Assembly: GCA_000182565.2 (NCBI GenBank)
Contig: KQ257452.1
Origin: Spizellomyces punctatus DAOM BR117
Taxonomy: Eukaryota
Reading direction: 5' to 3' (one strand)
Length of the DNA stretch: 64,000 nt
The notes under the pieces are model-generated. The model did not search any database, had not been told where the DNA came from, and saw nothing but the letters and a program-made list of their open reading frames with translations. This document shows, piece after piece, positions 1-64,000 of this stretch. The translations under genes and the position numbers were made by a program. Each line of letters opens with the position of its first letter. Positions within the stretch are counted from its first letter, which is position 1.

Positions 1-928
1 ACGCCATGGTCGACGAAGAGAGACTGAAGACACTGTCAAAAGCAGCTCTGGAGATTTGTTGGATGCGGACGTGGTTGACGTAGGCCGTTCGTCCCCGCAA
101 CCAAAGCGAACCATATCGTACTGGAATAGTGAAGAAACAGTGGCCTTCAAGGATGCATATAAGGAGTATGGTACCAATTGGGAGCTGGTTGCGCGCCATG
201 TTGGAAGCAAATCCGCCAAACAAGCACAGAACTATTACAAGAAGAATCAACTTGAACTGGATAGGCTTCTGGAGGAGACTCGCGCCCGATCTGTGGACGC
301 GTTCAGAGTTGATGAACTGGGCTCTCGCTCTTATTTCACCGCTCGCCATCGGTTGCTGCATGAAAGTGCACAGCGAGGCTCTCCGGCAATCTTGGACCTG
401 TCGCCACCTTCGTTCCAGAGAGTAGCTGATATGCTGTCATTGGACGATTCCAGTGAAGAGGCACAGGAGCCAGTTATCCGAAGAACAAAGACAGGAGGTC
501 TACTCGATGCTGTGCCAAAAACCACAAATGTGCATGTGAAGACCAGCGGTTCGATGGACAACATTGACGAGGTTGCAGCCCAATTGGACATTAAAGCCGA
601 GGTTATGCTTCAATCCATGTCGCTCCCAGATCACTTACCTCTAGCACCAGTGTACTATCATCCCTCGCTTACTCGAGAAAACCGCCCTCATCCTCAACAA
701 GCTGCTGCCGCTGCTGCCGCGCAACGTGTCGCCAAAGCCGTGCAGCACAGCGTACATCCGTACGTTGAAAATTTTGTGCGCATGCAAAGACAGCAAGGCC
801 CGCCTACATCCCCATCATCGAATACACATAGTGTGCCGGTACCTCAAGCAACGACTCCTGGGTCCCAACTCGGGAACATTGGCAACATTGCAATTACACG
901 GTTTTTGAGGCCCTTTGCTAGTGAATAA
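1..928 (+). CDS. SANT/Myb-domain protein (Snt1/N-CoR-like), 5'-truncated by window edge
   Basis: Frame is open from base 2 to TAA at 926-928. SANT motif SYWNSEETVAFKDAYKEYGTNWELVARHVGSKSAKQAQNYY is followed by a low-complexity Q/P/A tail. Confidence 0.75.
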   Translation, partial: RHGRRRETEDTVKSSSGDLLDADVVDVGRSSPQPKRTISYWNSEETVAFKDAYKEYGTNWELVARHVGSKSAKQAQNYYKKNQLELDRLLEETRARSVDAFRVDELGSRSYFTARHRLLHESAQRGSPAILDLSPPSFQRVADMLSLDDSSEEAQEPVIRRTKTGGLLDAVPKTTNVHVKTSGSMDNIDEVAAQLDIKAEVMLQSMSLPDHLPLAPVYYHPSLTRENRPHPQQAAAAAAAQRVAKAVQHSVHPYVENFVRMQRQQGPPTSPSSNTHSVPVPQATTPGSQLGNIGNIAITRFLRPFASE

Positions 929-1366
929 CATCCTATAGAGGTCGTTCTCTTTGTATTTTACTTGTTTAATTTTTTTTCCTTTTGTTGTTTATACTTTTTG
1001 GAATATGTGTAAATTTAAATAACGAAATGATCACCATAAGTCCAACTTGTGTGAAAACATTGAAACCGTTTTGGTAAATGAAACGCGGTTCGATAATCCG
1101 CAATATGTCCAAAAAAGGCAAAGTTGCCGCATAACGGATCAGGAGTGACGGGCGGACTGGCGTTTCATTTTTTTGGTCAGAAAGGCGGAGGCTCCTTTTG
1201 AAGGCTTTTCTCCCAAAGGGCCAAAAAAACGAGGCTGGTGCTTGTTGGTGGTTTGAAATTCCTTCTTTTTTGTGCTTTTGACTTTAATCTTTCGAGACCA
1301 CCTTCCCGCCTCCTTCAAGTCAAGTCTCTACGTTCCCGTCCACTTTCATTTCGTCAACTGCATCCA

Positions 1367-2470
1367 ATGTCGCGCGACCGCACGCAAGATCTCCGTCGCC
1401 CTACCAACAATGCTCCCCGCTACCCGTCGCCCGCAATGACGCAAACTCGCCCCGGTGGTTCATACAGTTCTTACGGTGGGAACGGTGGTTACGGTGAGAG
1501 CGACATGGAGATGGGTCGCTACGCTTCGTCATACGGAGGAGGAGGTGGAAACTCGTATGGACGGTCAAACAGCGGGTCTCAGTTGGACAGTTTCTTTGCC
1601 GACGTGGAGCAGGTTCAAAAGGGGATTGAGCGTGTACGACAGAATGTCAGAACCATTGAGCAATTGCACCAGCGGGCTCTCCTTGCAACGAGTCCAGATG
1701 AACAAGCTCGTGAGTAAAGAGAGACTCTTAGTGGCTCTTGCGTGTGAAAAGTGTGTTGATTGTTTTTTTGTTGTTGTTTGGCGTTAGGTTACACTCGCCA
1801 AGTGGACGATGTGCAGGACGAAACAAGCGACCTCATTCAAAGTCTGCGTGCAACAGTGAAAAAGATGGCTGCCGGAACAAAGAATGCATCACAGGCAGAT
1901 GCTGGTATCCGACAGCAACAGCAAGCAGGACTCGCCAAGCGACTCATGGAAGTAGCCCAAGAGTACCAGGACGTTCAAATGAAATCAAAACAAAAGTATC
2001 GGCAACGCATGGAGCGCGAAATCCGGATCGCCCGTCCTGACGCCACACCTGGAGAGATTGAACGAGCCCTGGACTCCAACACGGGCAGTGTCTTTTCTCA
2101 ACAGCTCTTGTCTTCCCGTGTCGGTGCCCAAAGAGCTGCTCTTGCAGAAGTTCAGAACCGTCATGAAGAAATCCATCGTATCGAACAGAGTATCAACGAG
2201 CTCTTCACACTCTTTCAGGAAATGCAGGCCATGCTGGAGCAACAGCAGGAAACCATCAACGCGATTGAGACGCATGTTGAGAACACGCATGTGTATATCG
2301 AGGATGGAAATAAGGAAATGACGCAAGCCATCGTCCACAGAAAGAGCTCGAGAAAGACTGCCTGGTGGATATGCGCTTGCGTCCTGGTCTTGCTTATTAT
2401 CGTCGCTGTTGTTGTGTATATCTATGTTGTGAAACCGGCGCTCGATGCAAAGAACGCTGCGCCAAAGTAA
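1367..2470 (+). CDS. SSO1: Plasma-membrane syntaxin (Qa-SNARE, Sso1/syntaxin-1 family), 2 exons
   Basis: N-peptide MSRDRTQDL, Habc helices (FFADVEQVQKGIERVRQNV), SNARE motif (AEVQNRHEEIHRIEQSINELFTLFQEM...QQETINAIE) and C-terminal TM segment. GT-AG intron 1710-1787. Confidence 0.9.
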
Positions 2471-2749
2471 GGGAGCTCAAGGTTACCTTGCAGGAGTGTA
2501 TATAGAACAACTCAAAAGGAAACTCATGTACATACGATGGCGTAGAGATAGACCGGTAACTGTGTCAGTTGTGGTTCTTGCTTATTTTTGTTTAGGTTTT
2601 TGGTGAGATGTTTGGGGCTTTGTTGCTGTGGAAGTGCCTGATAGGATTATCTGTTTTTCTTAACAAGATGTATATATAACTATAATTTTGGGTGATCCCG
2701 GAGACTGAATCTGCCTGTCATCAAAACGAAATTGTTATTGAAAACCTAT

Positions 2750-3873
<1,124 letters not shown>

Positions 3874-4709
3874 GATGGGGAGGACTATTAAATGAAGGAA
3901 GCAGGGATGAGCAACAAGTAAAGCACGACGAGCTGTTGGGTACGGCTGAACGATGAGTGCGCGTGGTGATGATGTTTGTTGAGGCTCCCTAAGACGTGTC
4001 TAGTCGAGTGCGCGCGTTGGACGAGTCCACTTGTTGGCATAGCAACAACCCTGCTTCAAGTCTTCATTTTTGGGGCAATCCTTCCAAATGGCGAAACATC
4101 AAGCGTTCCGAAATTGTCCTGGAGGCGGCTTGCTTGCGTTTACCACTTAACCACTGTCAGATATCCACCTCCAAGACATGCAGGAATAGCTTCAATTGAG
4201 CAACACCGCCCCTAACAGGTGCGAGCCGGATTATCTTTATCTTGGTTCCGCGTATCGTGGGTATGGAGAGTCCTTGATGGCAACTCCTGCGAATATGAAT
4301 GTAGCGCTGGGATGCGTCATGATCTTTTGCAACGATGGCTTTTCGCTACCCGTCGTTGCCCGTTGATTCCAGCTACAAATGTCGTAAGCCAAGAGTCCCC
4401 AACTGTCAGATTCTGGTTTGACCAATTATGTTCTCTGGCAAGCGATTATATATGCAATTCGCACTTGTATTCTCCTGCTCTTGCAATCGGCATCGCCACT
4501 AAACCAAGAATGGACATACGCTTTTACCAAATCTTATATTGCTTTGCATCGGTCGCTGTCCCCACGTAGGCTTGTCCCCAGTTACTAAGCACATAGGTTT
4601 CTGTATCATGTAATCGCGGCAGTTGGCTAGTCACCACGCCATCCAGGCGTCCCAAATGCATTGCGTTTCGCGTCGAGGTTTTCTCGGTCGCCCATCCTAT
4701 TTCTGAAGC

Positions 4710-6687
4710 ATGAAGTTACAAAGAATCCTTCTACGACACTATCCACCGGGTACTTCAGAATAAGTGTATTCTGTATACGACAAAGTCGCTGTTCAATTTT
4801 CTAAGTCATGCTTTGCAGGAATCATTGTGGAGTATGTACAGGCGCAAAGGCTCCACACAAAGGCGATCGACCTTATGGACCTTCCATATGCGTAGGGTGA
4901 AGAAGCTGCAGTTCTTTACTGATTAAAAGAATATTGTTATTTATTTGAGTATATATGCTACAGGGCGGACTTGACAAAGGCTGCACATGATCTAAAGCAA
5001 CGGGAACCGCTCTTGGCGCGAGTGGAATCAGATAAGATCTTGAGTGTGCTGCAATGTAAGCAAAGGTGAAACCCCCGCAAGACTGATGAGCTTTTCTAAT
5101 TCTCGATCAAAGCCTTGAAAAATAAAAATGTCCGACGAATACCGTTTACCTACGTTTCACATAAAAAACTTCGGGCTCATGTAATGCCTTTGACGAATTG
5201 CGCTTTCAACAAATCGGGTGACAGGTTAGGACGCTACTGGAGGCTTTTAAGGGATATGTCCTTGGATAGCGCTCTGAGTGGGTTGATCTTGTACCGCAGG
5301 ATCATCACCGGCAGCTATGACCGCCTCTGCAAAGTCTGGGATACGGTCAACGGAACCGAGCTGTTGACGCTCGATGGTCACAAGAACGTCGTGTACTCTC
5401 TGTCGTTTAACAATCCCTTCGGGTAAGCTTCTTATTAAACATTGCGCCTTAAGCTTTTCTCACAATCTACCAACTGTACCCTAGCGACAAAATTGTCACG
5501 GGCTCATTCGATCGAACCGCAAAGGTAAAGAGGATGTTCGCTCTTCCTCTCATTAGCTCGTGTTCACGAGAACAGCTGATAGATACACCAATTGTATAGC
5601 TGTGGAGCGCAGAAACAGGAAAATGTCACCACACCTTCAAAGGACACACTGGCGAAATCGTCGCGCTGTCGTTCAACCCGCACAGCACAATAGTTGCAAC
5701 TGGAAGTATGGACAGTACATCCATGCTGTGGGATGTAAGGACTGGCTCAGATGTATGCAAATTCAAGGTAAATATTTGAGTGGCATGTCGCTGTGCCAAA
5801 CTTCGCTGACATTACCGTTCGTCAGGGTCACTCAGCCGAAGTGATAACGATTGGCTTCAGTAATTCAGGAGATTTGCTGCTGACTGGTTCGTTTGATTCC
5901 ACAATAAATGTTTGGGATGTCAGAACTGGAAGGTAGTTGTTGCCATTTTTTTGGGTGGTCTGTACAAGGCACTGATGAGATGATTCAGAAATCTGCATAC
6001 TCTGATTGGCCACCGCAGCGAAATATCGAATGCTGTTTTCAACCATCAATCCACAAATATTCTGAGCGGATCCATGGATGGTACAGCGAAATTATGGGAT
6101 GTGAATTCCGGCGAGTGTACACAAACATTGAGGTACCAAGCGCTACTTATCCTGGGCCGAGGACTAGTTATCCACTGACTTGAACTAAACAGGGGCCACA
6201 CGGATGAAGTCCTCGATATTGCTTTCAATTGTACCGGCACTCGGATTGCCACAGCGTCAGCAGATAAGACTGCGAGAATCTACGACACGCAATCCAATGA
6301 ATGTTTATACACGTTGACTGGCCATGATAATGAGATTTCAAAGGTTTGGCTGACCCTTTCCGTCATTGATATCGTTAAAACCTTGTTGATGTACATTTCT
6401 GGTACACAGATCACGTTTGATTCGACCGGTAGCCAAATTTTGACAGGGAGTCGAGACAAAACAGCTAGATTATGGAGCAGCTTCGATGGGAGATGTACTC
6501 AAGTCCTGGAGGGGCATACCGACGAAATCTTCAGTTGCGCATTCAACTACGAAGGAGACTATATTGTGACAGGTTTGAAATCCAAAGTCAGCTTCACGTG
6601 TAAAGTGTTAGTGCTCAACCTGCTTTCTTCACACCAGCGTCCAAAGACAATACATGTCACATATGGCGGACAAAAGATGCAGGGTGA
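4710..6687 (+). CDS. DAW1: Dynein assembly factor with WD repeats 1 (WDR69/ODA16), multi-exon
   Basis: Diagnostic start [70 protein letters not shown]; end [18 protein letters not shown]...[10 protein letters not shown]. Confidence 0.93.
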
Positions 6688-6907
6688 TCGCCTTTGGACG
6701 TTAGAGTAAAATAACTGCCAAGGTTAAGATAGGGTTCACCGGGCTGATACGTCCTCTGCTATCATTCTTGTCGCCACAATACCCAAACGCGCACACCTTA
6801 TCGTTCTATGCATTTCACAATTCAAGTCATTATTAAAGAAATACCAATTGAGGCACAAGTCATCTCAACCTCAACCACACAGCACACTCCTTCCCATATC
6901 ATCAATC

Positions 6908-7286
6908 TCAGTGCTCATCATGTGTTGAATTATGATGTCCATAGCTACGTTCTGGTACAATGAGCGGGTTCAGTTGTGCGAGATACGTTAATGCCCACCT
7001 GAGAATAACAAACATTAGAAATGCAATTGGCGATACGGTTGGGCGAGCCTTGGGAACTTACATTGTCCAGGTACAGGCTAATGTCAGCGATAGGACTGTT
7101 CTGTAAAGACTGTCAAACCAACATGCAAAGCACGGTTAGACCACTCAGGATACATTTGATATTGACATCCATAATCCAGAGGAGACACTCTTACACTTGG
7201 TCTGGTGATTTGGGGATGAAGTAGAACCCGACGCCACCCGCAATTGCAAACAGGATAAACGTGACAATAACTGCAACGCCACTCAT
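6908..7286 (-). CDS. VMA9: V-ATPase V0 subunit e, 3 exons (absent from the ORF track)
   Basis: Spliced translation MSGVAVIVTFILFAIAGGVGFYFIPKSPDQV|LYRTVLSLTLACTWTM|WALTYLAQLNPLIVPERSYGHHNSTHDEH*. MWAxxYLAQLxPLI is the subunit e signature. Confidence 0.9.
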
Positions 7287-7699
7287 GGTTGTCGACTGGG
7301 ATTGTATTGCCGGAATAGAGGAGGTTTTGAAAGGATGGTGCGTCTCAGGCTCCTGCTTGGAAACTGCATTGGATACCGAATAGAACCAAACATGAGCGGT
7401 CAGAGCAATGAAAAAAGCGAGAAAAAAGCACAGGCATCAATTGCGGCCACTTGGTTAACCTACTTAAAGCACGAACCCTGCCCGCGATGTGCCAAGATTG
7501 TGATGGTCCGCCACTGTTGGGAAATCACCGCAGAAACCTCTTTCAATGGCGGAGCGCGACGGGGACTTATATAAGATACATGACTGTGCGGCCTAGTCAC
7601 GATTTATGAAACTGCTCGCACAACTCGCTTTCCAACCAACCTTTGTCCAATCAACCCATCGCAATTAGAAACCATTACGACTTGGAACGAGCAGTCGGG

Positions 7700-7989
7700 A
7701 TGGCCAGACTTTTGCACTATGCTTTTGAGGCGGTTCTATTGAGTACTGCGTTTTCGGGGGCACGGCGTGCGGCCGGCGTCGGTAAGTGCAGCCCACCATT
7801 ACTCGTGTATCGACGATGCTCTCAACTCAAGTTGTTTCCCGACGTGTAGATTTCAACTATCAAAGGATAGAAAACGAAACCTTGCGGAGTGCGGTTGGAC
7901 AGTACTTGCGAATTGGGGACTGGGTGATCGACACATCAGCGGACCAGCTCAAAAAGACGCCGGGCTACTTTGTGTCCTCAAAACGGTAG
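7700..7989 (+). CDS. ATG44: DUF1748 small protein, mitofissin Atg44/Mdi1/Mco8-like, 2 exons
   Basis: MARLLHYAFEAVLLSTAFSGARRAAGV|DFNYQRIENETLRSAVGQYLRIGDWVIDTS...GYFVSSKR. Intron 7782-7849. About 73 aa with the H..D/E.VL.S...G.RR..G and YL..G.W..D pattern. Confidence 0.8.
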
Positions 7990-8120
7990 CCACAAGCGAG
8001 TCTGGGACATATCTACAAAATTTCGGACATCCGATAGAAGAGAATCCTGTGCAGTGATCACTATGGCCCTATGTGTATTGTAATAAATAAATACAAATGT
8101 AAGAAACTATTTACAACATC

Positions 8121-9628
8121 CTAATCTGTGCTCTCCGCTCGAATCTTCTCCACCATCTGCCTCATTAGATCGGTGGCTTTTGTGATATTCTTTCTCTCCA
8201 TCGCAGAAATCGGCACGATGGGCACATTCGTCTTACACTTGAGAATTTCCAAGTTATCCTTGGCAATCTTGCCCATGTCCGCTTTGTTTGCCACGATCAA
8301 GCTCGGCTTGTTGGTCAAACCAGGTTTGTATGCCTCTAATTCACGCATCAGTACTTCAAAATCTCGCCATGGCGCTTTCCCTGCAAGATCAATCACGTAT
8401 ACGAGCATTCGATTTCTCTCTACGTGGCGCAAGAACCGGTGTCCTATGCCGACATTCCGATGTGCACCTTCAATGAGCCCGGGAATGTCAGCTATGGTCA
8501 TCGTCCAGAAATCCGGAAAGTCAATGGTGCCAACATAAGGATTGAGAGTAGTGAAAGGATAGGGTGCTATACGAGGATGTGCGTTCGACACAGCGGCTAG
8601 AAACGTCGACTTTCCGGCGTTCGGTAAGCCCACAAGACCAGCGTCTGCGATTGTTTTCAACTCCAATTCCAGCCAGAGAGTCGTCCCTGGCCTCCCTTTG
8701 CCTGCTAACGCTGGGCCCCTTATTTCAGATGAGAGAAAATGAGGGTTTCCTTGCCCTCCCTTTCCGCCCTGCGCTACGAGATGTCGTTCCCCGTCGCTTG
8801 TAAGATCAAAATCCACAAATTGGCCTGTTGTGCTCTGCTCGTACGGTATACGCTCTAAAAGCATTTGCATGCGATCTTCTTGTGGAGTATAACCTGAGCG
8901 AAATTTGTAGAATTTACTTATCAACTCCATATTTTCGATTTTGATGTCTTCCTCAGATCTTGCTTCATCTTCAAATGCATTCATATCGTTTTCATTCCCT
9001 TCCTCTGCATCATCCGTCGTAGAGTCCTTTCGTTCGTGCGGTTCGAATTGCCTCACTTGGGTTCCCACCGGTACAACAATTTCGGTATCCTTGCCATCGG
9101 CCCCATGCATCTGCTTTCCTTGTCCAGGTCCTCCATCCGGCGCCGCATAACGATTTTGCACCCCATTTAATGAAGTGATTTCTTTTGAAGCAACTATGAA
9201 CACGTTTCCTCCACGACCACCATTTCCTCCGCTTGGGGGACCGAACGGATTTCGACTACTTTTGAAGAATGTGATTGCCCCGTCGCCGCCTTTCCCAGCC
9301 GTCACTTTGACGCGTTTGAAGTCAACAAAGGGTTGTCCCTTGCGAACGAGCAAAAGGAACTCAGTTAGGCTTTGAATTGACTCTGGCAGAGAACCGCGCA
9401 AGGCACCTTTCCCAGAAACTTGCGATGCACAGAGCGCCGTACGACGGAATCCACTGTGGATATGCTACCGCTCTCCGAACTGAAGCGAGGGCTTCCCTCT
9501 GATTCCCCGCTTGAACTGCTTTGTAACCGTCGTGAGTTCAAATTTGATAATAACCAAAGCGGTCGTAGCTGAGCGGACACAGTTGTCCGGCTGCAGGTGC
9601 ATATCTGGCGGAATGCTCCCGTCCGCAT
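8121..9628 (-). CDS. MTG2: Mitochondrial Obg-family GTPase (MTG2/GTPBP5), 2 exons
   Basis: Arg/Ser-rich presequence, Obg Gly-rich domain (FVDFKRVKVTAGKGGDG), G1 GLPNAGKS, G2 YPFTTL, G3 DIPG, G4 NKAD. Confidence 0.92.
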
Positions 9629-9758
9629 TGCTCAGATCTATGGTGTGGAAAGTCGACCAAGAACCCCGCGCTTATTACAAGATCGGCGAAAATGAGGCGC
9701 AGTCAAAGGACCAGCCTTTCGCGACCTTCCGTGACATCCTGCCTTGCTTACCATTCCC

Positions 9759-10283
9759 ATGTCTGCAACCAACAACGATGCTGAACGAAGCGCCTTCATA
9801 ACAGTCGGCACCACACGGTTTGATGCTCTAGTTGAAACGGTATCTACACTAGAGTTCCTGAATGCGGTACACCGGAATGGTTTTACGCGCCTCACAATCC
9901 AACACGGGAGAAGCCCAATCCCATTGATACCACCTGGCTCACCCATTCGAGTAATAACATACGACTTCAAACCAGATCTAAATGCGGATTATCAATCTGC
10001 TGCCTTGGTCATTTCACATGCCGGAGCAGGTTCGATCCTCGAAGGACTAGCACTGGGAAAGCCGTTGCTGGTGGTCGTTAACAGAGGTCTCATGGACAAC
10101 CACCAACTAGAATTGGCAACTGCTATGGCAAGGCAGGGGGTCTTGATATGGACGGACGTAGAGAATTTAACGACCTCCATTGACAAGGGCGGGTGGGAGA
10201 ACTTGCACCGCCTTGAGGAGAGCGATCCAACCATCTTTATTGACATCTTGAAAGAAGAGGCTGGATTTCCCTTGAAAAGATGA
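9759..10283 (+). CDS. ALG13: UDP-GlcNAc transferase subunit ALG13 (GT28 C-terminal domain)
   Basis: FITVGTTRFDALV; LVISHAGAGSILE; LLVVVNRGLMDNHQLELA. Single exon. Confidence 0.93.
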   Translation: MSATNNDAERSAFITVGTTRFDALVETVSTLEFLNAVHRNGFTRLTIQHGRSPIPLIPPGSPIRVITYDFKPDLNADYQSAALVISHAGAGSILEGLALGKPLLVVVNRGLMDNHQLELATAMARQGVLIWTDVENLTTSIDKGGWENLHRLEESDPTIFIDILKEEAGFPLKR

Positions 10284-10333
10284 CACTTGGTATTCGTATT
10301 GTATATACTTCTAATTAGTGTTCAACGTATTAT

Positions 10334-11458
<1,125 letters not shown>

Positions 11459-11668
11459 ACGGTGGTGTCTGGAAAAGAAAGTTGGTGAGTTGGGTGGGTT
11501 GGACGCGATCACCTCATGTCGACGGCCATCGAACGATCGCGTGGGTGGCGCAGCAGCAAAGAAGGCCAACTAGTAAGGCCAAGACCACTGGAAAAGACCT
11601 TTTTGAAAACGAGGATTGGCTATGTACAAATATCCTACTAGACATAAATAAATAAATGCAGTGCATAT

Positions 11669-13525
11669 CTATCCCATAGACTTTCTCCCAAAATGCAGCA
11701 AAGCTGCTTCCATGAACGCGTTTAAATCACCATCCAGGACTTTATCAACATCCCCTCGCTCATACCCTGTTCGTACGTCTTTAATCATCTTATAAGGATG
11801 AAGCACGTAAGATCGAATTTGGGAACCCCATGCATTGTCCGCAAGCTCGGCACGCTGGTCTGCCTTTGCTTGCATCCTAAGACGAAAGTATACATATATC
11901 AGTTAAATGCCCTCAATGATGTCGCGCCCTCCTGACCATACTTTGCCCGCAGCTCTCGTTCATAAAGCTTGGCTTGAAGCATCTGAAGAGCAACTGCCCT
12001 ATTTTGATGTTGTGATCGCTGTGACTGACACTGTATACACGTATATGCAAGTGAGGGTTTGTTGCCGTGGATGAAACATGGTGTCGACCAATAGCTTACC
12101 GTAACCATAATTCCAGTTGGGAGATGTACGATTCGTACCGCACTTTCCGTTGTATTCACGTGCTGCCCTCCAGCACCTTGTGCTCTCATAACATCGATCT
12201 TGATGTCGCCAGGAGGAATTTCAATGCTTCGCGCGTCGGAAGCACCGTTCGACTCGAAGGCGGGATAGACTTGAACTGACACAAAGGACGTATGTCGCTT
12301 ATTCTACCAGCAACACACCCATGTTAGAGAGCTAAAAGGCACTGCCTGTGACAGGGTACATACATTTGCGTCAAACGGAGACATTCGCACGAAACGATGT
12401 ACACCTGCTTCATGCTTGCACCACCCATAAGCGTATTCCCCATTTATTTGCAATGTGGCCGACTTTAAACCGGCAACTTCTCCTTTTACGTCATCGACTA
12501 CCTTGACTACAAGTTCGATGTAGATATTAGACATTGTGAAAGTCCGTACTTTGCCATCCATCCAACTTTCTCACCATCGTGTGATTGAGAGACGCCCCAG
12601 CGCTCGTACATTCTATGAACACAGAATGTTAAGCTTCCTCGCACCACGAATTGAGCCTTCCAAACAGTATTACCGAGCGAGAATCGACACCCAATCGCAA
12701 GCTTCGGCGCCGCCTGCCCCAGCTCGCAGCTCCAAAAAGCAACCATTCCTATCGGCTTCTTCTGACCTGTATCACAATGGTCAGTAATTCACTCTGATCA
12801 TCAAATTTGTAAATGTAGCCTCACATCATCAAGCGAAGAGAAAACTTTTCCAACTGCTCTCGCAAACTATGCAAATCCGCAGTGATATCGTCACACAGAG
12901 CCGGGTCTTGTTCCTCCTGCGCAAGCTCTGCAGATAGGATATATTGATTGAGCGTATGATTTATACTACAAGGACTCCACAGACATTTACCAAGCAGGTC
13001 CGTAATTTCATCATGCTTCGCCAAGTAAGAATCGTACTCGTTCAACGCATCTTCCAGCTGTGATAGACGTTTCTGATACACGATAGCTTTATCCGCATCA
13101 TCCTGCCACAATGTATCCGACTATAGAATATGACAGTGTTAATCGCAGTCAGATATTGATCTTTGAAGAAAGTAGGATATACAAACCTGAACTTTATCTA
13201 AGAGATCGGTTCTCTCGGCTCGCATACCCGCCCAGTTGTTTCGACCTTCCACCAGCGTCAAGAGACGAGATACCTCAGCACGGTCAGGAGTAATCGAGAA
13301 GAGTATGTCCTTTTTATGGCGGGGAGCTTCTGATGCTAAACTCCGACAGCTTTGGCAAATAAACGGTGCATATCGGGGTATCACGGCTGCCGGGAATGGC
13401 ATGTTCCCGCTTCTACTCGACCTATTCGACCCATTACATGATGCTACTGCCAACTGTCTAAATGTAAAAGAAGCTCTAGCCGGTTTCAAGGTCCGAGAGA
13501 CCTGCGGCAGGGTCAAGCGGGGCAT
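11669..13525 (-). CDS. prfB: Bacterial-type peptide chain release factor 2 with N-terminal mitochondrial presequence (mtRF2), multi-exon
   Basis: [48 protein letters not shown] (SPF at 12373-12381); [16 protein letters not shown] (GGQ at 12163-12171); [13 protein letters not shown]2-type end [22 protein letters not shown]...VLDGDL. Confidence 0.92.
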
Positions 13526-14950
13526 CTCCGTAAAGCGTTGGCAAAATGCTGGAGACGCTCGTTCAAGACCGTTGATCGTGACGTAAGAGAATGTAGCCAA
13601 TAGATGCTCGAGGCGCAGGGTGCTTTGATTTTTCGGCCTTATAAAAGCAGCCTTCTTCGTCTCGTCAACAGCTCACAAGTCTTCAACTTTCCAAGGTGAG
13701 CTCTTATTTGAATTCTTTTGACCAACATGGGATGAGAGAGCGGGTGACGAATCAGAATCACCGATGCTTTGTGAGGAAAGAAATACTGCCAATGCACCAC
13801 CAACCGACGCTTTCCTATCCCATTTGGCTTCAGTTCTTGAGGCGCTATCTGTTGTAATACGCTAACCACTTCATGTCTCTTGTGACTTTGGTTCAGGTTT
13901 CTGCGAATATGCCAAGCAGGTGCGCTTCGGTTTTGAACCGCACTTCTTTGCATTGTCGTGGACATACTTGATTGTCTCGGACTGCAAGTTCACGATTTTC
14001 CATGGCGTGGTAAGTTTCTTATGTGTTCTGTATGCGGGCAATGGGAAGTGATGATACGACAAAGTTAATGCCAGTTCTGCTTCTGAAAATAATGAAAGAG
14101 AACTCTTTGCTCGAAACTATCTGATCCTATTTTGCATAATGTAACCTGTTCCGACATTTGGACAGTAGCTTATGGGTCCTTCTTTTACAGATCTGCGATG
14201 CGCAACGAAAAAGTTAGAAAGTCGCTTCTTAGTGGTGAGTTGATGCCCGAGATGAATGTCCTGGGACAGATGATGCTTTTTGTTCATCCGTGTTTCACAT
14301 GATTCTATGAGATTACAACTTCGAACGCTGATGTCTCAGACATGTCAATTTGCTATCTGAAGCTGTGGGCACTAATCATTTTCTCTATGATAGGTGGGGT
14401 TTCGTATCTACCATCATTTGCAGGAGCATCTCCTGGCATCATGTTGTGGTCTCCTTTGACCGACCACACCATCATGCATGTGAATCATGCTCCTGCTTAC
14501 CAGGACAATACCGAAAGGGTGCTGTAGGTATTACAGCACTCAGTATCTGGCACATACTAGTGTGACTCTTATGAAAAGCATGACGTTGTTCACGATTCCT
14601 CGTGCCAAAGATGATCTGTATTCTATTAGAGCATTGCCTTTCGCTGCTCTTAAGGAGTGGTTCTGTGAGGGCGGATGTGTCAAATGAATACGACATGTCC
14701 CAAGTTGATGGTATCATCTGCTGGCCAACGCCGTTAGTTGCAACTGTCAGACGTGCCAAAACATGCCTACTTTCAGACTTTACAGATTACCTAGACGTGA
14801 ACATACTGAAACCAACAATGATCCATTATATTACAAAAGGCATTGCAAACTAATAATATTATACAGAAAATAGTAAAGTGTAACTGCACTAAAAAATGAG
14901 CAACACAAAAGTAAAACGATGAAGAGCCTAGCCGTATCTAGCTACCCCCA

Positions 14951-17798
14951 TTACTGCACTACCTTCTCAAGAAAACTGTCGTAGTTCTTTGCATACACTT
15001 CTTTATTGTGCTTGGCCAACAAGCACACCCTGCGTGAGAGCGATTCTAGCTCACTCTGCACAATGTCCAATCCGTGACTTGCCAAACTCTCCCGTTTGAA
15101 CACCCCCTTCTCCAGTTGATGACGAATGGCAAACTGAATACGGCGACTCAAAAGAGAAAACACTGGGTCACGGTATGAGAGAGTCTTCTCAACCATGCTA
15201 CGGATGAGCGATTCTTGCTCAACCGAGAGCCGCGTAGGCGGACCACTTGGTCGTGAGAGCGAGTCGTTGATCGTAGAGATAACTTGCAGAGAAAGATTAT
15301 CGATCGTGGTTCCCTTGTCGCGGAGGAGAATAAACAGCGTTTGTTTCAACTTTTGGACTGCTGGACGATTGTCGCGCAGCTCTTTGATGGCATTCTTTGA
15401 TAGCATAACCAAAGCCGCCACAATGGTGATCGCCTGACCTTCGTTCTGGAATCCAAATAGACGGTCTGCGTCTAACAACAATGTTTCCGGTAGGGTGGAA
15501 AGCGAGATCGCGGTATTAGAGAAAATAAGGTTCAATAACGCCTCGTTATATGCGTCCTCATAACCAATCCGGTTCTCTGGAGTTTGAATATTTTCGGGGT
15601 TCCGCGCCGCGGTGACAGACTGTAGGGAATTGACTGCCGTTGCAAGCCAGGCAGCCGTACGCTCCAATGTCACCGCACCAGCAATGAGAGCTTCATCAAA
15701 TTTGGTCCGTTCGTATTCCACCGCCTGCTGCTGTAAGATCGGACGCAGGGCTTGGAGGCGATAATTGGCTAAATCCAATTTCATGTCCTCCAATATGTCC
15801 AAAATATGTTCAAATGCAGTGACAATATCCGATGATAGAGCAATGGAGCGGATTGCAGCGTCACGGATAGGAGCGCAAAGCTGGAGCATCTTCTCAGTAA
15901 TGTAGCTCAAACAGCGTAGGAAATCAAAGGCATTATTATCAAGTTGTTGCTTGATGTGCTCAACGTCGAGAACTTCCTTGATATTCTCGGCGAACTTGCC
16001 ATTCTCTGAAACCATTGCCAAAAGAGCCTATCCGGCGGAAAAATGAAACATTAATACGAAAAAATACCATGGTCTGATGCAGATCTGTATGCACTTACAT
16101 CTCTAATCTGCGCAATGAATACTGGAACATGGTGACTGAATTTGCCCTCGATAAAGTCCTGCCGCACCGAATCAAAGAAGGCCTTCTTCGCCAATGTACG
16201 GACTTGCTCCTCCAATTCGCTCCTCTTTACTGGTTTTAACTGGAATTCAGGGTCCATGACGAGTTCGTGTGCCAGCTGGGCATTGCTCAGTTGGTTTCCA
16301 ACACCGAACGCCGATATCTGCGGGTCTGTGTGCTCCATTGACGAGATGGACGACTGGCTAATAGTGCTCGTACCAGCCATGTTCTCTTGTGCCCTAACAA
16401 CGGCCGGTTTAGTCACAACTGGAGGACTGCTGCTTGGGCTGCGACTAGGGCTAACAGAGTCGGTACGCCTCTGCGGAGAGCGGCTTAGGGAAGGAAAAGT
16501 CTGCGGAGAGGTGGAAAGAATATCGGCAGTCGCAGCTGTATCGATACTATCCTCAAAGTCGGCACGGAGGGCATCGCGCTCGGCAGCGAGCCTTTGTAAA
16601 GCAGTCTCTCCAAACTTGGACAATTTGTCGTGCAGCTGTCTTTGATGCTCTGTAATCCGTGGTGCCCATTGCGTATCAGCATCAACTTGATTCTTCACGG
16701 AAAGCCAGAGCCGCTCAAGCTCTATAAAGTGAGCAATCATTCCATCCACAATCTTTCGCGAATCCTGTTCCTTCCAGCTTTGGAACGCATCGTAGTAGCC
16801 GGCCCATGACTTCCAGAAGAGTTCAAGTTGCTGATATCCTCTCCCCGCCTCAAACGCTGCTATCCAAGACTCGAACTCTCGGATCATCGACTGAGCCGTC
16901 TCACTCAATGCCTGACAGAATAGTACGTTAAAATACATTGTTACAACTCTGGCCAAAAGTGTGCATTCCTACTTGCCTCTTCTTCAGGTCCCATTGTCGG
17001 CATCAGCTCTTCAGGGTGAGCGGCAAGCATGTAAGCACTCAAGAAGACTCGGGAAGGATTCTTCCATACAGTAGAGGGATGATTGGTCATTTTGTCTAAT
17101 CGCATCAGGAGCCTTCCAACTGCCTTGATCAGCGACGGAGATTGCATAGTCCGCACGAGTTTTTCAAATGGAGTCTTCAAAGATTTGTCCAATGATACAC
17201 CGAAGCGCAGAAAGTTTCTCACTAAGGGGTCAACTTTCATTCTGCGCCACCATTGTTGGATGCTGATGACAGCATCCGTGGCGACCGTACGTAGGCCGCC
17301 CTCGTCCCATGGCTGAGGTTCAAGCAAGCGCGACCGTGGAATGGTGAGAAGACGCTGACGGCGAAGTGCTGTTATTCTGAGCCGCTCCTCTAGAGCGGCC
17401 CTTCGGGCGGCAGTAAGTTCTGCCAATCGCTCGGATTGTTCGCGAGCGACTCGTTTTGCATGGGCGACGGCTTCCGCACAAGACCGCACCTGGCGCTCCA
17501 GAATGGTACGTCGATTGCGTTCCGCTACCTCTAACGTTTCTGTAATTCGGGACTTTTTGGCGGATTTATCACCATTCTCACGCATGCGCTTTGCCGCACA
17601 GACAGCTCGGACGTGAGAAGTGCGACGACGAAGACGTCGCACTCTGTCCTCAATGAATGCATTGTGACGGGCTACCGCAGAAGCACCTGGTACCGTGCTC
17701 CGACCACGTATGCGGGCTTCGACATGAAAAGGCTTTCCCGCCGGTTGCTTCAAGTTGAGCACGTCAACAACGTAGAATCCAGAATCAGTACGTTCCAT
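14951..17798 (-). CDS. SOK1: T-complex protein 11 (TCP11/SOK1) domain protein, 3 exons
   Basis: RVFLSAYML; NAQLAHELVMDPEFQL; LCAPIRD; MKLDLANYRL..LRP.L...AVEYER; LPETLLLD. Introns 16912-16976 (GC-AG) and about 16030-16098. Confidence 0.85.
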
Positions 17799-19323
17799 GC
17801 TGTCTATGACGCAGTAAAAGGCACACTGCGATCCGTCTAACGTCGATGATCAGGGGAGTGCTGTGAGTTTGACTGTAATGTGAAATGGTCTGGAGAAAGT
17901 TTGCGGATAAAAACTTGGAAACTGCTCGCGAGATGGTTCAACGTTCCCAAGGAAAAGTAAACTGGAAGAGAGTTCAAATCACGAGGAACTTGGCAAAAGG
18001 TCGTAGGAGGTGCTTGTCGTTTGGGTAAAGTAAAGATTGCTCAAGCGGAAAAAGGTCCTCAAAGCCCTAGTTTTGTGGGTCATTTCCCCCCTTTCACTTT
18101 TGGGAGCAGAGCAAGAAAGGCCAAGTAGGTTATCGCGGCGTATTTGTTTACGCTAAACGAACGCGGCGCTTGGTGACGCAACTTTCTTTACCATCCCCCC
18201 AAAATGTTGAGGGCAACGACGATGCAAGTTTCAGCTATTTTTAGCTACTGCGGTCAAGTGGGTGTTTGGCCATGTCTCGGCAAACAAATCCTCCGCCATG
18301 AACGGTGTCAGGCGACTTTGTCGGGGAGCATACCCGTCCAACCTCCTTTCAAGATCTGCAGAACCATTTGACAGCGTAAAACATACCTGATACGGGACAA
18401 GCGCTGTTCGACCTTTAATGTCATTCTCTATATGCTTATTTGGTTCATTGCAGCATACATGATGATAGTTTGACTTTTGATGGCTCGTCCAGCCAGTCGA
18501 CTGCTTGCTGAATAATACCCAATCGGATGGCAACAAAGTTCAACCTTCTTCATTCCACTTTTGACAAAATGGAGATATTTTGCAAGCAAGATGATGCTCC
18601 ATCAATCAGGGCACAGAGCGAAGGGATGAATTGCGTAAGAAAATTGCAGCACATAGTGTACTTTGGACAAGTACAGACAGCATGAAGCCCCTTTCACTGA
18701 TGCTCAGGTTTGTCCCTTAAGAGTGAACCCGGAGGTGGATGTCCATATGTGACGGATTTGCAACCCCCACTTCAACCCATCGGGCCGATGACACCATTTC
18801 ATTCGCAGTGTGTGCAAGGTTCCACGACAGAGTGTGATGAACTATACGACAGTTTATTCCGAGAGCATTCTTATCGGAAAGCATTGCCAGCCTGATGCAT
18901 CATTACCTTGCAAACGAAGGCCAAAAAGGGCTTCTCGCGTAGTATGTCACGCCAAGAGTGCAAGCCAGTGGGGGGCTTGATGAGAGCCTGCTCCGCCTTA
19001 CTAGCTCATCCTTTGGGCTGGTCGATTACTCCGCCCGACAGTTTCTCGACAACAGACGTCAGGAGTCATTGGATATGAGCACTTTGTTGCTTCCTCCGTT
19101 ACGACGCATGCACCGGTCTTTCTCTCGACAGTCCGAAAAGCCAATACCTTGGAGTACTTGGCCGGAAAAATGATGCAACATATTCGAGCATCCATGTTCG
19201 AACGCAACCATGGGCTGGTCACGGTTCCATCAAGCCTCAGAAATGTCAAATCCGGCATCGTGCACGCTCGAACACAGCAGAAGCACGCACAGGCTGTTTG
19301 CTCTGCTCAAGCAAGCCATTACC

Positions 19324-19451
19324 TTGCAGCATAGGAAGTGATGCAAGTTGGTTGAGAAAATAGTGTCAGTTCCCACAGCCTCGTCTTTTGCAGCATAGGA
19401 AGTGATGCAAGTTGGTTGAGAAAATAGTGTCAGTTCCCACAGCCTCGTCTT
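19324..19451. repeat. Perfect 64-bp direct tandem duplication (2 copies)
   Basis: TTGCAGCATAGGAAGTGATGCAAGTTGGTTGAGAAAATAGTGTCAGTTCCCACAGCCTCGTCTT at 19324-19387 and 19388-19451. Confidence 0.95.
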
Positions 19452-19496
19452 CTTTTTGTCGTCCACGCATCACTCCTCTTTGGATCACCAGAAGTT

Positions 19497-19503
19497 TATA
19501 AAA
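19497..19503 (+). promoter_or_regulatory. Putative TATA box of the secreted repeat-protein gene
   Basis: TATAAAA about 150 bp upstream of ATG 19653, followed by a C-rich leader. Confidence 0.55.
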
Positions 19504-19652
19504 GGGCACCGCCTGCCTGTATCCCTCGCCCAACAGCAGCAACTTGCCTTCGCACCAGCCTTCTCTAGCAATCCAGTTCCCTACCGCATCCAACTTGCAA
19601 TCTTTCACAGCCCACTTCCACACTCCTGTCTGTATCCACGAGGACGGTCAAG

Positions 19653-20970
19653 ATGAAGACTTGCTACCTTCTGGCCGTGGCCATTGCCCCGTTCTTCGCT
19701 TCCAGCTTTGCCGCCCCAACCTTACGGGGTAATGCTTTGGTAAGTCTATGTGCCTATAGTGCAGATTCAGCTTAGAGATTGTGAACTTGCACTGATGGTA
19801 TACTTTCCTCCTTGTTTGTTGATAACGTAGGCGGCGAGTTCAACGAATGCCAGATTTGCTGTAAGGGGTTACGATCACTACGGTTATGACGACAAGGGGG
19901 ACGACAAATATGATGATCACAAGAAAGGCCACCACGAAGACCGTAAGAAAGACCACGACGACGGCTACGACGACGACCACGGTGATCACAAAAAAAATAA
20001 TCACAAAGGGAAGGGGCACAAGAAGGATGACTACGGTGATGACAAGAAGCACGTGAGCAAATATGATGACAAGAAGGACGACTACGGGGATGACAAGAAA
20101 GGCCATCGGGACGATAAGAAGGACGACTACGGGGATGACAACAAGGATGACTACGGGGGTGACACGAAAGGCCACAAGAAGGACGACCACGGTGATGACA
20201 AGAAAGATCATAAGGACGACAAGGATGACGACTACGATGATCACAAGAAGCACCGTCGCGGGGACAAGGACGACGACTACGATGATCACAAGAAGCACCG
20301 TCGCGGGGACAAGGACGACGACTACGATGATCACAAGAAGCACCATCGCGGGGACAAGGACGACGACTACGATGATCACAAGAAGCACCATCGCGGGGAC
20401 AAGGACGACGACTACGATGATCACAAGAAGCACCATCGCGGGGACAAGGACGACGACTACGATGATCACAAGAAGCACCGTCGCGGGGACAAGGACGACG
20501 ACTACGATGGTGGCAAGAAGCACCGTGGCGGGGGCAAGGACGACTCCGATGATCACAAGAAGCACCGTGGCGGGTACGATAAGGACGACGACTACGACGA
20601 TCACAAGAAGTACCGTCGCGGGGGCAAGGACGACTCCGATGATCACAAGAAGCACCGTGGCGGGGACAAGGACGACGACTACGATGGTGGCAAGAAGCAC
20701 CGTGGCGGGGACAAGGACGACGACTACGATGGTGGCAAGAAGCACCGTGGCGGGGGCAAGGACGACTCCGATGATCACAAGAAGCACCGTGGCGGGTACG
20801 ATAAGGACGACGACTACGACGATCACAAGAAGTACCGTCGCGGGGGCAAGGACGACTCCGATGATCACAAGAAGCACCGTGGCGGGGGCAAGGACGATTC
20901 CGATGATCACAAGAAGCACCGTGGCGGGTACGACGACTACGATGATGACAAGAAGCACCGTCGCTATTGA
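19653..20970 (+). CDS. Secreted Asp/Lys/His/Gly-rich tandem-repeat protein (about 408 aa), 2 exons
   Basis: Exon 1 (19653-19739) encodes signal peptide MKTCYLLAVAIAPFFASSFA/APTLRGNAL. GT-AG intron 19740-19830. Exon 2 continues in frame into the 20053..20970 ORF (DKDDDYDDHKKHRRG repeats). Confidence 0.85.
20218..20967 (+). repeat. Coding minisatellite, about 17 units of 42-48 bp with higher-order structure
   Basis: Core unit GACAAGGACGACGACTACGATGATCACAAGAAGCACC(G/A)TCGCGGG x6, then variants arranged B-C-D-C-B-B-C-D-C-C and a terminal unit. Confidence 0.95.
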
Positions 20971-21369
20971 AAGAAGGACGACCGGGAAGACTGGAAAGAG
21001 CACGGAAAGTACAGTACCAAGAAGGAGTAGTAAGGCCTGGACGCTGTCTGTTGCCGAAGTCGGATTTATATACTTGATTCAAGGAGGGGCATTGATGTTG
21101 ATGAGGAGATATTGTAGTTATCTGTAATTGTGAATTGTGAATTGTTGTACATAACATGAAGTTTTTGGGAAGTATTTTGCAAAGAGTGTGCTGTATCGTT
21201 TTATGTGCTACATTTCAGCATGAGGAATTTCCGTTCACTTGATCTGTGGATGTTATGATGCCTACAAATACACATCACTCACTTAAGGCAGCGAAAGGTA
21301 AATAAAAGATTGGGATTTGCCTGCTATTCTCTAAAGACAACACTGGACGGTTGCATGAGAGTTGTGCCA

Positions 21370-21957
21370 TTAATCTCGACGCCAAGCAAACTTCAAAATG
21401 TACAATAAGCACCGGCCCAATGCCCAAACGGTAGGCCATACCGTCATCGCAAATCCAACTCCCCGGTACCTTCCGTCACTAGTCGCCAAATAACCCAATA
21501 GAAAGATTACCCGTGCAATGACAAACAGCATCACAAGAGGTAGAACATGCTTGCAATCGTCCCACGCAGCTAATCCAGTTACTGCGCCAAAGTGAAGCAT
21601 AAACTGCTCGACGGTGTTCTGCAGGTAACGTTGGAACACATCCATCGTGTGATTTCTGCCAATGGGGCTAACTGTCGGGTCGATGGCAGGTGTTAAGAAT
21701 CGTAAAATACCGACCAAAAAAACTCCTAATAGTAAAGGTATGGCTGACAGTGGTAGAAGCCGAAAAGCATGCAGCAGCGGCCATTGCCCACAGGTCGGTG
21801 ACGGAGCACTGAAGTGGTGGTCGGTTTGTAATATGAATGTGTACGAGAAGATTGCCGCCAAGATCACTTGAGCGATTACTGCGAGCTGGTATCCATGAAA
21901 GGACGAATGCCGGTTATTTGTTTGCCGGACGCTTTCTTTCGTTCTGTTTTTCGTCAT
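21370..21957 (-). CDS. MAPEG-family membrane protein (TMEM79-like)
   Basis: QRYLQNTVEQF; LFVIARVIFLLGY...RGVGFAMT. Several hydrophobic helices, single exon. Confidence 0.75.
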   Translation of the reverse strand: MTKNRTKESVRQTNNRHSSFHGYQLAVIAQVILAAIFSYTFILQTDHHFSAPSPTCGQWPLLHAFRLLPLSAIPLLLGVFLVGILRFLTPAIDPTVSPIGRNHTMDVFQRYLQNTVEQFMLHFGAVTGLAAWDDCKHVLPLVMLFVIARVIFLLGYLATSDGRYRGVGFAMTVWPTVWALGRCLLYILKFAWRRD

Positions 21958-22386
21958 GGTGGACAGCAAAACTTAGGACGTCGAACAGGAAGAGCTTGTT
22001 CAAGCCTATGCAGGTCTTTAAAAGTTGGCTGACGCATTACGTATCACATTGGATTTGGGTGGAACCTCAGGGTCCAAACAGAAATACTCTCTAATAGCAG
22101 CACGACGTCCGGAAGGTGTTCGGAGTCAATGAATAGGATGGCAAGCAGAAAGCCAAACAACACAGCGATACCATAAGACACCGCTCTCCACTCTGTGGTG
22201 GACATGGACGCAACGTCAAACTAGGCCGCTAAACAAAACGACGTTTGTGCAAAGCCCGCTGCTTACGAGATTCCTTGCACGTGAGAGATTTGGTAATTGG
22301 ATGTGGCTCAGCAACATGGCTCACCCAAGTTGATGGGCACAAGCTTCTCCAAAGATTTCGTCGATCGCTCTAATTATTTCCTTGTC

Positions 22387-23184
22387 ATGCACACTCTTAG
22401 CCAGCGGGCCAACACCCTATTTGCTTTCTTTGTGACAGTGCTTTTCTCTGTTCTTGGGGCCGTTGCAATATCGGGACCGCTACTGCTATGGAGGGTTCCA
22501 AAGGACGCGAACGCTGTCGATCTATCAGTGGAAGCCGTCTCTGTGTCTGTTGCTTTCTTTCGGCTAACGCAGTCGCGGTGAAATGTCTGATTCGTTTTTA
22601 TATAGAAAAATGGGCAGACTTGGCTACTACTATGACTACAGCTCACCAGCGACAGAGCTCGGCTTAATTCAATTCAACCTTGATGCAGGTACGTGCTTAA
22701 GGGCTAAATGGTCATCCACTATCCTTCCACGTAATAAATGCCTTCGACATATAATAGACCTTACGACCTTGTGGAACTGGAACACCAAGCAGCTCTTTTT
22801 ATACGTGGTCGCCGAGTACGAAACCCCATCGCACGTAAGGGTATTATGAATGCTGGCGACGTGTGGTGCACTTCCTGACGATACTCTTCCAGAATGTGAA
22901 TCAGATCGTTATATGGGATGATATAATTACGAGCAAGGAAGATGCTATCGTGACGCTTCGGAATAAAAAGGCAGAATATGTCGCATCGGACATGAGTCAC
23001 AAGCTAGCGTAAGTGTTTGAGCAACGGTAGTATCTTCACGTCACCGTAAGGACTAAAGAGCTTTGTGTTTAGGGGCATTCGAACAAATCTGTCGCTGCAT
23101 TGGAATATCGTTCCCCATGTAGGGTTATTGATGACCCAGCGAGCAGGATCCGCGCCGTTAACATTCCCGAGGGCGTCTCAATAA
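22387..23184 (+). CDS. SPC3: Signal peptidase complex subunit SPC3/SPCS3, multi-exon
   Basis: MHTLSQRANTLFAF; FNLDA|DLTTLWNWNTKQLFLYVVAEY; NQIVIWDDII; LSLHWNIVPHVG. Confidence 0.92.
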
Positions 23185-23507
23185 CAAAGACCACAATAGT
23201 ACAAAGAGTCTGTTTGCAGCCGCCGTTGTGAGATCTGATGCAAATATAGCTGAAATAGTACATCCTGCTTGTCTGCGCTTGACAAATCATTTGAATCATA
23301 TATTGAGAGCGTATATTTCGTCAAGTGTTCTAGTCCATCCCATGTGGAGCATTTGTTTATCTCGCTAGTGTTATGCTGTGCCATCACTGTGCCACCAGCC
23401 GAGCGTAATCAAGCGGGCGGAATGCAGACCGTTTGGTCTCGCCAATACCGTTATCGTTTTCAACATTATCCTCCATTCTACAGTTACCCGTGTATATCAT
23501 CGTCCAA

Positions 23508-26500
23508 ATGTCGCTAATAACGGACGCGGACTATCTGGTATGTCTGCCCCTATTTAACGCATGTAGCTATCTTAGTTTACAATATTCATCGTTGGCGCGT
23601 TGACTGAATTTTCAATGTCTCCTTTCCCATAGATCTACCAGATGCGCTTATCCATGTTAAAGGCTAAAGATACCCTGGCGGAGCGTATCATCACGCTACC
23701 AAATACACTTGATAGTGAATACATCATTTCTGCAACGTCACATACAGGACTGGATGGCGCTCCCGATTCGCAGTCGTTGGGGTTTCCGGCACCGGGTCGG
23801 CTGCGATCACCATATCGCAGTCAGGTCAGTTTTGTTGCGCACAGCCGTCAAAACATTGCGGATGACAAGGAAAAAAGAAGTATCTCCTCACGGCGCGGGC
23901 AGCCTACCGGTGGTACCTCTGGTCAACCTGCTGAATCTGGTGCAAGCACTGGTGTGGTCTCAGACCAGAATAATGCACATTCAAAGGAAGTACTATCCAC
24001 GAGTAAACCGAATGTGGCAGTCCAGATCACGAGTGACACTGACACTCAGGCAACGGTACCGGCATCGGTCCTTCCAGATAGACGAGAACCGACAGAAAGC
24101 CGATTAGACGATGCGAATCATGAGCGCCGTATGGCGACTATAGAGGCACTGAAGCTACGCCTGCAGCAAGCACAGCAAAATTTACAACTAGATCTGAAAG
24201 CTGCTCCACCAGATGATTTGCAAGGAGATGGGCAGATGGAGGATGTGGGTGGAGGTGAGGACGCAACACCATCGGAAGAAGGCAGTGCGCCCCAATCAGG
24301 AGCTATCGCCGAAGCAGATGGTGAGGGCCCAGCTGATGCCAGCAATACCGGGAGTGAACAAAACAGTCTGCAGGCGTCAATGCGTGAGGCGCTTCGTCGT
24401 GCCGAGTCAGGCGAGTTAGCTCTTCAGCACAGGTGATTGCACAACTTTTTAACGCAATGCAAGGGACGTTTATCTTATGGCAGCTATCTTCGCTTCTCTT
24501 CTGTTCTGTGGGTAGTCAGGGGTCACACTCCTCTGGGGCTTCAATGCATCTTGAGGAAGAATCTGATGAACTCGAACCGAGCACTACACTATTGTCGGAG
24601 TCGGAAGTGCGATCCGCTAATGTGGACACGCCAGTGGTCGTATCAACTGAACCTGCCGATGAGGCCAACGAAGAGGGCGTCATACATGAGATTATTGATG
24701 CGGCTGGGGCTTCTGAAGAGAGAGCAGGATCTCCACTTCCCAGTAAACTGAGCGTTCCCCCAGATCAGAGTCTTCTAACAAAGCGGACATTATCGGAAAG
24801 CGTCAAGAGTGCTCGGACGCCATCTCTGCCCCGAGAAGACCTCTTTAGAAAGCGAGATTTGCCTCAGAGTAAGCCATCTACGTTTGTGCAAAGTGGACCG
24901 CTCAATAGAACGTCATACCGCGAGCTCCCATCCAAACCCTTGTCATCATTGACGGCGATGTTACAGCTACAGAGTCGATCTGATAATCCGTTCAGCAAGG
25001 ACTATGCTTTCTTTGTACGTATCCGAGGGAAGGCTTAGTATTCTTCATTGATACTAATGTAATGTCATGTGTTTGCATCAAAAAGTCCGGAAAAGGCGAT
25101 CCTAATTCGATACGGTTGAAAATATACATGCCAATAAGTGATGAGCCTGACGTCCCACTCGATATATGCGTTTTGCGTGATGCTAGCGTGGAAGAGGTGA
25201 TGGGATATACACTTTGCGAGTACTGGGGCGAAGGCCGACAACCAATGATTCCCGAGCATCTGCGAAATGTGATAATGTGGAATATGCGGATCGTGGAAGA
25301 CGATGGAAGCATTGATGATGACTTTCCAGGTGGGTGCATGGCATGATAATGGTCTTACCGATAGTCGGCACCTCATATAACATGGATGACCCTTAGCGCT
25401 GGAGCGGACCCGCAAAATATCAAAGTTTGCCTTTGATCAGTTTGCGCTTTGCGAAGCATCGCCAGATCAAGGTTGGTGTGGTATTGTGCACTGAAGCCTC
25501 ATTTTCGTGACACTAACAGAGTCTCTACAGTCAAACTTAACGAAGGCAACCGCAAACAGCCTGTCTCTAATATTGGATCAAGTTCTTCTGCTGGAACGCC
25601 GACATCTGCCCTTCCCACCACAACCGTCTTCCTTAAAGTACACCTTTACTCCACCATTGAGGTCAAGCAAACAACGACCATGCCTGTCGCGTCAAACATC
25701 CCACTAGCCGATGTCTTCGAACAAATTTGCCGCAAGCGAAAATATGATCCCAGCAAATATGTATTTAAGATGGCTGACACAAAAACGGATGTGCCACTGG
25801 ATAAGACTCTGGAACAGTTGCGAGTGTCTGAGCTTTGCATACTGAAGCGGGCTGGGGGAGGTGGTGCGTATCCATCATGGAAGTTGATGACTGAGTGACA
25901 AGTTCCAACTGACGCGCTGATACGTGTAATTTTAGCGGGAGATGTGTTTCTGCGACCACCAGATGAGAAGACGGAGATTGCAGATCAGCCGCGCTTCATT
26001 GAACCAGAGGAGTACTCTTCGATGTATAAGGTAAGGCAAACTCTTCAGCGTCGGAATTCCAGATGATGGTGGAGATGAACAATGGCCCTGTTTCTTCTGT
26101 AGCAATACACGGTATCACATAAGGCGTTTATGGGGCGACATGATCGCTTGCTGACGATTGACGGAGACTACATTCACATAATGGCTGCCGAAAATAAGAA
26201 TTTCTTCGATACAATGAAGACAGTAAGAACCCATTTTGGATTACCTCACAACTAAACTTGGCCAGCTGCTTATCCTTGTCTTTCACAGTCATCACATCAC
26301 ATTAGCACAGTCATATCTTGCAAGGCGACGAAGAAGACGTCGAGCTTCCGACTTCTGGTGCATGGATCGAAAGGCCATGACACCCGTACGTACGATTTAG
26401 AAGCTGCCTCACAGGTCGAAGCAGGTATGCAAAGAGAAGTTAAAGACCTTGCTGCACAACACATTTTCTGACATGAACAATTCGGGTCATTCAGCGGAGA

Positions 26501-26565
26501 TATGCACAAAGATATCCTTTTTAATTCAAATGAACAAGCGAGAGAGCGGGCTGCGACTACGGTGA
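23508..26565 (+). CDS. SIN1: TORC2 subunit SIN1/AVO1 (CRIM, RBD and PH domains), multi-exon
   Basis: N-terminus MSLITDADYL|IYQMRLSML; CRIM region SSLTAML...NPF..DYAFF|SGKG...LKIYMP...WNMRIVEDDGSIDDDFP|ALER; RBD ICRKRKYDP; PH region RHDRLLTIDGDYIHIM...YDLEA. Confidence 0.9.
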
Positions 26566-26608
26566 ATTAATTTTAATAATAAACTAATTGAGCGATTTCC
26601 GCTTTCAT

Positions 26609-29600
26609 TCATTGGGGAATCAGTGTTAACAATTCATCAATGTATGTTGGTGTTCTATGTCGCAGTCGTACGCCTGTCCAATGGTCTCGCATCACATTGG
26701 CAGGTGCAACTTTTAAAGATGCTTTGAGGGCATTGAATACGCATTCCTGTGAACAGCATGTAAATTGGCACCCTGCTACTGGAATCTCCCTTTTGATCAA
26801 GTCCACATACCTGCAGTTGGGCATTTGGGTCATCCATGTGTACTGTCAACCCCTTGACGATTGCAGCCCAATGAACGTCATCCAACTTCACCTCTACCAA
26901 TTCACCAGTTTGCGCTACATTTCCCGCCGCATCCACCATTACAGCGGTCATGCCTCCTGCAGCTTGAATCAGTGGAGACATGCGCTGCTGCCATCTTGTT
27001 ACTGCTTCAAAAAAATCACTCCAAACTCGCGCGGTCGCAACGCGTAATGAGTCGTGCGCATCGTCCATGCGTTTGAGTAGTTCTTGGTATAACTTTTTGA
27101 AAGTATTTGCTGTGAAGTCAAGAAACAAGTGGACGCCATGAGCCACTGTGAGCCATACGGTTAGATAAAGCCAGCCCATGAATGTACCTGTAAATTCCAG
27201 CCTGCTTCTCAGAAGATGGCTTAAAACCATTAGAGTGTGATTTCGAGTGTCTGCATCATCATCCTCCAATGTTCCCACAAGTACATTCATTAGGTCCGGT
27301 TCCCAGACAGACATTACTGCATCCCGTCTCAAGAGTCCGAGGCATTCTTCTCCATTATTCCCGTTTAACAGAGCCAGGAAAGTTTCGATTGCTTTGCCAC
27401 GCAACACGGCAGCTTTGCGTCCAGGCTTCCAGACGCCATTGGCAATAATGATGTCGGAGAGAATGGTACGCGAGTATTCGGAAAATTGGCCGGTCGAGTT
27501 CAAAGATGTTGACGATGATTGGAGAAGACTTAGGGTAATTTTGAACATGCTGCGAAACGATCAAAATAAGTTAGCTATAAGAACAAGTACGCTAAAATGT
27601 CACATGATGGCCAATTAATGCACCTTTCCCGCACTTCGATATCCCTCTCAATGCCTGCCATTCCTGCAAGTAAAGGTACCGTAACCTCAAGCCTTTGTCC
27701 GACCAAAGGCCCAGCTTGAGTAAGTATGGTGTCGAGCAGGCGGGGTTCTGGGGAATAGCGAGTCCATTGTGGCTGTTCAGCAGCTAGATATGCAAGTACT
27801 GCGTCCAAGTGTAGCGCATACAGATCCTGAACACTGAATAAACCATATGCGGTCGCCAAGATTCTAAGAGCTTCTTCAGTCTACAATAAACGCGTGGTGA
27901 GCAGAGTCAGTCATTGTGCGGCTGATGCAAGCTAATAGCCGCTGTTCACCTTTTGGCGTAGAACCTGAACGCCCGGAACTTTGTCATCTTCAGAAACACC
28001 GCTCAGGCGCGCCAGCACCAAGAAAATTACATAACCTGCTCTGCCGATTTCCTCGTCATTTGGCAGACCAACGGTTTCTGATCTGAGAGACGCGGCTTCT
28101 GACGTCTCAACATGTACCGGTGACACCTTTTTCACTAACTCTACCACAACACCCGCAACCTCGGCCAGCAATTCCGTATTCTCATTCTGTGCCAACTCTT
28201 TTTCACTGACTAGATCGCTTACTCGTTCCAATCGTGCCTTACTGAATCGAGACATTGGTGTACCTCGCACTAAACCAGCCAACGTCCGGAGACACCCCAA
28301 GCGAAATTGAGTTGACCCTCCTCCCCCAGTGCGGATTGCAGGCAGAATTATATCCAGGTACACATCTGTATCCACATAACGTCCGAGAAGTTCAGCCACC
28401 CCAGTAACCTATTATTCATTACACACGATCAGTAAAAACTCGTACTACGAACAGGCATGCAAGCAAGTCCCACCCCACCTGCTTGCAGACAGTTGCTTCA
28501 TCGGCAGCTAATACTCTGTATAGTGCAGGTAATATAATTCCAGCATATCCAGTTATCATGTCCTCTGCATATGTGATGAAAGTGGCCAGCACCTGAGCGG
28601 ACTTTGCTCGTACATCCGCATTCCAGTCCGCCAATCCTTCAAGTGTTTTCTCTACAATCTTTTGCGTGTTGTCGCGAATTACGTGGCGACAACCAACGCG
28701 AGGTCTATCTGAATCGATCAAATAAATAATTCTTTAGAAGGTGAGAGCCTGTCATTAAACATCTCACCGCAACTTACCAGAATCCAGCTGCATGTAATCT
28801 AACTCATCCTTAACCCTATCTTCCCAGTCCGTTTCATACAGCTTTCCAATGTCGTCCATGTAATGTCGACAAAGCTCCGCCAACTTTGGAAGCTCGTCCG
28901 TCATTCCAGCCAGTAGCAAGGGCAAGATTTTGTAGCCGACCGACCACCGGTCCGGAAGATTTAACATCCACTCTGCAGCCGTGACGTATATAGATTCTCG
29001 CACCGATTGCGATTTATCTAACGTAATTTGTCGCAAAGTCTCTAGTACATCATCTAAGCCCGAAACGTCGACCATAATTGCTTCACGGATGGCCTTTTCC
29101 ATGGCCAAATTCGTTAGGATTTTTTTCATATATATGCGTAAGACTGCCGTCCAAGTGATCTCCTCACCTGCAAGCCGGAAGTTCGCACACTGGAATGTCG
29201 GTGTTGAAGACATGGCACAACAGCTTTCGCGATTGATGCCCCATGATACCCTAAGGCTTTTTTTGTTTGCCGTGACAGCTGTATGACCAAGTTACATGAT
29301 TCCTGCAAAGGACGCGCTATGAATTTCAGTTACTTCACAAAACATGTCACAAAGTAACTTTCTCTTCATCAACACACCTTTTTAACGTCTGGGAAAGGAT
29401 CTTGCAATGTTCTTTGCAGCACTTTAACTGCGTCTTCGACGAAAGGAATAAATCCTGCACCGGTAAGGTTGACCAGACGTACTAAAATTTGTACAAGCAA
29501 CAGCCGTATCTCTTCCGATGGCTCCACTATTTCAATCTGGCTCAATCGCGCACTTATGGCTGGAACGATGTAGGCTAGAAAGGGCGTGATATCATCCACG

Positions 29601-30168
29601 GACTCTGAGAATCTGTAATGGCGTGACCAAATCTCAGTAAGTCGTTCATGCATGAATAGAAACAGAGTCGCGGGATCGGCGGCCTCTGCGAATCACCGGT
29701 TCTTCCGATCCGACGCTAGTCTTCTTATATGTCCCATCTTTTCCCAGCAGCTCTCACCTGAGAATAAGGCCGCTACTCAATTCTCGACATTTCTCTACAG
29801 TGTCTGATAAGCATTTGACCAAGGGCTTGCACAGACTGGTAAATGTCTGACGCATCAACGTTCGGTCTGCAGAATACGCCTGCTTTCCGAGTGTTTCTCT
29901 TTGAATATGGTCCAGCGCTCGTCGCTTGGCAAGTCGGTCAGACGTTGGGTCCGAGAGAACATTGATATCACGTTGGAGAGCCTGAAGTACGAATGGTTAT
30001 GAGGACCTCATGGGCTTTGTTATTGGGGTTTGCAACTGACAAGACGAACCCCAGCAGCCTGCCATGCTTCCAACTTACTTGAAGAATGTCTTCATAAGCT
30101 TGCTGTGACTCGGGGCTGAGGTGTGCCCCCTTGGCCCCCTCCGTTTGCATCGCCGAATCGCCCATCAT
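26609..30168 (-). CDS. DNAAF5: Dynein axonemal assembly factor 5 (HEATR2), multi-exon
   Basis: ALQRDINVLSD...RRAL; CLSDTVEKCRE; EIVEPSEEIRL; DPFPDVKK; HRHSSVR; RPRVGCR; LADW...VR; ELLKRMDDAHDSLRV; LTVHMDDP. HEAT repeats. Confidence 0.85.
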
Positions 30169-30315
30169 TTTACGAAAGCGATCTGATCTCACTGCTGACT
30201 TTACAAGAAGCCCATTCGACACACGTCGCTCAAATCACGTGTACCACGCGTCAGCTTTGAGAACAAGGTCAGAGCGACGTGACGAACTCGCGACCAAGTC
30301 GCTTGGCAATTTCTC

Positions 30316-31062
30316 ATGGACGACTGTTCTCCAACTGACGAGCAGAATTATAGCGGCTCTCCACAACCCGATATTGAAGGCTGCTCTTTTGAAACGAGAG
30401 AGAATGATATGGGTAGTGTCGACATGTCTAAGCAAGCATTACAGGAGCCAAGGATAGGAGAGCAGGTGGAGCAACAATACCAGCCGGATAACAATGTTCA
30501 CGAAATGGGCGACCACATCGAGGAAATATCTTTGAATGATTCGATATCTCCCAACTTTAATGGCACTGCCAGAAGTTTGTTCCCTTCAAGAAAACTGGAA
30601 ACCCATTCGGATGTAGAAGCAATCGATATTGAGCAACCATTCAAATGCCTATCTCAGGAGACGCTTGATGGACGGATTGTCGACAATCGAGACATTGTAT
30701 GGAAGGAATTGGCCGGTAATTTATGACACCAGTTGGATTGTAAATGACGGCTTCAAAGCTTTTTGCGCGGTTGTAGGGCACATCACGGAACTCTCTGAGC
30801 TTTTTGATGAGTATAATGCGCTAGTCACGCATCTTCTCAATGCTAGGGAAAGAAGCTTTCACGACGAGGTAGTGGAATTGATCGATGAGCTGAAGGAGAC
30901 TGAGGATACTCAAGGTAGGCTGTTAGAATGTGCATTTAAGGCAAGGTCTGGGTCACAGTGACATCCTTGTCCCCACCTATTCTGTTAGAAATACTGCGAC
31001 AAAAGGTTGCGGGCTTTTTTAATGCCATTAAAACCCACTTTACCACCTTTTTTGAGGGATAG
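30316..31062 (+). CDS. Hypothetical acidic protein with C-terminal coiled coil, 3 exons
   Basis: ORF 30316 splices (intron 30716-30776, phase matches) into GHITELSELFDEYNAL...ETEDTQ, then a last exon EILRQKVAGFFNAIKTHFTTFFEG*. Confidence 0.6.
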
Positions 31063-31229
31063 CGCTGAGGTGGGGCATCGATAAGTACATCTTTGCAATT
31101 GACTGACAAGCAGGCCTATTAGTATGTCATAATTCTTGTGTTCATCACCTTTCATAGTACAAGTATTTAGACCCGACGAGTAGTTTAAAAAAGTGCATCC
31201 AATCTATTGGCGCCTGATCACATGAAACC

Positions 31230-32747
31230 TTATTGCTTCTTGACGGCCTTCCGTTTGCCACCGGTTCCCGTCTTTTTCTTGCCCTTTCGACTCCGTGAAC
31301 CCTCCTGTTCACTTGTAGCTCCCTCACTGCCGTGCGTTCCGAGATCGTCTTCAGACGCGGCGGTGTTCTCGATTTTAAGATCGTCTGCAATATGCTCCAA
31401 AGTCTTTTTGGGGCTCTCCTTCTCTGCAGGGGCAAAGGCAAAGACTTGCTTAAGCTCGCCTCGAACTAGGCCTGTTAGCAGGACTGACAATATGCATGCA
31501 GGTGATAGGTATAGAAGGGCAGGCTGCCAAAACAAGTGGAATGAGCAGATGAAAGGACGGGCACGGTTGGATGCACGTAAGACATTACCTGTGCTGCCTG
31601 GAACGTATGCATTACGACCACTGTGGTAACGAGTCCCAGAGCATAGGCAATAAAGCAGACCGTGAAGTATGGTTTGGGGAAGGACAGCGTGTACTTATTT
31701 TTTTTCCCTTCCTTGGAATTCAGATACTGATGATGGTCAAACTGGAGACACAGGGCCACAAAGATACCTACCGTACGCACAGCTTCAGTTCAAGCACTCT
31801 GATATATGCATATGTAGATAGTTTAAACTCACCGGGAATCACAATATCGCCCAAGCCAAGTAGCGTGAAGGGGACACCTTCTGTCGTGAAAAATCCGGAC
31901 TTGATAAGTCCAACAATATCTTTGGGCCACAGAACTTTGACAGGCGCATCAAAGCCCTTCGCAACTGTGACCATGACGTCCGTGCCGAAAACCCAAAATA
32001 TGTCGTACAGGAAGAGGAAGGACAGGAGCGCCATTCCGGTTTTAAACGAATCCAGATTAAGAAGTTGAATCGCAGATGCGGAGAACGCTTCTCCGTAGAT
32101 GTTGTTGAGAATCCAGTGCTTCGTCATGGCGTACAGACCCGCAATGATGATGGACAGTACGATGAGGAAGAGATGGTAGTTCCCGAAATGGTACGAAGCA
32201 ATTTCTAAGATAATAGCGTATTGCATTAAGTTCCCAAACCTGACTACATCGTGCGTCGGCATCTTTGGGGAGCACCAACGAACCTTTTTCTTTTTTCCAC
32301 AGATCCACTCGGTATTCTCCTTTGATCTTCCAACCTGTCACAGCTCTGCTAATTCCGAGGAAGCTCTTAATGACGCCGCCAACTCCCAGAATCGAGAAAT
32401 AGGCGGTAAAGAGGGCGTTGAGGTACTCTTTGTTCAAGTACTTGAAGACCACGTAGAGCGACACAAGGGCCAGAGATCCAAAGACAGGGAACCAATAGGC
32501 ATCCTCCAATCGAAAGAACTCTGCTTCTTCTTCCTCAATATCCTCCTCTTCTTCCTCATTTCGTCCTTTCTTGCCTCGGGTGGAGTCCCTCTAGAGTTAA
32601 CAGAGTTGAGGCCCAAAACGCGGTGGAGCATCACATTTTACTGCCAACCTTTTTCGGAATCTTCAAGGCCGAGAAGGAGCCAAAATATATTGGCGCAACG
32701 GCCATTGTGCCCAAGGCAAGATACGCAATCAGCAGGCCTGGTTCCAT
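31230..32747 (-). CDS. HM13: Signal peptide peptidase (HM13/SPP, peptidase A22B), multi-exon
   Basis: DAYWFPVFGS; catalytic LFLYDIFWVFGTDVMVTVA (YD) and LLGLGDIVIPG (GxGD); QPALLYL (PAL). Start codon uncertain. Confidence 0.92.
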
Positions 32748-33120
32748 CTTTTCATCAGCAGGCCAAAGGACGAGACAAGTTGAATTTCGGGACCCAGCCC
32801 GTGAGGTCGAACGAACGCCCAAATCTAGTCAGTCATGTGATTCAGACCATGGACAGTCACTGAACCATTCACGCGCATTTGGTGTGAGCGGAATTTGAAA
32901 GGTAATCCGCAGCTGCAGCCAACAAGCACCAGAACTTCCTGAAAAGAAGAATGTCTTGACAAGAAAGAAACAAAGAAACGAGCATCTGCATAAGTCTTTC
33001 TGGCCAAACAATCTCACTCCTGGGGTGCCAATAGCGGAGAGAAAAGCAAAGTCCTTCATATGTATGGGTATATTATTCATGCCAATTCAAATAGAAAATT
33101 TGTGAAATGTCGGGAGTCGT

Positions 33121-34681
33121 CTATTCTACTGACAGAGCCACACTGTCTTCCAAGTTCGTGGCTTTTTCTCCTACATCCAGGGGAGCCAGTGCTGATGATT
33201 CTCTCATTGGTACTTCACTGCTGGAGGCAACAGGAATGCCAGGAAGAGGTGGAGGTCCTCCAAACTGGGCTTCTTTTCCAAGTAGCTTTGCGTCCACTGC
33301 TGCGATACCAATTTTGGGGGTCTGCGCTCGCTTTTTCCTATGGTGCTTGCCGGCGCCTTCCGGTCCCTTTCGAAATCGCACATGGTGGTTATTGACAGAG
33401 CTTCGGCCGCTCGTTGGGCTTGGTCCGCTTGTCCAGTCCTTTTCAAGCTGCTGAATACGCTCCGTTGCAACTGGCGCCTCATGACGCTCCGTCACAGAAT
33501 CCTTTGCGCAACGATCATACTGTTCCTCAAGACGAATAAACCGGTCAGGGTACGCTGCAATGTTGCAGAGATAACCTATGGTTTGGTGACGGCTCTTCAC
33601 TTGATCTTCATGTTTATAGAATGATTCGCGGCCTTCCAGACGCTCAAGAATGGCCTATCGGTTGAATTCGCAGTAGTAAGTCGCGGACTGATCAAAAGCG
33701 CGATGTTGCCAAAGGGTACTGTACCATATTATCTTGATTAACTTTCTTGACTTCCCGTTGTCGCCTGTTTGCATTCAGACTATGTGCAAATCTTAGAGGG
33801 CTGGGATGCTGTCCAAAAACCTTTTTCTCCAGCTTCATAATTGACGACATTTTGTCAACCAATATCTTGTTGTCATGTTCAATCTGCGCTCGTCGCTCTA
33901 AAACGGACGCATCGTCAGCCGCTACGTGCGCATGATCATCAAAAGGGTTAAGCACACTCTCACCTTCTTGCATCTGTAACTTTTTCAGCTTGTGCTGCAA
34001 GTGCGGATACTCTTTTGGGGGCGATGTATCAATACTTGATTTGGCTTTCGCTAATCGTTGTAGATGGATCTTTCTCTTTGCCATATCCCATCTCCTCCCT
34101 AATAGTTTGTTACATGTTGGGTGAACCATATGAAAATGACGGTATGCAAATGTGTCAGAATGCTTCGCTTTGGTCCGTTTTGCCTCATTCGCCTCCTTCT
34201 CTTCCAAACTTCGGAGTTCGGCCTCATAGTGGCCAATTGTTTTATCCATATTCGCATCTTCCTCAGTGTTGCTTGGCCCGTCAGCAGCCTTTGATGGTGA
34301 GATGGTCTTACTATGTGACTCGGATTTCAGTCCCACAGCGGGTTTGAGTTTTGAGTTTTTGGCCTTGGGTGTTCTACGTTGTGTCTTGAAGTTTCCCTCC
34401 GGCCCTCTGTTGTTCGATGCATCGAGCTTGGTTTGAACGGTTTCGTCTCCGCCCTGCCCCTGTGGATCAGATTCCTCTTTGGATTCTCCCTTCTTCACTA
34501 CCGGTGCTTCCGGAGCCATCGAGTGGCTTGTAATGTTCACCTCGCCTCCAGATGCTGGTACATTATCTGTTGCAACCTGTTGTTCCCCATCATCGCCAAT
34601 GACCATTGGTGATTGTCTCCCGAAGTCTGCATGAAGCACTGGTGCCTCAACGATAGCTTGGGCTACGACTTCTGTTTCCAT
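33121..34681 (-). CDS. CFAP97/KIAA1430-domain ciliary protein, 3 exons
   Basis: CNKLLGRRWD...IHLQRLAKAKSSIDTSPPKEYPHLQHKLKKLQMQE|ERRAQIEHDNKILVDKMSSIM...SLNANRRQRE..KVNQDN matches the CFAP97D pattern. Confidence 0.8.
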
Positions 34682-35326
34682 CACTCAAGACACTGCCTAA
34701 CTCGACACAAGATCCTTCATTCAACTAAAGCTGATACAGAATCTCGTCCGTTGTCAGATGTCAACAGCAAGGGAGCATTCTAGGATTCTACTTTCGGAAC
34801 GTGGTCAATATTCTACAATAGGCATTGATTGATCTAGGATGACACTCTGGATATCCCTAAGGTTAGGTGATCCTGGAAATGAGACACCTGTAAAATGTCC
34901 GAACGTCACTAGGATCTCAGCGTTCCATGGAAAGATCATCAAAGTTACCTATATCTGACCAGGACCGCAAGAATGGTTACATTCGAGCATAATAATTCCT
35001 GGTACATAGATATTGTGAGCGATGGCCTCCAGGGAGACCAGGATAGTCAGCTTGCATGCAACTACACCGACTATACTGAACTGCTGCGTGCTTCAAAAGA
35101 TTGACATTGGAAAAAGGAACAATGCGCCAATGGTGTGTTATATGCATTTGAGGACAAGAATGTAAGATTTATCAAATGTAACTTTGCCCGCTGCAACTAA
35201 CCCCTGTTCGGTCAGTCACATTCTCACCAAATGGTAAAAGATTTAAAACTATACAATGTAATTATATTGGAGATGAATTCAGAAAATAGATATGTTACAT
35301 CGGAATGCTGCCATGGCTGCAAGGAA

Positions 35327-37348
35327 TTAGTGGTCCCTGCAGGACTCTGGGACACTAGCCGGGTCAAAACCAGGCATGGCGAATGAACGGGCAAAGGCTT
35401 CCACCTCCCCACGAAGAGCCTAAGTGGACCTTGTCAGCAACAAGTAACCCAACAAAGTAACGTATTAGACACAGTACCTTGACGTCTTCGTTGGACTCCA
35501 AGGCTACAACAAAGTCCTTAATGAGTTTGCCAGTAGTCTTTTGGACGTTGATGGCGATCTTTGCAGCCCGGTCAAGGAAGTCCGCGACCTTCTCAAAGTC
35601 GGCCTCCTTGAAACCCCGGGATGTCAATGCTGGGGTACCTATATCTCAGAGTCAGTAACATGAATTGATAATTGACATTAGTGGAAGTACACACCAAGAC
35701 GGACACCGCCGGGTACAAGAGCAGACGAATCACCATGTACAGCATTCTTGTTCAAAGTAATGCTATTAATCAGAAATATCAGCTATGCTGTCAGCCGCAT
35801 GCCATTAGTTTTACAGAACTTACTTCACGTAATCGCAGATCTTCTCCATCTTGCTGCCAGTAAGAGCGTTTGGCCGCAAATCCCACAGGACAAGGTGGTT
35901 CTCGGTACCATCAGTCACAATCTTGTAACCTTTGCTCTTCAATGCTTCGGCAAGGGCGATAGCATTCGCCTTGACTTGCCGCGCGTATTGCTTGAATTCG
36001 GGACCAGCGGCCTGCTTCAAGGCGACAGCGATGGCAGCGATGGTGTTGTTGTGAGGTCCTCCTTGATTTGAAGGGAAGACAGCGAAGTTTACTCTGTCCT
36101 CAAGGTCAGAGTTCTTCTCGCCCTTTGGCGCCCTCCTGAAGAAGATCAAACCAGCACGGGGACCGCGCAAGGTCTGCGAGCAACGGTTAGACCAGGGCCT
36201 CAAGTATCCTCAGCACATCCCGTCAACATACTTTGTGAGTTGTGGTAGTGACAACGTCGCAGAACTCGAAGGGGTTGTTCGCTTCTTGAGCAGCGACAAG
36301 ACCGCTAATATGTGCGATATCAGCCATGAGATAAGCTGAGTGCTGATCCGCAATCTAAGATTGACTCAACAATCATCAGCAGCTGGGCGAATTGATGATG
36401 CTTCCCACAAGATGCAAACCTTGCGAAGACGTGCATAGTCCCAGTCACGAGCGTAAGCGCTGGCACCGCAGATGATCAATTTGGGGCGGTAGAGAGCAGC
36501 ATTCTGTTCCAGTTTATCGTAATCAATGAAACCGGTTTTCTACAAAAGAAATCGCACGAATGAGATCTATCTCTAAAGCAAGAAAGTCCTAGTCAAAAGG
36601 TCGTATCATACCATGTCCACTTGGTAAGGAAGTGATTCAAAGTAGATCGCAGATGAAGAGACCTTCTTCTTTGCCGTGGCGTAGCCGTGAGTTAAGCTAG
36701 GCAGTCGATATCATTAATACCCTTCGAACCACACATGTTTGTTTTCAGGTTGTTACTCACTGGCCGCCTGAGGGAAGGTCCAATCCCATGATACGATCGT
36801 GGGGGGCGAGAAGAGCGGTAAGAGCGGAGAAGTTCGCGGTACTTCCTGTAGTGGGTGCCAAATCAATACAGGCCCGATTTCAGAATAACCTCCAGCCCGA
36901 TCTTACCAGAGTAGGGCTGCACGTTTACACCCCACTGCTCGGGAGTCAGATGGAAGGCCTCCAATGCACGTTTACGGCATAGGTTTTCAATCTGGTCGAC
37001 GTATTCGTTACCACCGTAGTAACGGGCACCAGGGAGTCCCTCGGAATATTTGTTGGTCAAAGCAGAACCATTGGCCTCCATGACGGCTTGTGATGTGAAA
37101 TTCTAACAAGGTGACGTGACGTGAGCAACCCGCCAACTTTGACAATGAAAAAGAACGATCCCTACCTCAGAAGCAATCAGCTCCAAACAGGAATACTGAC
37201 GCCATTTCTCTCTTTGAACGAGATCGTAGATCTCCTTGTCTTCCTCTTCGAGGGTCGTGTTGAGGCCGGCGTTCTGCAGCCAAACATGAGACAAAGTAGG
37301 ACACAGGGCGAACTCCGATTTCACACTCACCCACTGTTCAGCAACCAT
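35327..37348 (-). CDS. SHM2: Serine hydroxymethyltransferase, no obvious presequence (cytosolic type), multi-exon
   Basis: [89 protein letters not shown]. Confidence 0.95.
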
Positions 37349-37640
37349 TTTGAAGATGTTGAGATGGAAAGGATGCGATCTACAAGTAACGTTCGCAGCG
37401 GGAGGAAGCCTTGGGTTTTTATAAATCGCTGATCAAACTGCAGGCCCCCGTTGATTGGGGGAGCGAAGAGATTTTGTTTGGGGCCTTTGTCACGTGTACG
37501 TCATTTGTCCAAATATGGGTAAATGGAAGCACGTCGATCAGCCAGCGTCTTCCACTGCGACTTTTGTCGTCGCTGCCGAGATCATGTCGCGGCCATCTTT
37601 GGCAGGGGAGCAAAGGACGGAAAGCAGATACGCCTTTGCG

Positions 37641-40600
37641 ATGACGGAGGGTCGGGTGGAAGAGACGGATTGGATGTCAGATGGCAGCGACACATTTCCA
37701 CTCACCGCAGAGGCTCTGCGGGGCTTTGGACTTGCATCTACAAATGAGGTAAGTAGGGGATGATGTTTGCTACACGCAGTTTGTTCATTTTTCTTGTGTG
37801 AAATGTCGCACAAGTCTGAGGACCTACACAGGATAAACACGCCGCTGCGGGGGTCGAATGACGAGAATGAAAAGCCTTCTCCACTCGCACTGTATGGTTC
37901 AAATCCCAAGCAACATGAGGATGAGCAAACTCCCCGACCATCGCACACGCCGCATGTACCCACTTCGTCTTCCGTCAAGTATCGAACGCCTTACAATCCG
38001 TGGAGGATAACCAAAGGAGCTGAAACATCGCCCGCCACGGATACGCCGATAAAGCCAAGACTACTGGCATTCTCCTCAAGCACAAGCGATTCGATAAAGT
38101 CTCTATTTACGCCAAGTACCACTAGAGGCGACTCTGTCCTAACCTGGTCTCCGTCAATGGAAACGCCGTCCCCTGGGGTGGATAAGCGGAAACAAACACC
38201 GGGGGATATTGCGAAAGGATTGCGCAACCATACACTAGCTAGTGCTGCCGGGGTTCGCGACGACAGGTCACCTATTATCTGGAAGGTCGCTCGGGGTGGA
38301 TCATCATCTATCTCACCATATCAAGCTCGGCTCTTTGGGAAGGAATCAGGACATCTGAATTCCGGAGCATCGACCATTGGTGACCATTCCTTGGGCCAAG
38401 ATCCCTCAACCTTCAAAGATGTGAAGAATGTGATGGAAGGGACTGGGAGCGTACGGCGTAGAGAACTGCATGCTATACAGGACATTTTACCCCCCGAAAA
38501 GCCCGACGACGAGGTTGTTAGCCCTGCTGTTTTATCGAGCTTTTTCGAACAGACCAAAAGAAGCACCCTTAACATGTCTCAAAACCGTACGTCTATGTTT
38601 GCACAACAATGTCTTGGTATCCCAATTAATGAAATTATCTACAGATACCCATAGCATTGATAATGCCTTCGACGTCAAGCCATCGATTTCTTACTGTGCT
38701 ACTACCGCGAAATCTATCAGGGATGGCAGGGGTGACGATAATGCCAGAGCTAAAAGAATACTCTTGCAACAATCGCAGTCGCTTCGAAACGCCACCGATC
38801 AGAATAATTCCCGTCCCGGAGTCGAAGTGCCCTTCGCGGCAAAGAGATTGAGGAAGGAAGGCTATAGACGTGCATCGAGTATTCACGGAGGAAAGACGGG
38901 CATGGTAAGGCAACGGCGTAGGTCCGTAACCCCGGAATTAGATACTCCCAAACACCGCGCGGATAGACAGCTGGCTCCGCGGGAGCATTTCGCAACGACA
39001 GCGAAACGAAAGAGAACGTTAAGGATCCTAGCCGACGGTACGAATAATCTTCAGCATGTACAACCGGAGAAAACACCTAGTATGCGGACGGAGAAACGGC
39101 AAAGACGGGCGACATTTGAAGGTGCTTTGAAGTATCATCGGAGTCGATCTCCAATCAAACAGCAGGAGAGGTATTGTGCGCCAGCATGGGAGGAAACATC
39201 TGGCGCTACAGCATATGGTGCTACACGTGGTCTTGGAGAGAGCCGAGGAGCGAACAAGCGGGAAGAGAGCACTACGAGACCGCCAGATACGTCCTCTATT
39301 ACCCAGACGAGGACCGGCGTGGAACTGCTACACAGCAAGGCCAGAAAAAGACAAACTCGTAGCCATTCACACTCGCCAACTGTTGATGTGATGAGAAATA
39401 GCGAAGATCATTTCCTGCCTCGGTCGCTGGTGTCGACACGGGAGGACGTCGATGGCCACGTCACTCTATGTCGCGATCGAACGAACGGGCGTACCAGTTC
39501 GGCAACCATCCACACAACTGAAAGTATAAGCAGTTCATCTGATGACGAGCCGTTGGAACGAAGGCGAATGCGAATTTCAAGCACCACGCAGAAGAGAAAC
39601 GAAAGTGTGAACTTATTTTCTTCGTCGCCATTGTCTAGCGTGTCCAACATTGACTTATCCCCCTCGTCGAGTGAGGCGTCCTTCGCTGACGTGTCCATCA
39701 TGGATCCTGTACCCCCGGCGTCACCTACACCATGCCGGTCCCAAAGACTCTATCGGCCGTCAGATCAATCGCATACCCCAGTAAGCATTGGCGCGACTGA
39801 TCACGGAGCTTCGTCAGACTTTGTCGACACTAGCCATCTCGTTACATTCGCTACAAATCTGCAGCACAGCGTACCCACCCCACAGGCGTCTGCTGAGTCT
39901 TCACGGCGGCGTTCTAAGGAGTCTCCGTCACTTTCCTCCCCCCTACATCGTGGGGATGCCGCGACAGACTCGTCATATCGCAATGATCTCTCACCCCCAC
40001 GATTTCCAGGATTTTCATTAGACGCAGATGATGAAGACTCCGACGCCACGACCGACGACGGACTTGGAATGACTATGCATTCTGTTTCGATACTCGATGA
40101 AAGGGAGTGTTTGGGTAGTCAGCAGCTCCTTTTCGACTTGGCCGTTTCACAGGCGGAAAAAGAGCCTCAGATACCTTGCCAGTTACCACAGGACGTTGTA
40201 AATGGCAATCTCTGTGAAGATCCTAATAGCTTTGACGGGCATGGATCATTGCTGGGCGGTGGAGACTCTCAGGGTGGTCTTCTGATGGACACCCCGGAGA
40301 CACATACAGCGTCACCCCTTGCAGAAGGTGGATCTGATTCAAAGTGTGTAACTTACGATCATGGGATGGTCCATTCCTGTAAAGTACAAAGGATGAATAG
40401 CCCCCAGTCGCCCGCCTTTTTGATGGGTCCAGAGCATCTGCAGCAAGAGGAGCGGGAGACATGTAATTCAGATGGAAACGAAACTCAGGCGACGATCAAA
40501 GTTGAGGCGCAAAGTAGCCCGCGAGCAGATGAGGCTGGTGACCAACGTTCGTCTAGCTGGTCGGTGTGCGGGGACTTGAACCATGAACGCACTCGAAGTT

Positions 40601-43600
40601 TAGAACTTGATCGATATGAGATCAATCACAAGTTCGCCTTAGAGCAACTGAAATGTGATGAGAACGACACCGAGGCAACGACATGTGCTGAAACTTCGAA
40701 TGAGAGCATCTCACCGTTCCTTAGAACGACTTGCAACAGTTCGCTGGAAAACACGCAAAAAAGGATAGACGTACTCTTGAGAAATGAGAATTCATCGTTG
40801 GCTGCAGAAGAGAGGCTTGCAAATTCAAATGTTCAAGGGCCACCCGCCCATGAAAGCCAAGGTAGAATTGATATGCCTTGAGTATACTCTCTATATCACA
40901 TATGCTCATGTATGGAACAGACAGGATGCGAAACGTGATATATAACCCGTTCCAAGCCGGAGGTCAGGATGATGTGGCTTCCTCTCCGGTGATTGACGCG
41001 GAGAGTCCCAGACCCTTTCCAGCAATAAATACTAGCGCCAGCCGCGCAAGCCTCACAATTGATGAGGCGGATATCGTCGATACCAGTGATCATGGAGAGT
41101 TTTTCCAGAGCTTGGTGGAGGCTCATGCTGTAGCTGAACAAGGGGAACTGGCCATCACTGATACAGACGATATTGGCATACAACAGTCGAAAGGAAAATC
41201 CCCAGAGGTCTTACCTGCATGCCATGACATCTCTGCCCAAACGGTTGTGATAAGGAGTGAGCTGGCTGAAATGAAACCGTCCCAGGAGAATCATATAAGG
41301 TGAGTCTGGTATGAGTGCTATCATAATCGTCCGCAGAAATCTGAAGATAGCTGGTGAAGGGAAGCCGACAGAATCGCAGTTGAGCGAAATCTGTGTCATA
41401 TGGACGGAATGCAAACAAATGCGCATGGCTACCAAGAGCAGCGGATCGTCGAAGTCGAGCGTCACCAGAAACGCACTCCCTGCGAAGAGACTAACAAGAT
41501 TGATCACGGCATGATACCCGAACCTTCTCAATACAGTTGGAGAGACGATTATCCTGATTTCGAATTTGATCAGCCTATCCCTGAGGCTGTGCATCATGCG
41601 AAGCAGTTCAATAAGCATAGTTCGGAGGGCGGTCGTGCCACTCCCCCAGAAAACCCGGAGGGGACGGTTCGGAATGTAAATCCGACTGACGGCACATCGG
41701 AACTTCACATCACAGTGGATTCGAAGGTCCCACTTGAGTCTCAGGAGTATGATTTTGAAGAACCCGAGATTACTCCCAGTCTTCTACAAGTCCTAGACCA
41801 GGAGATATCACATTATGAGACTGCAAATCCTCCATGCATTCAGTCGTCAGTCCTGCCCGATACTTCTAAGCAAGGCGAAATGACCAGATTTCAAACGGCG
41901 TCAGGGAAGGCGGTCATCATCGCCCCAGAAGTTATGGAGGCATCTCGAAGATTGGTGGCAGAGGAAGACGACCAAAACAATGCTGGGCGTCTCAGACAGC
42001 CTAATCCAGACATGCTCCGTTATGGTAAACGTAGCTCAGGGAACGACTATTCACTCACGCCAAAATCCCTAGTGGATCTACAGCTGGATGCGATGTTACG
42101 CAAATCCCACTTGGGTCGTGCCTCATTTCACGGTCACTCATCTGGCCGAATCTCAGTCGCCAATCCTGGAAAATCTGCCCCAACCAACGATGGCGGGGTC
42201 CCTCACAATCCCCGTGGCACTCCCGATGAGAGTACATATGACGCGGGAGAAGATATGCAACTCAACCCCGAAATCAATCAAAACAATGCCGCGTCTATTC
42301 TTCACGAGGCCGCCTTTGACACATCTCATCTAAACATGAGACATAACCCAGGTCAGTCCATAGACATGATTACGGATGCTCCAGGCCACCTGCGGTCACT
42401 TCGCCAGGATCCCTTAGTATACAGAGGATTTAACATGAGCGACCAACATATGTCTCCATCGGCCGTCTTGACCATATCAAATGACATGATAAAGGAGAGA
42501 TTGGAAGTGGAGCCACCTACAAAGTGCATCATCACTGAGCGAGCACCAAGGTCGTCGTCAAATTCGATTAATACGGTGGACCTAACGAAGATCCGTGAGG
42601 GCGGCGACGGTATCGATCGAATCTCGGCAGATGACAGTCTGATCGACCATCACCCATCTCCGTCGTTGGTACATGACTCCACACCTTTGAACGAGTTTGA
42701 TCAGATATCCTCAGGATTGGCGCCGGAGAAAGGCTTGAGTATCGGTGACAACTTTGTCGAGTTCGCAGGTTTCAAGGCAGCCTCAGGGAAAGTTCTACCG
42801 AACGTTTCCAAGGAGGCAGTTGCGCGTGCGAAGCGGATATTGTCAACCGAGGAGCGCCAACCAAGGTCAACAGAAACTGTCAACGCTATGCAATCAGAAG
42901 ACTTGATGGGATGCAGCTTCGAGACGTGCTTACCACATGTATCCCAAGCGGCACACGATCGCGCGAAACAACTACTATCAAACGGCGACGCTTCACTAGG
43001 TACCTCTGCCCCTGAAAATCCGTTAATAGATGATAAACCACAAGTAAAAAATCATGGCGGTTTTACTACGGGTTCGGGGCAGAGTTTACCAATAATTTCA
43101 AAGGCATCAATTGACCGGGCAAGACGATTCCTATCCGAGAATGCGTTCAAAGAAGAAGGTCCCAGGATTTCAACCGGACTTATAGTGGACAAGCCTGCTA
43201 CTATGGGCTTTCCAGGTTTCATGTCGGGCGCTGGCAAGACTTTACCCAAGATTTCTAGGGCTGCCATGGATCGGGCTAATTGCATCTTGTCGAATGACGT
43301 AGGAATCCCCCCATTCAAAGACGACGAGGTCGGTGACCACGGCAATACCGCTGGCAATTGTGTGTCTCCTATGACGAATTCCGCTTCGTGCAAAGCGACT
43401 CGACAACCGGAGTGTCCCTCTCATCTGGGAGCAGGTGAAAGAGATGACTTGACCGACATGTCGTATGAAGGAGGCTTCGGTTCTTTTAAAACCGGAGGTG
43501 GAAAGGAACTTCCTGCTTTGTCGAAGGCGGCTCTCGAAAAGGCGCATTTATTATGGCAACAGGACGAGTCTTCAATAAATACGCTGGAGCTCCCTGTCCA

Positions 43601-46600
43601 GCAGAAAGAGAAGCCATTAATTGACGACGTGCATCAGCCGGTTGTGTCACCGAGTACGAATCAAGTGGAAGTCAAAGGTTCACCTCCAAGTGGAGCTTTC
43701 GTGGGATTTGCCACGGGACGAGGAAAAGCATTGCGGCCGGTGTCAGGGAGTGCGCTGAAGAAGGCGATGTCACTTCTGGAGCATGAGAAGCATCCAACGC
43801 CATTTGACGAGCCCGCAAGTACGATAACAGGAGGTTTTACTTCTGGGGGCGGAAAATCACTGCCTCCCGTGTCAGCAGCGGCCCTCAAAAAGGCGGGTGC
43901 ATTATTGGGTGATGATACAGATATGAGTTCACGAAGCACATATCCGGAATCGAGGGGCGGTGGTTTTGGAGGCTTCACTTCTGGTAGAGGAAAGGCATTG
44001 CCATCTGTATCAAGTGACTCTCTGGCCAAGGCAAGAGCGCTATGGGTCGATAATGATGCATTGCCGTCTGATTCACACGCAACACGTGGAAGCGTTACCC
44101 CTGGGAGTGGTAGTGGGAAGGAATTGCGAAGGAGCGCAAGTAGTGTTTTGGAAACGGTCACTGGTCTTTGGGAGGGCGAAGCAAAGGCGGATTCGGTGGG
44201 TGCACTAACCTCTGCTAAATTGCCCTCAGGGATGTCAATTGCAGAGCACACGCCGGAAGCCAGCATTTCCAAGGTTAATACTACCCCAAACGCACGGGTA
44301 TCTCACACTGGGCGTGACGGGGCGGCCTCAGAAGCTGGTCAACAATCTGAAGCTCAACGTCATGACGTACGCAATGGTGTCACCTCAAGGTCGGAAAGGA
44401 AACCGGAGCGGACGCCAATGAAGCAAGGACCAGCTCCACAGCGGTTAGCTAACACTACTCCTGGCGGTGGATTCGCAAAAGTATTTCGTATGCCAGGGTT
44501 ACGAGGTCCTAGTACTCCAACCACACCCACTCCAACTGGATTCAAGCGCCAGAAAGGCTTCACGAGCCCTTTCGGCACCGCTGCGAATTTGAAAACCCCC
44601 AAAAGAAAAACTCTGCATCCAGCTGCGAGAATTAGATCAACCGAGAATTCTCCTTCGTCTAGCCACGGACCATTGCGACCTGTCGAAACGCCGATTGCTG
44701 AGAAAGCGCAACCGTTAGAGCTTTTCAGCCTCTCAAGTATGAATCGAGAAGTATTCCATTATGTCGAAACATCAGAACTCACATCTTTGTGTAGCAGTGG
44801 AAGATCGTAAGACGTTGAGGGAAACGTTCAATTCTGAATGGCGAACCCAAACCGTCGATCAACTGCGGGATCTGGGAATGTATGTTATTTGGTTTCTGAC
44901 TCTGGTGATTTTCATGGCAAATTCGAGTAACATCATATTAGCACTGAATGTATTCTGGCGATGGACCCCATAAAGGCCCAGACGTTTGAGTTCCAAATTC
45001 AGGCCAGCCCTGTGACTGACTGTGCCTGGCAGCAATGGGGTGTCAAGGAAGCCCGAGATGCACTCATCGCCGCAGGCGGACAATCCAATCTTGCCACCGA
45101 GGAATGGGTACAAAACCATTATCGGTGGATCGTATGGAAATTGGCTGCAATGGTCCGATCATGCCCGTCGCTGCTTGAAGCTTATTGGAACCCCAAGAAA
45201 GTTGTTGAGCAGATGCGCTACAGGTGCGTGTCTCTGAATCACACGGGCCATATGGGCAGGGATCCATTAAATGACACTCACACCCTCACCCTCCTCGCGG
45301 AAGATATGAACGGGAGATTAATCGCGCCCAGCGCTCCGCTGTCAAGTTAATAATCGAACGCGACAATGCACCTAGCCGTTTTCTGGTGCTGTGTGTTGCT
45401 GATGTTGCGAGACGGTTTTCAAGGAACAACGCTGCGGATCCTACCGGGCAAATTGGTAGGAGGACTTCGCTTTGAATCCTTTTAAACATGGTATTGATCG
45501 ATTAATTGATTTGTTAACGTCAGATGCAGAATCAAATAGTTGGGCATTAGAGTTGACTGATGGATGGTATCAAATCAAGGCGGCTGTTGACGCCCCTTTG
45601 GAACGCCAGATCAAAAAGGGTAACATCGCGGTTGGCAGCAAGCTGCGCATATGCGGGGCACAGGTTGGTTGACCTCGCAAGTCCAATGAAAGGTGGACAA
45701 CACTAATATTGGAACATTTTAGTTGTTAGGTCCACCTGAGCCGTGTCCCGTCCTGGAGGCCACAGATAACACCCAGTTGCGGCTGTCTGCTAATGGCACT
45801 AGACGTGCATATTGGGATGCTCGCTTAGGTTATCAGCGCGCTCCCAGCTTCACACTAGGTTTGCGTCAGGTGATGGCGGACGGTGGTCCAATTCCATGTA
45901 TCGACGTCGTCTTGTGCCGTCGATATGCTGTGCGACATTACGAGAAAGTCGAAGGCGGCAGTGGCATTGTTCGGACGGAAAAGGAAGAAGAGGAGGCTGC
46001 TAGGAACTGGCAGAATAGTTATATGCTGATGTATCAAAAGCTTGCCGCCGAATACGAAAGGGGGCTCGACAAACCCATCACGCGTCCTGCAAGCGACCGC
46101 TTTACCAAGCGGCAACGGACATCTGCAGGTGCGCTTCCCATTTACTTTCCTATTGGACTACAAACCTAATGTAAGGTTGGTCGTTGTAGTGGGTCCTTCT
46201 GAAGAGCCGGATGGAGAACAACTGTACCAGGACATGCAACTTGCAGATGATCCAATGGCGTTTGCTGCGCAGCTAGATTTTAAGCAGCAAGAAGCATTAA
46301 GGCAGTCTATGTGCGAAGCATGGGAGCGAGAGCAAGCGGAAGTCATGGAAGAGATACGTGATCGAATTGAGGTGGGCTGCCTGTGAAGCTGGACACAGCC
46401 AAGTTGGTACTTACTCGCGTTTGATAGACGGCGGCGCCGCCACGAAATGTCACCCACTTTATATCCTTCCGCGTTTGTGACTATCCTCCGAGAGATGTTT
46501 CGGTTGATAGGACCCGCGAGGCCATGCTGACTATTTGGAGTCCCGACGAAGCTCTGATGGGTCGACTACAGGAGGGGAAAAGATTTAAGGTCAATAGCGG

Positions 46601-48489
46601 GCCGTTCATGTCACCCTAAAGTTCGTCTCATTTATATCATCTGCAGATCTATAACTTAATCGTCAAAGAGAACACCCGAGATGCTCGCTGCCGTCTATAC
46701 CTGAAAGCACAACGCAACACAGTATATGTTGAGCGTCCTGTATCTCAAGATCGGCTGGATGCAACCATGTATCGCGAGCGCCGATTATTGCGATGTGGAG
46801 AACTTTATGGATGTCAACAGGACGAGGAGGTAGATCTTGTAGTCATAATCCTGGGTATGTCGCTCGTTCCAGAGACTCGCGGGACCGTATAGTTACTGAC
46901 AAACTATCAGATGTAGGAGAACTTTTTGAACATGCAGTAATGAACGGGCCAACGCGTTATTTCAGGAACCTGCTCTGTGCCGACAGATCGAACTCTGTCG
47001 TCGTGATTCAATTATACTCTAAAGCTCGGTCGGCTCTTAATTTCTTGGTGCGTTTCGTTGGTCAGGTCATGTTAGAAACTGCTCTTGGCGGAGTCCTCAT
47101 CACTCAATTCTGTAGCCGAACGATACGCTTTGCTGCCGGAACCTAGAATACATTTGCTACGACTCAGGATTTGGCCTGCATAAGCTGAAAGCTTCCAGCA
47201 ACGCGGAAATAAGGCACGCTCCTCGAGGACATCAGGAGCGTGAGGCAAAGCAAGTGCTGGAGACCTGGAGGAAGTGGTGAGTAATCTTAATCTATTATTT
47301 AATTGCTACCGATTGGCTGACTGCGATATGATCGCAGTGATGAGAAAGAGATACAACGACTGAGAGAATCGAAATGCAATGTCCTCCATCGGAATGTGAT
47401 ATATAGCGGAGCCTTCTATCAGAAGGCATATAGAGTACCCAATCCGACAGGTTTTGATACCAGCGTCATGAAGATATCAAAGCCTATGCCCCCACCTCAG
47501 TCTTACCACCTCGTGGAGGCCACGGGCAATGGTGCCGCACATTGTGTCGAATCTGGCAGTACTAGCCCCGCAGAGCAAACTGTGTTTGTCAATGGAAATG
47601 TTCTGCCTTTTGTCCGGATAGGCGTTCAGTTGCAGAGGGACAAGTATGGGACAACCAGGACGATACTAGCCCTGAGCGATGAGCCACAAATCGTAAAGGA
47701 AGTAGAGGCAGCGAAAGTCGTACGGGACGCAATGCGTGATAGCACATTGGCAACTGGCATGGGATCCGTTCTCCTGCACATCGACGACAGCTCGTGTGTC
47801 CGTATCTGTGTCCTGCCATCGAAGTTATTCGTGAAGCTTGTCCAATTGGTTACTCAGGCACAGGGAGAAAGTGAGAAATCGCTTTTTCTGGATCTGCTCC
47901 ATGCTACACCTGCTGAACTGCAGCAAATGCCTTGGGGAAATGTACTCATGCATCGCTTGAGGGCAGCGCGACTACGAGCAGCGGAATCTCAAGGCCACGA
48001 TACTAGTGGAACAGAACCAGTATCTCTGCTCCTCCGTTTACTGTCATCCGCGACTGTATTGGCGGAAGCCGACTTCCGGAGTCGATTCCAGCAATGGTGC
48101 CCAAATATGCAGCCCGATGTACAAGAGTTTATAAATCCCGAACTTGTCTTGGCATCAACCCTCGATGCGTTCGTGGAAGAGAGTCTTTACGGAAATGCAT
48201 TGCGCGAAACGCAGAGCGCTCGACAAGTCAATATGATTTTCCATTCCAAGGAGTGGGAAAGCGTTGCAAACAAATTATCCGCGATGCTATCTGGTCCTAT
48301 TTTGCGGGTTTGTGAAGTTTTCATCTGCACACTATGAACCTCTCGGCCAAATAGCTGATGACATCCTGATTTTTGTAGTTCGCCCTCAGTCGGACGGCAT
48401 TGGCCATGCCGGAATATGCGGTTACAGATGTAGAGCTTGAGACTGACTCATATGAGAGAGCCAGATTTCTCATCGATATGCTCTCCTGA
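37641..48489 (+). CDS. BRCA2: BRCA2/Brh2 homologue: long disordered N-terminus, BRC repeats, helical domain and OB folds; multi-exon
   Basis: BRC-like repeats 41889-44045. DNA-binding domain motifs WVQNHYRWIVWKLA, YEREINRAQRSAVK.I.ERD, LELTDGWY, LSANGTRRAYWDARLGY. Phase-compatible introns 37749-37814, 38587-38644, 40862-40920 and 41300-41371 join the upstream ORFs; the 5' part is less certain. Confidence 0.85.
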
Positions 48490-49041
48490 GTGCGTCAGAC
48501 TAATTATCATGTAAATAGTATCTTGTACATAGTCAGACAGACTACAAAATGGCTTCTGATCGTTCAATTGGCGATGCACCACTCCAACATCGGGGGCAAC
48601 GGAAAATGGCTGATGATGCTGCGAGATTCAACATAACAAACATTTTTTACAGAATGTTTAAGTTTTAGACTTTTCTGAACGATCGCTTGAATGATCGCGT
48701 GGTATTGGGAAAGGGAAGCAGCGCGTCATGAGGGACGGAAGAGTGATTTCATCGGGTGGGGCATTAAATTGGAGGGACCCACCGTCTTCGATGAGGTTTT
48801 GGGGACCACACATCCACTCTTTCGCCTCGACATTCTTATGTTAAACTTGACACAAATGACGTTCGCTTTACTTTATAAAGCTGCATATGAAAATAAATAC
48901 CAACAGGCCCATCTTTTGTTCAAACTATTCCATCATTTTTGGTCGTGAAAATAGCCTGCCATCCAAAATACATCAAACGATACCGACACTGATCGAACCT
49001 TCTCCCAAACGCTTTGATATCTAGTTGTTTCATCTCCCAAC

Positions 49042-50008
49042 ATGCCAGAACCCATTCCTGCTGCCGGCTATCCATTCGCGGGCATGCTTTATACAGTGAC
49101 CAACTTTAAAGATTTGGCAGCACCAGTCGGAAAATCACTCTCAGTTGTGCTCGGAATATCGATTGCTACCATAGTGTAAGTCCTCGTGTCTCGTTTGAAG
49201 GAAACCGAGATCTTCGCACCGCTCATCATCATCCGCGTGCAGGCCTCTCCTGTTCATGACATTCAATCAGCAGTCGAAGCTAGTTGCCCGATTCCTTCGC
49301 TCCATCGACCCGCGCCTTGGAGCTCTTTCCGTTCTCGGCGTACGGTTAGCAACATGGATAGCTCTGCTGTTATGCATGGGGGAAGCTTCACTTGCAGTTT
49401 GGGTTGTCCTCGGAAACCGTTTGGAAGCAACACGAGCAGGTCTCTTTGACGAAGTGCTACTTCGACATGCACACGTCGACATTGGGCCGTTTGTGGAGGA
49501 CCCTGCACATACATTGCCTGCTCACCAAGAAAACAAACAGCAGAAAACGCTGCGCGATTTAGCTCAACTGGCGACGCATCGCTCTAATGTCACCGACATT
49601 GTTCGCCGTCCGGCGCGTGCTGCAGTCGGTTTCGCACTTGAATTCGTGCCAGTAGTTGGACCGCTCGCATATGCTTACCTTGAAGGCGAACGAACAGCAA
49701 TTGAAGCTCACCACCGGTTGTTCAAACTTAAAAATATGTCCCCTGATGAACGTGCCAAATGGATATTGGCCAGGAGGAATGATTATTCGCAATTTGGGTT
49801 CGTGGCAGCAGCATTAGAGACCGTGCCTTTATTAGGCAGTATTACAAAGTTCACCAATGCTGTCGGCGCTGCGTTGTGGGCTGCGGATATGGAACGGCGA
49901 CAGGCGACAGTGCGGGCCTCAGCAGGCATCGGTGGTGAGCGTCATGGGAAGAAAACAGGGAAAGCGATTCCTGGGAGAGCGGGCAATAAGAAGCCGTTCA
50001 CCCAGTAA
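49042..50008 (+). CDS. EI24-domain membrane protein (RRT8/LDS-like), 2 exons
   Basis: YPFAG at the N-terminus; FDEVL; LEFVPVVGP...HHRLFKLK; YSQFGFVAAALETVP...FTNAVGAALWAADME. Confidence 0.75.
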
Positions 50009-50509
50009 TAGCCTTGTCATTTCGAAGCTGATAACCACTGTGCGCATACCTTTGTTGAGTTGTAATAAGTGTAGATGTGTTGTGTCCGTCAAATCGTCAA
50101 TATCAAAGGTTCAGCAAACGTTCAGCTTTGCAAATCTCTTTGACATTGTCGTAAGTCTGTCAGCATTGCCGACGACTGGTGGACTGTTTCATGAGTGTGA
50201 AAATGCATGGCTACAGTGCCCTACTGCAGGCAAACAAGATTCGCAATGTAATTTGTTATAAACAGCCATTGGCAATTTGCAAGTTTCTACTAATTCTACA
50301 CTGCACCAGTTACTGCAAGCCGCCACTTGCAAGTGCATGTGTATGCGTATGTAATGCCCAGCATCATTGCCATTGGCACCGTGACGCCATCACGTCCAAC
50401 GCCAGCGGGTAGGACCGCGATCCCACATCATCAGTGAACCTTGTGCAGCGGCTACAAGTGGGAGATTGGCGCACTTCGGACGGGCGCAACCCGCATGCAC
50501 TGGAAACCA

Positions 50510-51506
50510 ATGAGCCTCGTCGATTACCCAACAACTTCGGACTCTGAAGACGATTCCGCAGAAGATGGCCTCATAGAAAAGAAAAGGCAAAGAAGCGACT
50601 CAACGTCCCGCACCCCATTAACGGAACCTGAAAAGAAACAAAGACGGGGGGAAAGTATGCGAAGCAATGTCGACGAGGAAATGTCCCGAATTCGACAGGC
50701 GCCTTTTGTAGAAGGAAACTGGCCGACATATGTTTACTGTTCATGTGAGCCAAAGGTTGAGAGTGTCATTGTGTCGGACTGCTGCTTACTGTACAGCAAC
50801 AGTCCGCCCTTCTGTGAATCTCCTCGATCTCATTGGGCGTATCAATCAGCGAGCAAGCGCAATGGTGCCGACGACACAGTTCGTCGAGTTTTTGGAAGGT
50901 GGTCTTCATATTAGCCTGTCTCGAACGGTCTTTCTCAAGGTCTTTCAAATCGATCGATTTGTGAACGTACTGACGAGAAAGCTAACGGGACGCCGGAGGT
51001 GAGTACAAGTCTCTCTTTTGCAAGAGTGCGTTTTCTGTCAGCTCACTTTGATTTGCAGGTTTTCAACTGGCTTCACCAATATCACTAATTATACCAATGA
51101 CGATGGAAGTCGGTCTTTTCTTGGCATTGATGTTGGACATGGACAAGATGAGGTGAGCAACGCCAATAAGATTAAATCCGTCCTGGCCTGACCTTTTTTG
51201 CAGCTAGCGTCTCTTGTCAAGGATGTGAATAGTGTGATTGCACAATTTCGCCAAGATACATTTTATGATGTGGGTGACAGAATCCTTCGCAGTCATGTGC
51301 AGGCTTCTTTTGTCTCATGCTTAAGTTTCCAAAAGAATCCGTCTTTCCATGCGTCCATTGCATGGACATTTGGCACAGCCCTCAACGGTTCTGTGGTAAA
51401 TAGCATGCAGGACCTGGACGCTGAACTAAGACACTTTCAATTTCCGATAGATGCTGTCACTTGTCGGATAGGCAATAAGTTATACAGTTTCCCTTTGGAA
51501 GGATGA
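50510..51506 (+). CDS. USB1: U6 snRNA phosphodiesterase (2H family), multi-exon
   Basis: MSLVDY; R..PFVEGNWPTYVY; two HxS motifs LHISLSR and FHASIAW; YTNDDGSRSF; CRIGNK. Confidence 0.9.
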
Positions 51507-51882
51507 TTTGCCAGGGTCATTGTTCATCGCCCGTATGTTGGTGACCGACGTTACGTAACTTCTGATTTACGTTCTTGCATTGTTTCTATTTGCAATCAGG
51601 ATCGTCATTGTTCTATTTGCAATCCGGACAAGTCTGGAGCAACCATAACTTTAAAAGATTTGTAATAGCTTGCTTTTGTTTACAATAAGATGGGCTTCCT
51701 ACACCCTTGCGGCGCTGATCGCAGGAACATGGAAACCTCCGCCCGAGATATTTGTCTCGAGCGTGGTCATATGAAGCTTTAAACCAAATACAGATACTTA
51801 AAACTTCCAGGTTAAATACTAAATGGCATCTCATTCCGTCATACTTTTTCCGTTCGCATAAGTTTCTGAATTCTCAAAATCA

Positions 51883-53718
51883 ATGTCTCGTTGTGCTTCC
51901 GTCGACTGCGTGTCAGCATCCAGCGACCCAACAAAGTCACTGGATAACAGCGGCCAACCAAGAAGTGGCAGCGTGTGGTCCTGGTCTAACGCAATTAGAG
52001 GCATAAAGCGTGGAAGATTACCTATCGTCCTGGTCCTCATTCTGTTCCTTGTTCCTGTCTCCGCCGGAGTAGCGCTTGTGGCATGGGCTCTTACGTATCA
52101 TGCTGCCTTGGTATGTCTACGACTATAGGGAATGTCTCGGTCAGATCGGCATAGAATTTTTTAAACATTTGCTCTTATAGGCGTCTGCATCAACCCTAGC
52201 AGGGTCACTCCAAGCTGGACTCCTTGCAACCATCTCGTCCGATGTGTTGGAGCGGGTACACGCCTGTGAGATATCCACCGAAGTGCATGTCCGCAATTGG
52301 GCGCACGGATCCTATAAAATGGATACATATGCTCTCAAGGAGGAGACGATCATTTTCCATATCAACACTTTACTTCCGAATGAAAACTCTTATATCTCAC
52401 AATATTATATAACATATCCAGAAGGGGAACTCTGGGGTGCGGTAATCTACAAGAATGCGGACGGTAGCAACTTCTATCAAGTAGCAAAATCTTACAGACA
52501 CAATGCGACTTGGTGGTCAATGGATCCCGCAAATATAACCAGTCAAGTTATGTATGCAAACTTTACTGCCGACTATTCGACCCTACCTTGGTTTGAAGTA
52601 CGACCACCAATGCGCTTGATAAACGTTAGCTTTCGGCTGATGTTCCTTCCGGGTATTTTAACAGGCAATCGATCAGAATACTCCCGATTCTGCTGCTTGG
52701 ATGAATGCGACAGTGCTCACAGATGGTGGCATCGCACAAGCGTGGTTGACATTCGGTCGAGCCATTCACAGTCCTACAAAGGTGTTCCTCGGCATGCAAA
52801 ATTGTGACTTGACGCTGGATTTCGTAAGTATGTCATTCAATGAAAGTACAGGGAATATTCCGTACAAAGGGTGGGTCTACGGATTTGAACTCCATCCCAC
52901 GTACGATGTGGTGGTTGGGTCTACCGCAGACGCAAATCTCTTCCACATTGCGAGCGACGGCACGCATGATCGCTTGCTATATCTGAATGAGAANNNNNNN
53001 NNNNNNNNNNNNNNNNNNNNNNNNNNNNNNNNNNNNNNNNNNNNNNNNNNNNNNNNNNNNNNNNNNNNNNNNNNNNNNNNNNNNNNNNNNNNNCATTCTA
53101 CCTGCACTTGCTTCAGGAGTCAAAATGGTTCTCTTTATCAGTATGTCGCCAATCCGCATCGTACTTCAATCCTCCTATCCTTGTCATCTGGAACTTTCGC
53201 GGTGCAAATTCAGGAATTGAGGTCGAGAAATCTCCATTGGGCTATCATTTACTTTGTCAGCAAAGACGAGATACTTGCCGGCCTGCATCAGAGTAATCGC
53301 AAAACCATCGCAACAGTTGTGGGTGTGGTCCTCGCTGGATGCTTTGTTGGAATCGTGTTTTCCTATTTCTTGTCGAAAGCCTTGCAACTGATCACTCGGG
53401 ATTTGCGTCTATTGTCGGAGTTCAAGTTCAAAGAAGTTTTACAAAAAGATTTGAGTAGAGAGTCAGGAATTCGACAACCAACGTATAGCTGGATTACGGA
53501 ACTGTAAGTGGTTATTTGCACATCGCAAACAGCTTTAAAATGACATGCTTTTTGTTTGAAGGTGGCAGATCCAATACGCGTTCCATAAAATGGTCGTGAC
53601 ATTCTCCGACGCAGTTGCTCAAAATAGACGTTTCTCGAATGAGCAGCGGAAAACTGTAATTAGCGAGATTATACGAGAAGCTAGGGTATCTGACACTAGA
53701 GGTCCCGATCGATATTAG
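51883..53718 (+). CDS. Two-TM membrane sensor-like protein (extracytoplasmic Cache/PDC-like region plus HAMP-like linker, no output domain); spans the assembly gap
   Basis: TM1 LPIVLVLILFLVPVSAGVALVAW; extracellular region with several N-x-S/T sites; WAIIYFVSKDEIL; TM2 IATVVGVVLAGCFVGIVFSYFL; HAMP-like SKALQLITRDLRLLSEFKF...SWITEL|WQIQYAFHKM; TAG at 53716-53718. Confidence 0.65.
52994..53093. other. Assembly gap (100 N)
   Basis: Run of exactly 100 N, the usual placeholder for a gap of unknown size. Confidence 0.99.
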
Positions 53719-54546
53719 GAAATAGGCTATATGCTCATATAGCAAATATCGATACCTTGGTGAATGACTTTTTTTCATGGGCAATATTCAGGTTTACAAA
53801 CAATAAGTATTCTCCTTTACCAAGGGCCGTGGACCTGATGAGCCGAACGGTACTAGGCGGTAGGTGGTGGCACCAAAAGAACAATGCAAAGATGTTAAGG
53901 TTTACATCCCATTCTTCCAAGGGACAAGGGGCAATTTCCAAACAGCAGAATCAGTGATGAATACTTAACATAAACCCTGGAAGGCCTTATAGTGATAACA
54001 AAATCATGTGTTATGGACTAGTACCCCAAAATGACTTGCCATGGTAAACAAACGAGCCAAACCTGGCATCCACTCCCTTAACGTGCCCATGCTTCACCCT
54101 GCTGAGGCACACACAAATCTACGAGTGTCATATTTCTTTGCACATGCCGATTTTGTCGATAAATACCAGCGGTCTTCCTCTGCAGGGTCATCGGAATACA
54201 AATATCACATTCTCGGTACCCAGCAGTGGCGCTCCAACTGAAGCCATTCACGATCGGAGGTCACCGACCAATGGTCAAAATATGGGCATCGGTAAATGAG
54301 ACATGAATGGCAACTTTAATGACTGGGATTCCATATGATCCTAAGGCATCTTGATATGCGCATAGTTGATCCACTTGATTGAGGTAAACTTTGAATGCAA
54401 AATCGTTATAGAGTTTTCGAGGACTGATGAATGCTACCAGTTCATGTTCATAGATCGTCAATTATAAAATCCTACAAAATGTGGCCTACCGCTTTTGACC
54501 CTGTTCAGCGACTCTCTTCAAATACTTTCAGAGAGCAGAAGCCGTT

Positions 54547-57500
54547 ATGTCATTGATTAAGAGGAACTTACTGATTCTGCTAGGATGGATATTGGCCAGT
54601 GTACCTGTTGCGCGAGGGCGACAGTGCAATTGGACATTACCGATTGGAGTAATTAGTCCATCTACCATGGGATACTTCAACCAGTCTCATTCCGCATACA
54701 GGTTGGCAGCAGAAGATTTTTTGGCCACCGAAACGAATTTACCAGATGTATGCGTAGTAAGTTGGATGATAGAGAGTTTGCTTTTACCTATTGGCCGTCA
54801 GACCTTTTGTTTAACAGACCATCTCCCCTAGGAATGGCACTACGCAGATTCAAAAGACGGTGCAGGACCAGCGTTGTTAGATACGATGAATTTCATCCAG
54901 AACAAGAAGATCGTCGCCCTACTGGGAGACATTTTTTCGTCGGTCACCATTTACGAAGCCTTACTTACTGGTGTTTTAAAGGCTAGTAGAAAATCATGTT
55001 CAAGTTGGCTTTCAGATGGATGCTCATATTATCTTTTATGTGATCTCTCTTTTGCTTCTCCTTTCTATTTCTCCGCCGATCTAGATACCCCAAAGTTCGT
55101 TTGATTCGGCGAGCGAAAAGCTTTCAGATAAAACCAATTATCCCTTCTTTTGGCGTACCCTTCCTCCCTCATCGGTGGTAGTTGAAAACTCAATTCCCTT
55201 GCTAAAGGTAATCTGCGGCATGAGCGAGTTTGGTTTTGGAATATAAGATTATAATTGTTTTCTTTGTCCTTAATTTCTTTGTCCTTAAGCATTTTGGTTG
55301 GAACAAGATTGCTATGATATATAATTTGGACGATTTTGGGACGCCAGCTGCAGAGTCAGTTCGTAGACGCTTTAGCTCCCATACGGACATCACTCTCCTA
55401 GGGTTAATTGGAGCCTTCCACGACGGCACAGAGGAGGATGTACGGCTTCATGTTATTTAACTATGACGTCCAAAATTTCTAAAGCTTCCTTTCTATGATC
55501 AATAGGTTGATGGGGCTCTAGACCAACTACTGGCTCTGCACGCAAAAGTTATTGTGACAGGTAAAGATTCAAGTAGCTCGAGCAATACAAGTAGGAAGAT
55601 AATCGATTGTGCTCCCGCAGTTGTCTACTCGGAATGTCTTGGTCCACTGATGCTACATGCACGGCAAAAGGGGATGACGGGGCCAGAATATGTTTGGATC
55701 AACGTCAATTTGTACACGGGCTTAGATGGTGCCGACACCAGCGTTTCTGTCTTACGAAGTGCGTTTGACGATCGCCTTGTGGATTATGACATTCGTGGCA
55801 CAATGTACGTATGAACCAGTTATCGCGCTATGTCGCCTGGCATCTACGCTGACCAAGTATTCATAATATGTGCCTTTCGCTAACCTCTGTTCTACTCATG
55901 ATGTGCTGCAGAGTGCTTGCAGCAAGGACGGACGTGATGGCTGGCTATGCGCCTAATGATGCTTTCATGACCAAGTGGATGGCATTGAATCCAAACGTAT
56001 ACCCCGGCGTAGTGCCCGGACAGCCACCCATATCCGGGATTGTGTATGTTCATGTCAATGTCTTGATCTGTATATTTCTTCTGTTTCCAAAGACTAAATC
56101 TCTGGTTACCCAGTAAGGCATACACGTCAGCCTATGTGCTTCTCCTAGGCATCCATCAGGCGACATTTGGACCAAACGCAACGACCACCATTGGCGACGT
56201 TGTCAACCGCACCGCGGGAGATGCACTAATGCCCAGCACCTTCGCTGACACAGGGTTTATCTCCCCAGTTGGTGCATTCAAATTGGATGCGAACGGCGAC
56301 GGCATCACGTAAGAAGATTATGCTCTTCAGTGGATGTGTGACTGGCTGCATATAACCGGAAATTCTATAGTCGCCAACGCATCAGCATATATATTGCAGA
56401 CGCAGACACAGCCGATCTTGGATATATTGAGAACGGCAATTTCCACCCTACTCTTGCTGATATACCATGGAAAGTGCCCTACGGTGCGGACTGGAGCACC
56501 ACAAAGATGGAACCTCCCGTTGGGTTCAGTAAGTTTGTTTGATCTCACTTTCTCTTCAAACGAACCTATTGGTTAACTCTATACCATCGTGCGACTCTAG
56601 TCTATAATGAGCAGTACGTGAAATGGGACGGCGCCGCGATAACAATCCTTGTACTGTTTTCGGCTGGTATTCTTGTGAACTGCGTCATTGGTGCCTACCT
56701 AGTTCGACATGTGCACAGTGCACCGGTGAAAGCTGCCTCACCCGTCTTCCTTTCTCTCATGTGGCTTGGATACTCCTTGGTTCGCTGAGCACTTTTTGTA
56801 TTCACCTCGGAAAAGTTTCAAACGCTTCAATGTTCATTAGGGTTACATATCTCCATTCTTCCGAATTGGCAAGCCGACGTTCGCAAGCTGCCGCGCTAGC
56901 TACTGGATTGAAGTCATTCCTTTTGGTCTTGTGATGGCACCGCTGGCTGTCAAAACGTTCCGTATTTGGCGGTGAGTGGTCCTTTCGGGTGGTTCTTCCC
57001 GGAGAGGTCTCGGTAATAAATCATACATGATTTAACAGGATTTTCGGCAATCGCAAGGCAAAGACCCTCCGTCTCTCTGACTCGCTCTTGCTTCAATTGG
57101 TTGGAGCTATCATGAGTCTCAACGTGGTACATATCACATTCCTGTTTGTCCAGAACACGTCTTCAATCCATCTAAACCAATACTATTCTTATAGCTCTTG
57201 CTCATTGTCCACACAGCATTTGGCAATGTCGGTCCAACCGTCACTCCCGATGATAGTCAGGCCACGATGGCGTATGCATGCGGGTCCACCAATGGTCGAG
57301 AAAGTGTCATCTCTGGTATAGGAGCTGCATTGGTCGCGTACAATGGGATCGTGGTATTATGTTGCACCTACTTTGCCTTTAAGACGCGCGGGGTTGTTGC
57401 ACGTAAGTAGTCGACAGGGCTTTGAGACGTACGCTGGGCCCAATTTAAGCGTCGCTGCTAATATCTACTTATCGAACAACAGGATTCAGCGAGTCAGCCT

Positions 57501-58393
57501 ACATTGGAATCTCCGTATACACCACGCTCCTTTGCAGCGTCTTTATTCTGGTTATTGACAACATTCCCGGGACGACTGTCATGATCCATTTCTTGATCCG
57601 TGAGATTGTGCGTTACTTTTTGTGTAAAACTCTCTGGCAAGAACCCGGCTTACCATTATCTTGTCGTGGCAACAGCTCATTTTGATCATGCTCCTCACAA
57701 GTATGAGTGCTCTCCTAGGAAAGGTGGTCGTTATGAACCTCTCCGGAGGTACAACTAAGGACGGCACTGTTGCATATGCTGGCGGCAACCAGATCAAACG
57801 GACAGGAGATGCAAGTGGTACTGGAAGCATTAATAAAACCGGAAGTCTCCATCGGCAGAACGGCTCCACATCAGGACAGGGGAACAATCTTGTAAGTGCC
57901 GAAATATCCTCAACATGTCAACGGTTAAGTATGGGATTAATTTAAAACAATTTCCTCAAAAACCGCAGATGGCAGTATCTCAGGACTTTAGCGTCATCAA
58001 CCTTAGCAAATGGGTCAACAAATGGGAGCCGGCGACAATCATTCTCCACACGGATGGTGTTTTTCCATATATCCTATTGAAAATTGGCAAGGTCTGTTAT
58101 CCACATTTTTACCGTTTGTCCTCGCCAACTTGTCAGGATTAACAATTATATCCTATCAGGACATGATTGCCATGGAACTCAAGGATACATTCTGTGATGA
58201 TTTTGAAGGTGACCGCGAGTGCTTTAAACTACACGACAACCATGGACATTCCTTCCGTGTGCAAACACGATCGTCAACCGAAAGACAAAATTGGGTCAAG
58301 CAGATCAAGATGCAAATTAGAACGACCACTGGGGAATCGACCTCTGGTTTGGTTATGCCGTCCTCCACCTCTCTCAAACCAACGCAGGTGTAA
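54547..58393 (+). CDS. Class C (GABA-B/glutamate-like) GPCR: signal peptide, Venus-flytrap (ANF receptor) domain, 7TM and C-terminal PH-like domain; many exons
   Basis: VALLGDIFSSVT; IPQ...LSDKTNYPFFWRT; HFGWNKIAMIY; GMTGPEYVWI; FKLDANGD; 7TM motifs VKAASPVFL, KTFRIW|RIF, AFKTR, FSESAYIGISVY; tail ...FRVQTRSSTERQNWVKQI. Confidence 0.85.
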
Positions 58394-58845
58394 GGTCAAG
58401 GAATATTTATTTGATAAGAACGTAGCAAAGTGAATTGTTTCGTTTCGTTCAAGTATGAGATTATAGAATGTTTGGGAAATTGTGGCCAACTATTGTTCTG
58501 CAATCGAATAGATGCTTACCATTTTGGTATCATTATTAGTACACTCCATGAATTGAGTATGGTCGTATACTAGCATTATAGACAGTTGGTAGCAGGTGTC
58601 ACTGCGACGGATAAGCCGAGATTTCGCTTTTATATCTGCAATATATTATCGCTTGCTGTTGCGACCGCTACAGGTGAAGTGGGATATTCCTCTGTTTTTG
58701 TTTATTTTGATCTTCACACGTGACTTGCTTACTGTACTAGTACTAATTGCTGTCAATGGCCAAGAGTCAAACGCTTGCTTTTTAGCATCTCGCGACGACG
58801 CTGCAATCGTCTTTCACCGAGCGCGACCTCCGTCGGCAAGGCAGA

Positions 58846-61443
58846 ATGTCCGACAAAGCACTCAATAAAAAACTAAAGGACATATCGGCACGCATTGACT
58901 CCATCCGCCTGGATTGGGATGCCCTTCGCAAGGAACTGAGAACGAACCTTTTGACAGATCCTGAAACGGCTCATATTTCCAGGGACTGGGCTCAGTTTGT
59001 TTTTAAAAAACAGTTTGGGCAGAATGTTGCTGGATCTGCTGTGACGACGGAGGCAGAGGCGGAATCTCCTACTGGGTCTGACAAGATGCGAGATTCTGTT
59101 GCCAAATTGCGGATTCGGCTGGGAGCCAAGATACGCTCGTCAGTGTCTCGAGAGGGTACTCAACAGGGAGAAGCCACTGCGAGTGGTGGAAAGAAGAAGC
59201 CACCAACATGCGCGGAAGAGATTGCACAGATAGTGGAAACATGGATTGCGGCGAAACAGGACCCAGCGGATATATCAAGCCAATTTCGTCCCCTGGATCC
59301 CGGAAAGAATCTATCTGCGCTACTCGCTGCCAACGCCACACATAGCAATCGAACGGTGGCGGCCCTGTGCTCTTTACCTCGTTCGCTAGTCAAGGAAAAA
59401 ACAAACAATTACAAACTTCCCAAGGAAGCAGTCATGCATTTGCACTGGTTTGAGACGCCTGTCGATACTGGTTTAACTCCGTCGGTTCCAGTACCCAGCA
59501 AGCTTGATCTTGACATATCCTCCCTCAACGAATCAATTGAAAAGCACGGACAGTCTCATAAAACGTCGTTGGAAAAAGATCTAGCCGACGCTTGGGATCC
59601 AGTCCGACAGGTATTGCGCGGTCTCTTACAAGTTGAGTGCGAGCAGAAACGGATATTGACTGTAGAGCTGGCCAAACGCGTCAACGAGTATTCAAGGAAG
59701 TACGCTATTGCGTTGAGAAATTTTGATGAGTTCTGGAATTCCAAAACGGAAAAGTGGAAAAAGAAGGGTGGGAAGAAAAATGGAGCTGCGAACGGTGTGG
59801 ATGAGGGCGCTTTGGCAGAGGAAGCCGATGCCTTGTTTGAGCAATATATTGAACAGATCAAAATAGTAGCGGACGCGTACGCCGAGGAAGTCTTACAGCC
59901 CATTTTGAGTGAACTGCGACGTGCTGTGGAGACGTATGAATCGTTGCTTTCGGACCTTTTAAAATCCAGTGATTTAGATCCCAATGAATGCGAGCGTGCC
60001 AGACAGGCGATATCTGGACTGGGGCGTCGCACAGAGGAACATATCGATGAGTTTCTGAGGAATGAAAGCAAATCCCGCGCGTCCTTGACATGTGCCTTGA
60101 GTGATATGAAAGACTCGTACCTGGAAGGATCCATGAAAACGCTTTGGGGACGACTCGAAAAATGCTCTAATCGCGATTTTCGAAAGCGGATAGCCAACAT
60201 GGAAGCAGACCAGCAAAAGGAACGGGACATGCTTTCCACCGTTCTTGTGTCTGACGTGGCTCCCTTTTCATCAGTCGCGGTTGTCTGCTTGGTTGTCCTG
60301 GAGTGCCTTCTTGTCAAAGGAGAACGCTGTGAAGAGGAGGCGCTACTCAAGCACAAGACGTCTCTTCAGTCGGACGTCAAACTCCAGGAACTGGCCATTA
60401 CTCGAAAGACATTGGAAGGATACTATGAAACTGGAGTCTTTAGTGGGCAAATAGAGCTTGGGAGAAAGATTGGCCGCGTATTATGGTCGGTAGTCAAACA
60501 ATCTATGGAGGCGGCTATGGAATCGCAAGTGGTAGCTTACATCTCTAAAAGCGGTGGTGGTAAGTCCGCCGGTTCTGCTGCATCTGCAGAATCGGGCGCG
60601 AATGCCGTTGATGAGGATACTAAAAAGAAGAAGAAGAAGAAAAAGAAGGCCAAGACAGGAACGGGTGAAGCGGGGGCAGCGAATGTGGATTCAGTGACAC
60701 CACCGATTGAAGAGCCGAGTGGATCACCGGCGAGCACCGTCCCGGACACACCAAAGGAAGACGAGAGCGATTCACTGGAGCAGGTTGCTTCCCCGATCAA
60801 CGGAAAAGCTACCAAAGAAGAAGAAGCTCTGCGACCTGAAAAGGATGTTCCTCCTGTCAAAGCAAACTCTGTCGAGCACGTTTCACCAAGTCCGAAAGAG
60901 ACAATGAGCGTCCAAGAGAACGAGGAAGTGGATCTGGATCTATCGCAGATAGAGTCTGCGATAGGAGATGTCATAGTTCCTGTCGGCGGTCTTACTGGAG
61001 CACGCCCATCAGGACCGCCCGGATTTACTGGTACTGGAATGTGGGGCGGTAATAATGTATTCCCCTTTTCCGTTCCAGCGTTTCCCATGAACCATCCTCT
61101 CAATGGCATGTCATCGCCCACAAGTCAGGAACTGGTTTCTCTCCGCGACGAGAACACTTCTCTTCGGAACGAAAATACCCAACTCCGAAGGGAACGCGCC
61201 GCCCTGGAAGAGCAACTCCGCGCCGCTCAACACACGATATCGCATTTTATGCAGCGCATGCGCGGTCTAGAGTCCCAAGAGAGTGTGAAGCGCCCTGGTT
61301 ACAACAACTGGAACCGACGGACTGCTGTCAGTTGTGGGAATTGTGGAGAGCGAGGGCATGAAAGCACCGCTTGTGATGCTGGGTGTCGGTATTGTTCTTC
61401 AAGGGAGCATTTGAGTGATGTATGCCCTTTACTTGTCGTGTAA
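58846..61443 (+). CDS. Intronless 865-aa hypothetical protein: helical/coiled coil, poly-Lys tract, two C-terminal CCHC zinc knuckles
   Basis: Long uninterrupted ORF; KKKKKKKKAK; CGNCGERGHESTAC and CRYCSSREHLSDVC (CX2CX4HX4C) at 61333-61425. Confidence 0.75.
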   Translation: MSDKALNKKLKDISARIDSIRLDWDALRKELRTNLLTDPETAHISRDWAQFVFKKQFGQNVAGSAVTTEAEAESPTGSDKMRDSVAKLRIRLGAKIRSSVSREGTQQGEATASGGKKKPPTCAEEIAQIVETWIAAKQDPADISSQFRPLDPGKNLSALLAANATHSNRTVAALCSLPRSLVKEKTNNYKLPKEAVMHLHWFETPVDTGLTPSVPVPSKLDLDISSLNESIEKHGQSHKTSLEKDLADAWDPVRQVLRGLLQVECEQKRILTVELAKRVNEYSRKYAIALRNFDEFWNSKTEKWKKKGGKKNGAANGVDEGALAEEADALFEQYIEQIKIVADAYAEEVLQPILSELRRAVETYESLLSDLLKSSDLDPNECERARQAISGLGRRTEEHIDEFLRNESKSRASLTCALSDMKDSYLEGSMKTLWGRLEKCSNRDFRKRIANMEADQQKERDMLSTVLVSDVAPFSSVAVVCLVVLECLLVKGERCEEEALLKHKTSLQSDVKLQELAITRKTLEGYYETGVFSGQIELGRKIGRVLWSVVKQSMEAAMESQVVAYISKSGGGKSAGSAASAESGANAVDEDTKKKKKKKKKAKTGTGEAGAANVDSVTPPIEEPSGSPASTVPDTPKEDESDSLEQVASPINGKATKEEEALRPEKDVPPVKANSVEHVSPSPKETMSVQENEEVDLDLSQIESAIGDVIVPVGGLTGARPSGPPGFTGTGMWGGNNVFPFSVPAFPMNHPLNGMSSPTSQELVSLRDENTSLRNENTQLRRERAALEEQLRAAQHTISHFMQRMRGLESQESVKRPGYNNWNRRTAVSCGNCGERGHESTACDAGCRYCSSREHLSDVCPLLVV

Positions 61444-62353
61444 CTATACCGTATATGCCTTTTGTTGGGCGTGGCCATATTTTTCTTTTTTTAATTTTTG
61501 CAAAAACTGTGTGCACTTGTATATACATATTGCTAATACTACATGATTCTTGCGCTCGTTGTAACTCATCTCGTGTCAATGGGGTGTAGAAGTGGAACAA
61601 CAGCCATCGTTTGCCAGAATAAACATAGCATGTTGCACCCTTGCGTCGTCAAATCATTTCGGAGCATGTCCGATAATGTCCGATTTGCCTCTGTTGTTCA
61701 CGTGATAAAATGATTGGAATGATGTATCTCTTTCCTGATTGGCTGGATTAGGAAATGAGCAGTTCCAGAAACTTTTTTAATTTTCATCCAATGATCGATC
61801 TTTTATCTTTTTTTTTTTTTAATGATGATTTTTGCATGTGAGGTTTGTTTGGATTCATGGCGAATATAAAAACGAGGTTTGGAGGGATTTTGCCCTTTGT
61901 TGGCCATTTGGAACATTATCTACGCATCGCTTGACGCTTTTTCACAACGGATCGCTGATCGTATACGAATATTGCTGAACGCAAACCACAACAACAAACG
62001 AGAAATAACGACCGGATCTACATCTATAAAGCCATGCCAGCACCAAAGACAAATTCAACCATCCTGCGACGTCTCTTTTCCACTCGCTCAAATACAAATA
62101 CACAACCACAAACAATCAAACCGATGCGTATTCTGATGACGGGAGGTGCAGTCGTGCTGGCTGCACAGATTGGTAGCGAAATCCACTAGAATGTACATTG
62201 TATATATATACACACCCGCACACCACATAATTTATTTTTTTGTACGTTGGGGGAGGGAGTTGGGGATACCCAAAGTAATAATACATAACGAGTCTAAAGA
62301 GTTATGATGAACAACATCTATGAAAGCAACAGTATATGATACTTTTTGGAAAT

Positions 62354-64000
62354 TTATCCATCGCCATCAAAGGCCTGTCGACCTCGCGCTCTACTCTGTA
62401 CTTGGTCCACTTTGGCGACATATGTAATATACTCGTTCATGTCATATCCTTCACGCACAAACCATCGGACATCATCCACACATTCGGGATACGTTCGTTC
62501 AAACAAGTCTTTCAGCATGAAACCGCACTTTTCTGAAAAGCGTTGCATAGGAAGATTGATGCGGCGCGTCAAGAGCCAGACGTAGCGGATGGGTGTAAAC
62601 GATTCGCTTTGAATGCGATTCAAGGTTCGTAAGATGAGTTCCTGAGCAATACCTTGGGATTGCACAGATTGCATGACGCCAACTTCCGCCAAGTAGATAG
62701 AGTTGGTTGGCAGTTGGTGTTCAGAAGCGCAGACGCCCACGTAGCATCGCTCTGTTGGATTGCATTGTGGTTGCTGTTGTGGTGATTGGCTGGCCTTGCC
62801 TGCCCAGACATTGTACTTTTGTGGATCGGCGGCATACGTCCCAGTATCTGATGGTGGGCTGTTGAGCCCCGAGTCTTCGCTTGATGTATCTTGGCTGTCA
62901 AACAGAACATGTCGCGTACTCTTTCCCTTCTTTCGTGGAGGATTAATGATCCACCCTGCCGCACAGTACCATATCGACGTGCTTGTCGGTGTAGCTGGGC
63001 GCAGAATATCGGCGAGGGCGTCTGACCAGGCAGCTCGCAAAAAGTTGTTTAAACCAACAAAGGTGGCGAATGCTGGAACTTCGTGCATAACTGATGGCAT
63101 ACATCCAAAAGGTTCAATTTTTGGTGTTCAAAGCCAATAAATGCCTATAAATCTCACCTTTGGGAGTGGCATACAAGGCTAGAAAAGCATCATGATAGAC
63201 TTCTGACAAAAGCTCAAGTTGATCCAGTGGCAAATCCGCTCCCGTATAGACTTGGTAGTGAAGTCTCGCATTCCCGACGCGAACATGGGATAACAGACAT
63301 GTTTTGCGATTTTTCGGGAAGAGTTCAATCGGTCGATATTTCCCCGTCCGATACTATGAATGCCTGTCATGAGGGTCATGCATTCATTCGCAAAAGAAGT
63401 CATTCAAGGCCCCACCTTTCCACCACCTCCACAACTTCCACAGAATCCATACTTTCCCTTACAGTTGAGACAGACTGCCTCTACCGTAATCTCCAACTCC
63501 ACTTCATCATCTGCCAGCGTCCGCACACGTCCACACCCCAACATTTCCTTGCAAATCTCACAATCAACCATTTGGCTCCGTCCGCGCTTTCTACCAATGC
63601 TTGGATATAAAGATCGGTTCATCGTAGGTCCGCCATGACTCGCATTTGCACCGGCGCACTGAGCACACAGAATCTCAATCACAAGCCCTGAATCTAGTAA
63701 TGTTGTGTCTCCTCGGATATTGAAGAGCGCCAACGTGTTCCCGCACTCCAGACATATCCCAGGTTGTTCGACCGTTTTCTTTCGTCTGGCTTCTCTTTTG
63801 CGAGGTGGACATGGTACAGGCGGTGGCGTCAATTGCTTTTGCTTTGATTCTTGTCGTTGTGATGGGACAGAGGGAGTGAGTGGCGTGGGTGGAGTAAAGG
63901 GCGGGACAAGTTGGAGTGTCTGAGGGAAGGAAAAGGTCTGGGGCGGTACAGTTTGGAGTGCTGCGGCTGTCCAGTCAGGAAATGTGGCTTCCCAGAATGG
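62354..64000 (-). CDS. Cys-rich zinc-finger plus GNAT acetyltransferase protein, 5'-truncated by window edge; at least 3 exons
   Basis: Frame open from 64000; CLEC, CAQC, CEIC, CLNC, CGSC; GGGGK|YRTGKYRPIELFPKNRKTCLLSHVRVG; GNAT motif A IYLAEVGVMQSVQSQGIAQEL and motif B NLPMQRFSEKCGF. Confidence 0.75.

Follow-up and report, generated by a model that had tools for sequence, protein, structure and literature searches.

The gene described here, encoded in the nuclear genome of Spizellomyces punctatus, is probably a canonical mtRF2a, the mitochondrial form of release factor 2, from a chytrid of the Spizellomyces type, a reading to which we assign a probability of about 0.82. RF2 goes back to an ancestor of the fungi, and lineages other than those in which the mitochondrial UAG codon is read as leucine have kept it as well.

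The coding sequence extends on the minus strand from an ATG at 13525 to a stop codon at 11671-11669. It is divided into nine exons and comprises 1347 nt, corresponding to 448 amino acids and the stop (Table 1). The eight introns are all of the GT..AG type and 58-69 nt long. A 1385-nt transcript contig of run X3 omits all of them, with boundaries identical to those of the gene model, and five of the eight junctions are present also in single RNA-seq reads of run X22, of which 165 were used. Between positions 11577 and 11884 these reads reach a depth of 10-18, their first mates mapping to the minus strand, and three of them carry a loose T-run (on the plus strand) immediately before 11600, marking the poly(A) end. 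The transcript is that of a nuclear gene, intact, spliced and polyadenylated.

Exon 1 forms a single unbroken frame across the region in which the bacterial prfB is shifted, and the gene is therefore an RF2 gene without a programmed +1 frameshift. The original prediction had proposed a spliced RF2 gene with the SPF, GGQ and WGSQIRSY motifs whose exons join without this frameshift, and every feature that it quoted is present. The neighbouring genes are ordinary eukaryotic genes (Tcp11, NUDIX and Glyco_tran_28_C). Within the window, i.e. the whole 64-kb stretch of DNA analysed, no second gene of the release factor family was found, the local RF1 and RF2 profiles matching the exons of this gene only.

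M1 and M42 are both candidate start codons. M1 (MPRLTLPQ...) is the first ATG downstream of an in-frame stop. The 5' end of the X3 contig lies at 13443, between the two candidates, and the RNA depth upstream of this position was near zero in the 6% of X22 examined.

Table 1. Coordinates of the RF2 gene and its features in the window. P0001 is the orthologue from Spizellomyces sp. 'palustris'.
Feature	Residues	Position	Strand	Basis
Whole RF2 coding span	1-448	11669..13525	minus	gene model; gapless alignment to P0001; 8/8 introns skipped in X3 contig
Exon 1: N-terminal extension and start of RF2 N-domain	1-113	13187..13525	minus	
Alternative start M42 (MPFPAAV...), start in the S. 'palustris' model	42	13400..13402	minus	
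Exon 2	114-157	12991..13120	minus	gene model; junctions 13120/13187 and 12927/12991 observed
Exon 3	157-191	12825..12927	minus	gene model and transcript evidence
Exon 4	191-222	12674..12766	minus	local RF2 profile matches this ORF
Alpha-5 motif in exon 4		12720-12691	minus	
Exon 5 (38 nt)	222-235	12575..12612	minus	both flanking junctions in X3 contig and X22 reads
Exon 6: end of PCRF domain and SPF	235-282	12364..12506	minus	prfB/prfA scores, Pfam PCRF
SPF motif	277-279	12381-12373	minus	
Exon 7: RHTSF and GGQ	283-350	12100..12303	minus	prfB/prfA scores, Pfam RF-1
RHTSF motif		12297-12283	minus	
GGQ catalytic motif	327-329	12171-12163	minus	
Exon 8	351-380	11942..12030	minus	gene model and transcript evidence
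Exon 9 and stop	380-448	11669..11876	minus	local RF2 profile, 109.9 bits on this ORF
WGSQIRSY motif	396-403	11830-11807	minus	
3' UTR (~69 nt), to poly(A) addition site near 11600		11600..11668	minus	X22 reads

By profile score and by all of its codon-reading and catalytic motifs, the predicted product is an RF2-type factor. It is identical to the orthologue P0001 at 388 of 407 positions (95.3%) without gaps, and the product of exon 7 is 96% identical. The full-length profile scores are those of P0001, the window protein having been scored by single exons only: P0001 reached 437.7 bits on the prfB model TIGR00020, above the cut-off of 370, and 250 bits on the prfA model TIGR00019, below the cut-off of 423.25. 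In NCBIfam, exon 6 alone scored 69.2 bits for prfB and 26.3 for prfA, and exon 7 alone 90.9 and 72.6 bits, respectively. With Pfam, P0001 matched PCRF with 167.5 and RF-1 with 138.4 bits, and of the window exons, exon 6 matched PCRF (49 bits) and exon 7 RF-1 (69.1 bits). Exon 1 alone had no match in either Pfam or NCBIfam. The solved structures closest to P0001 were bacterial RF2s, with about 310 bits over residues 61-398, while the RF1 structures scored about 175 bits and a mammalian mtRF1a chain 157 bits.

The SPF, RHTSF, GGQ and alpha-5 (GAGGxExxDW) motifs of the window protein match all six bacterial RF2s compared, with the exception that the two alphaproteobacterial ones carry RQTSF. RHTSF follows SPF at the bacterial spacing, the whole stretch covering residues 277-289. 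Judging from the motifs, UAA and UGA would be recognised in the mitoribosomal A site by the SPF loop together with the RHTS next to it, and peptidyl-tRNA would be hydrolysed by GGQ, as in bacterial RF2. GGQ was found in all 36 fungal and aphelid rows, and the loop tripeptide was SPF in 28 of these, SKF in five (all Chytridiales), SPL in two (both Synchytrium) and AKF in one. The altered loop of the Chytridiales, with SKF, is also one residue shorter and is followed by RQTS.

Ahead of the alignment anchor the window protein has 113 residues, compared to 40-41 in all six bacterial RF2s, its N-terminus being about 72 residues longer. The first 65 residues include eight arginines and one lysine and neither aspartate nor glutamate, and the first 40 residues include seven basic (K+R) and no acidic (D+E) ones. 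In ten more orthologues from fungi that also have a long N-terminus, the first 40 residues include 5-10 basic and 0-1 acidic ones. If translation began at M42, the extension would be 41 residues shorter and would include three arginines in the 23 residues before the first acidic one. From the N-terminal composition, and by elimination, the factor is probably mitochondrial, and the basic, acid-free extension would represent the presequence importing it into the mitochondrion. A nuclear, RF2-type fungal factor with a presequence-like N-terminus had been foreseen in the original prediction; the gene is indeed spliced and expressed, and its SPF and GGQ are canonical.

RF2 orthologues were found in at least seven chytrid orders, Glomeromycotina, Caulochytrium and one aphelid. 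In the careful tree, constructed of 57 rows and in agreement with a quick tree of 80 rows, the 32 fungal and aphelid RF2 rows, named or chytrid-like, formed one clade (95/82), and the 20 bacterial and bacteria-like rows formed another (99/91). The window protein and that of S. 'palustris' grouped together with support of 100/100, the window branch being 0.016, and were nested among the Spizellomycetales inside the fungal clade, this order itself having support of only 83/57. Rhizophlyctidales, Chytridiales, Cladochytriales, Rhizophydiales, Synchytriales and Glomeromycotina were each recovered with star support, and the branching of the fungal RF2 clade follows the chytrid orders. Beyond the fungal, aphelid and bacterial rows, the careful tree covered a single other eukaryote, Nannochloropsis, whose very long branch was placed next to the bacteria (96/75) and apart from the fungi. 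The first named bacterial matches were RF2s of Acetobacteraceae with an identity of 46-48%, which does not imply a sister relation to alphaproteobacteria.

The gene appears to have been passed down vertically from a fungal ancestor. By the co-evolution rule for RF2 and UGA of Duarte et al. 2012 (PMC3472500), it would have been kept since UGA never became a tryptophan codon in these mitochondria, which is also the simpler explanation of its retention. Nesting in a bacterial clade, which the original prediction had named as a sign of recent transfer, was not seen. Its inference of RF2 retention in the lineage with UAG as leucine is not supported as a special feature of that lineage: orthologues are present also in Glomeromycotina and in an aphelid, and the retention is therefore ancestral and not specific to UAG reassignment. 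To our knowledge, UAG reassignment has not been reported in either of these two groups.

The mitochondria of S. punctatus are reported to read UAG as leucine with a tRNA-Leu(CUA) (PMC5304391), and this code (table 16), on which the original prediction had correctly relied, is reported for the mitochondria of the Spizellomyces lineage in three papers (PMC6821328, PMC5304391, PMC6131824). On account of their trnL(CTA), S. palustris, Powellomyces, Chytridium and three Synchytrium species were also assigned table 16 (PMC6131824). Code 16 is reported for many chytrids and code 1 for most Mucoromycota (PMC8672057). Our literature search found no report on a mitochondrial RF2 of chytrids or other fungi, nor any inventory of RF1 in these organisms.

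RF1 reads UAG, and its possible presence in chytrids bears on how the release factor and the code are related. An exhaustive search with the yeast mtRF1a (P0060) produced 18169 matches at E ≤ 0.001, the best 150 representatives being without names. A fungal-looking RF1 clade with an odd recognition loop consisted of Ustilaginomycotina. In a profile search started from this clade the named rows among the best 120 matches were all Basidiomycota, and the Atlas clusters retrieved for P0230 were all broad ones of animals and basidiomycetes. In neither of two match lists was chytrid RF1 among the named rows of the best 120 matches, which does not imply its absence, as neither query was well suited to picking it up.

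In table-16 chytrid mitochondria this RF2 alone could serve both remaining stop codons, and RF1 would therefore be dispensable. A link between RF2 and UAG reassignment is plausible but unproven. In the strongest form of this link, class I termination in chytrid mitochondria would depend on RF2 alone, and mtRF1a would have been lost, or would have ceased to read UAG, in the table-16 lineages, freeing the codon for tRNA-Leu(CUA) and mirroring the loss of RF2 followed by the reading of UGA as tryptophan. Such a scenario extends the identification as mtRF2a without contradicting it. It is consistent with the presence of a canonical RF2, reading UAA and UGA by its motifs, in every chytrid order sampled, and with table 16 being reported for Spizellomycetales, Chytridiales and Synchytriales and used for Batrachochytrium (PMC6131824); the lack of chytrid RF1 among the named rows of the best 120 matches adds a little weight. 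However, the Sphaeroplealean algae are reported to have reassigned the mitochondrial UAG with a modified mtRF1a kept as their only factor (Zihala and Elias 2019, PMC6821328), and reassignment therefore does not require the loss of RF1. The retention of RF2 also in Glomeromycotina and an aphelid speaks against coupling as well, and we consider coupled loss a tentative proposal with somewhat less than an even chance of being correct.

Alternatively, the continued use of UGA and UAA as stops may be the sole reason for the retention of RF2, with an mtRF1a, normal or modified, present beside it and the reading of UAG as leucine unrelated to RF2. This would agree with the occurrence of RF2 in fungal lineages both with and without the UAG change (PMC8672057) and with the finding of Duarte et al. 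2012 that the presence of RF2 tracks the usage of UGA (PMC3472500). However, at each in-frame UAG tRNA-Leu(CUA) would face competition from an RF1 that reads this codon, and no chytrid RF1 was seen among the named best matches, although this does not imply absence. Full independence of RF2 from the code change is likewise possible, its odds falling a little short of one in two.

That the gene is a decayed or re-purposed paralogue no longer reading stop codons, comparable to plant mtRF2b/c, ICT1 or C12orf65, is very improbable. Some fungal orthologues do have changed loops (SKF in the five Chytridiales and SPL in the two Synchytrium rows), but the SPF, RHTSF, GGQ and alpha-5 motifs of the window protein are all unaltered, its branch is short (0.016) and its orthologue P0001 scores above the prfB cut-off. 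A pseudogene and a non-canonical paralogue were both rejected, the gene being intact and expressed and its motifs unchanged. A bacterial prfB recently transferred into the genome or assembled into it as contamination would explain the bacterial-type domains and the 46-48% identity to Acetobacteraceae RF2, but it was ruled out and has next to no probability left, since eight spliceosomal-type introns are removed in transcripts that end in a poly(A) tail, the prfB frameshift is missing, the flanking genes Tcp11, NUDIX and Glyco_tran_28_C are ordinary eukaryotic ones, and the protein is nested in Spizellomycetales within a fungal clade apart from all sampled bacteria.

The identification as mtRF2a means that a mitochondrial RF2 survived into Fungi, in contrast to the single loss at the opisthokont root published by Duarte et al. 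2012 (PMC3472500). The fungal sample given in the available text of that survey consisted of Dikarya and Rhizopus, with no chytrid. RF2 is present in chytrids, Glomeromycotina and an aphelid, which would imply several separate losses among the opisthokonts. In chytrids UAG is reassigned and RF2 covers the other two stops, which bears on the long-standing idea that the reassignment of a stop codon has to wait until its release factor no longer reads it; this idea is now directly testable. If coupled loss were true, chytrid mitochondria would represent a natural translation system free of RF1, the exact mirror of the yeast and animal case in which RF2 was lost and UGA became tryptophan, and the SKF/RQTS loops of Chytridiales and the SPL loops of Synchytrium would be later tuning of a sole terminator. 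Genetic transformation of S. punctatus has been reported (PMC7213984), and localisation and knock-out tests therefore look feasible.

One of the known systems closest to the window gene is the mtRF2a of plants, red algae, dictyostelids, oomycetes and Naegleria as described by Duarte et al. 2012 (PMC3472500). Those genes are likewise nuclear-encoded with an N-terminal extension, their products have the PCRF and RF-1 domains with SPF and GGQ, and the mitochondria of the lineages do not read UGA as tryptophan. The difference is in distribution: the survey gives mtRF2a as absent from fungi, whereas the orthologues reported here come from many orders of chytrids as well as from Glomeromycotina, Caulochytrium and an aphelid. 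With bacterial RF2 (prfB; PDB 1gqe_A and 9fy1_8), to which P0001 aligns over residues 61-398 with about 310 bits and whose profile cut-off it passes, the window protein shares the SPF...RHTSF loop, GGQ and the alpha-5 motif. Unlike it, the window gene has eight introns and no +1 frameshift, its transcript carries a poly(A) tail, and the N-terminus of its product is extended by about 72 residues and is basic. In fungi and animals mitochondrial termination usually falls to mtRF1a (yeast Mrf1) alone. This factor belongs to the same superfamily, has the GGQ domain in common and would act in the same compartment, but it has a PxT loop and reads UAA and UAG, and P0001 scores no more than 250 bits on prfA, compared to 437.7 bits on prfB. 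In the Sphaeroplealean algae (PMC6821328) the mitochondrial UAG is also a sense codon, and the nuclear release factor set is the expected correlate; according to that paper they have only a modified mtRF1a and no mtRF2a, whereas the chytrid has a canonical mtRF2a.

The exon model, built from the three minus-strand reading frames with every boundary checked, reproduced exactly the span 11669..13525 assigned to the RF2 gene by the original prediction and placed it on the minus strand. All eight introns are GT..AG and 58–69 nt long. Counted from M1 (13525), the upstream of two candidate start codons, the coding sequence of 1347 nt gives 448 residues and a stop. The N-terminus and the SPF, GGQ and WGSQIRSY motifs previously read from the sequence were each located in the modelled protein. 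Exon 1 is a single open frame across the region where bacterial prfB shifts +1, so the frameshift is absent here, as had also been stated. The joined protein aligned without gaps to P0001, the annotated orthologue of Spizellomyces sp. 'palustris' (388/407 identical, 95.3%), the model of which begins at the equivalent of Met42.

Positions of the RF2 gene, its motifs and the surrounding features
Feature	Position	Strand	Remarks
Exon 1	13525-13187	minus	
Exon 2	13120-12991	minus	
Exon 3	12927-12825	minus	
Exon 4	12766-12674	minus	
Exon 5	12612-12575	minus	
Exon 6	12506-12364	minus	
Exon 7	12303-12100	minus	
Exon 8	12030-11942	minus	
Exon 9	11876-11669	minus	
N-terminus MPRLTLPQ...	from 13525	minus	
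SPF	12381-12373	minus	residues 277-279
RHTSF		minus	residues 285-289
GGQ	12171-12163	minus	residues 327-329
WGSQIRSY	11830-11807	minus	residues 396-403
Obg-family GTPase	8121-9464	minus	447-residue open frame, GTP1_OBG and MMR_HSR1 domains
Glyco_tran_28_C protein	9735-10283	plus	
NUDIX-domain gene	about 10447-11569	minus	
Spacer	13526-13733		roughly 200 bp, between RF2 start and plus-strand transcript
TATAAAA box	about 13641		in spacer
Tcp11-domain gene	14951-16968	minus	
Assembly gap	52994-53093		100 N

Four public sequencing runs were mapped to 11500-13800. A 1385-nt contig of run X3 covers exons only, with all eight introns absent at the modelled boundaries, and is plainly a spliced transcript although the run is recorded as 'DNA?'. 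In the RNA-seq run X22, sampled to about 6 in 100 of the raw data, 165 reads mapped; they span five of the eight junctions with one or two reads each and reach a depth of 10–18 across the last exon and the 3' UTR. Three of them carry a loose T-run directly before 11600, which is the poly(A) tail of a minus-strand mRNA. Together with the gapless alignment to P0001, these data confirm the gene together with its modelled splicing and show that it is expressed. The X3 contig has its 5' end at 13443, between M1 and the second candidate start codon M42 (13402), and RNA depth upstream of it is near zero at the X22 sampling of about 6 in 100; M1 is the first ATG downstream of an in-frame stop.

The profile tests were run on P0001 (the 95%-identical orthologue) and on single exons of the window. 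P0001 scored 437.7 bits with the NCBIfam profile TIGR00020 prfB (curated cut-off 370) and 250 bits with TIGR00019 prfA (cut-off 423.25). Exon 6 gave 69.2 for prfB against 26.3 for prfA, and exon 7 gave 90.9 against 72.6. Pfam detected the PCRF and RF-1 domains, and the best-matching solved chains were bacterial RF2s (about 310 bits); the corresponding scores were about 175 bits for bacterial RF1s and 157 for mammalian mtRF1a. When the window's protein was aligned with 35 other fungal and aphelid RF2s, one stramenopile and six bacterial RF2s, the alpha-5 motif [10 protein letters not shown], the recognition loop [16 protein letters not shown] with bacterial spacing, and [12 protein letters not shown] were all found to be kept. 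The RF2 identity first proposed is upheld by these scores, domains and motifs: judged from its sequence, the protein is a canonical RF2, expected from established RF2 structure and function to read UAA and UGA.

Relatives were searched with exon 7 (4013 of 4025 candidates at E<=0.001) and with P0001 (8000 of 8000 candidates scored), the best 120 being examined in both cases. Among the matches listed, RF2-type orthologues occur in Spizellomycetales, Rhizophlyctidales, Rhizophydiales (including both Batrachochytrium species), Chytridiales, Cladochytriales, Polychytrium, Synchytrium, Caulochytrium, three Glomeromycotina and Amoeboaphelidium. The first named bacterial matches to P0001 among the best 120 of 8000 were Acetobacteraceae (Rhodopila, 340 bits). 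One match, P0040 from Boothiomyces sp. (1233 aa), carries the RF2-type domain alongside WD40 and many other Pfam families and is probably a merged gene model.

Two trees, a quick one with 80 rows and a careful one with 57, were concordant, the latter leaving out Homolaphlyctis (partial model), Terramyces and Irineochytrium (visibly broken models), one near-duplicate Geranomyces and most unnamed rows. Of the rows in the careful tree, the 32 from fungi and an aphelid formed one clade (ultrafast bootstrap 95, SH-aLRT 82) and 20 bacterial or bacteria-like rows another (99/91). The window's protein was sister to S. 'palustris' (100/100) among other Spizellomycetales; this placement and the 95.3% identity both indicate a Spizellomyces or a very near relative as the source. 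The chytrid orders and Glomeromycotina were each recovered, mostly with starred support, Spizellomycetales with only 83/57. The careful tree did not nest the window's RF2 in a bacterial clade; the only outside eukaryote, Nannochloropsis, had a very long branch adjoining the bacteria. Recent bacterial transfer or contamination is ruled out by the separate fungal and aphelid clade together with the introns.

We infer that the protein acts in the mitochondrion, as in a eukaryote without plastids the mitoribosome is the only possible target for a class I factor of bacterial type. It has 113 residues ahead of the alignment anchor, against 40–41 in all six bacterial RF2s, and residues 1–65 from M1 include nine basic and no acidic ones. 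Long N-termini also occur in ten more fungal orthologues (Phlyctochytrium, three Geranomyces, Fimicolochytrium, Gaertneriomyces, B. dendrobatidis, Nowakowskiella JEL0407, Rhizoclosmatium, Chytriomyces cf. hyalinus), whose first 40 residues hold 5–10 K+R and 0–1 D+E; numerous other models in the databases have short N-termini and are uninformative on targeting in either direction. Five of the otherwise poorly conserved extensions share a C-x-x-C-R/G motif (window region 13382-13402): FICQSCRS in the window and S. 'palustris', YTCNSCRK in Phlyctochytrium arcticum, FICNHCRH in P0003 and FLCHRCGS in Fimicolochytrium. Such a motif is unusual for a supposed cleavable presequence. Taken as a whole, the evidence points, with a probability of about 0.82, to a nuclear gene that was inherited vertically and encodes a canonical mitochondrial RF2.

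The neighbours of the gene are ordinary eukaryotic genes, closely packed (see table), with the Obg-family GTPase about 2 kb downstream; eukaryotic Obg-family members include mitoribosome assembly factors. Reads of a plus-strand transcript begin near 13733, and the spacer is therefore probably a shared divergent promoter region.

Duarte et al. (2012; PMC3472500) reported mtRF2a absent from fungi and inferred that opisthokonts lost it at their root. The fungi in the searchable part of their supplements are Dikarya and Rhizopus oryzae, other supplementary files possibly listing more; for R. oryzae the files searched list only mtRF1a, ICT1 and C12orf65, and they make no mention of Spizellomyces or Batrachochytrium. 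Our literature search found no paper on fungal or chytrid mitochondrial RF2, and databases already label some orthologues 'peptide chain release factor 2', e.g. in B. salamandrivorans and Glomus cerebriforme. The gene is therefore an unremarked member of a known family, correcting the published distribution and representing no new kind of thing.

Variant recognition loops were seen in some relatives. Five Chytridiales RF2s (P0018, P0025, P0029, P0031, P0046), forming a strongly supported clade (100/99, careful tree), have SKF for SPF, a loop one residue shorter and RQTS for RHTS; the broken Irineochytrium model has AKF. Chytridium confervae is reported under table 16 (PMC6131824); a lineage with an altered code that also has an altered codon-reading loop is worth examining. 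Both Synchytrium RF2s (P0064, P0069) have SPL, and their alpha-5 motif reads ...AE(S/A)GLF against ...CDW in other fungi.

Table 16 leaves UAA and UGA as stops, exactly the codon pair of RF2, so the proposed picture of RF2 with UAG=Leu is coherent. In S. punctatus mitochondria UAG is reported to be read as Leu via tRNA-Leu(CUA) (PMC5304391 and PMC6821328). According to van de Vossenberg et al. (2018; PMC6131824), table 16 applies, on the basis of trnL(CTA), to S. palustris, Powellomyces hirtus, Chytridium confervae and three Synchytrium species, and was also used for Batrachochytrium; a survey (PMC8672057) lists many chytrids under code 16 and most Mucoromycota under code 1. The original interpretation is partly supported: the RF2 assignment stands, and retention of RF2 is not peculiar to the UAG=Leu lineage, because Glomeromycotina and an aphelid keep RF2 too. 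Retention is therefore ancestral, explained by UGA never having turned to Trp, and could at most have been a prerequisite for reassigning UAG, rather than its result.

The window holds no other RF-family gene. An exhaustive search for RF1-type proteins with a yeast mtRF1a yielded at least 150 representatives; a second search, using the profile built from one fungal clade with an unusual loop, gave only Basidiomycota among the named matches of the best 120. In all 16 named Ustilaginomycotina mtRF1a (e.g. P0252, P0372, P0385, P0398) the post-PxT loop is Q/T/I..(G)K/R-L/M/I-Q-(T/S)-S, the usual E..GR(I/V)HTS being changed from E to Q/T/I and from H to Q; the other six Basidiomycota examined have the canonical loop. 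These two positions help stop-codon reading in bacterial RF1.

That chytrid mitochondria are RF1-free, with RF2 as their only terminator, can be suggested only tentatively, the odds lying slightly against it. RF1 loss is not simply to be assumed, since Sphaeroplealean algae, according to PMC6821328, have reassigned UAG and kept mtRF1a as sole factor. The two systems differ in that reassigned UAG is accompanied by mtRF1a alone in the algae, and in the chytrid by what appears to be a canonical RF2.

Follow-up and report, generated by a model that had tools for sequence, protein, structure and literature searches.

Gene structure of the locus

The gene under study lies on the plus strand of the 64-kb stretch of Spizellomyces punctatus DNA that was analysed, which is referred to below as the window, and a database match identifies the locus as SPPG_09004. 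The features of the gene and of its predicted product are as follows, in window coordinates:

54547..58393, plus strand: whole gene, with 17 exons, 16 introns and 886 codons plus stop, for which the spliced frame was built
54547..54618, plus strand: signal-peptide-like N-terminus (approximately aa 1-24), with K/R, a hydrophobic run and V-A-R-G in this order
54547..56528, plus strand: Venus-flytrap (ANF_receptor) domain, exons 1-9, assigned by Pfam and predicted to be extracellular
56601..57741, plus strand: class C seven-helix domain, exons 10-15 (first part), assigned from 7tm_3 (PF00003) and hydrophobic windows
57742..57891, plus strand: G/S/T-rich linker, predicted to be cytoplasmic (aa 719-768, plus 3 codons of exon 16)
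57892..57968, plus strand: intron 15, GTAAGT...CCGCAG, 77 nt, phase 0, between receptor and tail, used by the public model
57969..58091, plus strand: exon 16, first half of the predicted PH-fold domain (strands 1-4), with an invariant K-W-x-N-K-W-E hairpin
58092..58159, plus strand: intron 16, 68 nt, phase 0, inside the predicted PH-fold domain, with its RNA joint seen
58160..58330, plus strand: exon 17 first part, second half of the predicted PH-fold domain (strands 5-7 and a C-terminal helix with an invariant Trp)
58331..58393, plus strand: C-terminal 20 aa and stop codon, predicted to be disordered (pLDDT < 50); S-T-x-G-L is conserved and Val is the last residue

Joining the exons yields a coding sequence of 2661 nt that forms a single open frame of 886 aa across all introns. 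The introns are 60-107 nt long, with GT-AG borders in 15 and GC-AG in one. Both gene ends given in the first-pass annotation of this DNA are correct, in that the ATG at 54547 is the first in-frame ATG downstream of a stop and the stop codon occupies 58391-58393, and the tail peptides that it quoted are found in exon 16 (57969-58091) and exon 17 (58160-58393). RNA contigs match six of the 16 introns exactly, five of them in the seven-helix region (56780-56840, 56972-57038, 57127-57194, 57403-57482 and 57608-57675) and one inside the tail; the RNA joint for the acceptor at 57482 is printed one base over, with a stated ambiguity of one base, and is compatible with the model.

A comparison of the present model with the public SPPG_09004 protein reveals that aa 170-885 are the same (716 identical residues) and that 14 introns are common to both. 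The public model lacks the first 169 aa and continues on its 3' side into the neighbouring gene, so both of its ends are demonstrably in error. No second copy of the flytrap, the seven-helix domain or the tail was found by tblastn within the window.

The receptor and its C-terminal tail

Pfam scans place the 7tm_3 domain on the public protein (P0001) with 126.9 bits against a cutoff of 33.5, over profile positions 5-245 of 251, and the ANF_receptor domain on this N-truncated protein with 28.7 bits against a cutoff of 25.4. Both domains are also found on a full-length, 88%-identical orthologue (P0002), in which ANF_receptor scores 107.6 bits over residues 48-402. With both families above their cutoffs, the earlier assignment to class C GPCRs with a Venus-flytrap and seven helices is upheld. 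The nearest solved relatives are mGlu1, 7, 2, 3 and 5 (E 5e-27 to 1e-23), followed by GABA-B2 (E 3e-18), and as judged from these profiles and matches the gene encodes a class C, metabotropic-glutamate-like receptor. At the N-terminus of the 886-aa model a hydrophobic window covers aa 1-22, and the S. 'palustris' model starts likewise. The NCD3G cysteine-rich spacer, which mGlu, CaSR and taste receptors typically have, was not found by Pfam in orthologue P0002 even at E <= 10; this spacer is not known from GABA-B receptors, so it is not obligatory.

Behind the helices, 25 of the 53 linker residues are G, S or T, and the G/S/T linker that had been described ahead of the tail is thus real. The AlphaFold2 models of the tail have pLDDT < 50 at their start, on the linker side. 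At the other end, S101, T102, G104 and L105 (tail numbering) are invariant in three tails, and Val is the last residue in all three proteins.

Scanned alone against Pfam PH (PF00169), the tails of S. punctatus, S. 'palustris' and Borealophlyctis score 25.0, 27.0 and 20.7 bits against a curated cutoff of 25.1, which the S. punctatus tail misses by 0.1 bit. In whole-protein scans the scores are 19.6 and 22.2 bits, with the third protein giving no PH listing at E <= 0.01. The match is limited to the C-terminal half of the family (profile positions 49-105 of 105), in the first part of exon 17, and the next-ranked Pfam families are also PH-type (four for S. punctatus, three for S. 'palustris' and one for Borealophlyctis). 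For catalytic families, Pfam lists nothing at E <= 10 either on orthologue P0002 or on the isolated tail. A profile of the three tails retrieves mostly PH domains from the PDB sequences (E 0.008-1), and its alignments reach the PH domains of beta-spectrin, ORP11 and pleckstrin, the last over tail residues 16-97. W86 is invariant in all three tails and aligns with the helix Trp of these three domains, and the core hydrophobic positions are likewise invariant.

PH domains are sandwiches of seven beta-strands, with one helix at the C-terminal end that closes them. The AlphaFold2 model of the S. punctatus tail contains six strands, a bridge and a C-terminal helix (mean pLDDT 60.8), with strands at residues 7-16, 20-27, 35-39 and 42-47, the helix at residues 80-98 and a folded part of approximately 95 aa, and the Borealophlyctis model contains seven strands and a C-terminal helix (mean pLDDT 59.4); both were built from a three-sequence alignment, and their confidence is modest. 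The best VIA-align match of both models is the Ral-binding PH domain of Exo84 (1zc4_B), with Z 9.1 (rmsd 3.7, 96 aligned) and Z 11.8 (rmsd 2.2, 97 aligned), respectively. The PH domain of Exo84 binds a small GTPase rather than lipid. Its identity with the tail is 12-20%, and many other PH domains lie within 1 Z unit, so the match implies neither a specific relationship nor GTPase binding. The Borealophlyctis model matches 168 chains at Z >= 8, and the best 50 matches of each search, where they can be named, are what we take to be PH, PTB, EVH1, Ran-binding or FERM-F3 proteins. In the ESM Atlas model, residues 773-872 match PH clusters with TM 0.77-0.82, and in eight of the ten listed rows the region that aligns belongs to a PH-type family with a name. 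An Atlas query by features yielded no usable hit for the tail.

Of the structural comparison that the first-pass annotation had suggested for the tail, the AlphaFold2 part bears out the PH superfold, and in the Foldseek part none of the 500 matches counted against the PDB has E <= 0.001, the best being the ORP11 PH domain at E 0.015. In a two-copy prediction of tail residues 1-100, run without controls or an orthologue alignment, the scores are 0.18 and 0.20, where 0.32 is the mark, and speak for pairing no more than against it. The tail is predicted to adopt a PH-type fold, and the PH-like C-terminal domain originally proposed for this receptor holds up on a Pfam PH score at the threshold, the AlphaFold2 and ESM Atlas matches and the retention of the tail in three species. 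A single gene encoding a receptor with a PH-fold tail is very probably what the locus contains.

Orthologues of 887 and 888 aa are present in S. 'palustris' and Borealophlyctis nickersoniae, and both are collinear with the 886-aa model over its full length, first Met and last Val included, and keep the tail, which places a predicted PH-fold tail on this receptor in at least three chytrid species. None of the three database entries carries a PH annotation. Between the two genera the identity is 47% in the tail, 48% in the flytrap, 67% in the seven-helix domain and 14% in the linker, and between the two Spizellomyces it is 96% in the tail and 65% in the linker. On the strength of these alignments, the tail is under selection and conserved across two chytrid genera at the level of the ligand-binding domain. 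The most conserved tail stretch is the strand 1-2 hairpin, with two Lys and two Trp and the best pattern KW[VI]NKWE.

The three-tail profile, when run against longer proteins, finds only the three orthologues among 2104 candidates, and metagenome scans with the tail and full-length alignments found nothing; both kinds of search rely on shared words or patterns, and tails elsewhere may have escaped them. A phmmer search of the tail against 1.84 billion representatives gives five proteins at E <= 0.001, of which the orthologue cluster is the only real relative. The four other matches (tandem-repeat, FN3 or cadherin-like) were rejected as compositional because they consist of several short stretches and carry no PH family.

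A cluster of 67 chytrid ANF_receptor plus 7tm_3 members aligns structurally over residues 455-877, into the tail. As a lead only, the PH fold may occur in this larger group of chytrid receptors.

Readings of the tail

In the arrangement that we propose, the Venus-flytrap domain would lie on the secreted side and bind a small ligand, and it would connect directly to the 7tm_3 bundle with no cysteine-rich spacer between them. On the cytoplasmic side, a flexible Ser/Thr/Gly-rich linker of approximately 50 residues would lead to the PH-fold domain of approximately 95 residues and then to the short disordered end in Val. With its PH fold the receptor would have a surface of its own on which a protein docks or is regulated, with G-beta-gamma, a small GTPase or a scaffold as candidates, and the partner may be held at the receptor or let go upon rearrangement of the receptor dimer. 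The invariant K-W-x-N-K-W-E hairpin would be the likely contact site. Protein docking is preferred as the job of the tail because the seven helices already anchor the protein and the tail lacks a basic phosphoinositide signature; this particular role is plausible, at slightly under even odds. As a whole, the best explanation of the locus is a chytrid class C receptor with a PH-fold tail that serves as a docking or regulatory module, to which we assign a probability of roughly 0.55.

The strongest competing reading is that the tail acts as a lipid sensor, in which the K-W-x-N-K-W hairpin contacts inner-leaflet phosphoinositides or inserts Trp into the membrane, and the local lipid state pins or frees the receptor tail and thereby tunes signalling or trafficking. 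PH domains usually bind lipid at the strand 1-2 hairpin, and in the tail this hairpin is the most conserved stretch, with invariant columns, which speaks for such a role. The canonical phosphoinositide signature of PH domains, however, is K-Xn-(K/R)-X-R across strands 1 and 2 with a positive face, and the tail departs from this pattern because its strand 2 opens with W-E-P-A, or with W-E-T-A in Borealophlyctis, at the place of the expected K/R-x-R. An invariant Glu after the strand-2 Trp likewise argues against lipid binding, as does the charge of the tails, in which K+R and D+E number 13/13, 13/13 and 11/13 (net charge 0 to -2) and the pI values are 6.9, 6.8 and 5.6. Additionally, the receptor is already in the membrane, so recruitment, the usual role of a lipid-binding PH domain, would be superfluous.

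The structural matches include the PH domains of Akt, ARAP3, TAPP1, ArhGAP9 and CERT, which is in keeping with lipid binding, but the matches are tied over lipid- and protein-binding PH domains and therefore do not discriminate between the two roles. Of the lipid- or G-beta-gamma-binding role that the first-pass annotation had suggested for the tail, canonical lipid binding is weakened by the sequence, and a non-canonical lipid or membrane contact through K14, K18, W15 and W19 would be a serious rival to protein docking. A lipid sensor of either kind appears possible, if clearly less probable than the docking or regulatory module.

A different reading places the tail exons outside the receptor protein, either as a separate small gene that starts at ATG 57969 or through retention of intron 15, which would stop the receptor frame at 57945, so that the fusion would be an artefact of gene prediction. 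The ATG that opens exon 16 encodes a Met conserved in all three species, and the errors at both ends of the public model demonstrate that models at this locus are fallible. In the RNA runs (with approximately 6% of run X10 read), intron 15 (57892-57968) is crossed by no read or contig, and the link of receptor and tail on one mRNA therefore rests on gene models and conservation. The joint of intron 16, within the tail, is present in X3 and X2 contigs as well as in a single X10 read. Against a separate tail, intron 15 has a consensus GTAAGT donor, a CAG acceptor and phase 0, and the models of the three species all join the tail in frame despite a linker at 14% identity, with both orthologue proteins collinear across the join. 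A terminator and a promoter would also have to fit into 77 nt. The 3'-biased X10 reads form a single peak at 58204-58691 and give no sign of an mRNA end ahead of the tail, at a thin coverage with depth 0 in 57716-57959. We consider such an artefact improbable.

A decaying or neutral tail whose strand and helix pattern resembles that of PH domains by chance, as the Pfam score just below the cutoff, the modest model confidence and the phmmer result (no relative beyond the orthologue cluster) might suggest, is very improbable in view of an identity over two genera that equals that of the ligand-binding domain and far exceeds that of the linker, the agreement of three independent structure predictions on the PH superfold, and the invariant helix Trp and core positions.

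Relation to known receptors

The plan of signal peptide, Venus-flytrap and 7tm_3 is the same as in the animal metabotropic glutamate receptors, which are also the best solved sequence matches. The chytrid receptor differs from them in that NCD3G was not found, a respect in which it is GABA-B-like, and in that its cytoplasmic tail carries a predicted folded PH-type domain. In animals, Homer EVH1, an adaptor with the PH superfold, is recruited in trans to the tails of mGlu1/5; the tied fold matches of the tail models include this domain. GRK2, to which the first-pass annotation pointed for G-beta-gamma binding, likewise brings a PH domain to the activated GPCR, but this domain belongs to a soluble kinase that reaches the receptor in trans, binding G-beta-gamma through its C-terminal helix and an extension, whereas the PH fold of the chytrid protein would be part of the receptor itself. 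Foldseek matches the tail to several GRK2 entries (E 0.04-0.25, TM 0.43-0.51); these matches are weak and tied with many unrelated PH domains, and so convey nothing specific on G-beta-gamma.

According to the main texts of Krishnan et al. 2012 (PMC3251606) and PMC12842992 ('class 16'), receptors that combine ANF_receptor and 7tm_3 are enriched in Chytridiomycota and Blastocladiomycota, and the present receptor belongs to these glutamate-family GPCRs of zoosporic fungi. Both main texts treat the N-terminal domains, and the terms 'PH domain' and 'pleckstrin' are absent from them. The GPCR-bigrams of oomycetes and Dictyostelium, such as GPCR-PIPK, resemble the chytrid receptor in that a seven-helix receptor and a C-terminal intracellular signalling domain share one chain, which links the receptor to phospholipid or G-protein signalling; as described in the main texts, their accessory domain is catalytic, for example PIPK, INPP, AC, PDE or TKL (PMC6033456, PMC5784254). 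The chytrid receptor lies outside this group, as it is a class C receptor and has behind its helices only a PH-type fold that is small and non-catalytic. The main texts of these two sources mention neither chytrids nor a PH domain.

No class C receptor with a PH-type domain in its tail was found in the Pfam listings, ESM Atlas clusters or literature examined, and a literature search of the main texts of open-access papers and preprints returned no description of a GPCR whose own chain includes a PH domain. The PH-fold add-on of the chytrid receptor carries no annotation and is apparently undescribed. It is conceivable, if rather speculative, that a lineage of chytrid class C receptors carries its own PH-fold adaptor, which would keep G-beta-gamma, a small GTPase or a lipid-dependent effector at the receptor in cis and, once the dimer is activated, let this partner go or engage it. 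If so, such a cis adaptor would be a short-cut from receptor to effector of a kind not known from the class C receptors of animals.

Few drug targets have been studied as well as class C receptors, whose cytoplasmic tails are viewed as disordered, with short motifs strung along them to which folded adaptors such as Homer EVH1, PDZ proteins and the GRK2 PH domain are recruited in trans. A naturally occurring receptor whose tail includes a folded PH-type module would mean that the arrangement of receptor and adaptor can be hard-wired. Spizellomyces punctatus can be transformed, and the protein would offer a tractable experimental case for the role of a PH-type module beside an active seven-helix dimer. 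It would also add a non-catalytic example to the known protist fusions of receptor and effector, and bear on the organisation of GPCR signalling in early fungi.

Gene structure and transcript evidence

The receptor gene occupies 54547-58393 on the plus strand. A scripted join of stop-to-stop frames in the raw sequence gives 17 exons and 16 introns of 60-107 nt, 15 of which have GT-AG borders, and a spliced coding sequence of 2661 nt (886 codons plus the stop at 58391-58393) whose first in-frame ATG past a stop is at 54547. The start and end proposed in the first-pass annotation match this coding sequence exactly, as do its coordinates for the two tail exons (57969-58091 and 58160-58393), and the gene is real and correctly delimited. 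A GC donor at 54982 was assigned to intron 2, because the V-L-K/I-P-Q junction of the Borealophlyctis nickersoniae orthologue requires it. Intron 2 (54982-55084) has the donor AAG/GCTAGT, and the model of the Spizellomyces sp. 'palustris' orthologue contains two additional residues (A-S) there. Intron 5 (55561-55620) spans 60 nt with no stop and preserves the frame, and its retention would add 20 Ser-rich residues to the flytrap domain; it is spliced out in the public model of the locus, and the insertion is absent at this point from both orthologue proteins.

Four public runs were placed on 54300-61600, and the joints of the RNA contigs coincide with 6 of the 16 modelled introns; the remaining ten, including intron 15 (57892-57968), which joins the receptor exons to the tail exons, lie outside RNA coverage.

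Introns confirmed by RNA
56780-56840, plus strand, contig joint; unusual donor GTTCGC
56972-57038, plus strand, contig joint
57127-57194, plus strand, contig joint
57403-57482, plus strand, contig joint
57608-57675, plus strand, contig joint
58092-58159, plus strand, within the tail; two contigs and one raw read

Intron 15 is flanked by contigs, one stopping at 57844 and another starting at 57979. The fusion of receptor and tail is very likely. The tail opens with an ATG (57969-57971), and a Met at or near the tail start is conserved in all three species; this ATG could be a coincidence or an internal start that gives a free PH protein.

One contig of run X3, which is designated RNA by guess only, spans 55817-56042 without a joint and differs from the window at two bases (G>A at 55940, A>G at 55988). 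Because it reads through part of intron 6 (55805-55911), it is regarded as unspliced RNA or DNA, and may come from a retained intron, carried-over DNA or a different strain. The reads of run X10 are biased to 3' ends, and their coverage is thin. Their depth is 0 across 57716-57959, 3.66 at 58204-58447, 1.04 at 58448-58691 and 0.08 at 58692-59179, and recovers at 61132-61600, where a poly-A loose end lies at 61564. On this thin coverage, the pattern fits two mRNAs, one ending a few hundred bases past the stop codon at 58393 and a distinct one further downstream.

A search with the last exon returned two proteins, P0001 (SPPG_09004 [Spizellomyces punctatus DAOM BR117], the public model, 1601 aa, 100% identical over the exon) and P0002 (the S. 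'palustris' orthologue). Across residues 170-885 (716 positions), P0001 and our model are identical. The first residue of P0001 is a Met internal to exon 4, so that 169 N-terminal residues, the signal peptide among them, are missing; at the other end, an intron placed at 58389-58785 removes the last Val and the stop codon, and the protein continues into the following open frame. The X10 reads reveal two separate 3' ends, at 58.2-58.7 kb and at the poly-A site 61564, and in view of this pattern P0001 is regarded as N-truncated and fused to its neighbour; it looks like a faulty gene model at both ends (54547-55289 and 58389-61443). The downstream frame (58786-61443, plus strand) is a single unbroken ORF (885 codons; Met at 58846) with many coiled-coil-like and Lys-run segments and with Cys/His spacings resembling zinc knuckles in its last ~40 residues. 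No significant Pfam family was found in this ORF, the best being GAS (E 0.0028, below the cutoff).

The receptor portion and its orthologues

In Pfam scans, 7tm_3 scores 126.9 bits on P0001 (cutoff 33.5; profile positions 5-245 of 251) and ANF_receptor scores 107.6 bits on residues 48-402 of P0002; NCD3G is not listed even at E <= 10. The hydrophobic windows are an N-terminal signal-like segment and the helices, with helix 2 under the threshold used. The closest solved sequences are mGlu1, 7, 2, 3 and 5 (E 5e-27 to 1e-23), followed by GABA-B2 (3e-18) and the calcium-sensing receptor (2e-15). By these sequence tests, the gene is classed as a member of the class C family. ANF-bearing class C receptors have been reported in chytrids (PMC3251606, PMC12842992), and the gene belongs to this known chytrid Glutamate-family set.

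P0002 (887 aa) has the same M-S-L-I-K-R-N start as our model and ends in Val. The Borealophlyctis orthologue, P0007 (888 aa), shares 54% identity with residues 440-887 of P0002, which are fully covered, and is collinear from the signal peptide through the final Val. Among the searched sequences, the tail is present in three proteins (P0001, P0002 and P0007); metagenome scans gave no further match, and no paralogue was found within the 64-kb window.

Predicted fold of the tail

When scanned alone, the S. punctatus tail scores 25.0 bits with Pfam PH (E 2.8e-5, cutoff 25.1), followed by SOS1_NGEF_PH, PH_6, PH_9 and PH_alsin, and the S. 'palustris' and Borealophlyctis tails score 27.0 and 20.7 bits with Pfam PH. 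In whole-protein scans, PH scores 19.6 bits on P0001 and 22.2 bits on P0002 and is unlisted for P0007, and these low or absent scores explain why the databases give just PF01094, PF00003 and PF13458. A three-tail profile matched the PH domains of beta-spectrin, ARHGEF28, ORP11, pleckstrin, GRP1, SOS1, Tiam1 and APPL2 among PDB sequences at E 0.008-1, with Argonaute-2 chains and one uncharacterized protein interspersed at E ~0.6-1.1. The pleckstrin alignment covers tail residues 16-97 and places W19 as the strand-2 Trp and W86 as the helix Trp.

For the S. punctatus tail, AlphaFold2 with a 3-sequence alignment (mean pLDDT 60.8) predicts strands at 7-16, 20-27, 35-39, 42-47, 60-67 and 72-77, followed by a helix at 80-98; when the Borealophlyctis tail is the target, seven strands and a helix are obtained (pLDDT 59.4). 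In a Foldseek search of the PDB, the best E is 0.015 (none <= 0.001), and the matches listed are nearly all PH-containing proteins. VIA-align, run against 48,161 chains, gives a best Z of 9.1 for the S. punctatus model (3 chains at Z >= 8) and 11.8 for the Borealophlyctis model (rmsd 2.2 over 97 residues; 168 chains at Z >= 8), and the Ral-binding PH domain of Exo84 is the top match for both. As far as they can be named, the best 50 matches per model are PH, PTB, EVH1, Ran-binding or FERM-F3 proteins. In an independent prediction, the ESM Atlas model of P0002, residues 773-872 align with clusters of PH domains at TM 0.77-0.82. In 8 of 10 cases the aligned segment belongs to a named PH-type family, and the remaining two clusters are a PLEKHN1 and a RhoGEF one. 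Reading the tail as PH-like has support at the level of the fold. In prediction, the tail conforms to the structural definition of the PH superfold, and by sequence it lies at the Pfam PH threshold.

Conservation and possible role of the tail

Identity by region, Spizellomyces versus Borealophlyctis
Flytrap: 48%
7TM: 67%
Linker: 14%
PH-type region: 47%
Last 19 residues: 37%

The two Spizellomyces sequences are 96% identical in the PH region and 65% in the linker. The linker is rich in Ser, Thr and Gly (40-47% G+S+T; 13-18 Ser/Thr). Since the PH region is kept whereas the linker has diverged, the tail is regarded as a selected folded unit behind a freely evolving linker. One conserved reading frame carries a PH-type fold flexibly tethered beneath a class C seven-helix bundle.

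Phosphoinositide-binding PH domains carry K/R-x-R at the start of strand 2, and the usual job of lipid-binding PH domains is recruitment to the membrane. The tail has E-P-A or E-T-A at the K/R-x-R position and no net positive charge (K+R versus D+E of 13/13, 13/13 and 11/13; pI 6.9, 6.8 and 5.6). Recruitment by the tail would be redundant because the receptor already sits in the membrane, and this redundancy, together with the missing lipid signature, is why a protein-docking or regulatory role is rated highest, tentatively, at a probability of about 0.45. The PH fold would hold or release a candidate partner (G-beta-gamma, a small GTPase or a scaffold) beside the receptor dimer. Although the fold matches include the PH domain of GRK2, dozens of others tie with it. 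Ranked second, as a less probable reading, is that the Lys/Trp hairpin makes a non-canonical contact with lipid or membrane. This hairpin of strands 1 and 2, L-x-K-W-x-N-K-W-E, is the most conserved stretch of the tail, and its loop has only ~3 residues in the S. punctatus model.

The Ser/Thr-rich linker and a putative PDZ ligand would contribute the usual tail controls. The disordered end after the helix contains an invariant S-T-x-G-L, and the final residue is Val in all three orthologues (T-Q-V, S-K-V and A-L-V; 58379-58393 in the window). We take T-Q-V and S-K-V, from the two Spizellomyces, to fit the class I PDZ-ligand pattern, and A-L-V of Borealophlyctis to be without a clear fit. The Val-terminated end may act as a second docking signal beyond the PH fold.

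In the ESM Atlas, a 67-member, mostly chytrid ANF_receptor and 7tm_3 cluster (representative of 1012 aa) aligns structurally with P0002 over 334 residues spanning 455-877, reaching past helix 7 into the tail region and taking in ~66 more residues than the 7TM-only matches. These predicted structures hint at further chytrid class C receptors with a folded tail. The GPCR-bigram, as defined in PMC6033456, requires a catalytic accessory domain, and this receptor therefore falls outside the definition. In the searched text of four papers on GPCR evolution (PMC3251606, PMC12842992, PMC12716839 and PMC5784254), the term 'PH domain' is absent and 'pleckstrin' occurs only within the expansion of DEP; searches of the main texts of open-access papers turned up no description of a GPCR whose own chain contains a PH domain. 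The receptor is of a known kind, the chytrid class C receptor, and its PH-type tail is a novel variation on it.
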